Part shown: positions 1 to 10,525 of the stretch, in pieces | How the letters are laid out: the number at the start of each line of letters is the position of its first letter | Position numbering within the stretch: position 1 is the first letter of the stretch | Source of the DNA: a virus | Length of the DNA: 10,525 nt | UHGV virus genome: UHGV-1717814 | Strand: one strand, 5' to 3' | Program-made: the position numbers and the translations under genes | The notes under the pieces: generated by a model | Databases searched by the model: none | Seen by the model: only the letters and a program-made list of their open reading frames with translations | Told to the model about the DNA's origin: nothing

Positions 1-45
1 GTTCCACCCTACCTGATATCGAGCCAAACCAGTGCTCTCAGCGTT

Positions 46-122
46 GTGGCATTAGCTCAGTTGGACAGAGCAACCGCCTTCTAAGCGGTTGGTCGCAGGT
101 TCGAATCCTGCATGCCACGCCA
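46..122 (+). tRNA. tRNA-Arg, anticodon UCU (reads AGA)
   Basis: 77 nt. Acceptor stem GTGGCAT (46-52) pairs with ATGCCAC (112-118), discriminator G119, CCA 120-122. D-stem GCTC/GAGC, anticodon stem ACCGC/GCGGT with 7-nt loop CTTCTAA (anticodon TCT at 80-82), T-arm GCAGG-TTCGAAT-CCTGC. Fold worked out by hand, not with a tRNA scanner. Confidence 0.85.
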
Positions 123-165
123 GAATCACGCCTAAGGACCGTGATGCCAGAAGTTCCAGGGGATT

Positions 166-207
166 GGCGGTGATGGTTTCCCTTGAAGGACTATCACCGC
201 CCTTTTT
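166..207 (+). terminator. Putative rho-independent terminator downstream of the tRNA
   Basis: GGCGGTGAT (166-174) pairs with ATCACCGCC (193-201), followed by CTTTTT (202-207). The 18-nt loop is long, so confidence is moderate. Confidence 0.45.
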
Positions 208-325
208 ACAGCAGGACGCCATTGCGATGACTTCATGCTGTAAACCAGTACAGCCACGGAAGGCATAACTCATTGCTTCCAGTTCGCCAGGTTCGCCGGG
301 CATTTTTTTTAGGTGAGAATAGACT

Positions 326-697
326 ATGAGTGACAAAGACATTGAATCTGAAATTCAGGCTAAAGGTTTAGCCGCGCCGCGCGTTACGCCAGACCATATC
401 GAGAGCATTATTGCTCAGGAGGCATATTTCACAGCAGAAGATGGTGTCTTTGGCGTAGCCATAAAAGCGAAACATACTGGCGGAGAGGTAAACTACCAGC
501 CGCACGAATCACTTTCTCTGCTGACATTCTGCGTTCTGGTGCTGCGCAACGGCTTCACCGTCACCGGAGAGAGCGCCTGTGCAAGCCCGGAAAACTTTGA
601 TGCGGAAATTGGTCGGAAGATTGCCCGGCAGAATGCTGTAAACAAAATCTGGATGCTTGAAGGTTACTTGCTGAAGCAGAAGTTAAGCGAGCAATAA
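326..697 (+). CDS. Small phage-associated protein, 123 aa; tentatively N4 gp49 / Sf6 gp66-like family
   Basis: ATG at 326 with GGTGAG 9 nt upstream; TAA at 695-697; followed by a terminator. Family assignment is from memory and not verified. Confidence 0.6.
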   Translation: MSDKDIESEIQAKGLAAPRVTPDHIESIIAQEAYFTAEDGVFGVAIKAKHTGGEVNYQPHESLSLLTFCVLVLRNGFTVTGESACASPENFDAEIGRKIARQNAVNKIWMLEGYLLKQKLSEQ

Positions 698-700
698 CCC

Positions 701-714
701 CGTGACATGTCACA
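701..714. repeat. 14-mer CGTGACATGTCACA, copy 1 (core is the 12-bp perfect palindrome GTGACATGTCAC)
   Basis: Read directly; an identical 14-mer is at 2966-2979. Confidence 0.8.
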
Positions 715-717
715 AAC

Positions 718-746
718 AGCCAGCCGATGAGCTGGCTTTGTTTTAT
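718..746 (+). terminator. Rho-independent terminator between the convergent 326-697 gene and terL
   Basis: AGCCAGC (718-724), loop cgatga, GCTGGCT (731-737), then TTGTTTTAT. Sits in the convergent intergenic gap; the T-run on the opposite strand is weak. Confidence 0.5.
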
Positions 747-787
747 CCTCACCAGAGGATATCAGCAGCATTATCCCCTCCAGAGGA

Positions 788-2263
788 TTAAGCATAGGGA
801 TAGTAATCTGTAATGGCCTTGCCTTGCTGGTTCTGCTGACCGGGAATTCGCAGACGCTTCGACACCGGGAAAGCAAACGTCAGCAGTAGCGCATCGCCTT
901 TACCCGGCGAACGCCCAAGCCGCTCCTTGATATCTTCCTTCGGTTCGATAACGATTTTACCGTCCACGCGAACTTTGTACTCTGCCGCCGACAGGTCGTC
1001 CGCTGTTTCCTGGTCATCCAGCATGCCGCCCAGCCTCAGCCATGTCTTGCATGCATTGAACATCTCCCCACGCTTGTTAAGCATCTGCGGGTCAGTGGAC
1101 GCACCGCCGAACGGAACAAGTTGCCATGTACGTCCCCAGCCATCACCGATTGACTTCAAACCGGTTCCGTAACCGAAGTCGATGAACACCGCGTCAGCCT
1201 GGTACTGGTCTTCAAAGTCAGCGATACGCTTCGCCATAATCAGATCGTCGGTGGTCTTGTTGCCAGTCCATAGCACCTTACTATGCAACCCCTGCCGCAG
1301 GTATATCACCGCGTCATCAACGCCTGAATATGCCGGGTCAACACCGATTATCACCGGTGCATGTGCCACCTGCGCAGCAGTTACCACCCGTTTCATTGCC
1401 TCGTCAGTAAGACCGGTAGGGATAAACTGCAATTCAGATGCATTAGGGAATATGCCGCGTACACGGATTTTAACGAAGTCGCTGTCTTCCCCGTAGTCAT
1501 CAACCCATTTCTGCAATTGCTGCTTGTTAGTACCTTCCACCGTCCGGCTGTCAATCTGCGCAGTTTTCCAGCGGTGTTTATATTTGCGGAAACATTCACG
1601 GAATCGCCCGGTATTACGCGTCGGGTTTCCGAACGCCACCCAGATAATCTCAGTGTCTTCGTCCGTTAGCGCACCTTCGGCAACTTCCCACACCAGATCC
1701 GCAATGTTCGACGCTTCATCGAATACCACGATAATACGTTTGCGCTCGTTGTGTAGTCCGGCGAATGCCTCAGTGTTGTGCTCAGACCAGGGAATTGCGT
1801 CAGCTCGCCACCGCTTGTCGTGCCCAGGATCATTGCTGTACATCGCGGTAGCGGTACAGGTAAACCAGTCTTTCGTGATAGCAAGGTTGGACCACTTGAT
1901 AATTTCCGGCCAGGTCTTCGTTCGTAGCTGGTTGTCGGTGTTGGCGGTCACCACGACCTTACAATCCTCGCAAGTGGACATGCCCCAGTTGATCAGCATT
2001 GAGATGAATGCGGATTTACCAATACCGTGACCAGAAGCACGTGCCAGCATAAGCGGCTGATAGCGCGTCTCTGGATTCTGCAGATGATCACGTATCTCTC
2101 GGAACGCATCGGCCTGCCACTGACGTGGACCGGTGGCATGTGCCAGTTCAGTACCCTCTTCCCCCCACGGGAACGCATAGAGGGCATAGCCAAGCGGATC
2201 GTGAGTGAACCCTGCAATATCCTCGATCAACTGCTCTTCAGGAGATAACGCTGTATCTGTCAC
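788..2263 (-). CDS. terL: Terminase large subunit (ATPase/nuclease), 491 aa
   Basis: Walker A-like SGHGIGKS near the N-terminus and acidic motifs (VVFDEAS, IIGVDPA) typical of terminase ATPase/nuclease domains. GTG start at 2261-2263 overlaps the terS stop (GTGA coupling). Confidence 0.85.
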   Translation of the reverse strand: MTDTALSPEEQLIEDIAGFTHDPLGYALYAFPWGEEGTELAHATGPRQWQADAFREIRDHLQNPETRYQPLMLARASGHGIGKSAFISMLINWGMSTCEDCKVVVTANTDNQLRTKTWPEIIKWSNLAITKDWFTCTATAMYSNDPGHDKRWRADAIPWSEHNTEAFAGLHNERKRIIVVFDEASNIADLVWEVAEGALTDEDTEIIWVAFGNPTRNTGRFRECFRKYKHRWKTAQIDSRTVEGTNKQQLQKWVDDYGEDSDFVKIRVRGIFPNASELQFIPTGLTDEAMKRVVTAAQVAHAPVIIGVDPAYSGVDDAVIYLRQGLHSKVLWTGNKTTDDLIMAKRIADFEDQYQADAVFIDFGYGTGLKSIGDGWGRTWQLVPFGGASTDPQMLNKRGEMFNACKTWLRLGGMLDDQETADDLSAAEYKVRVDGKIVIEPKEDIKERLGRSPGKGDALLLTFAFPVSKRLRIPGQQNQQGKAITDYYPYA

Positions 2264-2856
2264 TGATTACCATCCTGACGTTCTTTGAGTCGCTTCCTGG
2301 CTGCTGCTATGCGATCAGCAATTGTCACATTCACATTAACATCCAGACGTTCTTTGAACGCGTTGACATCAACATGCTTACCAATCAGTTCTAGGTTCTT
2401 CACCTTGTCAGGCCATTTAATTTTTTTGAGGATTGTCTCTATCGAATCCTCGTTCATGTTCATGATGGTCGATGACAGATCAAAGCCACTAAGCGTAGTG
2501 CGCCAGATTTTCGGCCACTCACGGATTGGTTTAAGGCTCCCATCGTCGTTGAGGATATCGATCACGTCCATCTGGTCGATCTCCACCAAGCGCATGAGAA
2601 CGTAATCAGCACTGACGCGCATTCGTTTGTTGCGCTCCTCCATCAACTCGGCAATCCGTTTTTGAATGCGTTCATCGCGCATCATGACACTGGCTTTAAC
2701 TGCCGCTGTATTTGGGGAGAATCCTGCGTTAATCGCTGCCTGAGTCTGGTTTTCAGGCGTTTTGATGTATGACTGGCAATAAGCCTCCTGCATTGCTGTG
2801 AGCGGCTTAAATTGCGTTGATTTGCGTTTATAGGTTTTAGGTTCAGCAGGCATCAT
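2260..2856 (-). CDS. terS: Terminase small subunit, about 198 aa
   Basis: LTAMQEAYCQSYI...AAINAGFSPNTAAVKAS...RIQKRIAELMEER matches the pattern I recall for phage terminase small subunits. The ORF-track start at 2934 is a TTG extension overlapping a terminator hairpin; I place the start at the tandem ATGs 2854-2856 / 2851-2853, preceded by GGTGG. Confidence 0.8.
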   Translation of the reverse strand: MMPAEPKTYKRKSTQFKPLTAMQEAYCQSYIKTPENQTQAAINAGFSPNTAAVKASVMMRDERIQKRIAELMEERNKRMRVSADYVLMRLVEIDQMDVIDILNDDGSLKPIREWPKIWRTTLSGFDLSSTIMNMNEDSIETILKKIKWPDKVKNLELIGKHVDVNAFKERLDVNVNVTIADRIAAARKRLKERQDGNQ

Positions 2857-2865
2857 AACCACCGT

Positions 2866-2895
2866 GGTAATAGTTACCGTTGTGGTAATAGTACC
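2866..2895. promoter_or_regulatory. Palindrome cluster directly upstream of terS: perfect TTACC-gttgt-GGTAA (2874-2888) flanked by extra GGTAA / TACC half-sites
   Basis: Read directly; same motif as at the immunity region. Lies between the terminator (2899-2925) and the terS start codon. Confidence 0.45.
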
Positions 2896-2898
2896 ATG

Positions 2899-2925
2899 CA
2901 AAATAAAGCCGCCATAGTTGGCGGC
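2899..2925 (-). terminator. Rho-independent terminator upstream of terS (minus-strand sense)
   Basis: GCCGCCA (2908-2914) pairs with TGGCGGC (2919-2925), loop TAGT. On the minus strand the hairpin is followed by TTTATTT (complement of 2901-2907). Confidence 0.55.
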
Positions 2926-2965
2926 AGTATTCAAAACCCGTCAAATTCATCATGCATAATCTACT

Positions 2966-2979
2966 CGTGACATGTCACA
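2966..2979. repeat. 14-mer CGTGACATGTCACA, copy 2
   Basis: Identical to 701-714. Overlaps the stop codon of the 2975-3322 ORF and lies about 40 nt upstream (in transcription sense) of the terS-proximal terminator. Confidence 0.8.
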
Positions 2980-3322
2980 CTATTAATTTCGTTTCATGCC
3001 AGCCTTTAGTCACCCAGCATTGCGAGTCACCATTACACGGGCATGAATTAACTGGAACTCTCTCGCCGCACTTACCGCAACGTTTTCTGCTGATCGATTT
3101 TATACGCCCGCGCACACGTGCATCATCCTGGCGGATCAGCAGCGCGATGTACTCGGCCATTTCATAGGGATCGCGACCAGGGCGCCGGGCGGCGCAGTTC
3201 CGCGCCAGCATTTCCTGCTCCTGCTTATCCAGCACCAGTTCAATTTTGCGCTCACCGGCGGCGGACTGCCGAGCGCGCTGCGCGGCTTTGCGTTCTGCGG
3301 GGGATTTAGCCACGAATCGCAC
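2975..3322 (-). CDS. Hypothetical basic protein (about 112-115 aa) with C-terminal Cys cluster CGKCG...CPCNGDSQC; possible DNA-binding regulator
   Basis: Long ORF on the operon strand. Start is uncertain: GTG at 3320-3322 or GTG at 3311-3313, which has GGAG 8 nt upstream. Function is inferred only from composition and position. Confidence 0.4.
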   Translation of the reverse strand: MRFVAKSPAERKAAQRARQSAAGERKIELVLDKQEQEMLARNCAARRPGRDPYEMAEYIALLIRQDDARVRGRIKSISRKRCGKCGERVPVNSCPCNGDSQCWVTKGWHETKLIV

Positions 3323-3428
3323 TCCACGCCAGATTGATTAATGACTCCCAGGTAATATAAACCCGGATACCAGCAGCCAGGCCGAAACCAATCACCATGG
3401 CATAAAGCAGAGCGTTGCACTTGTTCAT
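3306..3428 (-). CDS. 40-aa hydrophobic peptide (MNKCNALLYAMVIGFGLAAGIRVYITWESLINLAWSAIRG), putative small membrane protein
   Basis: Below the ORF-track size cut-off. ATG overlaps the stop of the upstream gene (TGATG) and GGAGGTGA lies upstream. Overlaps the start region of the 2975-3322 ORF, so one of the two models is probably wrong. Confidence 0.35.
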   Translation of the reverse strand: MNKCNALLYAMVIGFGLAAGIRVYITWESLINLAWSAIRG

Positions 3429-4195
3429 CACTTCACCTCCTGCGGCGGTTCTGGTAGCGGCATCCAGTGGGTTACATTGCGGCTCTGCGTTTCGAAGAAC
3501 TCCTCACCATTGCGGACGACATCAAAAAATTCACCGTCTCGATATTGCGCATAAAGAACGAATGCGCTATCACATAAAATAATTACGTGCTGACCATCAT
3601 CAGGCATTCGCTCACTACAGCTTATCCAACCATCCGGAGTAACCGGATAGTTGCCATTCACAAGGTCAGCTCGAACATATAGCGTGTCATCATGGTGCTG
3701 ATTGTGGCTGCACCACGTTAATTCGCTTAACTCGCCATCTTCTGGCCATACTCCAGCCGTTTGCAGCCAGATATGGGCTGGCGCATCTTGGCAAGGTGTA
3801 TTAACTGGCAACTTGTAAGTTTGGCTTACAGGTTCGGCACCATGAAGCATGGCGGCGCGGCAGGCATTCCAGCCTGTAGCGTATGCAGCCGCTTTGCTGC
3901 TGCCTTCAACTGGCGCATCCTGCCAATACATTTCTTCCGGCACTACCTGCACCTGAGGGGTGGCGTAGAGTGGAATTCCTCCCCCTCCACCAGAAAATTC
4001 ATTGCGAGCGTTATACTCACGACCATCTGCGTCATCACGCATCCACGCCACCGGTTCTGCTTCCAGCGATGCCAGCGCGATACGAAACACATTGGCAAGC
4101 AGGCTGTCTGAAGATTGGTTATCGTGCGCCGGGTCGCTCAGGAAGCCTGTGATGAATGATTTAATCTCCGCACGTTCTTTGGTAATAGTGGTCAT
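3428..4195 (-). CDS. DUF551-like phage protein, 255 aa
   Basis: C-terminal segment WISCSERMPDDGQHVIIL...HWMPLPEPP resembles the DUF551 signature as I recall it; N-terminal part is joined by a GGGGG linker. AAGGAG 8 nt upstream of the ATG at 4193-4195. Confidence 0.7.
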   Translation of the reverse strand: MTTITKERAEIKSFITGFLSDPAHDNQSSDSLLANVFRIALASLEAEPVAWMRDDADGREYNARNEFSGGGGGIPLYATPQVQVVPEEMYWQDAPVEGSSKAAAYATGWNACRAAMLHGAEPVSQTYKLPVNTPCQDAPAHIWLQTAGVWPEDGELSELTWCSHNQHHDDTLYVRADLVNGNYPVTPDGWISCSERMPDDGQHVIILCDSAFVLYAQYRDGEFFDVVRNGEEFFETQSRNVTHWMPLPEPPQEVK

Positions 4196-4205
4196 GTGTT
4201 ACTCC

Positions 4206-4469
4206 TTAACCCGCAGTGCTTTCAACTGATGAGGGGAATAAAATCTTTTCATCAAATCCGGCATTCATATCATGGACAGCAACACACCAATCCATCGACG
4301 AACGATTATCAAGAGCCTCCATGATTTCATCCATGCGGCGCAGGTCATACAGGTAAATGCTTTTATCGCCAATGGTGTAAAAACCAATTTTTTTCGGTGA
4401 TGGGCAGCGATCAAGAACGTCCTGTAATTCGTTCAACCATGCCTGTTCTTTTTTTGTCAAAGTTGCCAT
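4206..4469 (-). CDS. Hypothetical protein, 87 aa (possibly extended to the GTG at 4544)
   Basis: ATG at 4467-4469 with TAAGGAAAA upstream; stop overlaps the DUF551-like gene's SD. The upstream extension encodes FAKSPARRK, similar to the N-terminus of the 2975-3322 ORF, so the longer form cannot be excluded. Confidence 0.55.
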   Translation of the reverse strand: MATLTKKEQAWLNELQDVLDRCPSPKKIGFYTIGDKSIYLYDLRRMDEIMEALDNRSSMDWCVAVHDMNAGFDEKILFPSSVESTAG

Positions 4470-4470
4470 A

Positions 4471-4662
4471 TCAGTTTTCCTTATTAATGCGACAGTGGTT
4501 TTTCCAGCGGTTTTGCGCCGCGCTGGGCTTTTTGCAAAAACCACAATCCATCATCCCGTAATATTTCATCAACCCCATCCGTCGGTTGCTGAGTCTCACC
4601 CACTGCCAGACGCCAGGAGCGTTTCTACGAACTAACAGAATCTTTGCTTTACGGTTTTTCAT
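4471..4662 (-). CDS. Micro-ORF, 63 aa, basic (MKNRKAK...)
   Basis: ATG at 4660-4662 overlaps the stop of the upstream micro-ORF (ATGA); its own stop is 1 nt from the next ATG. No family recognised. Confidence 0.3.
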   Translation of the reverse strand: MKNRKAKILLVRRNAPGVWQWVRLSNRRMGLMKYYGMMDCGFCKKPSAAQNRWKNHCRINKEN

Positions 4663-4835
4663 CTTACAGCGTACCCTTTCTTCCGCCTGTTCTGTGACGC
4701 AGTAGGCTTACGCTTTGCGGCAAAAGCCACCTGACCAAATGGATGGAGTACCGCTATCTTATGGTTGCTAATAACCAGCTCCACCACACGCACAGGTCGC
4801 TGTAAAAAAAGTCGTTTTGCCTTACGGTTTTTCAT
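4659..4835 (-). CDS. Micro-ORF, 58 aa, basic (MKNRKAKRLF...)
   Basis: ATGA coupling at both ends; shares a near-identical 23-nt start region with the 4471-4662 ORF. Confidence 0.25.
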   Translation of the reverse strand: MKNRKAKRLFLQRPVRVVELVISNHKIAVLHPFGQVAFAAKRKPTASQNRRKKGYAVR

Positions 4836-5008
4836 CGCTTTGCTCTCCTGCGTCTCTTTGCTGCTCGTCGTGCCGCTGCAATACCGGTATGGCGGCGCTT
4901 TGGTGCCGGGATGATGTTGTCAGCCATCAGGACATACGGCTTTGCAATTAGCGCAGAAGCCCAAAAACGAGTCGGGTACGGTAACAAGCCGATACATGCC
5001 ACACGCAT
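4832..5008 (-). CDS. Micro-ORF, 58 aa, very basic C-terminus (MRVACIGLL...RRAAKRRRRAKR)
   Basis: ATG overlaps the TAA of the Ea22-like gene (TAATG) with AGGAGG 6 nt upstream; stop overlaps the next ATG. Confidence 0.35.
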   Translation of the reverse strand: MRVACIGLLPYPTRFWASALIAKPYVLMADNIIPAPKRRHTGIAAARRAAKRRRRAKR

Positions 5009-5769
5009 TACTCACCTCCTTTGATGCGAATGCCTGCAGCGCGGATTGCAGCGATGACTTCAGAAACTTTGTATGCCATTACCGTTTGGTAATCATCGTG
5101 AAAATCTGTTCGATGAAGCATGCTGCTACGTTCCGGGAGCGATATTTCCCGAGCATCCAGTTCCTTAACGCGTTCCTCCAGTTCGTAGACCCTGCATTGT
5201 TCTCTATCATCAATCAGATATAACCCAAGACATTCGCTTTCTACCCAACCGCCAAAATCATGATCGTAACGCTCACATGAAAACTCACCGTCACCGTCCT
5301 TTGTTGGAATGGTGTAACTATCTAATGGGCCACCATATGTCGGCACATTTCCCAATGTTGGATGCTCAATCCACATGAAAAATGCACGTCCGGTTATTGG
5401 GCAAATATCTGGCCGCCATTGGTTACGAACAGCCTTGGTTTCGGATAATTCTTCAGCGTGTTGTTTTACTTCCTCAAGCTCAACTCTCAGCTTCCCTACC
5501 GTTAGCGCAATATCCTCGTTCTCCTGATCGCGGCGTTTTATGTATTGCTGGTTTCTTTCCCGTTCATCCAGAAGCGCCAAGACGGTAGCCGGATTGGCTG
5601 CGGCGATGAATTCAGCATCACGAGATTCGTTTTCACTGAACACCATAGCTATTTGCTCATGGTTTATGCCGTCAGTGGAGTAAATCTCATCGTCGAATTC
5701 AACAGCCCACTTACCTTTCGTAGCCTTCTCTGCCGCCTCACGCAGTGCCTGATAGTCAATCTTGCTCAC
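5008..5769 (-). CDS. Ead/Ea22-like protein, 253 aa
   Basis: N-terminus MSKIDYQALREAAEKATKGKW matches the recalled Ea22-like signature of lambdoid prophages. GTG start at 5767-5769 with AAGGAGG 6 nt upstream. Confidence 0.7.
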   Translation of the reverse strand: MSKIDYQALREAAEKATKGKWAVEFDDEIYSTDGINHEQIAMVFSENESRDAEFIAAANPATVLALLDERERNQQYIKRRDQENEDIALTVGKLRVELEEVKQHAEELSETKAVRNQWRPDICPITGRAFFMWIEHPTLGNVPTYGGPLDSYTIPTKDGDGEFSCERYDHDFGGWVESECLGLYLIDDREQCRVYELEERVKELDAREISLPERSSMLHRTDFHDDYQTVMAYKVSEVIAAIRAAGIRIKGGE

Positions 5770-6070
5770 TGGCAGCCTCCTTTGCCGGGATTTCTAACTT
5801 TTGAGTGGTTGTATCAAATTCAAACAACTTAACCACGTCATCAAACAGGACATAATCACCATCAGGATCTTCAGTCATATCTGCGCCACAATCCTGACCG
5901 CACGAGTCGCAACCATCCATATCAAGCTCGTATCGCTTCAGGTTTGCGATATTTGATAAATTCAGCGCCAGTACAGCCAGGTCATAAACCTCTTCGGCAG
6001 TGACATCGCTGTTCAGTCCCATTTCATGGCGATATATGATTTTTTCTACACGTTGTTTTGTGATCGTCAT
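5756..6070 (-). CDS. Hypothetical strongly acidic protein, 104 aa (24 D/E against 9 K/R by my count; Cys cluster DGCDSCGQDCGAD)
   Basis: ATG at 6068-6070 overlaps the upstream stop (ATGA). Composition counted by hand. Confidence 0.6.
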   Translation of the reverse strand: MTITKQRVEKIIYRHEMGLNSDVTAEEVYDLAVLALNLSNIANLKRYELDMDGCDSCGQDCGADMTEDPDGDYVLFDDVVKLFEFDTTTQKLEIPAKEAASEQD

Positions 6071-6630
6071 TTTTGCTCACCTTCCTGTTCTTCCAGAAAA
6101 ATACGCATAGCCTCAAGCATCTCTTCGGTGTCATACGGAGACAGCTTGTCACGCAGGATGTGTTCAATGCTGTTAATGAACTTGCGGATTGCTTTGCGTT
6201 CAATTTCAGCCAGGAAAGCGTCGGTGGCTGGGGTGTCTGATTGCAGAGACTTTGCGCGATAGTCATTCCACCCTCTTGCATACATGGGATTAACTTGCAC
6301 TCCATCTTTTACGCAATATGCCTGCCCTCCACGGTTGATAACCTTGATTTCGTCCATAGCGCCAGACTTCAGCCCCGCATTCTCCGCCGCCAGTGCCGAA
6401 AACTTCTCGTGTGCCAACTTAACAGCCGAATCAGCCTGCTTAATTGACTCAATCGCTTTCTGCTGGTCTTCGGCCAGCGCATTAGCACGCACCAGTTGCA
6501 CTTCCAGTTGCGTTGCCAAATCGCTGATCAGCTTTGCCACACTGCGCATATCAACGGCACCACATTCTGCTTTCAGTTCCGAAGCCATCTCATGCCCGGC
6601 GGCAACTAACCCTTTGATATTACTTTCCAT
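6067..6630 (-). CDS. Hypothetical protein with alanine-rich, probably coiled-coil N-terminal half, 187 aa
   Basis: ATG at 6628-6630 with GAGGGTAAAG upstream; no family recognised. Confidence 0.6.
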   Translation of the reverse strand: MESNIKGLVAAGHEMASELKAECGAVDMRSVAKLISDLATQLEVQLVRANALAEDQQKAIESIKQADSAVKLAHEKFSALAAENAGLKSGAMDEIKVINRGGQAYCVKDGVQVNPMYARGWNDYRAKSLQSDTPATDAFLAEIERKAIRKFINSIEHILRDKLSPYDTEEMLEAMRIFLEEQEGEQK

Positions 6631-6691
6631 CTTTACCCTCGCTTATCCACATAACTTATTGATTACATTGATAACTAAAAAGATCGTCGAT

Positions 6692-7036
6692 TCAGAAATC
6701 TTCGATGTTCCAGCCACCACCTGCTTTCTTTGGTTTAACCGTTACCCCGATGATTCGGAACGGATACTGATCTGCGGCGACTTTGGTTTTCACCCTGGCG
6801 TCGTCGGTCCAGAAACCTTTCACTTCGTGCAGTTCCATCTCGCCGGTGGCGAGCATCACAGCGAAATCTGGCGTATAGAACGTGTTATTAGCTAACCGCA
6901 GCTTGATACCCTCGAATCGATACCAGGCGATTTCCCCTGCACGTTTACGCTGCTCAAGGTGCTGGCAATACGCAGATTCTGTTTTGTTCATCTGGCCTGT
7001 TTTGAGTCGACCAAGAGCCTGCATCTGTTTTCTCAT
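6692..7036 (-). CDS. Small PD-(D/E)xK-like nuclease-fold protein, 114 aa (DUF1064-like)
   Basis: Segment YTPDFAVMLATGEMELHEVKG contains a PD...(E)xK arrangement. ATG at 7034-7036 with GAGGT 5 nt upstream. Family assignment from memory. Confidence 0.6.
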   Translation of the reverse strand: MRKQMQALGRLKTGQMNKTESAYCQHLEQRKRAGEIAWYRFEGIKLRLANNTFYTPDFAVMLATGEMELHEVKGFWTDDARVKTKVAADQYPFRIIGVTVKPKKAGGGWNIEDF

Positions 7037-7039
7037 GAT

Positions 7040-7116
7040 TTACCTCTGAGGTAATTAAAAACCACATAAGACACGAAATCAATAGGGTTTAGAATATTTT
7101 ATTACCTGATGGGTAA
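7040..7116 (-). promoter_or_regulatory. Operator-flanked promoter driving the accessory operon (minus strand)
   Basis: Perfect TTACC-N5-GGTAA at 7040-7054 and 7102-7116. Between them, on the minus strand: -35 TTGATT (7077-7082), 17-nt spacer, -10 TTTAAT (7054-7059). Same geometry as the PL-like region, including a 19-nt gap between the upstream operator and the -35. Confidence 0.5.
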
Positions 7117-7153
7117 TTATTTGAGCGTAAAAAAATGCGCTATCGCGCTGGTA

Positions 7154-7939
7154 TTACTTGATAAATCCTGCCGCCTTTCCCCGCCTGTATTCCTCCATCA
7201 GCCACTGCGCCGGTGTTATTCCCCCAAGGGTGGCGGCGTTAGGCATGCACCCGAAACTTCGCCCAGGTGGATGGTAAACGTCTCTCCCTGTGTCCGGAGG
7301 TGTACTCATGGGCTCTGGCTTTGCCTGTATGCTGATCACCGGATCGGGTATCTGCTGTCCGGAAGCCACCTTTTTCGCCCAATCATCGAGCAGCCTGCGC
7401 GCGTGTTTCTCAACCTCAATCTCGCTAAGCTGGCGCTGATACATTGCACGGCGGGTATCACATACGACCCAGTACATAACCGGATGTCGCCACGGGAATC
7501 TTTCGGGACCACCAGGATATAAACTTTTTTCCTTGCTGTACCGGTGAAACTCCGCCATCACATCGTCAATGGTGACGCCAAGAACCATCTTGCTGTCTTT
7601 ACACCACTTGATGAATTGCCCTGGCGACGGCCAGAACGGAGACTCACTGGCGCGGGCGTGGCGCATACCAGCAGAAACCTGTTCACGGGTTCGGATCCCC
7701 CCTTCGGCAAACGCAGCAATCCACTGCTGTTTTGCAGCAACTTCCTGCTCTGGCGTCTTCAGGTTGGTTACCACTGCCGCCGGAAACAGTTGTTTCAGCT
7801 GCTTGAAAAGGGCATCAACAAGCCTCTCTGCTGACATGTTCACTACGTTGTCATTGTTGGTGTACTGATGCTCATAACCTGACATGCGAGAAAGGGCTTC
7901 TCCGTCACGGTTTTGTATCGCGGTAAAAACGTTGTTCAC
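7154..7939 (-). CDS. Replication protein P-like (DnaB helicase loader), about 261 aa
   Basis: Segment LFKQLKQLFPAA...QQWIAAFAEGGIRTREQVSAGMRHARASESPFWPSPGQFIKWCKD aligns by eye with lambda P as I recall it (...RRQWVLAFRENGITTMEQVNAGMRVARRQNRPFLPSPGQFVAWCRE). ORF track begins at the GTG at 7954; I prefer the GTG at 7937-7939, which overlaps the O-like stop (GTGA) with GGAGGA 5 nt upstream. Confidence 0.85.
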   Translation of the reverse strand: MNNVFTAIQNRDGEALSRMSGYEHQYTNNDNVVNMSAERLVDALFKQLKQLFPAAVVTNLKTPEQEVAAKQQWIAAFAEGGIRTREQVSAGMRHARASESPFWPSPGQFIKWCKDSKMVLGVTIDDVMAEFHRYSKEKSLYPGGPERFPWRHPVMYWVVCDTRRAMYQRQLSEIEVEKHARRLLDDWAKKVASGQQIPDPVISIQAKPEPMSTPPDTGRDVYHPPGRSFGCMPNAATLGGITPAQWLMEEYRRGKAAGFIK

Positions 7940-8751
7940 AAGAAATCCTCCCACGCTTCAGGGCTGTTCCAGTGCGGAACGTTGTTATCAGGTAATGTTG
8001 ATTGCTTCTGTCTGCTAATCTGCAGCCGCCTTGCCAGCTTCTGCTCCCACTGTGCCTGATGGTATGCCTTACCCTCAGCCATCCAGTAAATTCTGAACTC
8101 TGCAAGTTCCTGTGCCGTTGGCAGACTGTCCAGGTAGATCCCCTGCAATGAGCTTTTCCGAAGAAAGTCATCTGATGGCTGCCATTGTTCATGCATGACA
8201 AATTTGCCTAATTGCCCTGGCCCACCAGGAGGAACAAAGTTATTCATCACGGCGTTGTTTGCGCCTGGGTCATGATGCACAGAATCCCCGTTTTTTGTCC
8301 TGCTCTCCCTCTCTTGGTTAAATGACTGGTTATATGACTGGTTCTGGATCCCGTTTTTGGGATCATTCAACATCCCGTTTTTGGGATCATTCAACATCCC
8401 GTTTTTGGGTATATTCCCGTTTTCGGTAACATTACCGTTTTCGGGTTCATTGCCCCCCTCTCGGTTGCCTTTAATGTTCCCGTTTTTGGTTATATTAAGA
8501 GAGAAAACCCGCACTCTTTTTGTCGCTCCCTTTCTCTCCCCGGTATCTGAAATAAGCCCCATTTTCATGAGCGATATAAGTCCGGCCTGCACGGTTTTTT
8601 TATTCAGGCAAGTGTCTTTAACGAGGCGTTCTATGCTGGGGTAGCAGAGGTTATATTCATCGGCTCTGTCAGCCATCGAGAGCAGTATGAGCTTTAATGA
8701 CGAGCTACCTGGATCTGTCTCCCAGGCCCAATCTGTTGCATGTCTGCTCAT
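7936..8751 (-). CDS. Replication initiator, O-like, 271 aa, with an internal low-complexity N/G/K-rich region encoded by the origin iterons
   Basis: Sits immediately upstream of, and coupled to, the P-like gene. Contains the iteron array at 8284-8497. ATG at 8749-8751 with GGAG 9 nt upstream. Confidence 0.75.
   Translation of the reverse strand: MSRHATDWAWETDPGSSSLKLILLSMADRADEYNLCYPSIERLVKDTCLNKKTVQAGLISLMKMGLISDTGERKGATKRVRVFSLNITKNGNIKGNREGGNEPENGNVTENGNIPKNGMLNDPKNGMLNDPKNGIQNQSYNQSFNQERESRTKNGDSVHHDPGANNAVMNNFVPPGGPGQLGKFVMHEQWQPSDDFLRKSSLQGIYLDSLPTAQELAEFRIYWMAEGKAYHQAQWEQKLARRLQISRQKQSTLPDNNVPHWNSPEAWEDFL
8284..8497. repeat. Iteron array, putative replication origin inside the O-like gene
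   Basis: Two perfect 24-bp direct repeats ATCCCGTTTTTGGGATCATTCAAC (8348-8371, 8372-8395) plus at least four degenerate copies sharing CCCGTTTT(T)GG (around 8284, 8396, 8417, 8435, 8478). Confidence 0.7.
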
Positions 8752-8766
8752 GATTAATCTCCGCTA

Positions 8767-8967
8767 TCAGCTTGAATGTTGTGGGGAGGAATTAATCATG
8801 ATCTGCTTAATCTCTGCCCTGATACGACGGTTTGATTCCATGGTGCACTCAACACAGTGTCCGTTGTAAACCCAGCGTTCACTGTCATGTCCGTGCTTAC
8901 ATGTTTTTCCGGTGTAGTAGCGTTTAAGTCCGCGCTTTGCGGCATCAATACGTGTAATGATTTCCAT
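8767..8967 (-). CDS. Small zinc-ribbon-like protein, 66 aa, in the position lambda uses for cII
   Basis: Internal ATG at 8965-8967 (MEIITRIDAAKRGLKRYYTGKTCKHGHDSERWVYNGHCVECT...); C-x-H-G-H...C-x2-C spacing. The longer track ORF from 9036 has a hydrophobic, unlikely extension. The ribosome-binding site is weak. Confidence 0.45.
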   Translation of the reverse strand: MEIITRIDAAKRGLKRYYTGKTCKHGHDSERWVYNGHCVECTMESNRRIRAEIKQIMINSSPQHSS

Positions 8968-9047
8968 GGTAAGCCCTGTTATTAGTATTGGGATTACGGT
9001 TATTTTGTGCTGACACAAAAAAAAGATCAACCACATTTGGTTTTTTA

Positions 9048-9062
9048 TTACCTTTGAGGTAC
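9048..9062. promoter_or_regulatory. Near-perfect operator-like palindrome TTACC-tttga-GGTAC
   Basis: One mismatch in the right half-site; lies just downstream of the cro-proximal terminator. Confidence 0.3.
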
Positions 9063-9073
9063 GAATAGATATG

Positions 9074-9095
9074 AAAAGACCGCCGGATGGCGGTC
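9074..9095 (-). terminator. tR1-like rho-independent terminator just after the Cro-like gene
   Basis: GACCGCC (9078-9084), loop ggat, GGCGGTC (9089-9095); on the minus strand it is followed by TTTT (complement of 9074-9077). Confidence 0.5.
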
Positions 9096-9117
9096 TACAG
9101 AGGGTTGTGGCTGGATA

Positions 9118-9348
9118 TCATGAGTAGAAGAAGTATGCCAGTTCTGCTTTTGAGCACAGCCATTGTCTTGATTTACAGGCTTTAAAAAGCCCATCCATCA
9201 ATACCTTACCTGGCATTTTGCGCTTACCTGTTAAGTGAGTCTGGATATAGTGACTCGTCGTTCCGGCTTCCTGTGCGAAGGCTTCACGCTCATCCGGAGT
9301 AAGTGCAAGCCAGTGCTTTTTGAAATCGAAATGTCCGTTATCGCTCAT
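9118..9348 (-). CDS. Cro-like HTH regulator, 76 aa (YdaS-like)
   Basis: Divergent from the repressor gene across an operator-rich gap. Segment FAQEAGTTSHYIQTHLTGKRKMP resembles the YdaS/Cro-type HTH as I recall it. Confidence 0.65.
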   Translation of the reverse strand: MSDNGHFDFKKHWLALTPDEREAFAQEAGTTSHYIQTHLTGKRKMPGKVLMDGLFKACKSRQWLCSKAELAYFFYS

Positions 9349-9384
9349 AGCTATTGCCTGATATTTATTTCAGATAATAAATAT

Positions 9385-9447
9385 TCACCTATAAGGTAAC
9401 AAAAATCAAGGATAGTTACCCATGAGGTGCATTTACCTGTTGGGTAA
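9385..9447. promoter_or_regulatory. Tripartite OR-like operator region with divergent promoters
   Basis: TCACC-tataa-GGTAA (9385-9399), TTACC-catga-GGTGC (9416-9430), perfect TTACC-tgttg-GGTAA (9433-9447). Candidate minus-strand promoter for the Cro-like gene: TTGATT, 17 nt, GAATAT, overlapping the first two sites. Confidence 0.6.
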
Positions 9448-9502
9448 TATTGCTTTAAATTGAATCATCTTCTGATTCAGATATGAGGCGATTTTCCAGA
9501 AA

Positions 9503-10087
9503 ATGAAAAGTATCCAGGACGTCCGCAGGCAAAATCTCAACGACTTGATCGACCGTGAATTCAATGGTGTTCAGACGCGGATGGCTGAAAAACTTGGAAC
9601 TCAGGCAAATCTGGTAAACCGCTGGGCTCTTGGCAAGAAGGTTATCGGCGACCAGGTTGCGCGAAAAATTGAAGCTGCCGCCAATAAACCCCGTAACTGG
9701 CTTGATATCGATCGCTCGCTTTCTCAGGAAGGTTTTCAGCCTGTCGGCCCGAGTGATATAGGTCAGCTGGCTGCTCACAACCTGGAACGCTGGATGAGCG
9801 AAAGCCGCGACCTTTCAACGCAGGGAAAACTACACCGCGCATCCGGCGTCGCCCAGGTGACAATCAGCCGCCTGTTAAACAATGAGGTCAGCGTTTCCAT
9901 TTCCACCCTGGAGAATGTTGCATCCGCATTCGGGCGTCATGGCTATGAATTACTGATTCACCCGCACGACCCTGCGACTATCAACTATGACCGCTCGCGC
10001 TACGCATTGTTACCCGAAACCGAGAAAGCAAAGATCGAAAGTTACATTGAATTTGTCATCAACCAGAACGAAAAAAACAAACAATAA
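9503..10087 (+). CDS. Immunity repressor candidate, 194 aa, with two XRE-type HTH segments and no recognisable S24 autocleavage domain
   Basis: HTH-like segments QTRMAEKLGTQANLVNRWALGKK and GKLHRASGVAQVTISRLLNNEVSVSISTLENVASAF. Divergent from the Cro-like gene and followed by a terminator. Absence of the peptidase domain judged by eye and by the short length. Confidence 0.7.
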   Translation: MKSIQDVRRQNLNDLIDREFNGVQTRMAEKLGTQANLVNRWALGKKVIGDQVARKIEAAANKPRNWLDIDRSLSQEGFQPVGPSDIGQLAAHNLERWMSESRDLSTQGKLHRASGVAQVTISRLLNNEVSVSISTLENVASAFGRHGYELLIHPHDPATINYDRSRYALLPETEKAKIESYIEFVINQNEKNKQ

Positions 10088-10107
10088 AACCATATTTTTC
10101 AGTAAGT

Positions 10108-10133
10108 AAGCCGCCTTATGGCGGCTTTTTTAT
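10108..10133 (+). terminator. Rho-independent terminator after the repressor gene
   Basis: AAGCCGCC (10108-10115), loop TTAT, GGCGGCTT (10120-10127), then T-run to 10133. Confidence 0.6.
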
Positions 10134-10144
10134 TGCCTATTCGA

Positions 10145-10221
10145 TTACCTAACGGGTAATTTTTTTAACTCATATCTATTGACATCAAACCATATACGCA
10201 TAATTATTACCTCAACGGTAA
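10145..10221 (+). promoter_or_regulatory. PL-like promoter flanked by two operators
   Basis: Perfect TTACC-taacg-GGTAA (10145-10159) and TTACC-tcaac-GGTAA (10207-10221). Between them: -35 TTGACA (10179-10184), 17-nt spacer, -10 AATTAT (10202-10207). Confidence 0.55.
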
Positions 10222-10240
10222 CAGACCGAGGTAACAAGTT

Positions 10241-10393
10241 ATGCAGTGGAAAATCATCAACGGTTGGTACTGCGTTACTGCATGCGGATTCATGAGCTGG
10301 AAGTTCCGCACCTTACAGGAAGGCATTAAGTGGGCTTTCGTCAGCAAAGAAGCTCGCGATGTGGCCAACGATAACGAGATATGGGAGGGCTGA
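10241..10393 (+). CDS. Small early-left ORF, 50 aa (MQWKIINGWYCVTACGFMSWKF...)
   Basis: Below ORF-track cut-off. ATG at 10241 with GAGGT 9 nt upstream, immediately downstream of the PL-like promoter. Confidence 0.45.
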   Translation: MQWKIINGWYCVTACGFMSWKFRTLQEGIKWAFVSKEARDVANDNEIWEG

Positions 10394-10395
10394 TA

Positions 10396-10494
10396 ATGAA
10401 CGTTAATCAGCAGAAAAATCTTCAAAAAATCATGCTGGCATTCGACAAGGACTACCGTCTGTCAGAACAGCTATATGACCGACAAGTTGAACTG
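10396..10494 (+). CDS. 5' part of an early-left ORF (MNVNQQKNLQKIMLAFDKDYRLSEQLYDRQVEL...), truncated by the adapter
   Basis: ATG at 10396 with GGGAGGG 8 nt upstream. The reading frame continues into adapter sequence, so the true downstream sequence is unknown. Confidence 0.35.
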
Positions 10495-10525
10495 CTGTCT
10501 CTTATACACATCTCCGAGCCCACGA
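10495..10525. other. Illumina Nextera / Tn5 mosaic-end adapter sequence (technical artefact)
   Basis: CTGTCTCTTATACACATCTCCGAGCCCACGA is an exact 31-nt match to the Nextera read-through adapter (19-bp mosaic end plus CCGAGCCCACGA), recalled from memory. Confidence 0.9.

Follow-up and report, generated by a model that had tools for sequence, protein, structure and literature searches.

A short palindrome found on either side of the terminase genes of a phiV10/epsilon15-like (Uetakevirus) prophage appears to be a selected multi-copy operator, most probably for a dimeric, ribbon-helix-helix (RHH)-like protein, here termed Reg, whose gene ends on one of the copies. Together with the neighbouring intrinsic terminators, the palindrome would constitute an operon-boundary element that also acts as a recombination joint; on comparative sequence evidence we give this reading a probability of about 0.5. 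The prophage, which adjoins guaA, is represented by a stretch of 10,525 nucleotides (UHGV virus genome UHGV-1717814), referred to throughout as the window.

The palindrome and its genomic setting

In agreement with the original prediction, the 14-mer CGTGACATGTCACA is present in two identical copies, at positions 701-714 and 2966-2979, each containing a perfect 12-bp palindrome, GTGACATGTCAC (702-713 and 2967-2978), hereafter PAL. The 14-mer is absent elsewhere in the window, and when up to two mismatches were permitted the only further matches were the same two sites on the other strand. The claim that such a repeat exceeds chance was also upheld, as 0.07 matches were expected from 200 dinucleotide shuffles and the observed count was reached by none of them (0/200).

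The first copy (site B) follows the stop codon of an exchangeable cargo gene by 4 nt. This gene (326-697, plus strand) encodes a member of the Gp49/Sf6 gp66 family (PF13876, E = 2.4e-35) and is convergent with terL. Beyond PAL lies the bidirectional terminator B (718-747, plus strand), which comprises a hairpin at 718-737 and a tail to approximately 747 with a good T-run on the plus strand, whilst on the minus strand it forms a weaker hairpin serving terL. At the second copy (site A), PAL positions 2-4 (window 2975-2977) are the TGA stop codon of the Reg gene (2975-3313, minus strand; 112 aa), which has a GTG start at 3313 within an open frame that reaches 3322. The early (Reg) transcript is ended upstream of terS by terminator A (2898-2925, minus strand; hairpin 2925-2908, tail to approximately 2898), which is kept in relatives, the epsilon15 equivalent being annotated at 39646-39672. 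PAL hence precedes a terminator both for the plus-strand transcript of gene 326-697 and for the minus-strand transcript of gene 2975-3313. It had been proposed that each copy sits immediately upstream of a terminator in transcription sense; the order is correct at both copies, but immediacy applies only to the first, where 3 nt separate PAL from the hairpin, the second copy being 41 nt upstream. Between PAL and terminator A is a mini-ORF of eight codons, MHDEFDGF (2931-2957, minus strand), whose stop codon is 5 nt before the hairpin. This mini-ORF recurs at sites A and B in several genera with synonymous variation, and in its conserved form, MxDEFDGF, the stop codon is separated by 5 nt from terminator A or by 4 nt from PAL.

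The two terminator/PAL pairs enclose the packaging operon (788-2853, minus strand), consisting of terS (2260-2853) and terL (788-2263), as assigned from PF03592, phrog_2 and annotations. Directly upstream of terS, at 2856-2888, are two TTACC-N5-GGTAA operators of a CI-type prophage repressor, a motif with nine sites in the window against 0.18 expected, and the RefSeq record of epsilon15 has 'repressor' sites annotated upstream of terS, gp3 and gp20. The two operators point to a repressor-controlled promoter belonging to terS-terL itself. The bracketing of terS-terL by PAL is accurate as to position, but it is incidental: PAL stands at the 3' end of each neighbouring unit, the early operon on one side and the convergent cargo gene on the other, both of which run towards the packaging operon.

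Across 98 distinct PAL contexts, a terminator-like hairpin starting no more than 5 nt 3' of PAL was found in 23, compared with 2 of 400 control positions. PAL is an element separate from the hairpin: the terminator hairpins, which have at least six different sequences, follow it at a distance of 0-45 nt, and PAL was for this reason not classed as part of an intrinsic terminator (a GC-rich stem followed by a U-run). Two promoter readings were likewise discarded. The candidate GTGACA-N18-CATGAT at site A, whose GTGACA is part of PAL, is lost in the form with a 186-bp insertion, in epsilon15 and in the Klebsiella phages. Under a second candidate, TTAATA-N17-TAGATT, PAL would have occupied the spacer of a promoter, an arrangement like that of P1 late promoters and the lambda QBE; this candidate is present only in the E. 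coli short form, whereas the form carrying the 186-bp insertion, epsilon15 and the Klebsiella phages are without it, and a -10 is missing altogether from site B.

Conservation of PAL and its linkage to Reg

The possibility that the palindrome is missing from relatives with the same terminase genes had been raised at the outset and was checked. Exact PAL was present at site A in 77 of 79 close relatives and at site B in 52 of 58 that were assessable, and it was exact at both sites even in Salmonella epsilon15 and Klebsiella Kp4865-1, in which the terminase genes are approximately 81% identical.

Reg corresponds to phrog_536 and to epsilon15 gp49, and matched no Pfam family. The Reg family comprises at least 786 database clusters, the source names of which are all 'hypothetical' or 'uncharacterised protein', and none of these matches Pfam. 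The N-terminus of the protein is basic and ARM-like (AERKAAQRARQ); its core is predicted to be strand-helix-helix, and its C-terminal part bears a Cys4 motif. Structural matches to the RHH superfamily were weak, and tentatively suggest an RHH-like fold.

In a survey of 47 Reg homologues from 47 species (48-88% amino acid identity), which were not selected for PAL, exact PAL was found on or next to the stop codon in 29, with a one-mismatch form in seven more. Several of the remaining loci have PAL elsewhere, such as that of Providencia, where it is 20 nt upstream of the Reg ATG, and about 10 of the 47 Reg genes were without an adjacent PAL. Of 21 divergent homologues, 20 had the Reg stop codon within PAL, and the last Reg codon was NTG (V, L or M) before the TGA within PAL, which points to a constraint at the DNA level and not at the protein level. 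A stop codon followed by exactly 4 nt and then PAL was observed in 15 distinct contexts, with 0.6 expected. This strict phasing with the stop codon is unexplained by a pure DNA-operator model. The linkage of Reg and PAL spans phage types that share no neighbouring genes, and taxonomically PAL is essentially confined to the Enterobacterales. Some high-GC viral contigs (L103, L122, L132, L151 and L189) contain GTGAC/GTCACGC repeat arrays around PAL-like 14-mers; these arrays look like unrelated iterons within replication-type genes and were set aside.

Motif architecture and copy number

PAL takes the form GTGAC-N2-GTCAC (here GTGAC-AT-GTCAC), which occurred 59 times in 557 kb against 0.5 expected; spacers of 0, 1 or 3-8 nt were found between zero and two times each in the same sequence. 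The arms are invariant and the centre is approximately 15 times more variable per position. The half-sites are identical to those of matS (GTGACRNYGTCAC), the MatP site of the E. coli Ter macrodomain, with the PAL spacer one base shorter. matS is defined as the 13-bp motif GTGAC-RNY-GTCAC (PMC6907758), and PAL, at 12 bp with a 2-nt instead of a 3-nt centre, falls outside it; no matS-type site was encountered in the 557 kb. The matS sites belong to the chromosome, where they are restricted to Ter, and prophages lack them (PMC3603311), whereas PAL goes with stop codons and terminators. MatP has a four-helix bundle and a coiled coil, both of which Reg lacks, and no significant sequence similarity was detected between the two proteins.

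Several PAL copies were present in every Reg-encoding genome examined. The genome of epsilon15 has exactly three, all at operon ends, with the gp18 stop codon inside PAL, and the third marks the end of the structural operon. Among unrelated phages that are Reg-positive, myovirus ZF40 likewise has three copies and N15 has three copies of its own variant, GTGACTGGTCAC; lambda, without Reg, has none. A comparison of Reg beta-strand residues with PAL variants showed no informative pattern among close homologues, and only the distant N15 pair differs. PAL also occurs in P2-like prophages, and copies were found inside conserved genes (a cII-like gene and repA) without mosaicism. Two of the three sites in both ZF40 and N15 are inside genes, away from terminators, hence a terminator-linked role cannot be general. 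Searches of the available literature library retrieved no paper containing GTGACATGTCAC and, for the N15 variant, only two unrelated mammalian-cell papers, whilst the ZX5 paper leaves the PAL element unmentioned.

A site for a dimeric regulator was one of the roles originally suggested, and it is the one that the comparative evidence favours, given the invariant half-sites, the linked regulator-like gene, the several copies per genome and the N15 variant. Reg is the candidate PAL-binding protein; we infer both its binding and the effect of that binding. In phiV10/epsilon15-like phages, transcription units have PAL copies at their 3' ends: each copy overlaps the final stop codon or comes 4 nt beyond it, with an intrinsic terminator 0-45 nt further on, and would form with that terminator an operon-boundary element. 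In the window, one copy closes the early operon ahead of the repressor-controlled terS-terL operon, and the other closes the convergent tRNA/cargo unit before it would run antisense into terL. Bound Reg could act on elongating RNA polymerase, either as a roadblock or as a modulator of terminator efficiency, and the short homology provided by PAL and its terminator would, as a by-product, be where cargo ORFs are replaced.

Mosaic joints at PAL

In relatives the cargo ORF is replaced by unrelated ORFs, with breakpoints at approximately 316-320 and 700, and cargo breakpoints fall at PAL +0 to +9 nt. The upstream flank of this slot (286-316, plus strand), a degenerate terminator hairpin and T8 that lead directly into the SD AGGTGA, represents a second conserved joint. 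In a tandem-cassette locus (L043), the inter-cassette unit consists of PAL, a terminator, T7 and an SD. The 186-bp insertion just inside site A starts 2 nt after PAL, and in some relatives the last 350 nt or so of terL and its terminator have been replaced, again with PAL as the boundary. Since PAL and the terminator are constant while the surrounding accessory DNA varies, mosaic joints coincide with PAL.

The earlier suggestion that PAL is a boundary for exchange of the packaging module was therefore only partly borne out: mosaic breakpoints do lie exactly at PAL, but the packaging module was not swapped as a unit in the sample examined. The exchanged DNA is chiefly the accessory ORF beyond that module, the 186-bp insertion and, in some relatives, the terL 3' end. 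An apparent terS allele of 82% identity proved to be an artefact of fixed-coordinate windows, the true difference being limited to the last 350 nt or so of terL. A module swap at site A was also rejected, as the two reg alleles break approximately 160 nt upstream of PAL, inside reg. The phage encodes a RecT/exonuclease pair.

Alternative explanations

It is unlikely that PAL functions at the RNA level, with the transcribed palindrome hairpin or a UGA-C-AUG stop/start junction coupling the end of translation to what becomes of the transcript at the adjacent terminator. Such an element could be a nut/boxB-like site for the arginine-rich N-terminus of Reg, or a ribosome-dependent attenuator involving the mini-ORF. 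It would accommodate the fixed phase of the stop codon (within PAL, or preceding it by exactly 4 nt, in the 15 contexts), the conserved MxDEFDGF mini-ORF near terminator A or PAL, the ARM-like sequence AERKAAQRARQ, the location of PAL upstream of terminators in transcript sense, and the one-mismatch variants, which are mostly in the central 4 nt or G-U compatible. However, the hairpin has only a 4-bp stem (-2.7 kcal/mol), and positions 5 and 8 (C and G) show the same invariance as the stem although a 2-nt loop would prevent their pairing; PAL behaves as two 5-bp half-sites. No compensatory changes and no boxA-like partner were seen, and neither the intragenic copies of ZF40 and N15 nor the Providencia copy upstream of Reg fit an RNA signal coupled to a terminator. 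A lambda-type nut site (boxA/boxB) was rejected on the same short stem with its CAUG loop, the lack of boxA and of covariation, and the invariant arms, and Q-type antitermination, with a QBE in a late promoter, because TTAATA-N17-TAGATT is confined to the E. coli short form. PAL may have the antiterminator role named in the original prediction, but no conserved promoter/qut-like or nut-like arrangement accompanies PAL.

A purely recombinational role, in which PAL is a short conserved linker, or the target of a site- or structure-specific enzyme, serving only accessory-cassette shuffling (compare the PeSLs of T4-like phages and attC), seems quite unlikely. The positions of the cargo breakpoints, the L043 cassettes parted by PAL, terminator and SD, the start of the 186-bp insertion, the replaced terL 3' end and the phage-encoded RecT/exonuclease pair would all suit it, yet it leaves unexplained the tight link to the Reg stop codon across phage types, the copies within the conserved cII-like gene and repA, and the N15-specific variant. 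Moreover, 12 bp alone do not suffice for efficient homologous exchange, no dedicated recombinase is linked, and some breakpoints near site A are those some 160 nt away inside reg. We consider it very improbable that PAL is the site of a host protein, MatP or another Enterobacterales factor, used in nucleoid positioning or transcription control and only indirectly connected with Reg. Its half-sites are those of matS, its range is essentially Enterobacterales, and with true matS absent from prophages (PMC3603311) a near-matS could be a tolerated mimic; the spacer, however, is 2 nt and never 3 (59 versus 0 in 557 kb), the N15 centre differs in all three copies, tracking its divergent Reg and not the host, one PAL copy is tied to reg, and lambda, which is without Reg, has none. 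A packaging signal, that is, a pac or cos site recognised by terminase and hence flanking terS-terL, is extremely doubtful. PAL is close to terS, has the twofold symmetry typical of nicking sites and contains the points at which the phiV10 and Tyrion GenBank records were linearised, but the cuts do no more than follow the final stop codon, and Tyrion has been reported as circularly permuted and terminally redundant (PMC5754475). There are also three copies per genome, one of those in epsilon15 being 17 kb away, and PAL is found in phages whose terminases are unrelated, namely N15 (lambda-type cos), P2-like prophages and ZF40, and it was not assigned to the cos/pac class.

Comparison with known systems

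The stoperators of cluster A mycobacteriophages such as L5 and Bxb1 stop elongating polymerase (PMC9283540). Stoperators and PAL are both short, multi-copy sequences of repressor-site type, dispersed in a phage genome and often found in short intergenic gaps at or overlapping stop codons. Stoperators are asymmetric and oriented, number approximately 20-30 copies and are bound by a monomeric immunity repressor, whereas PAL is a perfect palindrome in two to three copies and is distinct from the CI-type operators of the phage. PAL occupies a stoperator-like position at stop codons without being one of many asymmetric, co-oriented repressor sites, and a block to elongation, unlike that at stoperators, is one that we infer. 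The PeSLs of T4-type phages are composite regulatory motifs with a terminator stem-loop, linked to modular shuffling (PMC2839356, PMC4122927). Like the PAL, terminator and SD unit of L043, they flank small variable ORFs and offer homology for shuffling, and a stem-loop, a flanking position and breakpoints are all present at PAL. PeSLs, however, include an early promoter but lack a separate protein-binding palindrome, whereas the PAL unit has no evident promoter and no conserved one was found; PAL, unlike PeSL, also occurs apart from cassettes and is linked to a regulator gene.

As a candidate pair, Reg and PAL would resemble P22 Arc and Mnt, CopG, MetJ and the RHH antitoxins, in which a small dimeric beta-sheet DNA binder recognises a short symmetric site adjoining its gene, and PAL is indeed short and symmetric, with genetic linkage to a regulator-like gene. 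Reg differs from RHH repressors in its extra C-terminal Cys4 module, and PAL is at gene 3' ends and operon ends whereas RHH operators are over the promoter. A position 3' of the gene is unusual for an operator and counts against the operator reading. The cargo ORF, with its own terminator between core genes, resembles the morons of lambdoid phages, although its slot, in comparison with these, has no recognisable promoter. As the last early-operon gene before a terminator and late genes, Reg is placed like lambda Q; unlike in Q/qut, no conserved promoter/qut arrangement follows PAL, and terS has its own repressor-controlled promoter. Lambdoid prophages with Reg also encode a separate Q.

Implications

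It is conceivable, though doubtful, that Reg and PAL constitute an unrecognised, widespread phage system built from a small protein of RHH-plus-zinc type and a 12-bp, matS-like site at operon ends. Such a system would set transcription boundaries programmed by a protein, helping or gating intrinsic terminators in register with the final stop codon, and would furnish a universal docking joint for trading accessory genes between unrelated temperate phages. Its scope would take in podo-, myo- and siphoviral prophages along with the linear plasmid-prophage N15. Should Reg bind PAL, the two would be a new regulator-operator pair common to many temperate phages of the Enterobacterales, including the model phages epsilon15, phiV10 and N15. 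This would supply a function for the Reg family, with its 786 or more database clusters, and would explain the insulation of the early, packaging, structural and accessory transcription units in Uetakeviruses. For annotation of these prophages, GTGAC-N2-GTCAC offers a simple marker both of operon ends and of variable cargo slots.

Gene layout and the PAL repeat

The window is 99.9% identical to an E. coli prophage beside guaA, approximately 95-97% identical to the phiV10-like phages (genus Uetakevirus) and, across its terminase genes, approximately 81% identical to Salmonella phage epsilon15. The minus strand carries, in order, Reg (2975-3313), with which the early region ends; the second PAL copy (site A, 2966-2979), which holds the TGA stop of Reg; an 8-codon mini-ORF (2931-2957); terminator A (2898-2925); two operators; terS (2260-2853); terL (788-2263); terminator B (718-747, plus strand); and the first PAL copy (site B, 701-714). 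Convergent with the packaging genes are a phage tRNA-Arg(UCU) (46-122, plus strand) and a Gp49/Sf6-gp66 family gene (326-697, plus strand), whose stop codon lies 4 nt before site B.

A whole-window scan located the 14-mer CGTGACATGTCACA at these two sites only, and its 12-bp core, GTGACATGTCAC (PAL), is perfectly palindromic. When up to two mismatches were allowed, 200 dinucleotide-preserving shuffles of the window yielded a mean of 0.07 matches and none reached the observed number, upholding the original prediction that the exact repeat exceeds chance. The terminators proposed near both copies were likewise recovered, each with a T-run (718-737, plus strand; 2925-2908, minus strand), and both PAL copies lie outside the terminators enclosing terS-terL, that is, before the terminator in the sense of incoming transcription.

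Nine TTACC-N5-GGTAA palindromes were found in the window against 0.18 expected. Two (2856-2870 and 2874-2888) are directly 5' of terS and the others occupy 7040-7054, 7102-7116, 9048-9062, 9385-9399, 9433-9447, 10145-10159 and 10207-10221. They match the 'repressor' sites of the epsilon15 RefSeq record upstream of terS, gp3 and gp20 and are CI-type repressor operators. Gene order, terminators and repressor operators together thus delimit terS-terL as a separate repressor-controlled operon between terminators, which the prophage repressor appears to control directly, in agreement with the epsilon15 annotation.

Elsewhere in the window, two structures follow the tRNA-Arg(UCU): a hairpin with a 14-bp stem (166-201), then another inverted repeat (205-244). 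Similarity to most relatives starts only at base 31, hence there is a further mosaic joint a short distance 5' of this tRNA. Direct repeats of 24 nt (ATCCCGTTTTTGGGATCATTCAAC and divergent versions of it), arrayed at 8348-8497 inside the ORF at 7936-8751 (minus strand), look like origin iterons within a replication initiator gene.

Conservation of PAL and its linkage to Reg

Among 80 IMG/VR relatives with TerL 98-99% identical, PAL was exact at site A in 77 of 79 assessable loci and at site B in 52 of 58. Both sites were also exact in epsilon15 and Klebsiella phage Kp4865-1, in which the intergenic flanks could not be aligned, and the condition originally set for refutation, loss of the palindrome from relatives that keep the same terminase, is therefore not what was observed. 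Epsilon15 has exactly three copies in its 39.7 kb: one follows gp49 (its Reg), another follows the cargo gene that converges on terL, and the copy at 19517 contains the TGA stop of gp18, with which the structural operon ends, and lies 2 nt before an annotated terminator (19531-19556). In many E. coli relatives, as in epsilon15, this third slot comprises a small gene ending GGGIR*, the hairpin GGCCGCGAAAGCGGCC and then PAL; in the window's own prophage, beyond the window (L003, 3362-3400), TGTTTGATCAC follows GGCCGCGAAAGCGGCC in place of PAL.

The 112-aa Reg protein matches phrog_536 ('transcriptional regulator'), and its sequence returned no matches in Pfam, NCBIfam or the PDB. A database search retrieved 786 cluster representatives of the family, the best 120 of which had no precomputed Pfam domains and, where named, were only 'hypothetical', 'uncharacterised' or 'phage protein'; the family is unannotated. 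An AlphaFold model of moderate confidence (pLDDT 68) places a basic helix at the N-terminus, followed by an extended segment, helices at residues 30-43 and 52-67 and a Cys4 C-terminus. A ribbon-helix-helix fold is predicted and considered likely.

Alignment of Reg proteins, with no selection for PAL, gave 47 loci from 47 species genomes (48-88% identity), ranging from Citrobacter and Klebsiella to Xenorhabdus, Serratia, Yersinia and Providencia. An exact PAL lay on or just after the Reg stop codon in 29 of the 47, and a PAL with one mismatch in seven more; several remaining loci had it at another place in the 10-kb locus, including 20 nt upstream of the Reg start in Providencia. The DNA 3' of Reg differs by group, being terS-terL, lambdoid nin genes, P2-type portal/terminase genes or PrtN-like genes at an island end, and by sequence these are unrelated. 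In most homologues the Reg stop is the TGA at PAL positions 2-4, preceded by an NTG codon (V, L or M), and the constraint is therefore on DNA rather than protein. Phages ZF40, Chlobot and PAT1 carry an exact PAL at the Reg stop, and N15, whose gp46 is 37% identical to Reg, has GTGACTGGTCAC there.

Site architecture and copy number

Within 557 kb of species-dereplicated Reg loci, GTGAC-N2-GTCAC occurred 59 times against 0.5 expected, with an AT centre in 49, and the same arms at spacers of 0, 1 or 3-8 nt occurred 0-2 times. The unit therefore consists of two inverted 5-bp half-sites around a 2-bp centre under looser constraint, which is the sequence signature of a symmetric-dimer site.

Three exact PALs are present in myovirus ZF40: one follows Reg, one lies in a cII-like gene and one in gp08. 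The cII-gene copy recurs in Yersinia, Rouxiella and IMG/VR contigs. Across distant genera (ZF40, L264, at 7622; L246 at 417; L248 at 732; L100, L109 and L116) this copy encodes G-[C/R]-D-M-S amid varying neighbouring codons in genomes that also encode Reg, a DNA-level constraint inside a coding region. N15 (L267) carries GTGACTGGTCAC three times (28550, 33237 and 39269): once at the gp46 stop, once within repA and once, inverted, in the stretch from gene 33 to the terminator preceding gene 32; the inverted copy suggests that a Reg-type protein is tied to N15 regulatory circuits. No copies were found in lambda, which lacks Reg. The strongest indirect support for a Reg-type protein reading the site is this variant that tracks a divergent orthologue. 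Separately, the GTCACGC/GTGAC clusters around a chance 14-mer match in replication-type ORFs of high-GC IMG/VR contigs (L103, L122, L132, L151 and L189) are probably unrelated iterons for another protein.

Terminators, stop codons and cargo exchange

Of 98 distinct PAL contexts, 23 had a hairpin and T-run starting no more than 5 nt to the 3' side and 36 had one within 50 nt, compared with 2 and 24 of 400 positions drawn at random from the same DNA; the abutting terminators comprise at least six different sequences. PAL is not always terminator-proximal: copies also lie inside genes (ZF40 cII-like and gp08; N15 repA). In 15 distinct contexts (0.6 expected) an ORF of at least 60 codons had its stop at a distance of exactly 4 nt from PAL, on the 5' side, and many others stop at its internal TGA, a phasing that a simple operator model does not explain.

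The mini-ORF (M-x-[D/Y]-E-F-D-[G/V/R/A]-F-stop) was also observed in L016, L205 (epsilon15), L212, L214 and L224, in prophages of E. coli, Salmonella, Scandinavium, Superficieibacter and Buttiauxella. Two positions were seen for it: 5 nt ahead of terminator A, or at site B, 4 nt ahead of PAL. Its codon changes are synonymous, all three stop codons occur, and it equals the C-terminus of a 70-aa phrog_1541 protein that other relatives have in the slot. The mini-ORF may have been left behind by a deletion or may encode a regulatory leader peptide.

Past terL, the terminator and PAL are constant, and the ~380 bp that follow hold any one of several unrelated ORFs, which share a single slot: a Gp49 family gene, phrog_27507, one of three C-terminal variants of phrog_4846, or an 8-codon remnant. 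Homology stops 0 to 9 nt beyond PAL and restarts at the Shine-Dalgarno (SD) sequence just 5' of the ORF start codon. In L043, two tandem cassettes are joined by PAL, terminator, T7 and SD. In the window, a degenerate terminator hairpin and T8 (286-316) run straight into the cargo SD (AGGTGA), leaving no room for a promoter, so that expression of the gene may depend on read-through from the upstream tRNA-Arg unit.

At site A, a 186-bp insertion (phrog_1541 ORF) starts 2 nt after PAL in about a quarter of relatives. The PAL-terS slot of L209, L210 and L216 (Citrobacter, Pseudocitrobacter and Kluyvera prophages) holds a TTGAC(T/G)-N17-TACTGT promoter, overlapping a LexA-box-like CTGT-N8-ACAG, and then an ORF of ~85 aa, which may be an SOS-controlled antirepressor cassette. 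In one group of relatives a replacement that reaches as far as PAL takes in the terminator and the final ~350 nt of terL. These joints agree with the suggestion that PAL marks mosaic breakpoints, although the two reg alleles diverge ~160 nt upstream of it.

Interpretation of the proposed Reg/PAL pair

The best-supported reading of these sequence comparisons is that PAL is the operator of a dimeric Reg, the two forming a candidate pair, and is sited, along with intrinsic terminators, where transcription units end. A Reg dimer bound there would be a roadblock to elongating polymerase or would modulate the terminator. Because it is constant, PAL also serves as the homology for the exchange of cargo genes. 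A purely recombinational role leaves the Reg linkage and the intragenic copies unaccounted for, and a host-factor site fails to account for the N15 variant. An RNA-level role is weakened by a PAL hairpin of just -2.7 kcal/mol and by the invariance of positions unable to pair. A packaging site, as the position beside terS-terL might imply, is contradicted by the circular permutation of Tyrion and by the occurrence of PAL in phages whose terminases are unrelated.

Amongst known systems, the closest parallels are matS/MatP, with half-sites identical to those of PAL and a spacer one base longer, the mycobacteriophage stoperators and the PeSL cassettes of T4-type phages. GTGACATGTCAC had no occurrences in the searchable literature, in which the N15 variant GTGACTGGTCAC returned only two unrelated mammalian-cell papers. 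Regulators whose operators are dispersed are already known in kind, as are conserved regulatory motifs at which shuffling occurs; what appear to be new are the proposed Reg/PAL pair itself, its matS-like site, the placement of that site by stop codons and terminators, and the range of unrelated temperate phages over which the pair is spread.

Follow-up and report, generated by a model that had tools for sequence, protein, structure and literature searches.

The RefSeq record of phage epsilon15 (NC_004775.2) labels seven copies of the palindrome TTACC-N5-GGTAA 'protein_bind: repressor', in connection with lysogeny; the annotated sites include the ones in front of terS and behind the replication genes, and their sequence is exactly this motif. 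The epsilon15 genome is reportedly the subject of a 2007 paper by Kropinski et al. For phage SPC32H, a switch built on a repressor, Rep, and an antirepressor, Ant, is said to have been described by Kim & Ryu in 2013 and by Kim et al. in 2016. The SPC32H Rep tetramer binds palindromic sites through paired DNA-binding domains, the partners coming from different dimers (PMC9638917), and a separate tetramerization domain also binds Ant (PMC9986798). Ant disassembles Rep, and inactivation proceeds through this antirepressor, not through cleavage (PMC9638917, PMC9986798).

We analysed a stretch of 10,525 nucleotides (virus genome UHGV-1717814; hereafter the window) that is a segment of a Uetakevirus (phiV10/epsilon15-like) prophage. 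Judging from sequence comparison, TTACC-N5-GGTAA is here very probably the operator of the prophage master repressor, a Rep protein encoded at 9503–10087. A sequence-only reading had proposed that one operator serves the switch, the PL region, an internal operon and the packaging genes, and orthology, Rep homology and the epsilon15 annotation agree with that proposal; the operator feature is correct but already known, through the public annotation of epsilon15. Epsilon15, also a Uetakevirus, carries the identical motif, (A)TTACC-N5-GGTAA(T), at orthologous positions: in front of terS (12–27, labelled 'protein_bind repressor'), within the PL region and behind the replication genes. It differs from the window in having three PL sites, a perfect OR2 and A/T-rich spacers, and its Rep is only 42–43% identical to the window Rep. 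SPC32H shares the operator motif and layout and has a Rep that is homologous over its full length, at about 42% identity; the antirepressor locus lies beyond this window.

The window resembles lambda, 434 and P22 in its divergent repressor and Cro-like genes, its three palindromic operators between them and a second cluster at the leftward early promoter. Unlike in lambda, operators stand at most transcription units and not only at OL and OR, a departure that had been pointed out before and that holds for the internal, replication and terS promoters; moreover, operator pairs flank a promoter at 62 bp instead of abutting. Repressors with dispersed operators include P1 C1 and mycobacteriophage L5 gp71 (with its 'stoperators'), and RP4 KorA/KorB provide a plasmid analogue. 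In P1 and L5, as would be the case here, one repressor acts through many scattered sites and so directly shuts off late and accessory operons. Both P1 and L5 have asymmetric sites, and in L5 many of them fall in transcribed regions and block elongation there, whereas the window sites are symmetric, intergenic and at promoters rather than within units in one orientation.

A recurrent palindrome in five control regions

Six perfect copies of TTACC-N5-GGTAA are present in the window (starts 2874, 7040, 7102, 9433, 10145 and 10207), against 0.01 expected, and none of 200 shuffles gave six, in line with the earlier claim of a non-chance set at these coordinates. A mismatch scan recovered both one-mismatch copies reported before (9048–9062 and 9385–9399) and added another that had been missed, at 2856–2870 (TAACCaccgtGGTAA). 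The copy at 9416–9430 (TTACCcatgaGGTGC), previously counted as having one mismatch, in fact has two; we keep it as a site because epsilon15, SPC32H and BUCT711 have a perfect operator as its orthologue. The other four two-mismatch matches (1396, 2016, 2159 and 9224) are all intragenic, and 2.9 are expected by chance. All ten credible sites fall in non-coding DNA, which by the gene map made in this analysis amounts to about 1.2 kb, or 11% of the window. The intergenic placement first proposed thus stands, but the four control regions become five, because 9048–9062 sits at a separate replication-gene promoter. The extended consensus is A-TTACC-NNWNN-GGTAA-T with a central W, and the operator profile is symmetric; the motif is equally usable on either strand.

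Rep and the divergent switch

The switch region comprises the following features.

9503–10087, plus strand: gene for the repressor Rep (194 aa), homologous to SPC32H Rep over its full length
9118–9348, minus strand: Cro-like gene, 76 aa, whose product may also bind these operators
9385–9399: OR1, one mismatch (TCACC...GGTAA), nearest the Cro-like gene, lying within the leftward promoter between its −35 and −10
9409–9404 (TTGATT) and 9386–9381 (GAATAT), or 9402–9397 (TTGTTA) and 9379–9374 (TATTAT): candidate leftward promoter
9416–9430: OR2, the middle operator, degenerate here (two mismatches)
9433–9447: OR3, perfect, overlapping the candidate −35 (TTTACC, 9432–9437) of the repressor-gene promoter
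9455–9460: candidate −10 (TTAAAT) of the repressor-gene promoter

The three operators, which had been placed between the Cro-like and repressor genes from the outset, are spaced 31 and 17 bp apart and overlap both divergent promoters, giving the tripartite arrangement of lambda-type switches.

The Rep protein, earlier named as one of two candidate binders, matches the SPC32H Rep structure (PDB 5D50_A) over residues 1–190 (E=4e-42), and PDB 5D4Z covers Rep residues 92–198. Pfam places HTH_3 at 106–147 and a weak YdaS-like HTH at 21–61. The description of Rep as a 'dual-HTH' repressor is borne out to the extent that there are two HTH-like regions, but the label needs care: by the reported work of Kim et al. 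(2016) together with PDB 5D4Z, the N-terminal domain would be the DNA-binding one and the second HTH-like region would belong to the C-terminal oligomerization part. An N-terminal HTH with C-terminal oligomerization is the layout assigned to this Rep homologue, whose gene adjoins the operators. Pfam detected no Peptidase_S24 (autocleavage) domain in Rep, which sets it apart from lambda-type repressors with their RecA-stimulated self-cleavage. The presumed recognition helix, NLVNRW, is invariant across clades (five aligned phage proteins), matching the invariant half-site, and wider Rep homologues carry the conservative variants NLVSRW, NLINRW and NLISRW. When an identical Rep was overexpressed in phage ZX5, holin and endolysin transcripts fell by more than 99.9%, lytic growth was blocked and free phage was abolished (PMC9782041).

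Operators at the other promoters

Seven further operators accompany four promoters outside the switch.

10179–10207, plus strand: PL-like promoter, −35 TTGACA (10179–10184), 17-nt spacer, −10 AATTAT (10202–10207)
10207–10221: PL proximal operator, its first base being the final T of the −10 and its centre the predicted +1 (10214)
10145–10159: PL distal operator, perfect, centred at about −62, with a T-tract after it
7054–7082, minus strand: internal promoter, −35 TTGATT (7082–7077), 17-nt spacer, −10 TTTAAT (7059–7054)
7040–7054: internal proximal operator, perfect, with the predicted +1 (7047) at its centre and the Shine-Dalgarno sequence GAGG overlapped by its right half
7102–7116: internal distal operator, perfect, 62 bp from the proximal one
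9048–9062: replication-region operator, a single site with one mismatch (GTACC on the minus strand)
9030–9025 (−35 TTGATC) and 9007–9002 (−10 CAAAAT): replication-gene promoter, conserved
2896–2888, minus strand: terS extended −10, TGgTACTAT
2874–2888: terS operator 1, perfect, starting on the last T of the extended −10, centred on the predicted +1 (2881)
2856–2870: terS operator 2, one mismatch, 18 bp downstream of operator 1
2908–2925, minus strand: rho-independent terminator parting the early-right operon from the terS promoter

The promoter calls rest on consensus matches and conservation and are predicted rather than mapped transcription starts; a promoter scan of the window overall gave no enrichment over shuffles. 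The PL-like promoter has 10 of 12 consensus matches and lies 3′ of a terminator at 10108–10127. Its −35 (CTATTGAC) and −10/operator junction (ATTATTACC) are unchanged across eight aligned loci, as are the half-sites and T-tract of the distal operator. The internal promoter, predicted to feed a DUF1064 gene, which starts with the ATG at 7036, and those that lie past it, follows a terminator at 7149–7129 that is annotated in the phiV10 record, and the replication-region operator lies behind the Cro-gene terminator (9096–9077), about 60 bp upstream of the start from its promoter. Before terS, where a single site had been reported, there are two, the second spanning the ribosome-binding region (ATG at 2853). 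The PL, internal and terS promoters are built alike: the −10 and a +1-centred operator share one base, the final T of the former and the initial T of the latter.

This arrangement suggests that for most transcription units a rho-independent terminator provides insulation and transcription would start afresh from the unit's own sigma-70-type promoter, with its operator. At PL, the internal promoter and terS, Rep on the +1-centred operator would occlude RNA polymerase. The second operator of PL and that of the internal promoter are each set 62 bp further upstream, or about 5.9 helical turns, and we infer that one Rep tetramer, with its two pairs of DNA-binding domains, may hold both sites and clamp the promoter between them in a tight 62-bp loop. 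At the switch, the three operators would act on two divergent promoters as at lambda OR, and the replication-gene promoter retains just the weaker, upstream site. Rep in a lysogen would thus directly silence early-left, Cro, replication, early-right-distal and packaging transcription, with no cascade; induction is assumed to occur through an antirepressor (Ant) that inactivates Rep, as in SPC32H. What the analysis itself establishes is the motif, its placement and conservation, the promoter geometry and the homology of Rep; that Rep binds the sites, bridges them as a tetramer and represses the individual promoters is proposed, with the ZX5 overexpression and the palindrome binding of SPC32H Rep as indirect evidence for binding and repression.

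Candidate binders of the palindrome

Cro and CI bind shared operators in switches of the lambda type, so joint use of these sites by Rep and the Cro-like protein would be likely. It is a different matter whether the Cro-like protein, or another phage regulator, is the main or sole binder as a lytic-phase repressor or activator, with Rep recognizing something else; we consider this improbable. The Cro-like protein matches the 'transcriptional repressor' family phrog_35 (E=7e-13) and is better conserved than Rep (59–83% against 43–78% identity), and its putative recognition helix, AGTTSHYIQxHLT, is invariant across clades and would fit an invariant operator. Its AF2 model (pLDDT 81) is a five-helix, lambda-repressor-like bundle whose best structural matches are the 434 repressor, 434 Cro and YdaS, at E values of about 0.7, so that the fold relation is only suggestive. 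Because the half-sites do not change, covariation cannot tie the operators to Rep over the Cro-like protein. Set against this reading, no 5-N5-5 palindrome other than TTACC recurs in three diverged loci, which leaves Rep without another repeated palindrome in the switch region. The epsilon15 annotators gave the sites to the repressor, SPC32H Rep is reported to bind palindromic sites (PMC9638917), and +1-centred operators at late, lysis and integrase promoters are more in keeping with a silencer in lysogeny than with a factor of the lytic phase.

That the half-site is the same in phages of five enterobacterial genera could also point to a host factor, either a nucleoid protein or a transcription factor, recruited by the phage. 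We regard this as very unlikely: the motif always accompanies the Rep/Cro-like gene pair and is densest between those genes, and half-site invariance is equally accounted for by the invariant Rep and Cro-like helices. To our knowledge, no enterobacterial regulator has this consensus. An RNA hairpin of the boxB/nut type, through which an antiterminator would read through the terminators before the clusters, deserves scarcely any credence even though the 5-bp stem and 5-nt loop match lambda boxB and most clusters lie directly 3′ of a rho-independent terminator: the stem is invariant and the loop variable, the reverse of boxB, with zero compensatory changes in relatives (such elements have a conserved loop and a co-varying stem and lie in a transcribed leader), the hairpins are weak (−3.0 to −3.5 kcal/mol), the proximal sites straddle the predicted +1 and would be only half transcribed from their own promoter, strand independence and the central W fit a two-fold-symmetric DNA site, and an N-like protein was not identified.

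Half-sites and spacers among relatives

An operator role accords with how the sites are kept in six complete relatives (Escherichia, Salmonella, Enterobacter and Klebsiella phages) and three further loci. The half-sites are invariant at orthologous positions in the six genomes while spacers and flanks drift, and the same half-sites recur in a Serratia prophage, with sites on conserved −35/−10 elements. Related genomes carry 8–11 perfect sites each, against at most 0.07 expected, and the positions at the switch, at PL, after the replication genes and before terS are shared with congeneric phages. By our reading of the gene tables, every perfect site in the six genomes is intergenic once two cases are set aside, a doubtful ORF in Tyrion and the phiV10 terS start, which is over-extended; the scan of related genomes proposed in the sequence-only reading thus finds the motif at orthologous intergenic positions and not scattered in genes. 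Five of the six genomes space both pairs, that of PL and that of the internal promoter, at 62 bp; in BUCT711 the distances are 63 and 62 bp, respectively. Relatives also have an operator before head, tail-fibre, lysis and integrase genes.

The half-sites are unchanged in every relative found, over a range of Rep identity of 42–100%, likely because the 14–18 sites per genome would need to change jointly. The 5-bp spacer is the only operator part that tracks the Rep clade: the E. coli/Enterobacter-type clade has spacers of 63% AT and the Salmonella/Klebsiella-type clade spacers of 89% AT (p=3.6e-8, phylogeny ignored), and the flanks show no difference. We offer as speculation, and would rather bet against it, that with half-sites frozen, immunity specificity depends on spacer bases that are not contacted but read out indirectly, or that the family is largely homoimmune, with single tetramers clamping the 62-bp pairs.

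The immunity region occurs in 540 of 5,426 complete E. coli genomes, and a single repressor–operator pair would directly gate most transcription units of this very common E. coli prophage type. The operator finding opens no new mechanism; it should help in engineering phiV10-based reporter phages, in predicting cross-immunity among Uetakevirus prophages and in annotating phiV10-like prophages, as the retrieved phiV10-type records (phiV10 and phiv142-3) carry no annotation of these sites. In the phiV10 record, the terS operators and a terminator are buried inside an over-extended terS reading frame.

A repeated palindrome in the control regions

The palindrome TTACC-N5-GGTAA occurs in the window as six zero-mismatch copies (starting at 2874, 7040, 7102, 9433, 10145 and 10207), where the sequence-only reading had placed them; 0.01 copies are expected, and none of 200 shuffled sequences reached six. 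A mismatch scan of the window gave nine sites with at most one mismatch. It recovered the one-mismatch copies proposed at 9048 and 9385 and found another, at 2856-2870, that the reading had missed, and it assigned two mismatches to 9416-9430, which had been credited with one. Four more two-mismatch matches are all intragenic, and their number fits the chance expectation of 2.9. The proposed clustering in control regions held for 10 of 10 credible sites, all of which lie in non-coding DNA (about 1.2 kb, 11% of the window) on a gene map built from the ORF list, annotated relatives and Pfam/PHROG matches.

The window is 95-97% identical to the Uetakevirus genomes phiv142-3, PAS61, TL-2011b, ZX5 and phiV10. 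Of 5,426 complete E. coli genomes, 540 contain its immunity region as a prophage. The same gene map gives the following order.

Genes of the window (minus strand read right to left)
10241, +: start of the early-left operon
9503-10087, +: repressor gene
9118-9348, -: Cro-like gene, first in the minus-strand order
8767-8967, -: 66-aa gene
-: DnaT-like initiator gene, then lambda-P-like gene
-: DUF1064 and Eae/Ea22-type accessory genes
2975-3313, -: small regulator
2260-2853, -: terS, followed by terL (-)

A tRNA-Arg gene (anticodon TCT; 46-122, +) lies upstream of the gp66-like gene, and one is also found near the terminase genes of phiv142-3 and SPC32H. The DnaT-like initiator gene contains iteron-like tandem repeats at 8315-8451: 12 bp in 2.4 copies (8315-8343), 24 bp in 2.6 copies at 100% identity (8348-8409) and 18 bp in 3.1 copies (8397-8451). 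By analogy with lambda O, these probably represent a replication origin inside the initiator gene.

Operators at three promoters are centred on predicted transcription starts

Most operator clusters stand 3′ of a rho-independent terminator, on a candidate promoter with hexamers conserved between genera.

Elements of the control regions, in the direction of transcription
PL-like early-left promoter (PL), +: terminator 10108-10127; distal operator 10145-10159; T-tract; -35 TTGACA 10179-10184; 17-nt spacer; -10 AATTAT 10202-10207; proximal operator 10207-10221
Internal promoter, before the DUF1064 gene, -: weak terminator 7149-7129; operator 7116-7102; -35 7082-7077; -10 7059-7054; operator 7054-7040; ATG 7036
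terS, -: terminator 2925-2908; extended -10 TGgTACTAT 2896-2888; operator 2888-2874; second operator 2870-2856, covering the ribosome-binding site; ATG 2853
Replication-gene control, -: Cro-gene terminator 9096-9077; one-mismatch operator 9062-9048, some 60 bp ahead of the predicted start of the promoter that follows; fourth conserved promoter, with hexamers TTGATC 9030-9025 and CAAAAT 9007-9002
Divergent switch between the Cro-like and repressor genes: sites 9385, 9416 and 9433, spaced by 31 and 17 bp and overlapping candidate promoters in both directions

The order of elements is identical at PL and the internal promoter. At PL, the internal promoter and terS (three of three), the first T of the operator is the last T of the -10 hexamer, so the operator centre coincides with the predicted +1. 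A promoter scan taken alone showed no enrichment over shuffled sequences, and the promoter calls therefore lean on the cross-genus conservation of the hexamers.

The phiV10 RefSeq record starts terS at an upstream TTG (window 2934); with that start, both terS operators and the 2908-2925 terminator would fall within coding sequence. In epsilon15 and phiv142-3, terS starts at an ATG matching window 2853, and this shorter form agrees with the Terminase_2 domain; the longer phiV10 annotation is probably wrong.

Conservation and variation among relatives

The motif scan was extended to six complete genomes (epsilon15, SPC32H, phiV10, phiv142-3, Enterobacter phage Tyrion and Klebsiella phage BUCT711; L003-L008). 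Each carries 8-11 perfect sites (at most 0.07 expected) and 13-18 sites with at most one mismatch (about 1 expected). The sequence-only reading had asked whether related genomes would show random or coding placement: by their gene tables, all perfect sites in the six genomes are intergenic, in a tally that leaves out the over-extended phiV10 terS start and a doubtful Tyrion ORF. A metagenomic locus has one perfect copy within a gene. Orthologous sites precede terS, head genes, lysis genes and int, surround the antirepressor and tail-fibre genes, and occur at PL, at the switch, and 3′ of the Cro terminator and the replication genes. Tyrion gp39 ('hypothetical protein', 34059-34271) is annotated on the strand opposite PL, over its terminator, operator and promoter region; it covers two perfect operators and is probably not a gene.

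Half-sites are unchanged, whereas spacers and flanks vary even among close relatives. In 98% of sites the central base is an A or a T, and 66% have an A at position 0; the extended consensus is A-TTACC-NNWNN-GGTAA-T. Three more remote loci with repressors 54-59% identical, two of them on metagenomic contigs and one in a Serratia prophage, have these half-sites too. The operator pairs at PL and the internal promoter are 62 bp apart in five of the six genomes; in BUCT711 the distances are 63 and 62 bp, respectively.

Immediately upstream of int, outside the window, five of six genomes share a one-mismatch operator with the same mismatch, TTACC-N5-GGTAT (epsilon15 26882, L004 26870, L005 26960, Tyrion 28568, L008 39129); BUCT711 also has a one-mismatch site in this region, with the mismatch in the opposite half-site. 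The lysis cassette is preceded by the variant TCACC-N5-GGTAA in three genomes (phiV10, SPC32H, Tyrion) and by a perfect copy in epsilon15. These conserved int and lysis variants look like deliberately weakened operators. In two metagenomic relatives (L090, 1206/1224; L092, 1642/1660), the operators of the internal control region form a pair with 18-bp spacing, as at terS, in place of the 62-bp promoter-flanking pair; operator modules thus appear interchangeable between control regions.

The repressor as the probable binding protein

The 194-aa repressor (Rep) and SPC32H Rep (PDB 5D50) are full-length homologues (E=4e-42). In the SPC32H Rep tetramer, pairs of DNA-binding domains from different dimers bind palindromic sites, a single tetramer is enough for repression, and Rep leaves DNA through the action of Ant, a tetrameric antirepressor, and not through cleavage (PMC9638917, PMC9986798). 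Pfam detected no S24 peptidase domain in the window Rep. Overexpression of the identical ZX5 protein abolished free phage, and mRNA levels of holin and endolysin fell by over 99.9% (PMC9782041). Five aligned phage Reps (43-78% identical to the window Rep) share an unchanged N-terminal helix, NLVNRW; wider homologues from a protein search, down to 52% identity, carry conservative variants of this presumed recognition helix (NLVSRW, NLISRW), and their loci keep TTACC-N5-GGTAA. Rep was identical in all 80 loci of a viral-contig scan.

Binding by the Cro-like protein alone is a less parsimonious reading. That protein matches a PHROG of transcriptional repressors and its putative recognition helix is invariant; a sequence search of the PDB gave no significant match, and a single-sequence model predicts a five-helix bundle weakly like 434 Cro and YdaS. 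Since the half-site never varies, covariation does not separate Rep from the Cro-like protein as binder; by analogy with lambda, both probably bind the operators. A host factor as the binder of the motif is likewise less parsimonious, and a boxB-like RNA hairpin is rejected because the stem is invariant and the loop variable, the fold is weak (-3 kcal/mol) and the proximal sites lie across the predicted +1.

We consider it very likely that Rep, at operators centred on +1, blocks RNA polymerase at the PL, internal and terS promoters. At the switch, Rep would block the Cro promoter and probably autoregulate its own. One Rep tetramer might hold both operators of a 62-bp pair (about six helical turns) and clamp the promoter, which would be the simplest account of these pairs. 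With separate promoters blocked in this way, the prophage would be silenced unit by unit, without a cascade, and an antirepressor, with its gene outside the window, would bring about induction.

Relation to known systems

The epsilon15 RefSeq record contains seven 'protein_bind: repressor / lysogeny' features with exactly this motif, including sites before terS, head genes and the tail-fibre gene, at PL and 3′ of the replication genes. The earlier proposal that one operator serves many control regions, packaging genes among them, is therefore correct. The feature is real and was rightly read, but it is known, having already been public for another phage of the genus. The epsilon15 genome paper reportedly gives a consensus like ATTACCWDWWNGGTAAT. 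The retrieved phiV10-type records hold no repressor-site features, and literature text searches for the motif string returned no match.

The core of the system resembles the lambda switch, but it departs from lambda in two defining features: Rep lacks an autocleavage domain, and its operators are not confined to OL and OR. The operators are dispersed like those of P1 C1 and L5 gp71, although differing in being symmetric sites at promoters. The spacer is the only operator part that differs between the E. coli/Enterobacter-type and Salmonella/Klebsiella-type Rep clades (63% vs 89% AT, p=3.6e-8, phylogeny ignored); flanks are equal. This hints at indirect readout or family-wide homoimmunity, a lead rather than a result.

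A second dispersed palindrome

Another perfect palindrome, GTGACATGTCAC, occurs at 702-713 and 2967-2978, with 2-4 copies per Uetakevirus genome (Tyrion 2, epsilon15 3) against a chance expectation of about 0.002. The epsilon15 copies lie at 2142, 19517 and 39612, and the other five complete genomes have syntenic copies; these positions are syntenic 3′ ends of operons. One copy includes the TGA stop (2975-2977) of the small regulator, the last early-right gene; another, in relatives, includes a stop codon, that of the final gene in the virion operon; a further one lies on its own between terL and the gp66-like gene, which converge. A rho-independent terminator follows each copy by about 5-45 nt, and the Tyrion and phiV10 linear records were opened within a copy. 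GTGACATGTCAC is possibly a site for a roadblock or termination-associated protein, a packaging-related site or the small regulator's own site.

Follow-up and report, generated by a model that had tools for sequence, protein, structure and literature searches.

In phage lambda, the operators are confined to two regions and the late genes are driven via N and Q antitermination. In phage P1 and mycobacteriophage L5, one repressor is served by many genome-wide sites in short intergenic gaps (the C1 operators and the gp71 'stoperators', respectively) and directly silences many units; the P1 and L5 sites are asymmetric, and those of L5 are orientation-dependent and block elongation. The closest described arrangement is that of phage epsilon15, whose RefSeq record (NC_004775.2) holds a 'rho-independent terminator' (39646-39672), followed by attaccaaaacggtaa (12..27), annotated protein_bind 'repressor' (an annotation that is itself a prediction), and directly after it terS (from 47). 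A terminator and a repressor operator before terS are thus already annotated in epsilon15. The record also marks copies of this site around the leftward operon, ahead of the portal operon, in the ant/tailspike region and after the replication genes. Salmonella phage SPC32H possesses a Rep-Ant switch (PDB 5D50/5D4Z), reportedly the subject of papers by Kim and Ryu in 2013 and Kim et al. in 2016 (cited via PMC9638917 and PMC7380047). The SPC32H Rep is reported to bind palindromic sites as a tetramer (PMC9638917).

The stretch analysed here, referred to as the window, comprises 10,525 nucleotides of the UHGV virus genome UHGV-1717814 and stems from a temperate podophage of the phiV10/epsilon15 type (Uetakevirus). 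The 800 bases around the feature under study share 91-99% identity with Escherichia phages of the phiV10/TL-2011b group and, over part of the stretch, 81-88% identity with epsilon15 relatives in Salmonella, Enterobacter and Klebsiella, and the TerS protein is 100% identical to TerS of both phiV10 and TL-2011b. With the repressor gene on the plus strand, the minus strand carries every gene from the right end of the window to terL, and the gene order is repressor, cro-like gene (9118-9348), replication genes, small early genes, regulator, terS, terL, a convergent small gene and tRNA-Arg, the last being the sole Rfam match above threshold. The genes and the distal border on which the argument depends are as follows.

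9503-10087, plus strand: prophage repressor Rep, 194 aa, the presumed operator binder (HTH_3, E = 1.2e-9)
2975-3322, minus strand: 'transcriptional regulator' of 112-115 aa, last gene of the early-right operon (phrog_536, E = 5.5e-54)
2260-2856, minus strand: terS, small terminase subunit, 198 aa (Pfam Terminase_2, E = 1e-29; ATG at 2856)
788-2263, minus strand: terL, large terminase subunit (open reading frame list)
718-737, both strands: bidirectional terminator 3' of terL (terminator scan)

The feature is the border of the early-right operon and the terS-terL packaging unit, and terS-terL forms a short unit of its own with terminators at both borders. An initial annotation of this border had described, on the minus strand, a hairpin with T-run, a run of palindromes at 2895-2866 and the terS ATG at 2856, and these coordinates are exact. 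Two elements lie between the regulator gene and the palindromes.

2900-2925, minus strand: intrinsic terminator with stem GCCGCCA (2925-2919), loop ACTA, stem TGGCGGC (2914-2908) and T-run TTTATTTT (2907-2900) (scan, fold, conservation)
2931-2951, minus strand: non-coding remnant, the 3' end of a 77-aa gene (GATGAATTTGACGGGTTTTGA, translated DEFDGF-stop; comparison with L009-type loci)

The terminator scan found a stem of 7 pairs, 6 of them G-C, and the hairpin folds with -13.8 kcal/mol (z = -3.9; 0/200 shuffles as good), 50 nt past the stop of the upstream regulator gene. Since terminator-like sites in the window number 13 vs 10.7 expected and show no excess over chance, the argument for this hairpin draws on its quality, on its location past a stop codon and on its retention among relatives. 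We compared the terS-upstream region of 80 related loci, which gave 28 distinct sequences. The terminator is present in 23/28 of these variants, in which the sole change is A/G beside the loop, and is missing in the other five, all of which have a different upstream gene; compensatory changes in the stem do not occur, so that the conservation may be one of sequence as much as of structure. The epsilon15 orthologue is the 'rho-independent terminator' of the RefSeq record. Fold, 7-bp stem, TTTATTTT and conservation bear out the earlier view of the hairpin as a terminator-type structure, and 2925-2900 is a conserved intrinsic terminator that, as predicted from sequence, closes the early-right operon. 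A sub-threshold Rfam match to rseX at this place (27 vs 50 bits, E about 0.1) is due to terminator similarity. Part of the sequence between the regulator gene and the hairpin is what is left of a gene still carried by L009-type sister prophages: in these, the 77-aa gene is intact between the regulator gene and the terminator and ends in ...DESFYDEFDGL-stop.

A regulator gene closing the early region, then an intrinsic terminator and co-directional late genes, is an order shared with the Q/pR'/tR' region of lambda, and the initial annotation had pointed out that a lambdoid phage would place its Q-dependent late control here. However, the window has no Q homologue and no convincing promoter upstream of the hairpin, where the only match is a weak 9/12 site (GTGACA-18-CATGAT) that overlaps the gene end and the gene remnant. 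That no Q-like gene is present in the window had already been noted, and searches with the upstream gene in Pfam, PHROG and NCBIfam returned none. A Q gene is likewise not annotated in phiV10, epsilon15, SPC32H or Tyrion, while the lambdoid control phiES15 has one. The late genes are here split into units with control regions of their own, terS-terL being self-contained, and the terminator is missing in some lineages. A lambda-type arrangement, with a constitutive promoter before the terminator and a single late operon, was not found, and the comparison with Q-dependent late control is not supported for this locus.

Downstream of the hairpin, an unbiased count of inverted repeats (5-bp arms, spacers 0-8) ranks TTACC-N5-GGTAA first among all inverted repeats of the window, with 6 exact copies; the number rises to 9, vs 0.18 expected, when up to 1 mismatch is allowed. 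The same motif is top-ranked in phiV10, epsilon15, SPC32H, Tyrion and 65FD, each of which has 8-11 exact copies; in phiES15, the lambdoid control, it is not. The complete phiV10 genome contains 14 copies (up to 1 mismatch) vs 0.67 expected, and 14/14 lie between annotated genes. Related genomes have 14-18 copies at the heads of most transcription units, spread over about nine intergenic regions, which include the starts of the units for packaging, portal, tail fibre, lysis and integrase. No strand is assigned to the palindromic sites of the window, which are listed here.

2874-2888: O1, TTACC-ACAAC-GGTAA, a perfect motif copy (motif scan, epsilon15 orthologue)
2856-2870: candidate O2, TTACC-ACGGT-GGTTA, 1 mismatch, 18 bp from O1 (motif scan)
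7102-7116 and 7040-7054: two operators past a weak hairpin and T7 run 3' of the replication-P gene, before an ATG at 7036
9048-9062: one operator (1 mismatch), 14 nt past the stem of terminator 9096-9077, which follows the cro-like gene
9433-9447 (perfect), 9416-9430 (2 mismatches) and 9385-9399 (1 mismatch): three operators in the repressor/cro-like intergenic region (motif scan)
10145-10159 and 10207-10221: two operators flanking the leftward promoter (motif scan)

The copies in the immunity region are placed as in the CI/Cro system of lambda, with several adjacent short palindromes between divergent repressor and cro-like genes, some overlapping the -35/spacer of one promoter and others the -10/+1 of another. 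The operator at 9385-9399 lies within a rightward promoter-like site, TTGTTA-17-TATTAT (9402-9374, minus strand), which reads towards the cro-like gene. The best promoter-like site of the window is the leftward promoter TTGACA-17-AATTAT (10179-10207, plus strand), and the operator at 10207-10221 begins on the last base of its -10 hexamer. The presence of copies both at the immunity-region promoters and at the heads of transcription units is the distribution of a repressor operator. In contrast to lambda, one operator type is here spread over about nine intergenic regions, and in contrast to the P1 and L5 sites, the palindrome is symmetric and some of its copies lie over promoter cores.

A second regularity concerns the spacing to terminators. 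Operators lie 14-19 nt past a terminator stem at terS, the cro-like gene and the repressor gene, and also past the weaker hairpin after the replication genes. The repressor gene is followed by a terminator at 10108-10127, downstream of which lie the operators at 10145-10221, and the phiV10 record has a terminator annotated at the position equivalent to the replication-P hairpin (35038-35057). The pairing seen at terS (18 bp) recurs between the repressor and cro-like genes, where operators are spaced 17 bp. It seems that a terminator shuts each transcription unit and that the repressor governs its reopening. The recurrence of a terminator followed by an operator/promoter-like module favours re-initiation over antitermination. 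With 14-18 repressor sites per genome, reaching beyond the two immunity-region clusters, and many of them directly past terminators, each unit appears to be insulated and silenced separately.

At terS, the arms of O1 (TTACC and GGTAA) are constant among the 28 distinct upstream variants and the 5-nt spacer is variable, as is typical of DNA palindromes bound by protein. The orthologous site in epsilon15 is attaccaaaacggtaa, directly before terS, with the spacer AAAAC instead of ACAAC and different flanks. The epsilon15 record lists 8 sites in total and no promoter; our scan of this genome, allowing up to 1 mismatch, gives 15, of which three separate the repressor gene from the cro-like gene and one is a second copy over the terS start. 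O2 spans the Shine-Dalgarno sequence GGTGG (2863-2859) and the A of the terS ATG. Its counterpart in epsilon15 and 65FD reads TTACT-TCGGT-GGTAA, with the one mismatch in the opposite arm, and the site is degenerate in SPC32H and in the metagenomic lineage L082. It is plausible that O2 acts as an auxiliary operator, although its degeneration in some relatives means that it may not be a real site. An 11-nt direct repeat, GTGGTAATAGT (plus-strand reading), is present in two copies 18 nt apart.

In the palindrome cluster of the initial annotation, only the central TTACC-N5-GGTAA is far above chance. The outer GGTAC arm does not persist as a palindrome partner: it reads GGTAC, GTTAC, GATAG, GTTAG or GGTAT among the 28 variants and, judging from these, is more readily assigned to a conserved TGnTAnTAT element than to an operator half-site. 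A DNA operator and an RNA hairpin had both been proposed for the cluster, and the 9 vs 0.18 copies, the sites in the immunity region and the 'repressor' annotation in epsilon15 favour the operator. We infer that the core of the terS palindrome is an operator of the epsilon15/SPC32H Rep type, not specific to terS, which Rep is predicted to bind.

Rep of the window matches the structure of the SPC32H repressor (PDB 5D50, E = 4e-42 over residues 1-190). The operator motif is also found in the SPC32H genome, at matching places of which position 12, upstream of terS, is one; by sequence, the two systems are alike in Rep homologue and operator positions, with the difference that the antirepressor gene lies outside the window here. 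All Uetakevirus genomes compared share one repressor family and one motif, so that only the lambdoid control is informative on the co-variation of operator and repressor. Cro-like proteins usually share operators with the repressor, and the binder during lytic growth could be Cro instead of Rep.

The initial annotation had stated that no promoter is obvious between terminator and terS. We show here that a conserved element occupies this gap, between the T-run and terS.

2888-2896, minus strand: probable extended -10 promoter element TG-g-TACTAT, with TG (2896-2895), one base, and the hexamer TACTAT (2893-2888) (sequence, conservation)

The pattern TG.TA.TAT is constant in 28/28 upstream variants, including the five lineages without the terminator, in which conservation starts exactly at TG and the operator is also kept. 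In the window (both strands), TGNTANNAT has a single match, at 2896-2888, vs about 5 expected, and the flanks of the other operator copies are unrelated to TGnTAnTAT. The pattern agrees with the consensus TGnTATAAT in T at -12, A at -11 and T at -7. The TACTAT hexamer ends at base 1 of O1, in the same register as the leftward promoter and its operator. It matches the -10 consensus at 4/6 positions and has no -35 element, and a two-hexamer sigma-70 scan gave no site between terminator and terS. Because TGnTAnTAT is both conserved and unique in the window, we place a probable promoter between terminator and terS, with a predicted start near 2881. The promoter reading is post hoc, and TGnTAnTAT might be conserved for another reason. 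In the paper on vB_EcoP_ZX5, promoters were predicted by web tool only and the site upstream of terS is not discussed.

We consider it likely that terS-terL is controlled by the combination of the terminator, a weak Rep-repressible extended -10 promoter and the operators. The terminator at 2925-2900 would halt transcripts leaving the early-right operon. Directly past it, a weak promoter without -35 and reliant on the extended -10 (2896-2888) would start transcription near 2881; O1 (2888-2874) would cover the start region of this promoter, and O2 (2870-2856) the ribosome-binding site and the start codon. In the lysogen, Rep on O1, and possibly on O2, would keep the packaging genes silent, and the bound Rep would block initiation as well as polymerase leaking through the terminator. 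Upon inactivation of Rep, or in a fresh infection, host RNA polymerase would initiate at this promoter and antitermination would be unnecessary. Rep binding at O1/O2, the activity of the -10 element and the position of the transcription start are the parts of the model that we infer. The locus is the expected early/packaging junction of a well-sampled phage genus, and little changes in this respect; the packaging genes probably have a repressor-controlled promoter of their own and need not depend on antitermination. This is relevant to the engineering of phiV10-type reporter phages and to the reading of prophage transcriptomes.

The main alternative is that no working promoter exists past the hairpin and that terS-terL is made only by read-through, as the initial annotation had thought probable. 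The upstream regulator of 112 aa might then help via a palindrome at its own stop codon, and the operators would be a roadblock in the lysogen only.

2967-2978, no strand assigned: perfect 12-bp palindrome GTGACATGTCAC over the TGA stop of the regulator gene (palindrome search)

The genes from the immunity region to terL are co-directional with terminators interspersed, a conserved regulator gene (phrog_536) closes the early operon, and the two-hexamer promoter scan is empty downstream of the hairpin, all of which would suit control by read-through. In addition, GTGAC-N2-GTCAC lies over the regulator stop codon in three unrelated phage groups, and other epsilon15-like copies abut terminators. 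However, the five lineages that have no terminator before terS retain TGnTAnTAT and the operators, and the palindrome of L009-type prophages is set apart from the terminator by an entire gene. Yersinia P2-like phages with the same regulator and palindrome have an Ogr-like late regulator of their own, the annotations of phiV10 and epsilon15 list neither a Q nor an N homologue, and the structure model of the regulator yields no informative fold match. The other terminators of the early region each precede operator and promoter-like modules, which suggests re-initiation. The need for read-through found no positive evidence, and we regard this reading as unlikely.

It is also conceivable, though we think it rather doubtful, that the operators are promoter-less and serve as pure roadblocks, stopping polymerase that escapes the terminator in the manner of the L5 'stoperators'. 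The distance of 14-19 nt between terminator stem and operator at four places of the window, and the 14-18 copies per genome that head most units, would be expected of such a system. At both immunity-region promoters, however, the operators overlap core elements, as in classical initiation control, and the TGnTAnTAT beside O1 is absent from the general operator flank. A roadblock is compatible with, and not opposed to, the repressible promoter that we favour, in which bound Rep would block leaking polymerase as well.

Control at the level of the RNA leader is very improbable. Here, the transcribed palindromes would hide the ribosome-binding site and thereby control translation of terS, and indeed the minimum-energy fold of the read-through RNA pairs AUUACC (2889-2884) with the Shine-Dalgarno sequence GGUGGU, a pairing present in 18/18 aligned variants. 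On its own, however, the leader does not fold better than shuffled sequences (z = -0.84, 40/200 as good, and z = -0.52), compensatory pairs number 0/15 (covariation term -0.43), and the leader gave no Rfam match above threshold. A long fold over 2945-2845 reaches z = -5.5, and its signal comes from the terminator. Constant arms around a variable spacer are the signature of a protein-bound DNA palindrome, and the 5-bp-stem RNA hairpin proposed earlier is not upheld by the compensatory-pair count or by the z values of the leader. Extremely improbable is a TerS-binding packaging site of the pac/cosB kind, as in lambda cosB or SPP1 pac: repeated short motifs immediately upstream of terS would fit, but such a site should be unique, and we rejected it because the 15-bp motif occurs 14-18 times per genome, also between the repressor and cro-like genes, and is absent near terS of phiES15, whose TerS belongs to the same family (60% identity).

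The starts of the phiV10 and Tyrion GenBank records, which fall inside GTGACATGTCAC, were considered as a cos/pac cut and dismissed: the phiV10 record opens at the base following the stop codon of the last gene, a choice of its annotators, and its start is therefore uninformative on packaging.

The palindrome over the regulator stop codon is the only element of the locus that possibly leads to something new. The regulator has homologues in epsilon15 (gp49), phiV10 (p55) and N15 (gp46) and is annotated 'transcriptional regulator' in phiV10, epsilon15 and TL-2011b. It combines an arginine-rich N-terminus with a C-terminal CxxC...CxC, and neither Pfam nor NCBIfam gave a match to the protein. Its core is possibly ribbon-helix-helix-like, a fold class that is a guess; the AlphaFold model has a mean pLDDT of 67.5, and the best Foldseek match in the PDB had an E-value no lower than 1.9. 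Among 80 epsilon15-like, 49 N15-like and 53 Yersinia P2-like loci, nearly all have a GTGAC-N2-GTCAC palindrome over the stop codon of the regulator family; the latter two sets were collected with the N15 and Yersinia proteins as queries, as the first search gave only close relatives. These loci belong to three unrelated groups, namely epsilon15-like podophages, N15-like siphophages and Yersinia P2-like myophages. It would be a long shot to propose that the regulator and GTGAC-N2-GTCAC form an undescribed trans/cis pair that sets transcription across terminators, including the one before terS. If the regulator binds the palindrome, as DNA or as nascent RNA, this would be a new kind of phage termination/antitermination control, and such a pair would partly vindicate the read-through idea. 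The SPC32H genome holds four exact copies of the 10-bp core vs 0.07 expected, all at the ends of transcription units, and in the window a second copy of GTGACATGTCAC, at 703-712, directly adjoins the terminator that follows terL. Each phage group has its own usual central dinucleotide (mainly AT, TG and GC). The last sense codon keeps G in its third position even where the encoded amino acid differs, and right past the palindrome the sequence is unrelated among loci. In four Yersinia loci, the regulator gene ends earlier and the palindrome is retained.

The end of the regulator gene, which closes the early-right operon on the minus strand, is marked by a palindrome that is repeated at the ends of transcription units and adjoins terminators there. 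The following elements of the window are relevant here:

2967-2978: palindrome GTGACATGTCAC, overlapping the stop codon with which the 112-aa regulator gene ends
703-712: second copy of the palindrome GTGACATGTCAC
2931-2951: GATGAATTTGACGGGTTTTGA, 3'-terminal remnant of a 77-aa gene whose product ends in ...DESFYDEFDGL*

SPC32H (L085) carries four exact copies of the palindrome, at 2146, 19635, 26697 and 38630, where 0.07 would be expected. Among loci L093-L274, the stop codon of homologous regulator genes was overlapped by GTGAC-N2-GTCAC in nearly all epsilon15-like (80), N15-like (49) and Yersinia P2-like (53) loci. Each phage group has its own typical central dinucleotide, and the flanking sequence differs between the groups directly past the end of the palindrome.

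The interval between the regulator gene and terS, the gene for the small terminase subunit, is variable. In sister prophages (L009 type) the 77-aa gene is intact and separates the regulator gene from the intrinsic terminator; the lineage of the window has a deletion here, with the remnant at 2931-2951. In L063, L065, L066, L078 and L079 the regulator gene is followed by a 119-aa gene ahead of terS, and the terminator is missing; the operator, the presumed repressor-binding site TTACC-N5-GGTAA, and the TGnTAnTAT element, a probable extended -10, are still kept in these relatives. One Klebsiella phage record (L089, 3911-4240) lists the product of the 119-aa gene as hypothetical and adds the remark 'DNA polymerase V subunit UmuD'. 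The longest terS open reading frame (2260-2934, minus strand) starts with TTG at 2934 and spans the terminator and the operators, and the phiV10 record annotates terS in this longest form (41..715). The credible start is the ATG at 2856, with GGTGG ahead of it. An Rfam match to rseX, an Hfq-binding sRNA, stays below the gathering threshold (2901-2986, minus strand; 27 bits vs 50, E about 0.1). It reaches from the last part of the regulator gene into the terminator, whose hairpin and U-run account for most of the alignment.

CCATAT(A/G)TGGTT is the third palindrome that recurs, with six matches in phiV10 (L083) vs 0.34 expected. Its phiV10 sites are:

3307: CCATAT(A/G)TGGTT
20920: CCATAT(A/G)TGGTT
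24736: CCATAT(A/G)TGGTT
33132: CCATAT(A/G)TGGTT

Equivalents of these sites are present in epsilon15, SPC32H, Tyrion and 65FD. Repressor operators precede the palindrome by 35-50 nt, and downstream of it come the portal operon, the tail-fibre gene, the lysis cassette and p42. In the three late units a -10-like hexamer begins 7 nt beyond the palindrome, as in TTAACC-17-TATAAT of the lysis unit. The palindrome may mark late promoters or be the site of a second regulator. The region upstream of terS has no CCATAT(A/G)TGGTT.

In the divergent region of phiV10 between the small gene p24 and the tail-fibre gene, which falls outside the window, a LexA-box-like sequence, CTGTATAAATACACAG (about 20835-20855), lies upstream of the operator at 20877. 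The p24 product is a homologue of epsilon15 gp19, and the gene takes the same position as the SPC32H ant gene; the nearby LexA-box-like site would fit an antirepressor under SOS control. Downstream of p24 (20484-20524), an operator copy, TTACCTTTGCGGTAA, sits inside a larger, perfect inverted repeat with 13-bp arms, GGAGTGCTTATAT...ATATAAGCACTCC. No such larger palindrome around the operator copy was found at the equivalent place in Tyrion.

The interval between terL, the gene for the large terminase subunit, and the portal operon contains two features on the strand opposite to terL:

46-122, plus strand: phage-borne tRNA-Arg (anticodon TCT)
326-697, plus strand: N4 gp49/Sf6 gp66-family gene

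Both are arranged in SPC32H, phiV10 and TL-2011b as in the window.

Follow-up and report, generated by a model that had tools for sequence, protein, structure and literature searches.

The locus studied here raises a double question: whether two open reading frames (ORFs) that share a short basic motif are related to each other, and what the product of the one lying directly upstream of the terS terminator does. Both ORFs (2975-3322 and 4206-4544) are present as listed on the minus strand of the window, i.e. the whole stretch of 10,525 nucleotides of virus genome UHGV-1717814 that was analysed. The sequence-only reading had suggested that they are diverged paralogues and that the 87-aa gene may start further upstream, at GTG 4544, and had speculated that the 2975-3322 protein is a late-gene regulator. 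The features on which the following argument relies are collected in Table 1.

Table 1. Features of the window, with coordinates, strand and the basis of each assignment
Feature	Position	Strand	Basis and remarks
Dyad 2, GTGACATGTCAC	702..713	.	exact copy; between the convergent terL and reversed p03-like gene
Hairpin AGCCAGC-cgatga-GCTGGCT, then TTTGTTTT	718..745	+	sequence, terminator scan; phiV10 annotates a terminator
terL, 491 aa	788..2263	-	ORF list; annotated orthologues in phiV10, TL-2011b and epsilon15
terS, 197 aa	2260..2853	-	ATG 2853; Pfam Terminase_2, E = 1.4e-29, from residue 45
ATTACCACAACGGTAAC	2873..2889	-	fits ATTACC-N5-GGTAAT, which epsilon15 has annotated as 'repressor' operators
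Intrinsic terminator	2898..2925	-	GCCGCCAACTATGGCGGC then TTTATTTTG; terminator scan
Dyad 1, GTGACATGTCAC	2967..2978	.	exact copy; overlaps the TGA stop of the regulator gene; probable operator of the regulator
Regulator gene, 112 aa, PHROG 536	2975..3313	-	orthologue of epsilon15 gp49 and phiV10 p55
87-aa gene, PHROG 1714	4206..4469	-	ATG 4469; PHROG 1714 1-87/87, E = 1.3e-50
Spurious 'N-terminal extension'	4470..4544	-	last 25 codons of the 63-aa gene, out of frame
63-aa gene, PHROG 1380	4471..4662	-	PHROG 1380 matches 1-61/62, E = 9e-39
58-aa gene, PHROG 1380	4659..4835	-	tandem paralogue of the 63-aa gene; PHROG 1380, E = 6.5e-23

The gene next to the terminator matches the PHROG 536 profile over its full length (E = 5.5e-54; residues 5-114 aligned to positions 3-114 of the 115 in the profile), and the members of this family in phiV10, TL-2011b and epsilon15 occupy the same gene position as here. 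The label 'transcriptional regulator' that PHROG 536 carries is annotation only; the epsilon15 record notes gp49 as similar to N15 gp46. The second GTG (3313), which has GGAG 8 nt before it, is where the family begins (112 aa, M-AKSPAERK...), and not 3322 as had been assumed, so that the residues 'RF' are not in the protein.

The AlphaFold2 model of the regulator (pLDDT 92) runs helix, extended segment, helix, helix, and the strand-helix-helix topology of ribbon-helix-helix (RHH) proteins is present in it. From this model the predicted layout is a basic helix (residues 5-18), an RHH domain (22-74), a Cys4 knuckle (C79, C82, C91/93 and C99) and a short C-terminal helix. The C-terminal Cys cluster that had been noticed in the translation proved real and conserved, C79 and C82 being invariant and C99 present in at least 90 % of members. 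Searched with curated RHH models, the window protein gave no Pfam match; when 56 regulator members were scanned against Pfam, RHH_5 matched two and RHH_1 one, all with E values of at least 0.013. Searches of the regulator against Pfam, NCBIfam and, with the single sequence, the PDB returned no matches, and Foldseek against the PDB and viral models gave no useful match apart from a fragment belonging to the family itself. The 2975-3313 product is, on its model, predicted to be a DNA-binding protein. The searchable literature held no experimental study of gp49 or p55 and no mention of the dyad described below; the ZX5 Uetakevirus paper concerns other regulators.

A target for this protein is suggested by the palindrome GTGACATGTCAC, a GTGAC-N2-GTCAC dyad. 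Its presence had been recognised correctly and its placement too loosely; the exact position is that of dyad 1 in Table 1. Strict dyads numbered 30 in 172 kb of gene-bearing loci, against 0.16 expected, and none was found in 443 kb of related phage DNA without the regulator gene; one control locus with a 36%-identical homologue had a dyad at the end of that homologue. The dyad stands at the stop codon of the regulator gene in 22 of 34 chromosomal loci and in 48 of the 71 distinct viral loci. Vibrio and Yersinia phages with homologues of 35-38% identity also have exact dyads. Across chromosomal and viral loci the half-sites are invariant and the two central bases freely variable; three single-base variants of the dyad were seen (two of them C-to-T), and about one quarter of the loci are without a dyad near the regulator gene. 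Because of this conserved co-occurrence, the dyad is very probably the regulator's site. A symmetric target of this kind is consistent with an RHH dimer, the structure having been predicted as a monomer only. The pairing of regulator and dyad is previously undescribed and is found in many temperate phages.

The positions of the dyads follow a pattern. Dyad 2 begins 5 nt past the stop of the p03-like gene (326-697, plus strand) and ends 4 nt before that gene's terminator hairpin, which makes a good terminator for this plus-strand gene and a weaker one toward terL. The same position is also occupied in phiV10 (2262), in epsilon15 (2142) and in two further loci (L166 and L167). phiV10 and epsilon15 have three dyads at the same three boundaries, each adjoining a terminator. 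A crude scan placed 19 of 36 dyads next to a terminator, always in the order dyad, hairpin, T-run. Terminator adjacency was nonetheless rejected as a universal rule for the dyad, as it fails in Proteus-type and Vibrio loci, where the dyad lies just 5' of a ribosome-binding site without a terminator. All dyads fall between genes in stretches that are transcribed: some follow a stop codon and precede a terminator, and the others lie 10-19 nt ahead of a start codon.

At the regulator gene, the hairpin and T-run described earlier between this gene and terS (2925-2908/2898, minus strand) were confirmed. The early/accessory operon ends at this terminator, 41 nt past dyad 1; the records of phiV10 and epsilon15 annotate the same element as a terminator. 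ATTACCACAACGGTAAC is found between the terminator and the terS ATG; in the epsilon15 record, terS and two other late genes have predicted repressor operators a short way upstream, which suggests late units with their own promoters. The terS start itself was set by the length of the TL-2011b orthologue (594 nt, 197 aa), the listed terS ORF from TTG 2934 being over-extended across the terminator. The idea that the dyad is a physical genome end (cos) was also considered, the phiV10 record and four viral contigs ending at ...GTGTGA, inside the dyad. It was rejected: all truncated contigs end at some gene's stop codon, so that contig ends in the dyad reflect provirus trimming, and in the phiV10 record the sequence has just been opened behind the last gene.

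The speculation on a late-gene regulator was borne out in part. The predicted DNA binding and, by co-occurrence, the link to the palindrome both stand; the late-gene role remains conjectural. The regulator gene of relatives is often away from terS and is then followed by integrase, DUF1367, Dam or toxin-antitoxin genes. We propose that the regulator most likely binds GTGAC-N2-GTCAC as a dimer, and that its basic helix and RHH strand would be placed in the major groove, by analogy with MatP on the near-identical matS; the Cys4 knuckle is presumably zinc-binding. One dyad overlaps the gene's own stop codon and others occupy short transcribed gaps where further operons end, and the bound protein could act on RNA polymerase crossing these boundaries. 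As a gate or insulator, it might thereby separate the packaging genes from the early/accessory operon, and convergent units from each other. We do not think that it is a classical promoter activator. Read in the direction of the T-run, the dyad comes before the terminator hairpin, which is not the arrangement of a classical roadblock terminator.

Other roles for the protein and its dyad were weighed. The 112-aa protein could be a lambda Q-like late switch of Uetakeviruses: bound at the dyad, of which the outer GTGACA would also serve as a -35 element, it would modify the RNA polymerase starting there so that transcription passes the terminator into terS-terL. The local order (last early-right gene, predicted site, terminator, terS) agrees with such a switch, as do a 9/12 promoter-like match in the window with GTGACA as -35, the arrangement GTGACA-17 nt-TAAATT just before the terminator in epsilon15, a dyad just upstream of terS in Vibrio phage K253 and the weak likeness of the Cys region to the RNAP-binding zinc finger of TraR/DksA (E = 0.03-0.06). 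A -10 element at promoter spacing, however, was found in 5 of 46 independent dyad contexts, vs 4.7% at random positions, and other dyads lie at operon ends or against a hairpin, with no room for a promoter. Moreover, the regulator gene is not before terS in many relatives, and the repressor operators of epsilon15 suggest separate late promoters. No Pfam or NCBIfam match linked the regulator to the Q family. We consider a late switch of this type unlikely. A promoter on the dyad was discarded as a general rule, the -10 not being enriched, and was kept as a local possibility only.

Alternatively, the role could be non-transcriptional, the protein organising phage DNA in the manner of MatP, or helping in packaging, by marking a few sites on the phage chromosome (for instance near the pac/cos region upstream of terS) for bridging, condensation or terminase assembly. 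The half-sites of the dyad are those of matS and the topology of the predicted reading head is that of MatP, sites number only about three per genome, a dyad closely precedes terS in two phage types that are unrelated, and a P2-like phage has tandem dyads between its early/accessory genes and the portal gene. This proposal has to contend with the profile comparison with MatP and the structural differences given below, with a spacer one base shorter, with the many loci that have a single dyad away from packaging genes, and with the explanation of contig ends in the dyad by provirus trimming. We judge it quite improbable.

A third possibility is that the element acts as RNA, i.e. that a small GUGA-CNNG-UCAC hairpin, placed in the 3' UTR or shortly before a ribosome-binding site, is bound by the arginine-rich N-terminal helix and alters termination, stability or translation. 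Lambda N binds boxB, and the lambda cro-nutR-tR1 layout resembles the placement of the dyads, all of which lie in transcribed intergenic RNA; two of the three single-base variants, being C-to-T, would keep G-U pairs. On the other side, the fold is predicted to be an RHH, which binds double-stranded DNA, the stem is only 4 bp long, and relatives down to 35% identity are without compensatory stem changes, the half-sites being invariant. Such invariance is the signature of a symmetric dimer that reads the bases of duplex DNA, and we regard an RNA target as very improbable.

There remains the supposed kinship of the regulator with the 87-aa gene. The letters AKSPAxRKxA are indeed common to both ORFs (16/37 identities; BLASTP E = 8e-4 for this single pair), and the local score of 48 was reached by 1 of 2000 residue shuffles. 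Nearly all of this signal comes from the 10 residues AKSPAxRKxA, which lie inside the putative extension. FAKSPA-x-RK-x-A and a K-x-EQ-x-x-L stretch had been described as shared; the AKSPAxRKxA part holds, and the K-x-EQ-x-x-L part taken alone is at chance level, 1534 of 2000 shuffles reaching its score. All non-overlapping pieces of 40 aa or more, taken from the six frames of the whole window, were compared all against all: six unrelated pairs also scored 48 or more. In residue-shuffled six-frame sets, each replicate yielded between 0 and 5 pairs of this kind, its highest score falling in the range 47-58. Once this search space is counted, the match between the two ORFs is not above chance.

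Comparison at the family level led to the same separation. The sequence-only reading had itself named a lack of homology as telling against paralogy, and profile comparison and predicted folds find the two proteins unrelated: hhalign of the regulator family (56 sequences) against the 87-aa family (33 sequences) returned a probability of 1.5% over 18 columns. The regulator is modelled as a helix, an RHH domain and a zinc knuckle, and the 87-aa protein (AlphaFold2, pLDDT 89) as an alpha/beta H-E-E-H-H-E fold. The shared motif is kept in the regulator family, where R8 and R13 are nearly invariant; it is missing in 77 of 79 contexts of the 87-aa gene and falls outside the model of that family.

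The start of the 87-aa gene points in the same direction. Of the extended ORF, PHROG 1714 matches residues 26-112 only, i.e. the 87 aa from ATG 4469, which does not fit the proposed start at GTG 4544, and family members are 87-88 aa long over many genera. ATG 4469 has AAGGA 9-13 nt upstream and forms a stop-start junction, TGATATG. Among 79 viral loci with an 87-aa gene at least 98% identical to this one, the AGGA...TGATATG junction precedes the gene in all 79, behind 26 distinct upstream sequences and varying upstream genes; AKSPA occurs upstream in two loci only, and 24 have no in-frame start codon at all there. ATG 4469 is the start of the gene, whose translation is probably coupled to that of the preceding gene through a modular Shine-Dalgarno/stop/start junction (AAGGAAAACTGATATG) that recurs wherever the 87-aa gene occurs. 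As a side observation, p51 of phiV10 overlaps p50 by 85 nt, and over-extension of the same kind may already stand in public records.

The stretch taken for an extension has another owner. The 63-aa ORF, previously viewed as a micro-ORF in conflict with a start at GTG 4544, is a full-length member of PHROG 1380 (Table 1). Its frame is open in all of 79 loci, with 10 protein variants, and the AKSPA string follows the 63-aa gene, appearing as an in-frame fusion to at least six unrelated downstream genes. The C-terminus of the 63-aa protein reads ...CKKPSAAQNRWKNH and the other frame AKSPARRK, the whole out-of-frame reading of 4470..4544 giving VFAKSPARRKTAGKTTVALIRKTD. The 58-aa gene is joined to the 63-aa gene by an ATGA overlap, and the two proteins align with a local score of 76, which none of 2000 shuffles reached (shuffle mean 22). 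This paralogue aligns across the AKSPA segment in the 63-aa frame (KKPSAAQNRWK / KRKPTASQNRRK); the same segment of the 58-aa gene read in the other frame gives LLPQSVSLL.... The sharing of AKSPAxRKxA is a coincidence, produced by reading the 3' end of the 63-aa gene out of frame. Judged by their alignment, the true paralogues here are the adjacent 63-aa and 58-aa genes.

The earlier view of two diverged paralogues, with an 87-aa gene that runs from GTG 4544 as a 112-aa protein and overlaps or replaces the 63-aa micro-ORF, can draw on the single-pair BLASTP and shuffle values and on an extension frame that begins with GTG and is open in 79 of 79 loci carrying the 63-aa gene, but with family model and family length beginning at the ATG, 77 of 79 contexts of the 87-aa gene devoid of the extension, a conserved 63-aa family whose tandem paralogue is conserved in its own frame, a profile-profile probability of 1.5%, unlike folds and a score at six-frame chance level, we give it hardly any credence.

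Considered as a whole, we are fairly confident that the motif is coincidental, that the two ORFs are unrelated, and that the product of 2975-3313 is a predicted DNA-binding protein whose most likely target is GTGAC-N2-GTCAC. With the paralogue reading, two unrelated genes would have been annotated as paralogues and a start codon would have been misplaced. A family labelled only 'transcriptional regulator' would now gain a target sequence that is precise and open to testing, is conserved in phages from Escherichia to Vibrio and stands at operon boundaries, that between early and late genes of epsilon15-like phages included; on late-gene control in these phages, the searchable literature yielded no published account. 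The near-identity of the dyad to matS further raises the questions of how an RHH head sets the spacing of its half-sites and of a possible cross-reaction between phage and host proteins.

Several known systems can be compared with the one proposed here. Relative to RHH regulators (CopG/Arc/Mnt/MetJ and the antitoxins TacA and ParD), the phage protein adds an N-terminal basic helix and a C-terminal zinc knuckle according to its model, and its predicted site is found at the gene's 3' end and not in a promoter upstream of it. With lambda Q, which has a zinc-binding motif, the window shares the order early gene, predicted site, terminator and late genes; there is no similarity of sequence or fold, and the phages have extra dyads at operon ends. 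The three best PDB sequence matches of the regulator family profile were TraR (two sequences) and YbiI, all weak (E = 0.03-0.06); with DksA, they belong to the C4 zinc-finger proteins that bind the secondary channel of RNA polymerase. The matches align over regulator residues 48-109 and have C-x2-C-G-x2-(I/L)-P in common with the regulator. The Cys spacing of the regulator differs from the C-x2-C-x17-C-x2-C motif of DksA/TraR, and no structural match was obtained.

A close parallel is MatP, the organiser of the Ter macrodomain in E. coli, which reads matS (GTGAC[AG]N[TC]GTCAC, consensus GTGACATTGTCAC) with alpha4 and beta1 (PMC3603311; PMC8669397). The predicted phage protein would use the same reading head, a basic helix plus a strand. 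Homology between the two was rejected and only the analogy retained: hhalign of the regulator family against E. coli MatP (sequence verified as identical to 4d8j_B) was not significant (probability 0.3%, E = 0.21), and MatP models were not among the Pfam families shown for regulator members. The four-helix bundle and coiled coil of MatP are lacking in the 112-aa phage protein, which is predicted to have a single helix before the RHH and the Cys4 knuckle after it. A bolder version, which we put forward as a doubtful conjecture, would make it a widespread phage 'mini-MatP' on a one-base-shorter matS, whose TraR/DksA-like knuckle engages RNA polymerase passing the site, i.e. a DNA-tethered elongation or termination factor; if true, such a factor in the temperate phages of enterobacteria and vibrios would set operon boundaries or open the one between early and late genes. 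As to the sites, the phage dyad equals E. coli matS minus one central base, with identical half-sites and a spacer of 2 nt instead of 3. This 2-nt spacer characterises the gene-linked sites, a single 13-bp GTGAC-RNY-GTCAC site having been seen, in Vibrio phage K253 only. Finally, matS occurs as 23 sites in an 800-kb chromosomal domain, whereas the phage dyads number about three per 39-kb genome and stand at operon ends.

The window comes from an epsilon15/phiV10-like (Uetakevirus) prophage and spans the border at which the early-right/accessory genes meet the packaging genes. At the DNA level it is closest to phages TL-2011b and phiV10, which share its gene order, and to accessory regions of Stx phages; all genes of interest lie on the minus strand. 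The true ATG of terS is at 2853: the mechanical ORF (TTG 2934) runs 27 codons further upstream, across the terminator hairpin, and longest-ORF automatic annotation would misplace this start. In the phiV10 record itself, terS is 675 nt long. A tRNA-Arg gene (anticodon TCT; 46-122, plus strand, opposite to the late genes) lies at the window's left end and overlaps listed ORFs 52-342 and 89-268.

Features of the window (genes in the order read along the minus strand), dyad sites in phiV10 and epsilon15, and segments of the regulator
Feature	Position	Strand	Remark
Ead/Ea22 gene	5008-5769	minus	
Three small genes	4832-5008, 4659-4835 (58 aa), 4471-4662 (63 aa)	minus	
87-aa gene	4206-4469	minus	
DUF551 gene	3428-4195	minus	
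41-aa membrane-protein gene	3306-3431	minus	
Regulator gene	2975-3313	minus	
Dyad copy 1	2967-2978		exact GTGACATGTCAC; overlaps regulator's TGA
Terminator	between regulator gene and terS	minus	
Operator-like ATTACCACAACGGTAAC	2873-2889	minus	matches ATTACC-N5-GGTAAT of epsilon15
terS	2260-2853	minus	
terL	788-2263	minus	
Dyad copy 2	702-713		exact GTGACATGTCAC; between terL and reversed gene
Reversed Sf6-gp66-like gene	326-697	plus	
Site 1 (phiV10, epsilon15)	regulator stop codon		22-41 nt before terminator closing early-right operon
Site 2 (phiV10, epsilon15)	between convergent terL and p03/p50		against their shared hairpin
Site 3 (phiV10, epsilon15)	at/over stop codon of long structural operon's last gene		1-2 nt before terminator
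Basic helix	residues 5-18		R8, R13 nearly invariant; AlphaFold2 model and alignment
Extended segment	residues 19-29		AlphaFold2 model
Helices	residues 30-42 and 52-74		AlphaFold2 model
Cys knuckle	C79, C82, C99		fourth Cys at 91/93
Short C-terminal helix			AlphaFold2 model

The palindrome GTGAC-N2-GTCAC (the dyad), present in the window as exactly two copies of GTGACATGTCAC, tracks the regulator gene through evolution. Among 34 chromosomal loci with homologues 52-88% identical, 30 strict dyads were found in 172 kb against 0.16 expected, and at 22 of these loci a dyad lies within a few nt of the regulator stop codon. It stands at the stop codon for 48 of 71 distinct viral homologues (35-81% identical), and within about 200 nt of it for some others. 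The control set comprised 160 loci of related phages: the dyad was absent from the 159 without the regulator gene (443 kb), and the remaining locus encodes a 36%-identical homologue, with GTGACTGGTCAC at the end of that gene. Vibrio phage K253 (homologue 35% identical) carries three exact dyads in 23.7 kb. In a P2-like Yersinia phage (homologue 38% identical) two copies lie in tandem, of which one is exact and the other deviates at one position. The half-sites never vary and the two central bases are free (AT, AG, GG, CT, CC, AA, TG, CG, AC, GT), a pattern that would be expected of a symmetric dimer reading duplex DNA. That the regulator is a DNA-binding protein with the dyad as its target is a well-supported prediction. 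In three Xenorhabdus loci (L186, L191, L192), the dyad is missing and replaced, after the regulator stop, by an inverted repeat with 16-nt arms and TATAAT, preceding a 92-aa and a 95-aa ORF; the insert looks like a toxin-antitoxin-like cassette with its own operator.

The regulator is a member of PHROG 536 (E = 5.5e-54), orthologous to phiV10 p55 and epsilon15 gp49. Because most relatives are 112 aa long and begin M-A/P-K-S/T, its predicted start is GTG 3313 (GGAG 8 nt upstream), not GTG 3322. With 151 clusters at 50% identity, the family is of modest size; it had been catalogued previously and is uncharacterised. A literature search found no paper studying gp49/p55 or mentioning the dyad, and Pfam, NCBIfam and PDB sequence searches with the regulator gave no match. 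When the family profile was compared with PDB sequences, the top three were TraR (two sequences) and YbiI (E = 0.03-0.06), DksA/TraR-type zinc fingers whose weak likeness is a lead only. The C-terminal Cys cluster noticed in the sequence-only reading is borne out, C79 and C82 being invariant and C99 conserved in at least 90% of the family.

That reading had also suggested that the regulator and the 87-aa protein are diverged paralogues. The two are not related: an hhalign-type profile-profile comparison (alignments of 56 and 33 members, respectively) gave 1.5% probability over 18 columns, and the AlphaFold2 models, both of high confidence (pLDDT 92 and 89), differ in architecture. The shared string does exist (16/37 residues identical by BLASTP, E = 8e-4 for the single pair; local score 48, reached by 1 of 2000 shuffles), although only at chance level. 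Its score is due to AKSPAxRKxA; the second block, K-x-EQ-x-x-L, is unremarkable, being matched by 1534 of 2000 shuffles. All six-frame pieces of the window were compared pairwise, mirroring the free choice of pieces in the original observation: six unrelated non-overlapping pairs scored at least 48, and each shuffled set contained 0-5 such pairs (highest scores 47-58). Because these controls give equal scores, the AKSPA match is the expected best chance hit in 10.5 kb.

Four independent lines agree that the real frame at 4471-4544 is that of the 63-aa gene, and the start proposed for the 87-aa gene at GTG 4544 is contradicted by its profile, its junction and the rarity of AKSPA. PHROG 1714 covers residues 26-112 only of the extended ORF, i.e. 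87/87 profile positions from ATG 4469, and the 63-aa ORF belongs to PHROG 1380 over its whole length (E = 9e-39). The 87-aa gene is a mobile cassette: at 79 viral loci carrying it at ≥ 98% identity, compared for upstream context, it is preceded by 26 different sequences, which derive from several unrelated genes. The AGGA...TGATATG junction is found at all 79, AKSPA upstream at two only, and 24 have no in-frame upstream start codon at all. Its family keeps a length of 87-88 aa from Escherichia to Edwardsiella and Pectobacterium. The AKSPA reading is a property of the upstream 63-aa gene, whose alternative frame reads VVFAKSPARRKTAGKTT... at 79/79 loci with that gene and continues into whichever gene comes next (at least six unrelated proteins). 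The 63-aa gene has a diverged tandem paralogue in the 58-aa gene (score 76, shuffle mean 22, 0/2000 shuffles); read in the 63-aa frame, the two align across the contested stretch (KKPSAAQNRWK / KRKPTASQNRRK), and the 58-aa copy in the other frame reads LLPQSVSLLRH. A start at 4544 would require a 74-nt overlap; the small genes are linked through ATGA (as from the 58-aa to the 63-aa gene, minus strand) or TGATATG overlaps, the usual layout in translational coupling. Neither the paralogy nor the alternative start is real. Both PHROG 1380 genes start MKNRKAK and share a tail K-x-P-S/T-A-x-QNR-x-K. In the phiV10 RefSeq record (L002, 37220-37590), p51 (90 aa), noted as p50-like, shares 85 nt with p50 and may have an over-extended N-terminus like the one suggested for the 87-aa gene.

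Three intergenic dyads occupy the same places in phiV10 and epsilon15. A crude scan found a terminator at 19 of 36 dyads, always in the order stop codon, dyad, hairpin, T-run; terminators are not universal beside dyads. In Proteus/Providencia-type prophages and K253, the dyad precedes the next start codon by 10-19 nt, just 5' of the Shine-Dalgarno, and in K253 the genes so preceded include terS. Constant across loci are co-occurrence with the regulator gene and location in short transcribed gaps. At L164, L165 and about 35 viral loci (e.g. L212, L221, L223), a small cassette is inserted between dyad and terS; it carries a promoter of its own (TTGACT...GATTAT) and a sequence resembling a LexA box, TACTGT-N8-ACAGTA, and looks like an SOS-controlled moron.

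The main rival to the function we favour is a lambda-Q-like late switch, with which the window order (last early gene, site, terminator, terS) agrees; GTGACA is usable as a -35, with a 9/12 promoter-like match in the window, and epsilon15 has GTGACA-17-TAAATT. However, of 46 independent contexts only 5 have a -10 element at the distance a promoter needs (4.7% for random positions), no promoter fits at the other dyads, and in many relatives integrase, DUF1367, Dam methylase, HNH or toxin-antitoxin genes follow the regulator. Predicted repressor operators also suggest separate late promoters downstream of the terminator: the epsilon15 record places ATTACC-N5-GGTAAT just ahead of terS, gp3 and the tail-fibre gene, with the same type annotated in the immunity region, and two ATTACC repeats at 2851-2897 (minus) between terminator and terS ATG suggest that the prophage repressor directly controls the late units. 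Given these four results against a switch, we favour a gate or insulator, and infer that the bound regulator would act at operon boundaries on the polymerase. Lesser rivals are a role at the RNA level and a MatP-like part in DNA organisation or packaging. The dyad as a cos end was rejected, contigs ending inside it reflecting trimming at gene ends.

In E. coli, matS (GTGAC[AG]N[TC]GTCAC, consensus GTGACATTGTCAC) is read by a MatP dimer that inserts alpha4 and beta1 in the major groove (PMC3603311, PMC3116907, PMC8669397), and Escherichia and Salmonella prophages are reported to avoid this site (PMC3603311). In K253 (L282), a 13-bp matS-type site, GTGACACCGTCAC (6763-6775), occurs besides the three 12-bp dyads, overlapping a gene's stop codon, with a terminator next. 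The phage dyad is the matS consensus less one central base, and the head of the phage protein is a basic helix followed by a strand, as in MatP; its remaining architecture is unlike MatP's, and hhalign of the regulator family against MatP gave 0.3% probability. The likeness is a mechanistic analogy, not family membership. With its matS-like sequence and its placement at the 3' end of genes, this conserved and directly testable protein-site pair is a variant on a familiar theme, the ribbon-helix-helix (RHH) regulator paired with a palindromic operator.

Follow-up and report, generated by a model that had tools for sequence, protein, structure and literature searches.

Three overlapping reading frames for small basic proteins in an Escherichia coli prophage: very likely genuine, linked genes

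Does a chain of three very short open reading frames in a phage genome encode proteins, or is it a repeated piece of DNA that only resembles genes? The question was raised by a 10,525-nt stretch of the virus genome UHGV-1717814 (hereafter, the window), in which three minus-strand ORFs of 58, 58 and 63 aa, here called O1, O2 and O3, follow one another with their ends overlapping. The original prediction had described the TAATG, ATGA and ATGA overlaps, an AGGAGG ahead of the first ORF and a repeat at two of the starts, and every detail of that layout was borne out (Table 1). It had left two readings side by side: a recent local duplication of tiny early genes, or a DNA/RNA element that merely looks coding. 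Our analysis indicates that the region very probably consists of three genuine, translationally linked small genes in a long early operon of an E. coli prophage, with O2 and O3 as old paralogues and the repeat as the codons of their N-terminal motif.

Table 1. Positions of the genes, ribosome-binding sites and repeats of the chain in the window.
Feature	Coordinates	Strand	Description
ead/Ea22-like gene, upstream of O1	5008..5769	-	253 aa; Pfam PF13935 (E 4e-31) and RefSeq annotation
AGGAGG, Shine-Dalgarno of O1	5015..5020	-	6 nt before the O1 ATG, within the last Ea22-like codons
O1	4832..5008	-	58 aa, PHROG 13831; variable N-terminal half, conserved Arg/Lys-rich tail PAPKRRHTGIAAARRAAKRRRRAKR
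O2	4659..4835	-	58 aa, PHROG 1380 (family B), "internal" type; tail SQNRRKKGYAVR, then stop
O3	4471..4662	-	63 aa, PHROG 1380 (family B), "terminal" type; SAAQNRWKNH, then tail CRINKEN and stop
Repeat copy 1, GATGAAAAACCGTAAGGCAAAAC	4814..4836	-	Last base of the final sense codon of O1, ATGA overlap, O2 codons 1-7 (MKNRKAK)
Repeat copy 2, GATGAAAAACCGTAAAGCAAAGA	4641..4663	-	O2/O3 junction and O3 codons 1-7
O2 cassette, 173 bp	4664..4836	-	Limits ambiguous within the repeat; 4641-4813 equally valid
TAAGGA, Shine-Dalgarno-like, for the gene 3' of O3	4478..4483	-	Within the last codons of O3; at -8
Next chain gene after O3	4206..4469	-	87 aa, PHROG 1714 (E 6.1e-51); RefSeq CDS

The arrangement of the ORFs is that of a coupled chain, in which genes are joined by stop/start overlaps or a gap of a few nt and the ribosome-binding site lies inside the upstream gene. 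The ATG of O1 shares bases with the TAA of the Ea22-like gene, the ATGA of O2 overlaps the stop of O1, and the ATGA of O3 overlaps the stop of O2. An AGGAG stands 9 nt 5' of the O2 start, and the Shine-Dalgarno of O3, as read from the sequence, is weak, with 11-nt spacing. A further link, absent from the earlier description, was observed at the other end of O3, where 1 nt separates its TGA from the ATG of the next gene (TGAtATG). In the family to which O2 and O3 belong (PHROG 1380, which we call family B), 64 of 71 unique start contexts had an ORF upstream that was open for 40 codons or more and ended between -8 and +17 nt from the start.

Translationally coupled overlapping genes with ATGA or TAATG junctions occur in many phage and bacterial operons. 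The genes described here share with them the 4- or 5-nt stop/start overlaps, the embedded Shine-Dalgarno sequences and the unstructured initiation regions (that of O1/O2 was less structured than 198 of 200 shuffles). They are unusual in that the same junction sequence recurs, and coupling is here deduced from the sequence layout. Because the stop/start overlaps chain the genes together, ribosomes ending one gene would be expected to re-initiate on the next. The ribosome-binding site of the following gene sits in the last codons of each gene, and these codons move together with that following gene.

On the minus strand, the RefSeq annotation gives the gene order as repressor/cro, replication genes, DUF1064, Ea22-like, O1-O2-O3, DUF551 and terminase, and within positions 4000-6000 of that strand no promoter-like or terminator-like sites were found. 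All three predicted proteins are strongly basic, with pI values of 12.0, 12.0 and 11.1 and 15-16 Lys and Arg residues against 1-2 Asp and Glu. In the identical RefSeq genome annotated by PGAP, O3 is WP_000797278.1, and O1 and O2 were left unannotated.

That the three frames are translated into proteins under selection is supported by the comparative alignment that had been suggested as a check: substitutions in relatives respect the reading frames, both in pN/pS and in the codon tables. Pooled pN/pS in the proposed frames was 0.43 for O1, 0.30 for O2 and 0.47 for O3, values to be read with the proviso that codons were aligned with the proposed frame as guide, which biases the most diverged family-B pairs slightly toward it. 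In the other frames the ratio was 0.8-1.7, the wobble-matched antisense frame excepted. Among the 86 unique genes of family B, the invariant residues N3, R4, K5, A6 and S25 are each written with 2-8 synonymous codons, as are the near-invariant N26, Q50, N51 and R52, and the switches at conserved residues include those between the AGY and TCN codons of Ser and between the CGN and AGR codons of Arg. Constraint in the family is concentrated at the two ends, with pN/pS of 0.28 in the N block and 0.26 in the C block (pS about 0.5), compared with 0.76 in the centre. The segments of O1 gave 0.29-0.46, and its tail, at 0.29, showed synonymous codon variation. Indels in relatives are in frame, and the O1 start is either ATG or GTG. 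There are exceptions to this pattern. In the widespread O1 allele P0115 (106 index blocks), a 1-nt deletion swaps out the basic tail, and the tail is therefore not essential. In one or two contigs, a family-B allele has its centre, SNRR included, read in another frame.

Ribosome profiling, the other check that had been suggested, can be read from published data for O1. Its allele in phage 933W is X015, which RNAseq together with RIBOseq revealed as a "novel translated gene" in E. coli O157:H7 EDL933 and which was given the labels "phage" and "real" by Neuhaus et al. (2016, PMC4765031), with a footprint RPKM of 34.8, a coverage of 84% and an RCV of 0.32. X015 has 51 aa, is about 84% identical to O1 and carries a 7-aa in-frame deletion. 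In that study it was handled as an isolated orphan, and the coupled chain and the family-B gene that follows went unnoticed. The MKNRKAK peptide of O2 and O3 was not found in the two EHEC RIBOseq supplements searched, and in the Sakai RIBOseq supplements neither peptide was present.

The proteins fall into two families. O1 matched phrog_13831 over its full length (E 1.1e-41, residues 1-58 on profile 1-58/58) and often stands ahead of family B, to which this small basic protein is unrelated; the possibility that it is a diverged family-B member was not supported, the profile-profile probability being 0.8%. O2 (E 6.5e-23, residues 1-58 on profile 1-60/62) and O3 (E 9.2e-39, residues 1-61 on profile 1-61/62) both matched phrog_1380. 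Members of family B have about 60 aa, a pI of 11-12 and a nearly unconstrained centre, and are marked by an invariant N-terminus (M-K-N-R-K-A-K), an R-[VIL]-S-N-R-R turn and a K-P-S-A-A-Q-N-R block. O2 and O3 each contain the corresponding patterns M(K/N)NRKA(K/R), (R/K)[VIL]SN(R/H)(R/K) and (K/R)xSAAQNR, which alignments of 20-86 members show to be conserved. Past these motifs, the tail of a family-B gene goes with its position in the chain. B genes that precede another B end in R-(K/E)-K-G-x-A-V-R and a stop in 16 of 16 unique cases (15 have QNRRKKG and one allele group RNRREKG). Every terminal B gene whose C-terminus is of the family type (about 80) has QNRW(K/R)N(H/Y); two divergent members lack that C-terminus. 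In most relatives the tail reads AAAGGAGAGTGA(T)ATG, a junction that stands before many different downstream genes.

These position-dependent tails bear on the alternative that survives best, which we consider decidedly unlikely. It proposes that the ORFs are relays that matter for being translated and not for their products, so that only the junctions (start, stop and embedded Shine-Dalgarno) are selected; ribosomes would be passed from the Ea22-like gene downstream, averting Rho-dependent polarity and feeding weak start sites. Such relays would account for conserved ends around a near-neutral centre, for tails that encode the Shine-Dalgarno of the next gene and co-vary with that gene, and for the weak, 11-nt-spaced Shine-Dalgarno of O3. 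The frameshifted alleles are also in keeping with it, in that the double-frameshift allele of family B (ERR8433104) regains its frame before the C block and the frameshifted O1 allele still stops 11 nt into the next gene. However, the conserved blocks are conserved as amino acids, with pS (0.49-0.50) as high as elsewhere and with Ser and Arg switching codon families, and the internal SNRR motif lies far from all junctions. Length and motifs are kept in unrelated contexts, namely Salmonella phage Sasha, the virulent phage Av-05, HK225 and D6. A compact fold was, moreover, predicted by AlphaFold2: the O3 model built from 26 diverse sequences had a pLDDT of 80.9, a pTM of 0.49 and an alpha-beta3-alpha order of elements (H4-12, E19-23, E28-33, E38-43 and H48-62). 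A model from 15 close relatives was all-helical and of low confidence (pLDDT 64) and was discarded.

Genuine protein-coding genes thus remain the preferred reading, and the age of the duplication can be judged from the two family-B copies. Judging by their sequences, O2 and O3 separated long ago as paralogues within PHROG 1380, a narrow phage family. The original prediction of a recent local duplication was right about the duplication, since both genes belong to phrog_1380, and wrong about its being recent, since they are identical at only 20 of 58 residues (34%) and 88 of 174 nt (51%). The resemblance lies mostly in the first eight codons (19 of 24 nt), the remainder being 46% identical (69 of 150). 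A copying of O2 from O3 within this prophage lineage, with the 23-nt identity as its remnant, would explain why the paralogues are adjacent on the same strand with a 173-bp period and why O2 is present in some close relatives and absent from others, but it is refuted by this divergence and we regard it as highly improbable. The O2 and O3 types each have their own diverged relatives in other phages (for the O2 type, HEMP4 at 64%, P0146 and P0148), O2 is 98-100% identical across dozens of unrelated contigs, and members that occur singly in distant phages conserve the start block just as well. Tandem Repeats Finder reported no array at the locus. Gene conversion between the starts of O2 and O3 was considered and found unneeded, as the starts differ at synonymous sites and single-copy relatives are equally conserved.

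What, then, is the repeat? Its two copies are 20/23 identical and 173 bp apart. A search allowing up to three mismatches found only these two sites in the window, and two matches occurred in 0 of 200 dinucleotide shuffles. The shared start consists of the codons for the family's invariant MKNRKAK motif plus the ATGA junction, very probably kept by selection on the protein and not on the DNA; it does not behave as a nucleotide element, because synonymous sites there diverge as much as elsewhere (pS 0.49). That the repeat is instead a protein-binding or recombination site in DNA, or an RNA motif, with the ORFs accidental, is the least credible of the readings: its occurrence far beyond chance and its coincidence with a recombination-generated indel would fit, but selection is purifying and frame-specific, the repeat varies among relatives at synonymous positions, ribosome footprints are reported for the O1 allele, an Rfam search of the region at E<=1 gave no match, and RNA folding was no better than in shuffles (z of +0.17 for the region and +2.1 and +0.8 for the junctions, which are unstructured). 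The earlier suggestion of an element that merely looks coding is therefore not supported; its RNA form also lacks a promoter-like or terminator-like site on the minus strand in 4000-6000.

The recombination-generated indel itself concerns one gene. In an alignment of the window with L013, L017 and 933W, O1-O3 alleles that lack O2 were set apart from the window by an exact indel of 173 bp with the repeat at its borders. Among 173 loci the architectures were A-B in 82, A-B-B in 44 and B alone in 42, counts in which some loci are the same contig fetched twice. With a copy of this short sequence on either side of O2, recombination between the repeat copies would add or remove exactly one 173-bp gene and leave the frames undisturbed, and both states are found in natural alleles. 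The recurrence of the junction sequence thus suggests that the junctions may also serve as crossover points.

The upstream mosaic boundary of the module is formed by the last ~25 nt of the Ea22-like gene (GGCATTCGCATCAAAGGAGGTGAGTAATG), which in the junction alignment are common to Ea22 variants that differ elsewhere; BLAST homology begins at window position ~5043. At the other end, homology to most relatives stops at ~4465, because the gene downstream of O3 is exchangeable. De Paepe et al. (2014, PMC3945230) have described mosaic exchange in which Rad52-like recombinases carry out relaxed homologous recombination at short, diverged stretches of homology. Similarly, the boundaries of this module lie in short conserved patches (the Ea22 end, the MKNRKAK codons and the QNR(W/R)K codons), and a direct repeat of 21-23 nt borders the O2 indel. 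Unlike in that study, which reported no recent mosaics between the lambdoid and P1-like groups, BLAST showed the module to be 97-99% identical between lambdoid prophages and P1-like phage-plasmids.

Stx phages, phiV10-like phages and P1-like plasmids carry the module 3' of Ea22-like genes. Annotated homologues of PHROG 1380 and 13831 include phiV10 gp49, gp50 and gp51, the VT2-Sakai p08 region, HK225 gp53, D6 orf101 and Sasha gp78. With these the present genes share full-length HMM matches (E 1e-23 to 1e-41), length, motifs, a position after an Ea22-like or other early gene and the ATGA overlap. They differ in nothing substantial, the window having the two-copy arrangement and the rarer terminal tail CRINKEN instead of LRTKGE. 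A GTDB scan with one genome per species returned just one contig, of 228 bp, which bears the label Acinetobacter, may be a contaminant and was no help in judging diversity. In lambda and Stx phages, variable genes are known to follow ea22 in the exo-xis (early-left) region (Donaldson 2021, PMC8614690; Wegrzyn laboratory), and in 933W and VT2-Sakai an O1-O3 pair directly follows the Ea22-like L0069. In contrast to that early-left location, the module of the window lies in the rightward operon, between replication and terminase genes. None of the characterised exo-xis proteins (Orf60a, Orf61, Orf63, Orf73, Ea8.5 and Ea22) is related to O1, O2 or O3.

The searches for function gave few leads. O1-O3 and the genes around them gave nothing meaningful when scanned against Pfam, NCBIfam and PADLOC, the only PADLOC match at E<=0.1 being an insignificant one for a 187-aa neighbour. 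A Pfam scan at E<=10 of every member of both alignments gave scattered single matches only, and when all PDB sequences were searched with profiles at E<=10, none matched. No Pfam or NCBIfam model and no solved structure turned up for either PHROG in these scans, and no sequence or fold relatives with known function were found in Pfam, NCBIfam, the PDB or structure comparisons. Literature searches by peptide, accession number and PHROG id yielded nothing relevant. The O3 model matches the alpha-beta-beta-beta-alpha topology of dsRBD-like and HicA-like proteins, but membership in either group was not supported, as neither a significant structural or sequence match nor the catalytic His of HicA was found. 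Kinship with the stationary-phase ribosome-associated protein Sra/RpsV of E. coli was likewise not supported (hhalign probability 1.2%, with only 12 columns aligned around SN-R). The QNRWKNH of family B loosely resembles the QAQWKAA of arginine-rich-motif RNA binders of the lambda N/Nun type, whose arginine-rich helix binds a boxB-type hairpin.

From charge and motif composition solely, we propose, with low confidence, that family-B proteins could bind a polyanion, likeliest RNA or DNA. Contact would be made by the basic arm at the N-terminus and the QNRWKNH helix at the C-terminus, and the proteins would be dispensable early accessory factors whose variable hairpin tunes specificity. A broader hypothesis, to which we give less credence still, is that family B represents a new class of small basic nucleic-acid-binding effectors. 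Their KNRKAK, SNRR and QNRWKNH arms might hold a common target, and the hypervariable beta-hairpin might have diversified in an arms race, for example against host RNA- or DNA-based defence or in retargeting host transcription or translation. The junction codons might double as recombination adapters for 173-bp cassettes across lambdoid, P22-like, phiV10-like and P1-like phages.

Overall, the locus is ordinary phage accessory-gene content and not a hidden DNA/RNA element. For annotation, this means that three genes can be called with confidence, two of which the NCBI pipeline skipped in the identical RefSeq genome, and that older Stx-phage records mis-call the stretch (L0068 of 933W overlaps the real O3 homologue in another frame). 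The locus also offers a clean, small example of accessory-gene shuffling, in which short conserved coding junctions permit the exact gain or loss of one gene and each ribosome-binding tail is passed on together with the gene downstream of it. Family B is a narrow family carried by medically relevant Stx prophages and by P1-like plasmids and would be of interest if its members should prove to be host-takeover or anti-defence factors.

Reading of the sequence confirmed each structural element of the original prediction, namely three overlapping minus-strand ORFs (O1, O2 and O3), an AGGAGG, a shared MKNRKAK and a 23-nt repeat. The TAA of the upstream 253-aa Ea22-like gene overlaps the O1 start codon (TAATG), with AGGAGG 6 nt before that ATG. 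O2 and O3 each start at an ATGA laid over the preceding stop, both with the N-terminus MKNRKAK, and a single base separates the O3 TGA from the ATG of the 87-aa gene. This arrangement is common among relatives, as an upstream ORF ends within −8 to +17 nt of the start in 64 of 71 unique start contexts of the O2/O3 family. A hairpin of −21.5 kcal/mol is possible at the Ea22/O1 junction (4979–5048, minus strand), with the O1 AUG paired and AAAGGA in the loop, and was not significant against shuffles (z −0.9); such a structure would make O1 initiation hinge on ribosomes completing the Ea22-like gene.

Coordinates of the chained ORFs and of the gene that follows them
Feature	Position	Strand	Length	Location
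O1	4832-5008	minus	58 aa	
O2	4659-4835	minus	58 aa	
O3	4471-4662	minus	63 aa	
87-aa gene	4206-4469		87 aa	downstream of O3

The O1 product matched PHROG 13831 (E 1.1e-41) and those of O2 and O3 matched PHROG 1380 (E 6.5e-23 and 9.2e-39; family B), with no matches for any of the three in Pfam, NCBIfam, PADLOC or PDB sequences. Both families are narrow in distribution. Among 1.84 billion cluster representatives, a profile search picked out 46 family-B clusters, a scan with one genome from each GTDB species yielded just one 228-bp contig, itself doubtful, and the named sources are nearly all Escherichia, with some Salmonella. Single-copy members are found in the unrelated phages HK225, D6, Salmonella phage Sasha and the virulent phage Av-05. 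Three chimeric database proteins (P0033, P0044 and P0156), which join a family-B N-terminal part to a downstream DUF4014-type protein, are fusions or read-through calls at that gene junction.

E. coli chromosomes, NZ_CP070152 among them, match the region at 100% identity; in that genome the prophage gene order is HTH repressor, small regulators, DnaT-like/O-like and P replication genes, DUF1064, two hypothetical genes, ead/Ea22-like, O1, O2, O3, the 87-aa gene, DUF551, and small and large terminase. PGAP annotated O3 in that genome and missed O1 and O2; the stretch concerned is 4659–5008 in the window and 5193–5539 in locus L001. The chain is internal to a long early operon, because neither a sigma-70-like promoter nor an intrinsic-terminator-like site was found on the minus strand between 4000 and 6000. 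The O-like replication initiator gene (7936–8751, minus strand), marked as frameshifted by PGAP in the identical RefSeq genome, contains 12-, 24- and 18-nt tandem repeats (8315–8451; 24-nt unit ATCCCGTTTTTGGGATCATTCAAC, 2.6 copies, 100% matches) that are probably origin iterons. A tRNA-Arg (anticodon TCT; 46–122, plus strand) lies between the large terminase/Gp49-family genes and the prophage portal region.

Together with the final ~35 nt of the upstream gene, the chain (4465–5043) behaves as a module. It matched 239 phage records and 1,738 E. coli records (1,604 of 5,426 genomes; 394 places on plasmids), and its carriers include Stx phages (933W, VT2-Sakai), in which it comes after the exo-xis region's Ea22-like gene, phiV10, TL-2011b/c, and P1-like phage-plasmids (RCS47, P1 records). 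Module sequences of lambdoid prophages and P1-like phage-plasmids are 97–99% identical (loci L012 from RCS47 and L008 from D6; matches H5–H7, P1 records); an earlier survey had found no recent mosaics between lambda-like and P1/P2/Mu groups (PMC3945230). In 933W (AF125520) the true O3 homologue (3951–3766) is unannotated and L0068 (3833–3546) runs over its end in a different frame, which makes it probable that the start of L0068 was called too far upstream.

Comparison with relatives showed that substitutions across 4471–5008 respect the reading frames. From 173 loci, 86 unique family-B genes and 45 unique O1-family genes were extracted. Pooled pN/pS in the proposed frames was 0.43 for O1, 0.30 for O2 and 0.47 for O3, against 0.8–1.7 in other frames, the sole exception being, as expected, the antisense frame with coinciding wobble positions. 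Invariant or near-invariant residues in the 86 family-B genes are written with several synonymous codons: R4 (CGT/CGC/AGA/CGA), A6 (all four GCN), S25 (AGT/AGC/TCT/TCA) and R52 (CGC/AGG/AGA/CGA/CGG). The family-B N- and C-terminal blocks have pN/pS of 0.28 and 0.26, with pS (0.49–0.50) near that of the rest of the gene, and the centre is almost neutral (0.76). Three segments of O1 gave 0.42, 0.46 and 0.29, with synonymous variation within the basic tail; indels among its relatives are in frame (7 aa in 933W, single residues elsewhere) and its start is polymorphic (ATG/GTG). Ribosome footprints have been published for the 933W allele of O1, reported as the novel translated gene X015 of EDL933 (transcript RPKM 108.8, footprint RPKM 34.8, coverage 84%, RCV 0.32; PMC4765031), and a search of two RIBOseq supplements found no experimental data on O2 or O3.

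Certain frameshifted alleles fit a secondary value of the chain in simply being translated. A widespread O1 allele (protein P0115; 106 index blocks, complete genomes among them) has a 1-nt deletion in CCCGGCACC (loci L175–L178, e.g., L176 1201–1386; window ~4905) that replaces the basic tail with the acidic HQSAAIPVLHRHDEQQRNAGEQNDEKP, and its ORF stops at a TAA within codons 4–5 of the next family-B gene. An O3 allele in one Logan contig (ERR8433104, L174 801–980; window ~4540–4617), which may be genuine or an artefact of assembly, carries −2 and −1 deletions ~75 nt apart, placing ~28 central codons, including SNRR, in another frame before the original frame returns ahead of KKPSAAQNRWKNH; a second protein cluster (P0045) has the same pattern. 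These alleles do not outweigh the amino-acid-level conservation.

The two 23-mers (4641–4663 and 4814–4836) are identical at 20 of 23 positions, with a spacing of 173 bp, and none of 200 shuffles gave a second match with ≤3 mismatches. The proposal of a recent local duplication of tiny early genes stands as to duplication, O2 and O3 both being members of PHROG 1380, and falls as to its recency. O2 and O3 are identical at 20 of 58 residues and 88 of 174 nucleotides (19 of 24 in the first eight codons, 69 of 150 in the remainder), and each type has its own diverged relatives, which makes the duplication an old one. Throughout family B, single-copy members included, MKNRKAK is invariant, and almost every change within its 21 nt is synonymous (AAA/AAG, CGT/CGC, AAC/AAT, GCA/GCT/GCC), the exceptions being K2N variants, the TTG start of Av-05 and a MATNN form. 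The repeat thus reflects the conserved N-terminal peptide together with the ATGA junction. A repeated DNA or RNA element that merely looks coding was rejected, given the mostly synonymous variation, the lack of an Rfam match in the region, whole-region folding like that of shuffles (z +0.17), and an O1/O2 junction with less structure than 198 of 200 shuffles, as would suit translation initiation there.

Architectures among the 173 loci were O1-B (82), O1-B-B (44), B alone (42) and a few others, counts that are rough, since certain contigs were included twice. Relative to the window, O1-O3 alleles (L013, L017, 933W) have a single exact 173-bp gap bounded by the repeat; recombination between the two copies therefore adds or removes O2 while leaving frames and overlaps intact. 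Further mosaic boundaries fall in short conserved patches, i.e., the last ~25 nt of otherwise differing Ea22-like genes and the codons immediately past QNRWKNH. The family-B C-terminal tail varies with the following gene. Where another family-B gene follows, 16 of 16 unique genes end in QNRRKKGYAVR-stop or a close variant, among them a phiV10 gene with an O3-like body; terminal genes with a family-type C-terminus (about 80) all end in QNRW(K/R)N(H/Y) plus a short tail. The commonest of these, LRTKGE-stop, is written AAAGGAGAGTGA(T)ATG, DNA that holds the Shine-Dalgarno sequence for at least 8 different downstream genes. In D6 (L008) and HEMP4 (L010) O1 is absent and GCATCAAAGGAGACGCAGGAGAGCAAAACGATGA precedes the family-B start, just upstream of positions 1201 and 1028, respectively; because it resembles a fusion of the terminal parts of the Ea22-like gene and O1, it suggests that O1 was lost through a deletion running from one short A/G-rich patch to a second, similar one. 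Homologous recombination by phage Rad52-like recombinases across short stretches of diverged homology is known to generate mosaics of this kind (PMC3945230), and may have acted at this locus.

An AlphaFold2 model from 26 diverse sequences (pLDDT 80.9, pTM 0.49) has a helix at 4–12, strands at 19–23, 28–33 and 38–43, and a helix at 48–62; a shallower alignment gave an all-helical model that is unreliable. The predicted alpha-beta3-alpha topology of family B recalls the dsRBD and HicA folds, but neither was matched, and Arg mostly occupies the place where the His would be. Foldseek returned nothing at E ≤ 0.001 from the PDB and BFVD, the best BFVD match being the family member from Av-05. A proposed resemblance to Sra/RpsV failed when tested. 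The O1–O3 products are strongly basic (pI 11.1–12.0). Based on their charge (15–16 K+R), conserved motifs rich in Asn, Arg, Lys and Gln, and early-operon position, one possible and quite tentative role is that of small dispensable accessory proteins binding a polyanion, probably nucleic acid. Overall, O1–O3 are typical small phage accessory genes that were already catalogued, and their junctions have a neat, cassette-like architecture.

Follow-up and report, generated by a model that had tools for sequence, protein, structure and literature searches.

The 10,525-nucleotide viral DNA analysed here (referred to as the window, meaning this whole stretch) carries, downstream of a λ-P-like replication gene, two palindromic operators that bracket promoter-like hexamers. 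We regard this site, named P3, as a real and probably Rep-controlled delayed-early promoter, with a probability of roughly 0.7. Our reading is based on the anatomy of the site, the non-randomness of its palindromes, their conservation in the genus and the homology of the repressor encoded in the window.

Operators and repressor of the early region

By nucleotide comparison, the 901 bases around P3 are 99.6% identical to Escherichia phage phiv142-3 and 96-98% identical to phiV10, ZX5, TL-2011b and the O157 typing phages 9 and 10, all of which belong to Uetakevirus. Judged from its sequence, the window is the early region of a phiV10/ε15-type temperate podovirus of this genus, with the following layout:

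46-119: tRNA-Arg (Rfam match)
2927-2909, minus-strand reading: terminator, with the terminase genes 3' of it
2975-7036, minus strand: putative delayed-early operon of eleven ORFs (DUF1064, Eae-like, Ead/Ea22-like, DUF551 and others)
2975-3313, minus strand: last gene of this block, 112 aa, phrog_536 'transcriptional regulator'
6692-7036, minus strand: first gene of this block, 114 aa, DUF1064/Holliday-junction-resolvase-type nuclease (PF06356, E 3e-7; phrog_190, E 1e-42)
7954-7154, minus strand: λ-P-like gene
8751-7936, minus strand: DnaT/O-like initiator gene
8967-8767, minus strand: small zinc-finger-like gene
9096-9077, minus strand: strong terminator after cro (terminator scan and folding)
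9118-9348, minus strand: Cro-like gene, 76 aa, small helix-turn-helix (HTH) protein
9503-10087, plus strand: rep, 194 aa, double HTH
10108-10127: terminator between rep and the ORF at 10241
10241 onwards, plus strand: 50-aa ORF, first gene of the leftward operon

The motif TTACC-N5-GGTAA occurs in six perfect copies within the 10.5 kb, against 0.01 expected, and in 14 copies when up to two mismatches are allowed, against 2.9 expected. A chance origin of the palindromes was rejected by shuffling, since none of 200 shuffles reached six perfect copies. Apart from the two sites of P3, the operators and the promoters associated with them are arranged as follows:

2874-2888 (perfect) and 2856-2870 (one mismatch): tandem operators directly 5' of the small-terminase ATG at 2853
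9062-9002, minus strand: P2, with an operator at 9062-9048 (one mismatch), 17 nt, TTGATC at 9030-9025, 17 nt and CAAAAT at 9007-9002
9402-9374, minus strand: PR-like promoter TTGTTA-17-TATTAT
9385-9447: OR-like region in the rep-cro gap, with sites at 9433-9447 (perfect), 9416-9430 (two mismatches) and 9385-9399 (one mismatch)
10145-10221, plus strand: PL-like cassette, with an operator at 10145-10159, 19 nt, TTGACA, 17 nt, AATTAT and an operator at 10207-10221

Operators thus cluster in the rep-cro gap and at PL, and no operator-like site with two or fewer mismatches lies between 2888 and 7040. P2 comes after the strong terminator at 9096-9077 and heads the gp40, O-like and P-like genes, an arrangement that is also found in ε15. 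At the small-terminase gene, a -10-like TACTAT directly borders on the first operator, in the register also seen at PL and P3. The initial annotation had counted P3 as the third promoter of its kind, a number that does not hold given P2 at ~9030 behind the cro terminator and the tandem operators in front of the small-terminase gene. Among four fully annotated relatives, 36 of the 38 perfect sites are intergenic. Single operators also occur at other intergenic positions in the relatives.

Rep matches the repressor of phage SPC32H over its full length (PDB 5D50, E 4e-42, residues 1-190) and is made up of an N-terminal HTH domain that binds DNA, a middle HTH-like domain for dimerisation and a C-terminal domain for tetramerisation, with no peptidase domain. 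The same division into DNA-binding, dimerisation and tetramerisation domains has been described for SPC32H Rep (PMC9986798), which binds palindromic DNA as a tetramer and is dismantled, rather than cleaved, by a tetrameric antirepressor; its repression mechanism is described as not extensively characterized (PMC9638917, PMC9986798). The window Rep is also 100% identical to ORF21 of phage ZX5. When ORF21 was overexpressed, free phage disappeared and transcripts for endolysin and holin fell by >99.9% (PMC9782041). The close relatives phiv142-3 and ZX5 have an annotated antirepressor gene, located in another part of the genome than the region covered by the window.

In other lineages, Rep is only 42-45% identical to the window protein (42% for ε15 Rep), with the NLVNRW stretch of the N-terminal (first) HTH invariant across them. 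The 76-aa Cro-like protein (phrog_35 'transcriptional repressor', E 7e-13) is 78-83% identical in most lineages and 59% identical to that of Klebsiella phage BUCT711, and AGTTSHYIQ is invariant. Conservation of NLVNRW and of the Cro-like protein fits the invariant operator half-site, and the Cro-like protein is, on sequence grounds, a candidate for the second operator ligand.

The motif is already on record in the genus. In ε15 (NC_004775), seven perfect 17-mers of the form ATTACC-N5-GGTAAT are annotated as 'protein_bind: repressor', three of them at PL and one each before terS (12-27), before the head genes, in the ant-tailspike gap and at 35906-35922. This last site, between the replication gene and the resolvase gene, is the orthologue of the distal P3 operator at 7102-7116. 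The ε15 palindromes were reportedly described by Kropinski et al. in 2007 (Virology 369:234). The ε15 record marks only perfect 17-mers and holds neither the proximal operator nor the -35/-10 pair, the OR sites or a promoter feature; besides, ε15 lacks a P-like gene and encodes a RuvC-type nuclease in place of the DUF1064 protein of the window. What was found at P3 corresponds to a Uetakevirus operator: the palindrome itself, a cognate Rep encoded, the same motif in the rep-cro gap and at PL, and a position annotated in ε15.

Anatomy and conservation of the P3 cassette

Direct indexing of the minus strand gave, in order, a hairpin with a run of seven T residues (T7), an operator, a -35 and a -10 hexamer, a second operator with the Shine-Dalgarno sequence inside it, and an ATG:

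7148-7137, minus strand: hairpin GCGC-GATA-GCGC, then T7 at 7135-7129; 6 nt past the stop of the P-like gene, terminator-like, weak
7116-7102: distal operator, half-sites TTACC and GGTAA around CATCA, TTACCCATCAGGTAA; a perfect 15-mer centred at about -62 from the predicted start
7101-7117: the distal operator as a perfect 17-mer, ATTACCCATCAGGTAAT
7101-7083, minus strand: A/T-rich gap of 19 nt between the distal operator and the -35, TAAAATATTCTAAACCCTA
7082-7077, minus strand: -35 hexamer TTGATT
7076-7060, minus strand: spacer of 17 nt
7059-7054, minus strand: -10 hexamer TTTAAT, predicted start near 7047
7054-7040: proximal operator, half-sites TTACC and GGTAA around TCAGA, TTACCTCAGAGGTAA; a perfect 15-mer and 16/17 of the 17-mer, centred on the predicted +1
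7046-7043, minus strand: Shine-Dalgarno GAGG within the proximal operator

The layout that had been proposed for 7040-7116 (operator, 19-nt gap, TTGATT, 17 nt, TTTAAT, operator) is thus correct to the base. The -10 and the proximal operator have one T in common (position 7054), and the operator is followed by ATC and then by the ATG at 7036. While this start codon of the 6692-7036 gene is where it had been placed, its GAGG does not come after the operator, as had been assumed, but lies inside it. Downstream of the P-like gene there is only one intergenic gap of notable size, and P3 occupies it.

P3 had also been likened to the PL-like cassette. Both have an identical layout with the same 19-nt gap, the operator pairs 10145/10207 and 7040/7102 are each 62 bp apart from centre to centre, and in both the second palindrome begins with the last T of an A/T-rich -10. 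The likeness does not extend to orientation, as the PL-like promoter lies on the plus strand, where it is divergent from the cro side and reads rightward into the 50-aa ORF at 10241.

To follow the cassette through the genus, we used six relatives chosen without reference to the palindrome and found by DNA similarity or Rep homology, namely phiV10, ε15, SPC32H, Tyrion, BUCT554 (Enterobacter) and BUCT711 (Klebsiella). All six share with the window the succession of hairpin-T7, 8-9 variable nt, operator, 19 nt, TTGAnn, 17-18 nt, A/T-rich -10, operator, 3-5 nt and ATG, and the proximal operator of every lineage keeps (A/G)GG in its spacer. The 62-bp spacing recurs at PL and P3 of these seven operator-independent records, where no search pattern imposed it, with PL of BUCT711 (63 bp) as the sole exception. 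The genes on either side are less constant. Upstream, ε15, SPC32H and BUCT711 have no P-like gene, and in ε15 and BUCT711 an additional gene separates the replication gene from the small gp40-type gene. Downstream, some lineages begin with a gene for a DUF1064 protein, but ε15 and Tyrion with one for a RuvC-type resolvase. Since its flanking genes are not constant, the cassette behaves as an independent unit.

When IMG/VR was scanned with a pattern of paired perfect palindromes at 62-bp spacing, at least 120 stretches (L009-L128) were recovered, with 97 distinct P3-type and 74 distinct PL-type regions. Because the pattern imposes half-sites and spacing, these loci were used only for the interior of the cassette, and only the seven operator-independent records (six relatives and the window) are independent for conservation of half-sites and spacing. 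The 69 distinct P3 cores fell into nine clusters whose interiors are <85% identical. At the level of sequence, conservation of the cassette thus extends over six independent lineages and nine clusters.

The TATTGA that contains the start of the -35 is invariant and at the same position in all nine clusters, followed by an A/T-rich -10 in a fixed register, and part of the 19-nt gap, AAAAT(A/G)T, is kept across clusters as well; the gap may possibly be UP-element-like. In the distal operators, diversity of the spacer and the outer flanks is 5-8 times that of synonymous sites. The transition/transversion ratio at these hypervariable columns equals that of four-fold sites, and the mutation spectrum is therefore uninformative. 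Structure of the RNA was considered as another reason for the cassette and rejected: the Rfam search of the window gave the tRNA-Arg at 46-119 as its sole match, with none at 7040-7148, and the fold of 7036-7120 has a z of only -1.7.

Promoter strength, constraint and alternative readings

Taken alone, the P3 hexamers are not impressive. TTGATT matches the consensus at 4/6 positions and TTTAAT, after a 17-nt spacer, at 5/6, but with a T at -11; an alternative -10, TTAATT with an 18-nt spacer, likewise lacks the near-universal A at this position. With a rough sigma-70 weight matrix, built on approximate classical hexamer frequencies, PL ranked first in the window, the PR-like promoter second, P2 (TTGATC-17-CAAAAT) third and P3 12th of about 105,000 candidates, its score of 9.3 being matched by about ten sites inside coding sequence. 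A consensus promoter scan of the window did not list P3, because TTTAAT has no A at hexamer position 2. On matrix score (rank 12), the -35/-10 pair by itself could be a product of chance.

Such unexceptional scoring would be expected if there were no promoter at all and the palindromes served as auxiliary Rep sites (for local concentration, for looping to OR or PL, or as a roadblock) around an incidental -35/-10 pair. A tetrameric Rep can bridge sites (PMC9638917, PMC9986798), and single operators at other intergenic positions would fit such a role. What speaks against it is the interior of the cassette. The distances of the TTGA to the two operators are the same in nine clusters that are <85% identical in between, and the register of the -10 to its operator is shared with PL and terS. 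Furthermore, the whole -35 to -10 interval of 29 nt is evidently constrained: its nucleotide diversity among 45 phiV10-type sequences is 0.02, compared with 0.056 at 442 four-fold sites in the genes next to it. We therefore deem a promoter-less site quite improbable.

The promoter might also point the other way. A plus-strand candidate, AAGACA-16-TAGAAT at 7068-7095, would read back into the P-like gene; it was listed by the consensus scan and has a good -10, albeit at matrix rank 40. It is restricted, though, to part of the phiV10-type group and reads AAGAAT in phiV10 itself, the best reverse-strand match of the other clusters is weaker and lies elsewhere, and no ORF, structured RNA or Rfam match is found downstream. 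By comparison, the best forward-strand promoter uses TATTGA in 9/9 clusters, and the forward score always exceeds the reverse score. The antisense promoter was rejected for its lack of conservation across clusters, and we give it next to no probability.

More weight goes to a reading that partly overlaps with ours, in which P3 is real but minor. The downstream block would mainly be read through from PR/P2 across a leaky hairpin, with P3 topping up this supply or depending on a phage activator. Consistent with this, the -10 lacks the A at -11 and ranks 12th as detailed above, and two elements are possible activator sites, namely a T(G/A)TGG conserved within the spacer and, in most other lineages, an upstream palindrome, ATGCGCAT. 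The hairpin, too, is modest, with four G-C pairs, a tetraloop and a perfect T7. Its fold of -8.4 kcal/mol (z -2.1) includes an outer helix that uses up the U-run, whereas the other three terminators of the window reach -15, -16 and -21 kcal/mol (z -4.4 to -6.0), and a terminator scan requiring stems of at least 5 bp did not find 7148-7137. The 4-bp stem shows no covariation, which cannot be assessed because the stem is invariant.

Yet the phiV10 record (NC_007804) marks this hairpin as a putative rho-independent terminator, and GCGC-N4-GCGC-(A/G)-T7 is kept in all lineages beside unrelated upstream genes, so that, from its sequence, we regard it as a partial terminator. In addition, the A at -11 is present in five clusters out of nine, whose -10 is TAAATT or TATATT behind an 18-nt spacer; on the same approximate matrix they reach 11-13.7, the level of PL and PR in the window. 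These better -10s suggest that the promoter of the family is respectable and that the version in the phiV10 group is weaker. Finally, two operators would be superfluous at a block fed only by promoters that are already repressed: with PR off in the lysogen, their placement around the -35/-10 implies that something there needs repressing. Altogether, we judge a merely minor role of P3 unlikely.

The accessible literature contained no report of a transcript start, reporter, footprint or ChIP result for the P3 site, and a text search for the operator motif returned only irrelevant primer matches. The available passage of the ZX5 study predicts four promoters and contains neither their coordinates nor data on the P3 site (PMC9782041).

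Proposed control of the downstream block and relation to known systems

In the reading we prefer, P3 as a Rep-controlled delayed-early promoter, the weak terminator would end the replication-gene transcript just before P3, and a sigma-70-type promoter, TTGATT-17-TTTAAT, would start transcription anew near 7047, bracketed by 15-bp operators at about -62 and +1. Rep is expected to bind both operators, as would the Cro-like protein, probably later in infection. In a lysogen, Rep on the proximal operator would cover the start and the end of the -10 and thereby block open-complex formation, to which the distal operator would add cooperativity. As 62 bp correspond to ~5.9 helical turns, the two dyads lie on the same face of the DNA, and one Rep tetramer with its two DNA-binding units may hold both sites in a 62-bp micro-loop, as at PL. 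Upon inactivation of Rep by an SOS-controlled antirepressor, P3 would then fire together with PL, PR and P2 and transcribe the 4-kb block 7036-2975, with its junction-resolving nuclease, nin-like small genes and predicted regulator.

The initial annotation let P3 head an accessory operon. Eleven packed minus-strand ORFs do extend down to 2975, overlapping or at most 61 nt apart, but a block that begins with a nuclease and ends with a predicted regulator is not merely accessory. A terminator scan made no strong terminator-like site evident in 2888-7040, the next strong one being that at 2927-2909. That the block 7036-2975 is separately repressed, as had been proposed in place of simple read-through, is plausible, and the two are not mutually exclusive. 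For the product of the last gene, searches of Pfam, NCBIfam and PDB sequences gave no match; with phrog_536 as the only hit, its putative role as a late regulator follows from position. The 3' end of this gene enters a conserved control region, in which a palindrome, GTGACATGTCAC, within the promoter-like TTAATA-17-TAGATT is followed by the strong terminator, the operators and terS. By this order of elements, the region resembles a late-gene control region.

As in λ, divergent early promoters flank the repressor gene, operators overlap promoters, a Cro-like protein is the second putative ligand, and O/P-type replication genes are followed by a nin-like block and then by a presumed late regulator. 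The block can thus be likened to the λ nin-Q segment, here with a putative promoter of its own. In λ, in contrast, there is no repressor-controlled promoter between P and Q, and N antitermination carries transcription through tR2-tR4; in the window, an operator-flanked, promoter-like cassette heads the block, and cro, gp40-O-P and the nin-like block each have their own terminator and operator-bearing promoter. The operators are not arrayed in tandem but flank the promoter, at -62 and +1, and the repressor is not RecA-cleavable.

The closest relative of the switch is the Rep-Ant system of SPC32H/SPN1S, which has a homologous full-length Rep and the same operator motif, with the P3 cassette at 35972-36048 of KC911856. 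Its Rep likewise has no peptidase domain. The antirepressor gene is outside the window. The switch was reportedly described by Kim & Ryu in 2013 and by Kim et al. in 2016 (PDB 5D50/5D4Z).

Same-face operators on either side of an RNA-polymerase site, bound by a tetrameric repressor with two DNA-binding units, are known from lac O1-O3, gal OE-OI and deo. The protein family in the window is unrelated to these, and the loop, derived from geometry, would measure only 62 bp. Looping between repressor sites also occurs at λ OL-OR and at the flanking sites of phage 186, and single repressors with many sites beyond the immunity region are exemplified by the gp71 stoperators of mycobacteriophage L5, by OR/OL/OD of TP901-1 and by FL/FR of 186. 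The L5 sites, however, are asymmetric, orientation-dependent and inside transcription units, whereas those of the window are symmetric and at unit starts.

A broader and more speculative idea, which we consider doubtful, is that a distributed lock replaces λ-style antitermination in these phages. The same palindrome would stand at the start of every unit (PL, PR, P2, P3, terS, the head genes, ant/tailspike and possibly lysis and int, the latter two with 1-mismatch sites only), with a portable 77-bp cassette at PL and P3 on which one Rep tetramer clamps -62 and +1 into the 62-bp micro-loop. The presence of a dozen operators per genome might then account for a half-site and a Cro-like protein that stay fixed throughout the genus while Rep has drifted to 42%, and the hypervariable spacers and outer flanks of the distal operators might reflect a so far unrecognised process, mutational or selective, that acts locally on DNA occupied by the repressor.

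As an operator-controlled early promoter of a temperate phage, P3 is of an ordinary, known kind, with its distal site already annotated in ε15; current concepts of phage regulation are unchanged. For the proximal operator, the promoter and the PL-identical geometry, we found no annotation in the accessible records and literature. Phages of the phiV10/ε15 type are frequent in E. coli O157, avian pathogenic E. coli and Salmonella and serve in typing and reporter-phage work, and a compact operator-promoter-operator cassette that includes its own ribosome-binding site is a natural part for expression under tight repression. Should P3 be active, the probable late-regulator gene and the nin-like functions would be directly repressor-controlled, and the silence of the prophage would not depend on PR alone. 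Induction by the antirepressor would then open four early units at once.

P2 and a putative late-gene control region

The minus-strand element at 7040-7116 (P3), whose outer parts are two TTACC-N5-GGTAA operators, is accompanied by another early promoter and by a control region before terS.

9002-9096, P2 promoter region, including the strong terminator after cro (9096-9077), which P2 follows
2853-2986, putative late-gene control region, from the regulator gene's 3' end to terS

P2, whose promoter score is the third-best in the window, consists of a one-mismatch operator (9062-9048), 17 nt, TTGATC, 17 nt and CAAAAT, and heads the gp40, O-like and P-like genes. The arrangement is likewise present in ε15 (L003 6735-6790). 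P3 is therefore not the sole extra promoter.

Before terS, the regulator gene's 3' end carries a promoter-like TTAATA-17-TAGATT in which the palindrome GTGACATGTCAC is embedded, and the next element is a strong terminator (2927-2909), after which a -10-like TACTAT adjoins two tandem operators (2888-2874 and 2870-2856). The terS ATG follows at 2853, lacking a separate Shine-Dalgarno sequence. This region, which is kept in phiv142-3, ε15, SPC32H and Tyrion, looks like a late switch, either of the Q/PR'/tR' type or activator-dependent, with a repressor lock behind it.

Putative origin, tRNA gene and contig end

8348-8500, inside the DnaT/O-like initiator gene, an 18-24-bp repeat present six times (ATCCCGTTTTTGGGATCATTCAAC or a variant of it)
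8292-8338 and 8517-8538, two more short repeat pairs, on either side of the array
46-122, plus strand, tRNA-Arg (anticodon TCT), downstream of the large-terminase gene
about 10410, plus strand, start of a truncated ORF
10495-10525, terminal 31 bases, CTGTCTCTTATACACATCTCCGAGCCCACGA

The ATCCCGTTTTTGGGATCATTCAAC repeats inside the DnaT/O-like gene look like origin iterons, comparable to those of λ O. The records of phiv142-3 (anticodon tct) and SPC32H likewise annotate a tRNA-Arg in the matching region past the large-terminase gene. The terminal bases are the Nextera transposase adapter/mosaic end. Hence the contig ends in an artefact of the library rather than in phage sequence, and the plus-strand ORF is broken off by it.

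Diversity and conservation of the operators

7107-7111, 7117-7126, 10135-10144 and 10150-10154, also 7045-7049, high-diversity columns
L003 8929-8936, 8-bp palindrome ATGCGCAT, with counterparts in most cassettes outside the phiV10 type

Diversity across 45-46 phiV10-type sequences is unusually high at the distal operators of P3 and of PL, the plus-strand cassette of the same geometry: pi is 0.28-0.45 in their five central base pairs and their outer flank, five to eight times the 0.056 of four-fold degenerate sites in adjacent genes, with the remaining intergenic DNA below synonymous sites (0.023). The excess was not seen at the rep-cro region operators of these sequences, and the transition-to-transversion ratio at the high-diversity operator columns was unremarkable.

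Between distal operator and -35, cassettes of the ε15, SPC32H, BUCT711 and BUCT554 types carry ATGCGCAT, which may be a site for another factor. At this position the L033 type has GTGCGCAT and the window's group ATTCTAAA; the Tyrion cassette lacks ATGCGCAT.

The operator motif also occurs in an apparently unrelated immunity region: in the low-G+C phage L012 (IMGVR_UViG_2716884256_000003, 3780-3900), four TTACC-N5-GGTAA palindromes surround TTGACA/TATAGT between divergent genes for a 134-aa XRE-type repressor and a 77-aa cro-like protein, with similar arrangements in L078 and L127.

Across the compared Uetakeviruses of E. coli, Salmonella, Enterobacter and Klebsiella (window versus L003-L007), the operator half-site is identical despite identities of the repressor Rep (9503-10087) down to 42-45%, while the Cro-like protein (9118-9348) is far better kept (59-83%). 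Operator recognition, perhaps frozen by the dozen operators per genome, may therefore not be the seat of immunity specificity.

Follow-up and report, generated by a model that had tools for sequence, protein, structure and literature searches.

A predicted lambda-style iteron origin inside the initiator gene of a phiV10-like temperate phage

In bacteriophage lambda, the replication origin lies midway along gene O and is composed of iterons and an AT-rich tract; in vitro, those iterons that adjoin the tract are sufficient (PMC7466680). There are four lambda iterons, with spacings of 20, 24 and 23 bp at nucleotides 349-433 of the O gene, and the concept of an iteron origin inside an initiator gene is textbook lambda biology. 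Theta-plasmid origins of the RepA, pi and TrfA type also carry repeated initiator sites beside an unwinding element and use a winged-helix initiator; plasmid iterons are asymmetric direct repeats outside the rep gene, are bound by Rep monomers with two winged-helix domains, and have control roles as well. Brezellec et al. (2017, PMC5509034) describe the DopC/DopE systems of Cellvibrionales and Oceanospirillales, in which a protein with an HTH_36 N-terminus and a DnaT C-terminal motif precedes a lambda-P-like one. DopC is a domesticated chromosomal protein, and these authors found no iteron-like repeats in it (PMC5509034). The C-terminal domain of DnaT itself forms filaments on single-stranded DNA (PMC13377028).

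The stretch of DNA analysed here (the window, 10,525 bp of the virus genome UHGV-1717814) contains six copies of CCGTTTTYGG, all on the plus strand and starting at 8351, 8375, 8399, 8417, 8435 and 8480, against 0.04 copies expected by chance; none of 200 dinucleotide shuffles contained more than one, and a scan of the whole window found no copy outside 8351-8489. The start-to-start intervals of the cores are 24, 24, 18, 18 and 45 bp, and each iteron is a 16-bp internal palindrome, of which the best form is ATCCC-GTTTTT-GGGAT (Table 1). A perfect tandem with a 24-bp unit extends over 62 bp (8348-8409; 2.6 copies, 100%). The two perfect 24-bp direct repeats of the original prediction are found at 8348-8371 and 8372-8395, and its degenerate copies sharing the core are confirmed by the six cores, except that the outlying copy at 8284-8299 is only a degenerate half-site. 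The array occupies nucleotides 260-404 of the 816-nucleotide initiator gene, and its translation (...ITKNGNIKGNREGGNEPENGNVTENGNIPKNGMLNDPKNGMLNDPKNGIQ...) is the N/G/K-rich middle of the protein just as had been described. Hairpins flagged inside the array by a promoter and terminator scan, whose counts were at chance level, are the iteron arms themselves. No DnaA box was found in or near the array, and the two in the window are not above chance. As in lambda-type origins, with at least three to four co-oriented dyads of about 16-20 bp placed about two helical turns apart, the dyads form a co-oriented series, and they lie within the linker-coding segment between the N-domain and the C-domain. 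It is very likely that the array at 8348-8492 represents the iterons, i.e., the initiator-binding sites, of an origin of replication that a phiV10-like (Uetakevirus) temperate phage, here an E. coli prophage, carries inside the gene of the initiator itself.

Table 1. Positions of the iterons, the adjoining element and the replication genes in the window
Feature	Position	Strand	Description
Helicase loader gene	7154-7954	-	Lambda-P family; Pfam Phage_lambda_P
Replication initiator gene	7936-8751	-	271 aa; HTH_36, linker and DnaT-like domain
Outlying degenerate copy or half-site	8284-8299		ATCCCCGTTTTTTGTC; beyond the post-iteron element
Post-iteron element	8310-8347		Coding strand reads CAGAACCAGTCATATAACCAGTCATTTAACCAAGAG; proposed unwinding element
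Iteron 6	8348-8363		ATCCCGTTTTTGGGAT; perfect 5-bp arms; last in gene direction, adjoins the post-iteron element
Iteron 5	8372-8387		ATCCCGTTTTTGGGAT; perfect 5-bp arms
Iteron 4	8396-8411		ATCCCGTTTTTGGGTA
Iteron 3	8414-8429		TTCCCGTTTTCGGTAA; weaker arms, 18-bp spacing
Iteron 2	8432-8447		TTACCGTTTTCGGGTT; weaker arms
Decayed spacer or remnant copy	about 8450-8476		TTGCCCCCCTCTCGGTTGCC...; fills the 45-bp gap
Iteron 1	8477-8492		TTCCCGTTTTTGGTTA; first in gene direction

The initiator is made up of a winged-HTH domain at residues 18-67 (HTH_36, 1.8e-10), a low-complexity linker at about residues 88-178 and a DnaT-like domain at residues 180-265 (PF17948, 1.1e-15), and it matches phrog_1032 'replication initiation protein' at 1.4e-108. 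Residues 180-265 align with residues 85-170 of E. coli DnaT (PDB 9zbt/6aep/4ou6; E = 7e-21 to 4e-20), so that the protein shares with DnaT the C-terminal three-helix, ssDNA-binding and filament-forming domain. The PDB match to full-length DnaT starts at residue 85, without collinearity over the DnaT N-terminal domain, and residues 1-179 provide a winged-HTH domain and an origin-bearing linker in its place. Unlike dnaT, which belongs to a dnaT-dnaC pair, the gene is part of a phage initiator-loader operon, and the name 'primosomal protein' given to the initiator in several phage records is a misnomer. The term 'O-like', which the original prediction had used, applies by analogy but not by family: the N-terminus is HTH_36 rather than Phage_rep_O (PF04492 gave no match at E ≤ 0.01, against 5.7e-36 for lambda O itself), and at the other end a DnaT-like domain replaces the P-interacting C-terminal domain of lambda O. 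Homology of the N-domain with lambda O could not be demonstrated, both BLASTP (E = 0.07) and hhalign (probability 2%) being non-significant. A profile search of the PDB with the N-domain returned weak generic winged-HTH matches only (MarR, ArsR, GntR; E ≥ 0.007), and a single-sequence AlphaFold2 model was uninformative (mean pLDDT 37.5). Judged by its sequence, the initiator is an analogue of lambda O and not a member of its family.

As in lambda-type origins, the initiator gene is followed by the gene for a P-type loader, which matches PF06992 at 1.5e-56 and is 31% identical to lambda P (E = 1e-35). The loader ORF as listed overlaps the end of the initiator gene by 19 nt, although its start codon may differ. 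Just upstream of the initiator gene a small protein of 66 aa is encoded.

Homologues with their gene context were obtained by tblastn against phage records (124 phage matches); a word-indexed protein search with the N-domain gave nothing but truncated proteins and fragments, none longer than 163 aa. Eight initiators with a related N-domain (42-100% identity), from phages of Escherichia, Edwardsiella, Vibrio, Acinetobacter and Burkholderia and from the wastewater metagenomic EBPR podovirus 1, each carry three to six exact CCRAWWWYGG cores at gene nucleotides 263-464, with the array at the same position in seven homologues, whose N-domains are 42-58% identical. Elsewhere in the loci fetched for the homologues CCRAWWWYGG was absent, and in the 39.3-kb genome of a phage 99.2% identical, six of the nine CCRAWWWYGG sites lie within 139 bp. 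The motif follows the initiator N-domain across differing gene neighbourhoods, from Acinetobacter to Burkholderia. Conversely, phages Tyrion and TL-2011b retain the DnaT-like C-terminus, P and the neighbouring genes, but their N-terminal domain is an unrelated one and the motif is absent; in the distant initiators of phage 24B and Aeromonas phage 56 (29% identical), repeats of a different sequence occupy that place. The repeat therefore co-varies with the DNA-binding domain, as expected of a lambda-type origin (eight related N-domains against two unrelated and two distant ones).

The hybrid O protein of Edwardsiella phage GF-2 illustrates clearly how, in nature, an N-domain and origin are swapped as a unit between replication systems. 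Its N-terminus is 58% identical to the initiator of the window and comes with the array, and it is joined to a C-terminal domain that is 62% identical to that of lambda O (E = 2e-67). Directly past lambda's AT-rich tract the DNA is again homologous to that of lambda, and the post-iteron element stands in place of that tract. The N-domain with its array thus substitutes exactly for the lambda N-domain with its ori. Taken together, DNA conservation, co-variation with the N-domain, the GF-2 hybrid and the P-family loader support a lambda-style iteron origin, and on these comparative grounds the original prediction, which had also called this expected biology, is borne out. What the repeats pin, as that prediction had put it, would be the position of a predicted origin. 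Points added to it here are the internal palindromes, a 12-bp tandem beside the array, the minus-strand location of the gene and a product that is no sequence homologue of lambda O.

Compared with ori-lambda, the array shares dyads with TCCC/GGGA arms and an A-tract centre (lambda ATCCCTCAAAACGAGGGAT; here, on the coding strand, ATCCCAAAAACGGGAT), a spacing of 18-24 bp, a location midway in the initiator gene where the linker is encoded, and a possibly less stable element that lies downstream in the direction of transcription and adjoins the best sites. The order of initiator and P-family loader genes with overlapping listed ORFs is likewise that of O and P, and in both systems the N-domain and ori form an exchangeable module. 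The differences are a dyad of 16 bp rather than 19 bp, with a centre about 3 bp shorter, six sites rather than four, an adjoining element that is a short tandem of about 60% A+T where lambda has an A-rich tract, a DnaT-like C-terminal domain, and an initiator without detectable homology to lambda O. Unlike theta-plasmid iterons, the units are dyads, which suggests binding by a dimer, and lie inside coding sequence.

Directly beside the array, a 12-bp tandem (TGGTTAWATGAC, 2.4 copies at 8315-8343 by TRF) falls within the post-iteron element, whose position is that of lambda's A+T-rich unwinding region. The element has an A+T content of about 60%, the whole gene one of 52%. Its 30-mer at gene nucleotide 413 ranks second lowest in stability within the gene, the lowest being at the opposite edge of the array (gene nucleotide 254); a G+C composition profile showed no marked A+T-rich block beside the array. 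All eight homologues have CAGAAC at a constant +7 relative to the last core, and RAACM recurs every 9-13 bp. Even as true initiator sites, the repeats might act in control rather than in initiation (autoregulation, a transcription roadblock, titration or handcuffing, roles of the kind known for plasmid iterons), with initiation elsewhere, such as in the A+T-rich intergenic stretch at 8968-9117. In favour of such a site, 8980-9060 has only 27-33% G+C just upstream of the replication genes, and the corresponding intergenic region of phiv142-3 has one CCRAWWWYGG match. However, the intergenic match in the window carries a mismatch (CCACATTTGG), and the A+T-rich stretch, with a terminator that is annotated in phiV10 too and a sole promoter-like match that is weak (9/12, plus strand), fits ordinary regulatory DNA. 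Moreover, the GF-2 array sits exactly at the functional origin of lambda, and the conserved element keeps its fixed distance past the last iteron in eight of eight homologues. We therefore regard a purely regulatory function of the array as improbable.

It might also be argued that a low-complexity PKNG/ENGN linker, expanded by slippage and kept for the protein (flexibility or contact with a host protein), gave rise to the repeats as a by-product without any function as DNA. The window by itself is compatible with this, because its six cores are all in one reading frame with all spacings multiples of three. Among close relatives the number of copies varies between four and seven cores and between one and three 12-mers, as expected of slippage-prone tandems, and the length of the linker is hypervariable among homologues. 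However, in Vibrio phage Her, GF-2, PPompW, Bcep176 and EBPR podovirus 1 the cores occur in two to three reading frames of uninterrupted ORFs and encode unrelated peptides (TKNG, SQKRD, VPKTE, VPISD, SPENG and, in the EBPR phage, VPKSG), so that selection acts on DNA and not on a peptide repeat. Dyad symmetry is also meaningless for a peptide, and the codons used in the array, CCC for every Pro (10% in the background) and GGG for Gly in five of the six copies (21% in the background), are what the dyad requires. A within-window test of codon choice gave a P value of about 0.02, a weak result from non-independent copies; as the window cores also share one frame, the argument at the DNA level rests on the homologues. 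A scan of viral contigs provided relatives at least 96% identical only and was used for polymorphism, not divergence. Among 60 haplotypes, nucleotide diversity was 0.0049 in the iteron cores, 0.0248 in the non-core part of the array and 0.0106 in the rest of the gene, with few sites in these classes, and gene nucleotides 289-336, the stretch with the decayed copy, held 20 of the 97 segregating sites and are the most polymorphic part of the gene in these close relatives. An origin of the repeats in the peptide alone is thus most unlikely. Since the linker tolerates almost any sequence, its N/G/K-rich composition would simply be the translation of the iterons.

That the repeats are bound by another protein, be it a host factor, the repressor or a Cro-like protein of the phage, or the upstream 66-aa protein, is very unlikely: nothing specific speaks for it, whereas the motif accompanies the initiator N-domain through different neighbourhoods and hosts and is gone in Tyrion and TL-2011b, where only the N-domain has been exchanged among the same neighbours. 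A role as a pac site or terminase recognition sequence was dismissed, since the array goes with the initiator N-domain rather than with packaging genes.

For the predicted iteron origin, a lambda mechanism can be transferred by analogy, given that homology of the N-domain to lambda O is undetected; the anatomy and the comparative pattern are observed directly. Leftward early transcription would express the initiator and the P-like loader and cross the origin. Initiator dimers would then use the N-terminal winged-HTH domain to bind the 16-bp dyads and together form an O-some-like complex; the three best sites are 24 bp apart and adjoin the post-iteron element, with the weaker sites farther off. 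The adjacent and less stable element would open, the clustered C-terminal DnaT-like domains may bind the single strand, serve as docking site for the loader-DnaB complex, or both, and host DnaB would be delivered by the P-like protein.

In all eight homologues, a periodic element with CAGAAC exactly 7 nt past the last core and RAAC(C/A) at intervals of 9-13 nt, confined to one strand, is kept with the HTH_36 N-domain whatever the C-terminal domain or helicase system. By analogy with DnaA-trios, whose place is set by a DnaA box, this element could serve for strand-specific opening or for recognition of ssDNA, its position being fixed by the initiator on the last iteron. If so, in the variants with a DnaT C-terminal domain the clustered C-terminal domains would form a filament on the RAACM strand, and the protein would be a compact initiator that localises, melts and recruits. 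The two-gene architecture is identical to that of DopC/DopE, with DopC compared by description only, and suggests a phage source for it; unlike the chromosomal and iteron-free DopC, the gene here is phage-borne and has six iterons. A joint reading, in which the origin has an undescribed second sequence-specific part (CAGAAC/RAACM), the DnaT C-terminal domain forms a filament and the module is the direct viral source of the bacterial DopC/DopE, is put forward here as a rather speculative proposal that we consider unlikely as a whole.

For the temperate podophages of the phiV10 group, the analysis offers a precise origin position that can be tested (about 8310-8492); phiV10 itself is in use as an O157 reporter phage and for engineering. 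None of four feature tables (phiV10, phiv142-3, Tyrion and TL-2011b) annotates an origin, and in the listed E. coli genome records the stretch appears solely as the gene of a DnaT-like protein. A literature search found no published binding or replication data for the array or its relatives, no link of iterons with epsilon15 or DnaT-like prophage genes, and no paper containing the 12- or 14-mers; whatever matched CCGAAAACGG concerned the papillomavirus E2 site or primers. The CCRAWWWYGG dyads represent a motif class tied to one branch of HTH_36 initiators in gamma- and beta-proteobacterial phages, so that origins can be predicted in phages of these bacteria that carry such initiators. An 8.46-kb circular E. 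coli plasmid was also seen in which the only recognisable replication genes among those annotated are a PPompW-type module; this plasmid, a single-cell assembly with an incomplete PLSDB gene table, may be a natural analogue of lambda-dv but was kept out of the evidence. In complete E. coli genomes, the 214-bp array region is found in 421 of 5,426.

The window matches temperate podophages of E. coli in the genus Uetakevirus, the phiV10 group, and positions 7100-9400 show 99.2% identity to phiv142-3 and 98.1% to phiV10. The replication genes lie on the minus strand and run leftward. The 271-aa protein matches phrog_1032, 'replication initiation protein' (1.4e-108), and its domains are Pfam HTH_36 (aa 18-67) and a DnaT DNA-binding domain (aa 184-252); the 266-aa protein is a member of the lambda P family (PF06992, 1.5e-56), with 31% identity to lambda P itself (E = 1e-35). 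The small ORF upstream of the initiator gene, kept in phiV10 and epsilon15 (p42 and p40) and in Tyrion, bears a Cys/His-rich CKHGH...HCVEC motif, which suggests a zinc ribbon.

Features of the replication region and of the repeat array
Feature	Position	Strand	Remark
Cro-like ORF	9118-9348	-	
Terminator	9096-9077	-	
Small ORF upstream of initiator	8767-8967	-	phrog_1081, function unknown; conserved
271-aa initiator gene	7936-8751	-	
266-aa gene	7154-7954	-	19-nt overlap with 271-aa gene
CCGTTTTYGG cores (starts)	8351, 8375, 8399, 8417, 8435, 8480	+	
Two perfect 24-mers	8348-8395		perfect tandem continues to 8409
Degenerate half-site	8284		
12-bp tandem	8315-8343		TGGTTAWATGAC, 2.4 copies
Post-iteron element	8310-8347		candidate unwinding element
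Terminator-like hairpins	8358-8377, 8382-8401	+	antisense to initiator gene

The original prediction described two perfect 24-bp direct repeats with degenerate copies that encode the N/G/K-rich middle of the protein, and both points hold. CCGTTTTYGG occurs six times against 0.04 expected from shuffles (more than one copy in 0 of 200) and nowhere else in the 10.5 kb. The cores are spaced by 24, 24, 18, 18 and 45 bp, the 45-bp gap holding a decayed copy, and of nine matches to the looser CCRAWWWYGG in the whole 39.3-kb phiv142-3 genome, six fall within these 139 bp. Each unit is a dyad, ATCCC-GTTTTT-GGGAT, and the 12-bp tandem directly adjoins the array; neither was part of the original description. 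The array covers gene nt 260-404 (coding strand), and its translation, ITKNGN..EPENGN-VTENGN-IPKNGM-LNDPKNGM-LNDPKNGI, accounts for the N/G/K-rich stretch. Where adjacent iterons face each other, their arms pair into the two hairpins (GGGAT...ATCCC), and a run of T follows each (GTTTTT). These hairpins probably arise simply from the dyads, but could stop antisense transcription. The cores ACCGAAAACGG at 8414-8447 also look like the papillomavirus E2 binding site ACCGN4CGGT, probably by coincidence; the literature matches to the 10-mer were all papillomavirus or primer sequences.

All six cores are in a single reading frame, so the window itself does not distinguish a DNA signal from a peptide repeat. 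Codon choice weakly favours constraint on DNA: Pro is CCC in four of four copies (background 10%) and Gly is GGG in five of six (background 21%), with an overall p of about 0.02 for copies that are not independent. With the N-domain (aa 1-86) as query, tblastn gave 124 phage records, from which nine initiator loci were taken; seven have N-domains 42-58% identical.

Exact CCRAWWWYGG cores in seven initiator loci with N-domains 42-58% identical
Phage	N-domain identity	Exact cores
Edwardsiella GF-2	58%	4
Vibrio Her	57.6%	6
Acinetobacter AB1	50.6%	3
E. coli PPompW	49%	3
Acinetobacter Ab105-2phi	47.5%	6
Burkholderia Bcep176	44%	3
EBPR podovirus 1	42%	6

All these cores lie within gene nt 273-464, and CCRAWWWYGG is absent outside that stretch in the seven 3.2-kb loci (typical units are GATCCCAAAATTGGGAT in GF-2, CCCGAAAACGGTAC in Her, ACCCAAATTTGGGT in AB1 and GTACCGAAATTGGTAC in Ab105-2phi). 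In Her, GF-2, PPompW, Bcep176 and the EBPR phage the cores occupy two or three different reading frames, at spacings that include 17, 22, 23, 25, 33 and 34 bp, within uninterrupted ORFs (translated for Her, GF-2, Bcep176 and the EBPR phage; an annotated CDS in PPompW). One DNA word thus encodes unrelated peptides, and selection is therefore on the DNA; this independence of reading frame is proof that the DNA and not the peptide is conserved. Across 60 distinct haplotypes from close relatives, pi is 0.0049 in the cores, 0.0248 in the non-core array and 0.0106 in the rest of the gene; copy number among close relatives varies from 4 to 7 cores and from 1 to 3 12-mers.

C-terminal domains vary among the eight motif-bearing initiators: DnaT-like in this phage and PPompW, of lambda-O type in GF-2, and none detected by Pfam in the other five; in both Acinetobacter phages a DnaB-like helicase gene comes after the initiator gene. 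Tyrion and TL-2011b, close relatives of the phage, have the same neighbours, DnaT-like C-terminus and P but an unrelated N-terminal domain, and their initiator genes lack a CCRAWWWYGG-type motif, each carrying other repeats. Since the motif tracks the N-terminal domain while the C-terminal domains vary, the array belongs with the winged-HTH domain. The N-terminal half alone of the initiator gene is exchanged in Tyrion (locus positions 2345-3112) and TL-2011b (locus positions 2291-3115, with its own repeats, e.g. ACTCCTTTTGTAACGCTG..GCGTTAC twice); these swaps are modular exchanges of origin specificity. Stx phage 24B and Aeromonas phage 56, whose initiators are 29% identical, have other repeats at the matching place in the gene (GGGGTGGGGCAGGAGCTGCCC three times and a 38-mer twice).

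The GF-2 O protein combines this N-domain and array with residues 137-280 that are 62% identical to lambda O 156-299 (E = 2e-67), and its P is 55% identical to lambda P. DNA homology between GF-2 and lambda restarts at TC(A/C)GAGAATTCTG(G/A)CGAATCC, directly after the lambda A+T-rich tract; therefore, N-domain, iterons and post-iteron element swap, base for base, for the lambda N-domain, iterons and AT tract. This hybrid is the strongest available argument for the array as the equivalent of ori-lambda. The original prediction of an iteron-type origin within the initiator gene is supported, and the array is very likely the phage's iteron origin. Such a location is expected biology; what is added here is the reading-frame proof, the GF-2/lambda hybrid, a motif family usable for origin prediction and the conserved post-iteron element. 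The window also has a perfect DnaA-box consensus, TTATCCACA, at 6643-6651 in the intergenic gap between ORFs 6067-6630 and 6692-7036; DnaA boxes in the window as a whole (2 against 1.08 expected) are not above chance.

In all eight homologues (the window, and loci L085-L090 and L092 over the 50 nt beyond the last iteron), regardless of C-terminal domain, the last core is followed by GAYNCRGAAY, so that CAGAAC or CGGAAC (CAGAAT in GF-2) starts at +7. Further on, RAAC(C/A) comes back at intervals of 9-13 nt, on the coding strand alone (24 occurrences, where the remainder of these genes predicts 2.9; the pattern was chosen post hoc, which makes the probability indicative only). In the window this element is about 60% A+T, much less than the lambda AT tract, and ranks second from the bottom in stability among the gene's 30-mers; it is a plausible candidate unwinding element and worth an experiment.

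In lambda, ori lies midway in O and is made up of O-binding iterons and an AT-rich tract, the O-some forms on O binding, and the iterons nearest the AT tract are enough in vitro (PMC7466680). The dyad units here resemble the lambda iterons ATCCCTCAAAACGAGGGAT, and the three best dyads likewise adjoin the post-iteron element. By analogy, the working plan would be that of ori-lambda with O and P. The description 'O-like' is apt for this plan but not for the protein family, as the initiator has no PF04492 match (BLASTP E = 0.07, hhalign probability 2%). The anatomy and the comparative pattern are observed; on the lambda model, initiator dimers would bind the dyads, the adjacent element would open and DnaB would be brought by the P-like loader. 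Over residues 85-170 of E. coli DnaT, the initiator C-terminal domain gives a match at E = 7e-21. In the preprimosome the DnaT C-terminal domain assembles into helical filaments on ssDNA, with parallels to DnaA noted by the authors (PMC13377028). In a similar way, several initiators on neighbouring iterons could make contact with the opened strand, dock P-DnaB, or do both. The C-terminal domain type tracks the P type (lambda-type with the 55% P in GF-2, DnaT-like with the 31% P here), which fits a contact between this domain and P.

The initiator is not DnaT, the C-terminal domain alone (aa 180-265) giving a match, so the GenBank/RefSeq names 'primosomal protein I', 'DnaT' and 'DnaT-like ssDNA-binding domain-containing protein' include misleading ones (the first two); it is a replication initiator of phage, and its N-domain is a winged HTH. 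Its architecture is that described for DopC/DopE (HTH_36 and DnaT-C, then a P-like protein), with a P/DopE-like gene next. DopC is bacterial and has been described as a protein domesticated from phage; no iterons were found in dopC (PMC5509034); unlike dopC, the phage gene has iterons, and the module is an iteron-bearing viral counterpart of DopC/DopE. Our literature search found no paper on the origin or motif of the array, and the feature tables of phiV10, phiv142-3, Tyrion and TL-2011b annotate no origin there. Of 5,426 complete E. coli genomes, 421 carry the 214-bp array region, which the records listed label only as a DnaT-like protein gene. An 8,461-bp circular E. coli plasmid (NZ_CP148379.1) encodes cro-like, ydaT, DnaT-like initiator (PPompW type) and P genes with Qin/Rac-like cargo (rem, hokD), and no other replication gene is annotated in its incomplete gene table. 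This plasmid, a single-cell assembly, may be a natural lambda-dv-like replicon.

What the first reader, a model, noticed from the sequence alone, without database searches (positions are those of the whole stretch)
9503..10087. Repressor candidate has two HTH domains and no autocleavage domain
The 194-aa protein shows two XRE-type HTH-like segments and I see no S24-type Ser/Lys peptidase region. If correct, derepression cannot occur by RecA-stimulated self-cleavage and would need an antirepressor or a helper-encoded inducer, as in Gifsy-type prophages or SaPI-type satellites. No antirepressor is evident in the window.
Basis: partly seen in the sequence, partly recalled or inferred. Interest (0 to 1): 0.5.

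Follow-up and report, generated by a model that had tools for sequence, protein, structure and literature searches.

The report
Known non-cleavable phage repressor (SPC32H-type Rep)

Summary
The ORF at 9503-10087 (+) is real and encodes a 194-aa protein with no Peptidase_S24 match. An AlphaFold2 model shows two helical bundles plus a C-terminal tail. The middle bundle (residues 84-154) passes Pfam's HTH_3 threshold; the N-terminal one (1-72) is only a sub-threshold HTH match.

The window is a phiV10/epsilon15-like (Uetakevirus) prophage. The protein is 100% identical to phiV10 gp40, whose GenBank note already says "two helix-turn-helix motifs". According to the ZX5 paper it is also identical to ZX5 ORF21, an experimentally verified repressor. 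It is a full-length homolog (E=4e-42) of Salmonella phage SPC32H Rep, solved alone and with its antirepressor Ant (PDB 5D4Z, 5D50).

In SPC32H Rep the N-terminal domain binds DNA, the middle HTH-like domain dimerises, and the C-terminal tail tetramerises and binds Ant. The cognate 85-aa Ant gene, with a near-consensus LexA box, lies outside the window in phiV10, ZX5, Tyrion, epsilon15 and the prophage identical to this window.

Side lead: a second, longer Ant paralog sits behind a C4-type antisense RNA region.

The parts
9503..10087 (+). rep: 194-aa prophage repressor, SPC32H-Rep family; identical to phiV10 gp40
   Evidence: ORF. 100% identical to phiV10 gp40. PDB 5D50_A at E=4e-42 over residues 1-190. 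The ZX5 paper states that ZX5 ORF21 has the same sequence, and overexpressing it cut lysis-gene transcription by 99.97-99.99% (PMC9782041).
9503..9718 (+). Rep residues 1-72: N-terminal HTH bundle, the inferred DNA-binding domain
   Evidence: Sub-threshold HTH_3 and YdaS hits. Helices 4-19, 24-31, 35-43 and 50-59 with pLDDT 84-91. Net charge +5, family mean +4.1. Invariant N36, R40 and W41 lie in helix 35-43. Corresponds to the DBD of SPC32H Rep (PMC9986798).
9752..9964 (+). Rep residues 84-154: middle HTH_3-like bundle, corresponding to the SPC32H Rep dimerisation domain (MDD)
   Evidence: HTH_3 27.1 bits, above the cutoff of 23. Net charge -1. Foldseek to 5D4Z (the tetrameric C-terminal fragment of Rep): target-normalised TM 0.73, rmsd 3.9. 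MDD role taken from PMC9986798 section 3.3.
9965..10084 (+). Rep residues 155-194: C-terminal tail, corresponding to the SPC32H Rep tetramerisation and Ant-binding domain (CAD)
   Evidence: No Pfam match. Helix 172-193 in the model. 45% identical to epsilon15 Rep, with conserved Y162, L170 and F184. CAD role taken from PMC9986798.
10108..10137 (+). Intrinsic terminator after rep
   Evidence: Stem of 8 pairs with a T-run. Annotated as a terminator in phiV10.
9385..9447 (.). OR-like region: three operator palindromes at 9385-9399, 9416-9430 and 9433-9447, between rep and the divergent cro-like gene
   Evidence: TTACC-N5-GGTAA with 1, 2 and 0 mismatches. Same core as the curated epsilon15 repressor sites.
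9374..9402 (-). PR-like promoter (TTGTTA-17-TATTAT) for the cro-like gene, overlapped by operator 9385-9399
   Evidence: Consensus scan only, 9 of 12 matches.
9118..9348 (-). cro-like gene (76 aa), divergent from rep
   Evidence: phrog_35 'transcriptional repressor', E=7e-13. Its position matches phiV10 p41.
10145..10221 (.). OL-like region: operators at 10145-10159 and 10207-10221, 62 bp centre to centre, bracketing a PL-like promoter TTGACA-17-AATTAT at 10179-10207 (+)
   Evidence: Both palindromes are perfect. The promoter matches 10 of 12. The same 62-bp spacing occurs in phiV10, Tyrion and epsilon15.
7040..7116 (.). Further operator pair at 7040-7054 and 7102-7116, 62 bp apart, between the P-like gene and the DUF1064 gene
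   Evidence: Both palindromes are perfect. The pair is conserved in phiV10 and Tyrion. By eye a TTGATT-17-TTTAAT promoter lies between them on the gene strand.
2856..2888 (.). Two adjacent operator-like palindromes just upstream of the probable true start of the small terminase gene
   Evidence: 1 and 0 mismatches. Sequence context. epsilon15 has an annotated repressor site at the same position.
9048..9062 (.). Single operator-like palindrome after the cro terminator
   Evidence: 1 mismatch. Equivalent site in phiV10 at 33112-33126.

Best explanation
The gene encodes the immunity repressor (Rep) of a phiV10-type Uetakevirus prophage and belongs to the SPC32H-Rep family.

Shown:
- The same protein, overexpressed in phage ZX5's host, shuts off lytic genes.
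- It has no S24 peptidase domain.
- It shares full-length sequence and fold with SPC32H Rep.
- TTACC-N5-GGTAA palindromes sit at every early regulatory region.

Inferred by homology:
- The basic N-terminal HTH domain reads the palindromes.
- The middle HTH-like domain dimerises.
- The C-terminal tail builds a tetramer, so one tetramer can hold two operators. These are typically 62 bp apart (about six helical turns), with a promoter clamped between them.
- DNA damage does not cut Rep. Instead RecA-stimulated LexA cleavage derepresses an 85-aa antirepressor gene (ant). That gene lies outside this window, between the virion genes and the tail-fibre gene, about 29 kb away in the integrated prophage.
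- Ant binds the Rep C-terminal domains, breaks the tetramer and releases Rep from DNA.
For: Identity and repressor function: the protein is 100% identical to phiV10 gp40. The ZX5 paper states that ZX5 ORF21 has the same sequence, and overexpressing ORF21 abolished free phage and cut endolysin and holin transcripts by 99.99% and 99.97% (PMC9782041).

Family membership: phmmer to 5D50_A 'Repressor' gives E=4e-42 over residues 1-190, and to 5D4Z E=4e-20. Foldseek's top 12 hits are all 5D50/5D4Z chains.

No cleavage domain: there is no S24 hit at E<=1, and the model is all-helical.

Domain roles: PMC9986798 section 3.3 and the PMC9638917 discussion describe the DBD, MDD and CAD, binding as a tetramer, and a tetrameric Ant that binds two Rep dimers and breaks the tetramer. 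Net charge is +5 for the N-terminal domain and -1 for the middle domain.

Operators: the window has 14 matches against 2.9 expected. phiV10 has 14 matches against 0.65 expected, none within a well-supported coding sequence by the annotation; two fall inside the annotated, probably over-extended 5' end of terS. The core is the same as in the epsilon15 sites curated as 'repressor' binding.

Ant: phiV10 p24 matches 5D50_E 'Anti-repressor protein' at E=2.9e-46. The LexA boxes directly upstream are:
- TACTGTGTATTTATACAGTT in phiV10
- TACTGTATAAATATACAGTT in the prophage identical to the window and in ZX5
- TACTGTATAAACATACAGTA in epsilon15
- TACTGTATAAGCATACAGTG in Tyrion

Co-occurrence: the rep region is found in 562 of 5426 complete E. 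coli genomes and the ant region in 529.

SOS logic: PMC7380047 (citing Kim & Ryu 2013) and PMC3121763 for the analogous Gifsy systems.
Against: - No experiment on this exact phage shows that Rep survives SOS induction, that LexA binds the ant promoter, or that Ant binds this Rep.
- Rep is only about 42% identical to SPC32H/epsilon15 Rep (35% in the middle domain), so details such as stoichiometry and the trans DNA-binding mode may differ.
- The primary SPC32H papers (J Virol 2013; PNAS 2016) were not readable here. Their content is taken from citing papers and from my own recollection of the abstracts.
- The only functional study of this phage type attributes antirepression to a different, larger protein (ZX5 ORF4), and it reports high spontaneous induction rather than SOS induction (PMC9782041).
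- The consensus scan found no sigma-70 promoter around the ant LexA box.
- ant is not in the window, so its presence in the source genome is inferred from identical and related prophages.
Confidence: 0.87

Rival explanations
1. The physiologically relevant inactivator of this Rep is not the short LexA-controlled Ant. It is the long paralog (Bro-N or AntA N-terminal domain fused to an Ant-like C-terminal domain), encoded next to ant and controlled by Rep operators and a P1-like C4/isrK antisense-RNA region. On this reading induction is not primarily SOS-driven.
For: Overexpressing ZX5 ORF4 lowered lysogen counts about 1000-fold and cut repressor transcripts by 75% (PMC9782041). ORF4 residues 150-223 are 43% identical to short Ant (E=2e-16). 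The same domain is found in Tyrion gp20 and in the AntA protein of the prophage identical to the window. Upstream of the long gene lie two perfect Rep operators, Rfam isrK (67.7 bits) and C4 (61.2 bits), and no LexA box.
Against: epsilon15 has no long paralog yet keeps the short Ant and its LexA box. In phiV10 the long gene is broken by a frameshift. The short Ant is 81-99% conserved with its LexA box in all five genomes examined. In SPC32H it is the short Ant that was crystallised bound to Rep (5D50_E). The ZX5 experiment used strong overexpression and never tested the short Ant.
Confidence: 0.1
2. Both HTH domains of one Rep chain contact DNA, so the protein reads the palindrome, or two sites, as a tandem 'single-chain dimer'. 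The middle domain is then a second DNA reader rather than a dimerisation module.
For: The middle domain is the better HTH_3 match and passes Pfam's threshold. Q118 and R123, in the position of its recognition helix, are invariant across the family. The two domains align HTH to HTH, weakly (hhalign E=0.0013, probability 18%).
Against: The middle domain is neutral to acidic (net -1, family mean +0.3), against +5 for the N-terminal domain. In SPC32H Rep this domain is described as the dimerisation domain and forms the tetramer core in 5D4Z (PMC9986798). The operators are simple 15-bp palindromes, as expected for two identical readers.
Confidence: 0.06
3. Rep is after all inactivated by RecA-stimulated or other proteolysis, through a cryptic cleavage site in the 74-83 linker and without an S24 domain.
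For: The linker is predicted to be disordered (pLDDT below 50) and is the least conserved part of the protein (15% identity to epsilon15 Rep), so it would be accessible to proteases.
Against: There is no S24 fold or Ser/Lys peptidase region in sequence or model. The homologous system works by antirepression (PMC7380047; PMC9638917). A dedicated LexA-controlled ant gene is conserved across the genus.
Confidence: 0.02

Closest known systems
Rep of Salmonella phage SPC32H and epsilon15 gp38 (PDB 5D4Z, 5D50; Kim & Ryu 2013 J Virol 87:11775; Kim et al. 2016 PNAS 113:E2480)
   Same: Homologous over the full length (E=4e-42, about 42% identity) with the same three-part layout: N-terminal HTH, middle HTH-like domain, C-terminal tail. 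Neither has a peptidase domain. Both use the operator core TTACC-N5-GGTAA. Both belong to the same phage genus, have the same gene order, and have a cognate 85-86-aa Ant with a LexA box.
   Different: This is the E. coli phiV10-type allele: 54% identical in the N-terminal domain, 35% in the middle domain and 45% in the tail. Its own biochemistry has not been done. Its lineage usually also carries a long Ant paralog, which epsilon15 lacks.
phiV10 gp40 / vB_EcoP_ZX5 ORF21 repressor
   Same: The amino-acid sequence is identical to phiV10 gp40, and the ZX5 paper states that ORF21 is the same sequence. GenBank already notes 'two helix-turn-helix motifs'. Repressor activity was shown by overexpression (PMC9782041).
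   Different: Nothing differs at the protein level. The published ZX5 work did not connect the protein to SPC32H Rep-Ant or to LexA.
Gifsy-1/-3 repressors GfoR/GfhR with antirepressors GfoA/GfhA (Lemire et al. 2011, PMC3121763)
   Same: Same logic: a non-cleavable repressor inactivated by a small antirepressor that is encoded outside the immunity region and directly controlled by LexA.
   Different: No sequence relationship was seen or tested here. The Gifsy proteins are thought to interact as dimers (section heading in PMC3121763). SPC32H-type Rep acts as a tetramer and Ant binds away from the DNA-binding surface (PMC9638917).
Coliphage 186 CI / Tum
   Same: A repressor of about 190 aa with an N-terminal HTH and a C-terminal oligomerisation region, not cleaved, and inactivated by the LexA-controlled antirepressor Tum (established knowledge; cited in PMC7380047).
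   Different: It comes from a different phage type (P2-like myovirus), and no 186 CI structure appeared among the PDB sequence or fold matches listed. 186 CI has no middle HTH-like domain.
Lambda CI / P22 C2 / LexA (S24 family)
   Same: Same role and position in a divergent rep/cro switch with OL and OR operators. The N-terminal domain has an XRE/Cro-C1-type HTH.
   Different: There is no S24 autopeptidase domain, so RecA-stimulated self-cleavage is not available.
SaPI Stl repressors
   Same: HTH repressors without a cleavage domain that are inactivated by protein binding. They appear only as weak fold matches through the HTH domain.
   Different: Stl is inactivated by helper-phage proteins.

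Membership tests
SPC32H-type Rep (Uetakevirus non-cleavable repressor) | Full-length sequence homology to SPC32H Rep | tested here: met
   phmmer to 5D50_A gives E=4e-42, query 1-190 against chain 2-197. Identity to epsilon15 gp38 is 42%.
SPC32H-type Rep (Uetakevirus non-cleavable repressor) | Three-part fold: N-terminal HTH DBD, middle dimerisation domain, C-terminal tetramerisation/Ant-binding tail | tested here: met
   The AF2 model has two helical bundles plus a C-terminal helix. Foldseek's best hits are 5D50 and 5D4Z, with target-normalised TM 0.73 for the 92-198 fragment. Inter-domain geometry is not reproduced (rmsd 14 over the full length), as expected for a flexible linker.
SPC32H-type Rep (Uetakevirus non-cleavable repressor) | Cognate small Ant gene in the same phage, preceded by a LexA box | tested here: met
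   Met in phiV10, ZX5, Tyrion, epsilon15 and the prophage 100% identical to the window over the stretch compared. It is not inside the window, so for the source genome itself it is inferred.
SPC32H-type Rep (Uetakevirus non-cleavable repressor) | Represses lytic genes in vivo | not testable with these tools
   Published for the protein the ZX5 paper describes as identical (ZX5 ORF21): 99.97-99.99% reduction of holin and endolysin transcripts (PMC9782041).
SPC32H-type Rep (Uetakevirus non-cleavable repressor) | Rep is not cleaved on SOS induction; a tetrameric Rep is disassembled by binding of tetrameric Ant | not testable with these tools
   Known for SPC32H only (PMC9638917, PMC9986798, PMC7380047). 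No multimer prediction was available here.
LexA/CI-type autocleavable repressors (Peptidase_S24) | C-terminal S24 domain with a Ser/Lys dyad and an Ala-Gly type cleavage site | tested here: not met
   No Peptidase_S24 hit at E<=1 on the whole protein or at E<=5 on its segments. The model is all-helical.
XRE/Cro-C1 HTH (Pfam HTH_3), present twice | Two domains each matching the HTH_3 profile above threshold | tested here: inconclusive
   The middle domain scores 27.1 bits, above the cutoff of 23. The N-terminal domain scores 16.2 bits (E=0.011), below the cutoff, although it is a helical bundle in the model and corresponds to the DBD of the crystal structure. The two domains align to each other only weakly (hhalign probability 18%).
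Gifsy-type GfoR/GtgR repressors | Sequence homology to GfoR/GtgR | not tested
   Only the regulatory logic was compared (PMC3121763). No Gifsy sequences were retrieved.

The most novel reading that the evidence does not exclude
phiV10-type prophages may feed two differently controlled antirepressors into the same non-cleavable Rep.

The first is the short Ant, under LexA, which gives the SOS input. The second is a long paralog in which the Ant-like Rep-binding domain is fused to a Bro-N or AntA domain. That long gene sits behind Rep operators and a P1-immI-like C4/isrK antisense-RNA region, which would give either a non-SOS input or a feed-forward lock.

This would reinterpret the published ZX5 'anti-repressor'. 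It would also make the swappable N-terminal domain a possible signal-input module. Because Ant is 81-88% conserved while Rep alleles are only about 42% identical, either Ant might also cross-induce heteroimmune Uetakeviruses.
Probability: 0.3. Interest if true: 0.45.

Novelty: already known. Interest (0 to 1): 0.15.

Why it matters
For the finding itself, very little is new. It correctly recognises a known class of non-cleavable phage repressor, and the exact protein is already in GenBank and partly characterised.

Practically, about 10% of complete E. coli genomes carry this immunity region. Annotation pipelines label Rep only as "helix-turn-helix domain-containing protein" and the short Ant as "hypothetical protein". 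Induction of these serotype-converting prophages should therefore be predicted from the LexA box at ant, not from repressor cleavage.

The side observation would refine the model of how these prophages decide to induce.

Tried and rejected
- **LexA boxes in the window.** CTGT-N8-ACAG with up to one mismatch gives 7 matches against 3.4 expected, which is not significant. None lies at rep or cro. A direct LexA-at-the-switch model was dropped.
- **Primary papers.** I tried to read Kim & Ryu 2013 (PMC3807360), Kim et al. 2016 (PMC4983836 and its DOI) and Kropinski et al. 2007 (PMC2698709). None is held, so I relied on citing papers.
- **First structure job.** I re-ran it without that row.
- **Internal duplication of the two HTH domains.** BLASTP finds nothing meaningful and hhalign gives only 18% probability. 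Recent duplication is rejected; distant common ancestry remains possible.
- **Promoter at ant.** The consensus scan around the ant LexA box found none, so the overlap between promoter and LexA box is not demonstrated here.
- **NCBIfam.** No family reached threshold for Rep; the best was RstR at 19.7 bits against a cutoff of 80.
- **Antitoxin reading.** HigA, HipB and VapB-type hits are all far below threshold, and no toxin partner is adjacent to the gene. Rejected.
- **SaPI/satellite reading.** The window carries terminase, replication and recombination genes of a complete phiV10-like phage. Rejected.

Full report
**Observation.** The ORF at 9503-10087 on the + strand is present as described: ATG start, 194 aa. 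Pfam on the whole protein gives HTH_3 (E=1.2e-9, two stretches, best at residues 106-147), HTH_26, and a YdaS-type HTH at 21-61. No Peptidase_S24 match appears even at E<=1. Scanned separately, residues 84-154 pass the HTH_3 gathering score (27.1 bits against 23). Residues 1-72 give only sub-threshold HTH hits (HTH_3 16.2 bits; YdaS_toxin 20.8 bits). Residues 155-194 match nothing. An AlphaFold2 model built on 28 family members (mean pLDDT 78) is entirely helical. It has two separate bundles (helices between residues 4-59 and 83-151), a disordered linker at 74-83, and a long C-terminal helix at 172-193. Two refinements apply: the N-terminal HTH is the weaker sequence match, and there is a third, C-terminal segment.

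**What the window is.** The immunity region is 96-99% identical at the DNA level to Escherichia phages phiV10, phiv142-3, ZX5 and the O157 typing phages 9 and 10, all epsilon15-like podophages of the genus Uetakevirus. It occurs in 562 of 5426 complete E. coli genomes. Gene content agrees: terminase, lambda-P-like and DnaT-like replication genes, and a cro-like gene divergent from the repressor. The protein is 100% identical to phiV10 gp40. That protein's GenBank note already reads [quoted passage not shown].

**Published function.** Li et al. 2022 (PMC9782041) state that the repressor of phage ZX5 (ORF21) has the same sequence as phiV10 ORF40. Overexpressing it abolished free phage and reduced endolysin and holin transcripts by 99.99% and 99.97%. 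Repressor function is thus shown for this exact protein.

**Family and mechanism.** A sequence search of the PDB finds 5D50 chain A, "Repressor" of Salmonella phage SPC32H, at E=4e-42 over residues 1-190, and 5D4Z (the C-terminal fragment of Rep) at E=4e-20. Foldseek with the model returns only 5D50 and 5D4Z chains as its top 12 hits. By inspection, epsilon15 gp38 is nearly identical to SPC32H Rep. The window protein is 42% identical to gp38 overall: 54% in the N-terminal domain, 15% in the linker, 35% in the middle domain and 45% in the tail.

The primary SPC32H papers (Kim & Ryu 2013; Kim et al. 2016) are not held. Papers that cite them describe the following:
- Rep has an N-terminal DNA-binding domain, a middle dimerisation domain (MDD), and a C-terminal domain (CAD) that both tetramerises Rep and binds the antirepressor Ant (PMC9986798 section 3.3).
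- Rep binds DNA as a tetramer, with each operator-reading pair drawn from different dimers.
- Ant is made after LexA self-cleavage in the SOS response (PMC7380047).

From my own recollection of the 2013 abstract, Rep is not cleaved on induction, and a single point mutation in the LexA box of ant makes a variant phage lytic.

**The second HTH.** The DNA reader is the poorly scoring N-terminal domain. Charge agrees with this: net +5 for residues 1-72 (family mean +4.1) against -1 for residues 84-154 (family mean +0.3). The family-invariant residues N36, R40 and W41 lie in helix 35-43, the expected recognition helix.

**The antirepressor.** In phiV10, a perfect LexA core sits 21 bp upstream of gene p24. 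Its product (85 aa) matches 5D50 chain E, "Anti-repressor protein", at E=2.9e-46. The same gene with a near-consensus LexA box is present in four further genomes:
- The E. coli FDAARGOS_1285 prophage, which is 100% identical to the window over 9000-10494. Its box is TACTGTATAAATATACAGTT, the only perfect LexA core in 18 kb.
- ZX5, where the gene is annotated "hypothetical protein".
- epsilon15, with the box TACTGTATAAACATACAGTA.
- Enterobacter phage Tyrion, where the annotated 54-aa gp21 is a truncated call of a full-length Ant.

The ant region occurs in 529 complete E. coli genomes, a number close to the 562 for rep. In the circular phage map, ant and rep are about 11 kb apart with attP between them. 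In the integrated prophage they therefore lie about 29 kb apart, at opposite ends. This explains why a 10.5-kb window shows one and not the other.

**Operators.** The palindrome TTACC-N5-GGTAA occurs 14 times in the window (up to two mismatches) against 2.9 expected. Six of these are perfect, and all six lie between genes or just upstream of a probable true start codon. phiV10 has 14 sites (up to one mismatch) against 0.65 expected. By the annotation none lies in a well-supported coding sequence; two fall inside the annotated, probably over-extended 5' end of terS. The sites curated as "repressor" binding in the epsilon15 record have the same core, ATTACC-N5-GGTAAT.

Within the window the sites are arranged as follows:
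- Three sites lie between rep and the cro-like gene, one of them overlapping a PR-like promoter.
- Two perfect sites, 62 bp apart, bracket a strong PL-like promoter (TTGACA-17-AATTAT) just after the rep terminator.
- A second pair, also 62 bp apart, lies between the P-like gene and the DUF1064 gene.

The 62-bp spacing recurs in phiV10, Tyrion and epsilon15. It equals about six helical turns. That fits one tetramer holding two operators on the same face of the DNA, but this is my inference and was not tested.

**Rivals.**
- *Cryptic proteolysis.* It has no support beyond a disordered linker.
- *The middle domain also reads DNA.* Its charge and the crystal-structure role argue against this, but it is not excluded.
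- *The long antirepressor is the real inducer.* This is the most serious alternative and comes from the ZX5 paper, which names the 231-aa Bro-N protein ORF4 as the anti-repressor. I found that ORF4 residues 150-223 are 43% identical to the short Ant (E=2e-16). The same Ant-like C-terminal domain is fused to a Bro-N domain in Tyrion gp20, and to an AntA domain in the prophage identical to the window. phiV10 p23 is a frameshifted copy. In the FDAARGOS prophage this long gene is preceded by two perfect Rep operators and by Rfam matches above gathering score to isrK (67.7 bits) and C4 antisense RNA (61.2 bits), with no LexA box.

The long protein is thus plausibly a second antirepressor under different control. 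It probably does not replace the short one. epsilon15 lacks the long gene, it is broken in phiV10, and the short Ant is the protein seen bound to Rep in 5D50.

**Verdict.** Observation and interpretation are both right, but this is a known repressor of a known, structurally characterised antirepression system. The comparison with Gifsy-type prophages is apt: these have non-cleavable repressors and LexA-controlled small antirepressors encoded outside the immunity region (PMC3121763). The comparison with SaPI satellites is not apt. Interest is low. The only lead with some novelty is the pair of Ant paralogs with separate controls, and that lies outside the window.

Noticed in passing
window 10495-10525: The last 31 bases (CTGTCTCTTATACACATCTCCGAGCCCACGA) match, from my own knowledge, the Nextera transposase adapter. 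All phage and E. coli matches stop at window position 10494. This looks like an untrimmed adapter at a contig end, not biology.
   Followed up: yes
L004 10161-10817; L005 20417-21121; L006 1078-1773; L001 19551-20230 (outside the window): The large 'antirepressor' proteins next to ant carry a C-terminal domain 40-43% identical to the short SPC32H-type Ant. It is fused to Bro-N (Tyrion gp20, ZX5 ORF4) or AntA (FDAARGOS prophage) N-terminal domains. phiV10 p23 and p22 together are a frameshifted copy. This would explain the ZX5 ORF4 phenotype.
   Followed up: partly
L004 9782-10111 (outside the window): Upstream of the long Ant paralog lie two perfect Rep operators, an isrK-like sRNA (RF01394, 67.7 bits), the a1/b1 target (RF03163, 39.9 bits, below its gathering score of 46.7) and a C4 antisense RNA (RF01695, 61.2 bits). 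This resembles the P1/P7 immI control region and has no LexA box.
   Followed up: partly
window 2856-2888, 7040-7116, 9048-9062; L001 3252, 20497, 20877, 24692, 26870: Repressor-type palindromes are not confined to OL and OR. They sit at nearly every intergenic regulatory region of the genome: upstream of terS, the portal operon, ant and the tail-fibre gene, the lysis genes, int, and inside the early-right operon. This suggests direct repression of many promoters. epsilon15's record already annotates the equivalent sites.
   Followed up: partly
window 2260-2934 (-): The annotated 224-aa small terminase start (TTG at 2934) runs through a terminator-like hairpin and two operator palindromes. The true start is probably the ATG-ATG at about 2853, giving MMPAEPKTYKRK. 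That agrees with the shorter epsilon15 and Tyrion terS genes.
   Followed up: partly
window 238-253: A perfect LexA core (CTGTAAACCAGTACAG) lies 73 bp upstream of the Gp49/Sf6-gene-66 family gene (326-697, +). It is conserved in phiV10 at 2722-2737. Its centre is GC-richer than the consensus, and the overall count of such cores is not above chance.
   Followed up: no
window 46-122 (+): A phage-borne tRNA-Arg (anticodon TCT) sits between the structural and terminase modules. It is annotated in the identical prophage.
   Followed up: yes
window 7936-8751 (-); L002 18938-19752: The DnaT/O-like replication initiator contains tandem peptide repeats (NGN.; PKNGMLND twice), which suggests iteron-type origin repeats inside the gene. 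The same gene is annotated as frameshifted in the otherwise identical FDAARGOS_1285 prophage.
   Followed up: no
window 4471-5008 (-): Three consecutive overlapping small ORFs (63, 58 and 58 aa). The first two begin MKNRKAK, which suggests a tandem duplication of a small basic protein gene.
   Followed up: no
L005 21439-21603 (Tyrion gp21); L004 8753-9010; L006 2089-2346: The short Ant is mis-annotated or under-annotated in public records. It is truncated to 54 aa in Tyrion and labelled 'hypothetical protein' in RefSeq E. coli genomes and in ZX5.
   Followed up: yes

Follow-up and report, generated by a model that had tools for sequence, protein, structure and literature searches.

The last 31 nucleotides of the window, by which we mean the whole stretch of 10,525 nucleotides that was analysed, are a sequencing-library artefact without biological information. 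With a probability of roughly 97%, positions 10495–10525 represent Illumina Nextera adapter sequence that escaped trimming and now forms the tip of an assembled contig. The window ends in ...CGACAAGTTGAACTG, followed by CTGTCTCTTATACACATCT and then CCGAGCCCACGA; the nine nucleotides directly 5' of the junction are GTTGAACTG, and the junction itself reads ...GTTGAACTG-CTGTCTCTTATACACATCTCCGAGCCCACGA. In a script comparison, the tail is an exact prefix (31/31) of the 34-nucleotide sequence CTGTCTCTTATACACATCTCCGAGCCCACGAGAC. This sequence is composed of the 19-nucleotide Tn5 mosaic end (ME) and, in reverse complement, the Nextera Tn5ME-B extension; the script also confirmed that reverse-complementing the Tn5ME-B oligo GTCTCGTGGGCTCGGAGATGTGTATAAGAGACAG yields exactly this sequence.

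Composition and uniqueness of the tail

The tail falls into two parts, both read on the plus strand. Positions 10495–10513 hold the ME, CTGTCTCTTATACACATCT, as an exact match with 0 mismatches. Read in reverse complement, the Tn5ME-B 5' extension GTCTCGTGGGCTCGG has 15 nucleotides; positions 10514–10525 hold the first 12 of these, CCGAGCCCACGA, which belong to the side of a Nextera library that carries i7 and P7. All of the nucleotides available 3' of the ME (12/12) therefore agree with the reverse complement of that extension, CCGAGCCCACGAGAC, and the window stops three nucleotides (GAC) short of the complete 34-nucleotide adapter. The original prediction had described these last 31 nucleotides as an exact Nextera read-through adapter made up of the 19-bp mosaic end and an adapter extension, and it was right on the match, the order of the parts and the coordinates.

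Both components are found in print. Picelli et al. 2014 (PMC4248319) give Tn5ME-B (Illumina FC-121-1031) as GTCTCGTGGGCTCGGAGATGTGTATAAGAGACAG, and list CTGTCTCTTATACACATCT as the oligo Tn5MErev. The 34-mer turns up in 120 papers, and published cutadapt trimming commands use '-a' CTGTCTCTTATACACATCTCCGAGCCCACGAGAC for read 1 together with '-A CTGTCTCTTATACACATCTGACGCTGCCGACGA' as the string for read 2. Compared with this Nextera read-1 3' read-through adapter, all 31 nucleotides of the tail are identical and the orientation is the same, running from insert to ME to i7 side. Compared with the complete adapter, only 31 of 34 nucleotides are present, without index or P7, and the sequence ends there.

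Within the window the ME is unique on both strands, even when up to three mismatches are tolerated, and no other 12-mers of Nextera, TruSeq, P5 or P7 occur elsewhere in the window, the left end included. A chance resemblance to the adapter within genuine phage sequence has a probability that is practically nil: from the base composition of the window, about 8e-15 copies of the 31-mer are expected on both strands together, the ME did not appear in any of 200 dinucleotide-preserving shuffles of the window (0/200), and homologous genomes read differently from 10495 on.

The 19-nucleotide ME also ends commercial in-vitro transposons, and Tn5 occurs naturally in enterobacteria. The tail could on these grounds be read as a real ME-flanked transposon insertion (laboratory mutagenesis of the EZ-Tn5 type) or as a native Tn5/IS50 end, but this is highly improbable. 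The 12 nucleotides past the ME are those of the Nextera Tn5ME-B extension and not transposon-internal sequence or cargo; with respect to IS50, the flanking 12 nucleotides are synthetic adapter. The native Tn5 outside end (OE, CTGACTCTTATACACAAGT) and inside end (IE, CTGTCTCTTGATCAGATCT) differ from the ME at three and four positions, respectively. These native Tn5/IS50 ends are the 19-bp transposase-binding ends from which the ME descends, and the ME itself is a hyperactive replacement for the wild-type ends that was derived in vitro (PMC4248319). In addition, the 31-mer has no match in 5,426 complete E. coli genomes, amounting to 28 Gb of sequence. It would be just as surprising if the DNA of the strain or phage truly carried the ME together with Nextera-B, for example after an adapter-loaded transposome had been electroporated into cells for in-vivo mutagenesis. 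If this were true, the junction at 10494 would be a real insertion that disrupts an early gene of 99 amino acids.

Break with the native prophage sequence at 10494

An untrimmed adapter on a contig end also agrees with what is seen in related genomes. Positions 1–10494 are DNA of a phiV10-like (epsilon15-like) temperate podovirus prophage of E. coli, and they are 100.0% identical, as a single colinear piece, to the complete E. coli chromosomes NZ_CP173554.1 and NZ_CP070152.1. The match stops at 10494. When a junction query of 626 nucleotides (window 9900–10525) was searched, 16 phage and 509 E. coli records covered at least 80% of it, and the 15 best of the 16 phage matches as well as the 15 best of the 509 E. 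coli matches all end at position 595 of the query, corresponding to 10494 in the window. As a control, the native 626-nucleotide equivalent (L001:1501–2126) was matched over its full length (1–626) at 99.5–100% identity in the matches listed, and the number of records was the same. Because the control is matched end to end, the other genomes are continuous across the junction, and it is only the window that departs. The native sequence past 10494 is ATTGAGAG..., and NZ_CP070152.1 runs on after ...GTTGAACTG as ATTGAGAGTATCCGG.... The native base that follows 10494 is A, while the window has C; since this C is the first base of the adapter, the junction cannot be shifted by microhomology. The 37-nucleotide string that spans the junction has no match in IMG/VR or JGI metagenome contigs. 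The uniform divergence of the listed relatives at 10494/10495, together with the lack of the 31-mer in the E. coli genomes, bears out the earlier view of the tail as a library artefact and not phage sequence.

The artefact has a direct effect on the interpretation of the open reading frame (ORF) that starts at 10396. Positions 10396–10494 (plus strand) are the native first 33 codons of a 99-amino-acid prophage ORF (WP_001102254.1, hypothetical protein), here truncated at the 3' side, as a comparison with the full-length protein in CP070152.1 shows. Positions 10495–10524 (plus strand) add ten adapter-encoded pseudo-codons, LSLIHISEPT, in the same frame, with the start of the adapter coinciding exactly with codon 34. 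The ORF translates as MNVNQQKNLQKIMLAFDKDYRLSEQLYDRQVEL followed by LSLIHISEPT, and it seems to run on because the adapter has no stop codon in that frame. The native protein reads ...RQVEL-IESIRLHQLASTFDVV... and ends in ...GQRDAA before its stop codon, with IESIRLHQLA in place of LSLIHISEPT. An exact look-up in the gene-position index found no gene with the 43-amino-acid chimeric product. The ORF at 10396 is thus a 3'-truncated copy of the 99-amino-acid gene and LSLIHISEPT is spurious, just as had been proposed when the apparent continuation of the ORF was put down to the adapter (the native protein having ...QVEL-IESIRLH... at this point).

According to the original prediction, no conclusion is possible about the DNA to the right of 10494. 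This holds for the window taken alone, but it does not hold by homology, since the identical chromosomes show a continuation. To the right of 10494, both of them have the rest of the 99-amino-acid ORF, followed by a PD-(D/E)XK nuclease-like gene, a recombinase of the RecT family and two regulators, one each of the AlpA and PerC families. In other relatives, too, the rest of the WP_001102254.1 ORF is followed by PD-(D/E)XK nuclease-like and RecT genes. By homology to the identical genomes, the native DNA past 10494 would be expected to continue in the same way.

The genuine part of the window has the following organisation. A tRNA-Arg(TCT) gene at 46–122 (plus strand) is followed by a gene of the Gp49 family, which lies between it and the terminase genes; next come the genes for the large and small terminase subunits (minus strand), then small early genes (DUF551, ead/Ea22-like, DUF1064), and after these the genes for replication protein P and a DnaT-like protein. 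Towards the right end are a 194-amino-acid HTH repressor-like gene (9503–10087) and an ORF of 50 amino acids (10241–10393). Phages phiv142-3, PAS61 and TL-2011b are 95–97% identical to the window over 53–70% of its length. The ORF of 491 amino acids at 788–2263 (minus strand) is annotated as 'hypothetical protein' in NZ_CP173554.1 and as terminase large subunit in phiv142-3, PAS61 and ZX5; it lies directly upstream of the gene for the small terminase subunit. The gene for the DnaT-like ssDNA-binding protein (window ~7936–8751, minus strand) is frameshifted according to the annotation of FDAARGOS_1285 (NZ_CP070152.1, L001 1–352), whereas CP173554.1 and the window both have it intact, in the window as an ORF of 271 amino acids. 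The match to NZ_CP070152.1 is one nucleotide shorter than the window.

The tRNA-Arg(TCT) gene sits between a portal/head module (on the left side in CP173554.1) and the terminase genes, and it is annotated also in the E. coli O157 typing phages 9 and 10, so that it appears to be a phage-borne tRNA rather than one that marks an attachment site. A match from position 1 is seen only in CP173554.1, CP070152.1 and phage EC.W1-9; in most relatives the match starts at 31, which points to a mosaic boundary immediately upstream of the tRNA. A search of the phage collection with the whole window also returned 64 Synechococcus phage records, and these matches are most likely due to the tRNA gene.

The same adapter in other public records

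The 31-mer is not limited to this window. Searched alone, it matches 37 records of the phage collection, mostly within about 100 nucleotides of the record end. The carriers include phages of Streptococcus, Bacillus, Listeria, Staphylococcus, Pseudomonas, Paenibacillus, Salmonella and Escherichia as well as unclassified 'Bacteriophage sp.' assemblies, which means at least eight host genera. Contaminated phage genomes such as LT985593.1, MK327937.1 and MH375598.1 show the same 31-mer on unrelated phage DNA, usually at record ends. In contrast to the window, several of these records retain the full index, P7 and poly-A, and some of the copies sit inside the record or overlap annotated CDSs. In LT985593.1 the 31-mer is followed by GAC-GGACTCCT-ATATCGTATGCCGTCTTCTGCTTG-AAAAAAA, and in MK327937.1 by GAC-CGTACTAG-ATCTCGTATGCCGTCTTCTGCTTG and then a long poly-A. 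The layout in these two records is that of a full library construct: adapter, 8-nucleotide i7 index, and P7 flow-cell sequence. The 8-mers GGACTCCT and CGTACTAG correspond to N705 and N702 of the Nextera index set.

A scan of IMG/VR returned at least 120 stretches with the 31-mer, and the matches listed contain 124 occurrences. All but one of these 124 listed occurrences lie no more than 50 nucleotides from the end of the stretch, in the order genome, adapter, end (123/124). GAC, or as much of it as is available, comes next in 122 of the 124, and two end right after the 31 nucleotides, as the window does. Where at least 20 nucleotides follow, the start of P7 is found at the expected offset in 34 of 37 listed occurrences. 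The 12-mers on the genomic side are distinct in 123 of the 124 listed occurrences. Unrelated DNA on one side, a terminal position, the same outward orientation and a continuation into index and P7 together mark the sequence as an adapter rather than a biological element.

Not all copies are terminal, and the adapter in the window might also be an internal chimeric join that bridges two unrelated pieces, with the window cut from a longer contig or scaffold. Public records with an internal adapter do exist, for example MK327937.1 at position 110018 of 170182, and in one IMG/VR locus (L016) the adapter lies 8351 nucleotides from the end of the stretch. However, the window ends inside the adapter, its odd length of 10525 suggests the end of a sequence, and 123 of the 124 listed IMG/VR occurrences are terminal, which makes a join of this kind unlikely. 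Even if it were one, the 31 nucleotides remain an artefact. The original prediction took 10494 to be a contig end, and this is consistent with a window that stops inside the adapter and with the terminal, outward-facing position of the same 123 listed IMG/VR occurrences.

It is worth noting some individual cases. Phage records deposited as 'complete genome' carry the adapter internally; the internal copy in MK327937.1 (110018–110048 of 170182) has the index CGTACTAG, P7 and about 60 nucleotides of poly-A, and is located between two genes. In MK327946.1/NC_054919.1 and in LR535910.1, the adapter lies under a CDS annotated as 'baseplate hub subunit and tail lysozyme', so that public protein records probably contain residues encoded by the adapter. 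At the end of the Streptococcus thermophilus phages MH375598.1 and MH375599.1, phage sequence is followed by this exact 31-mer in reverse complement, an orientation that is not simple read-through. Among the IMG/VR contigs, many of the contaminated ones come from a single dataset, 3300045988. Two contigs of this dataset, IMGVR_UViG_3300045988_001800 (5104 nucleotides) and IMGVR_UViG_3300045988_092106 (14075 nucleotides), carry an outward-facing adapter at either end, with one and the same index in both copies. The result in both is a near-terminal inverted repeat of about 45–65 nucleotides that is purely artefactual.

Proposed origin and practical consequences

The way in which the adapter came to be on the contig may be outlined as follows. 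In tagmentation, a Tn5 transposome loaded with mosaic-end oligos fragments the DNA and attaches adapters, and one fragment end carrying the Tn5ME-B adapter would have been located just past window position 10494. If at least one library molecule had an insert too short to fill the read, read 1 would have run off the insert into the adapter complement, that is CTGTCTCTTATACACATCT-CCGAGCCCACGAGAC-[i7 index]-ATCTCGTATGCCGTCTTCTGCTTG. With trimming skipped or incomplete, the assembler could then have lengthened the contig tip with adapter sequence before it stopped. We infer read-through of a short insert as the route, against the background of tagmentation libraries (PMC4248319). The extension of the tip by the assembler is likewise inferred, and it would probably have taken place at a point with little coverage of the true path.

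Two further ideas about the tail were followed and dropped. MH375598.1, where the remnant is exactly 31 nucleotides long, raised the idea that a remnant of this size is a hub vertex in a de Bruijn graph with k=31. This is unsupported, as only two of the 124 listed IMG/VR remnants are 31 nucleotides long. The remnants in the 124 listed occurrences range from 31 to 76 nucleotides, with peaks at 47–49 and 76, and the length of 31 nucleotides therefore carries no meaning. The weak target consensus of Tn5 is a poor fit to GTTGAACTG and is uninformative.

For users of this sequence, the practical value is that 10495–10525 should be trimmed or masked and that the ORF at 10396 should be treated as 3'-partial. 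No inferences about terminal repeats, att sites, packaging ends or genome ends are warranted from the right end. The contaminant is spread in public collections, with 37 GenBank/RefSeq phage records (in some of them under annotated CDSs) and at least 120 IMG/VR stretches, and adapters at both ends of a contig mimic inverted terminal repeats (ITRs) and could pass for an ITR or a signal of completeness. The significance of the finding is one of data hygiene only.
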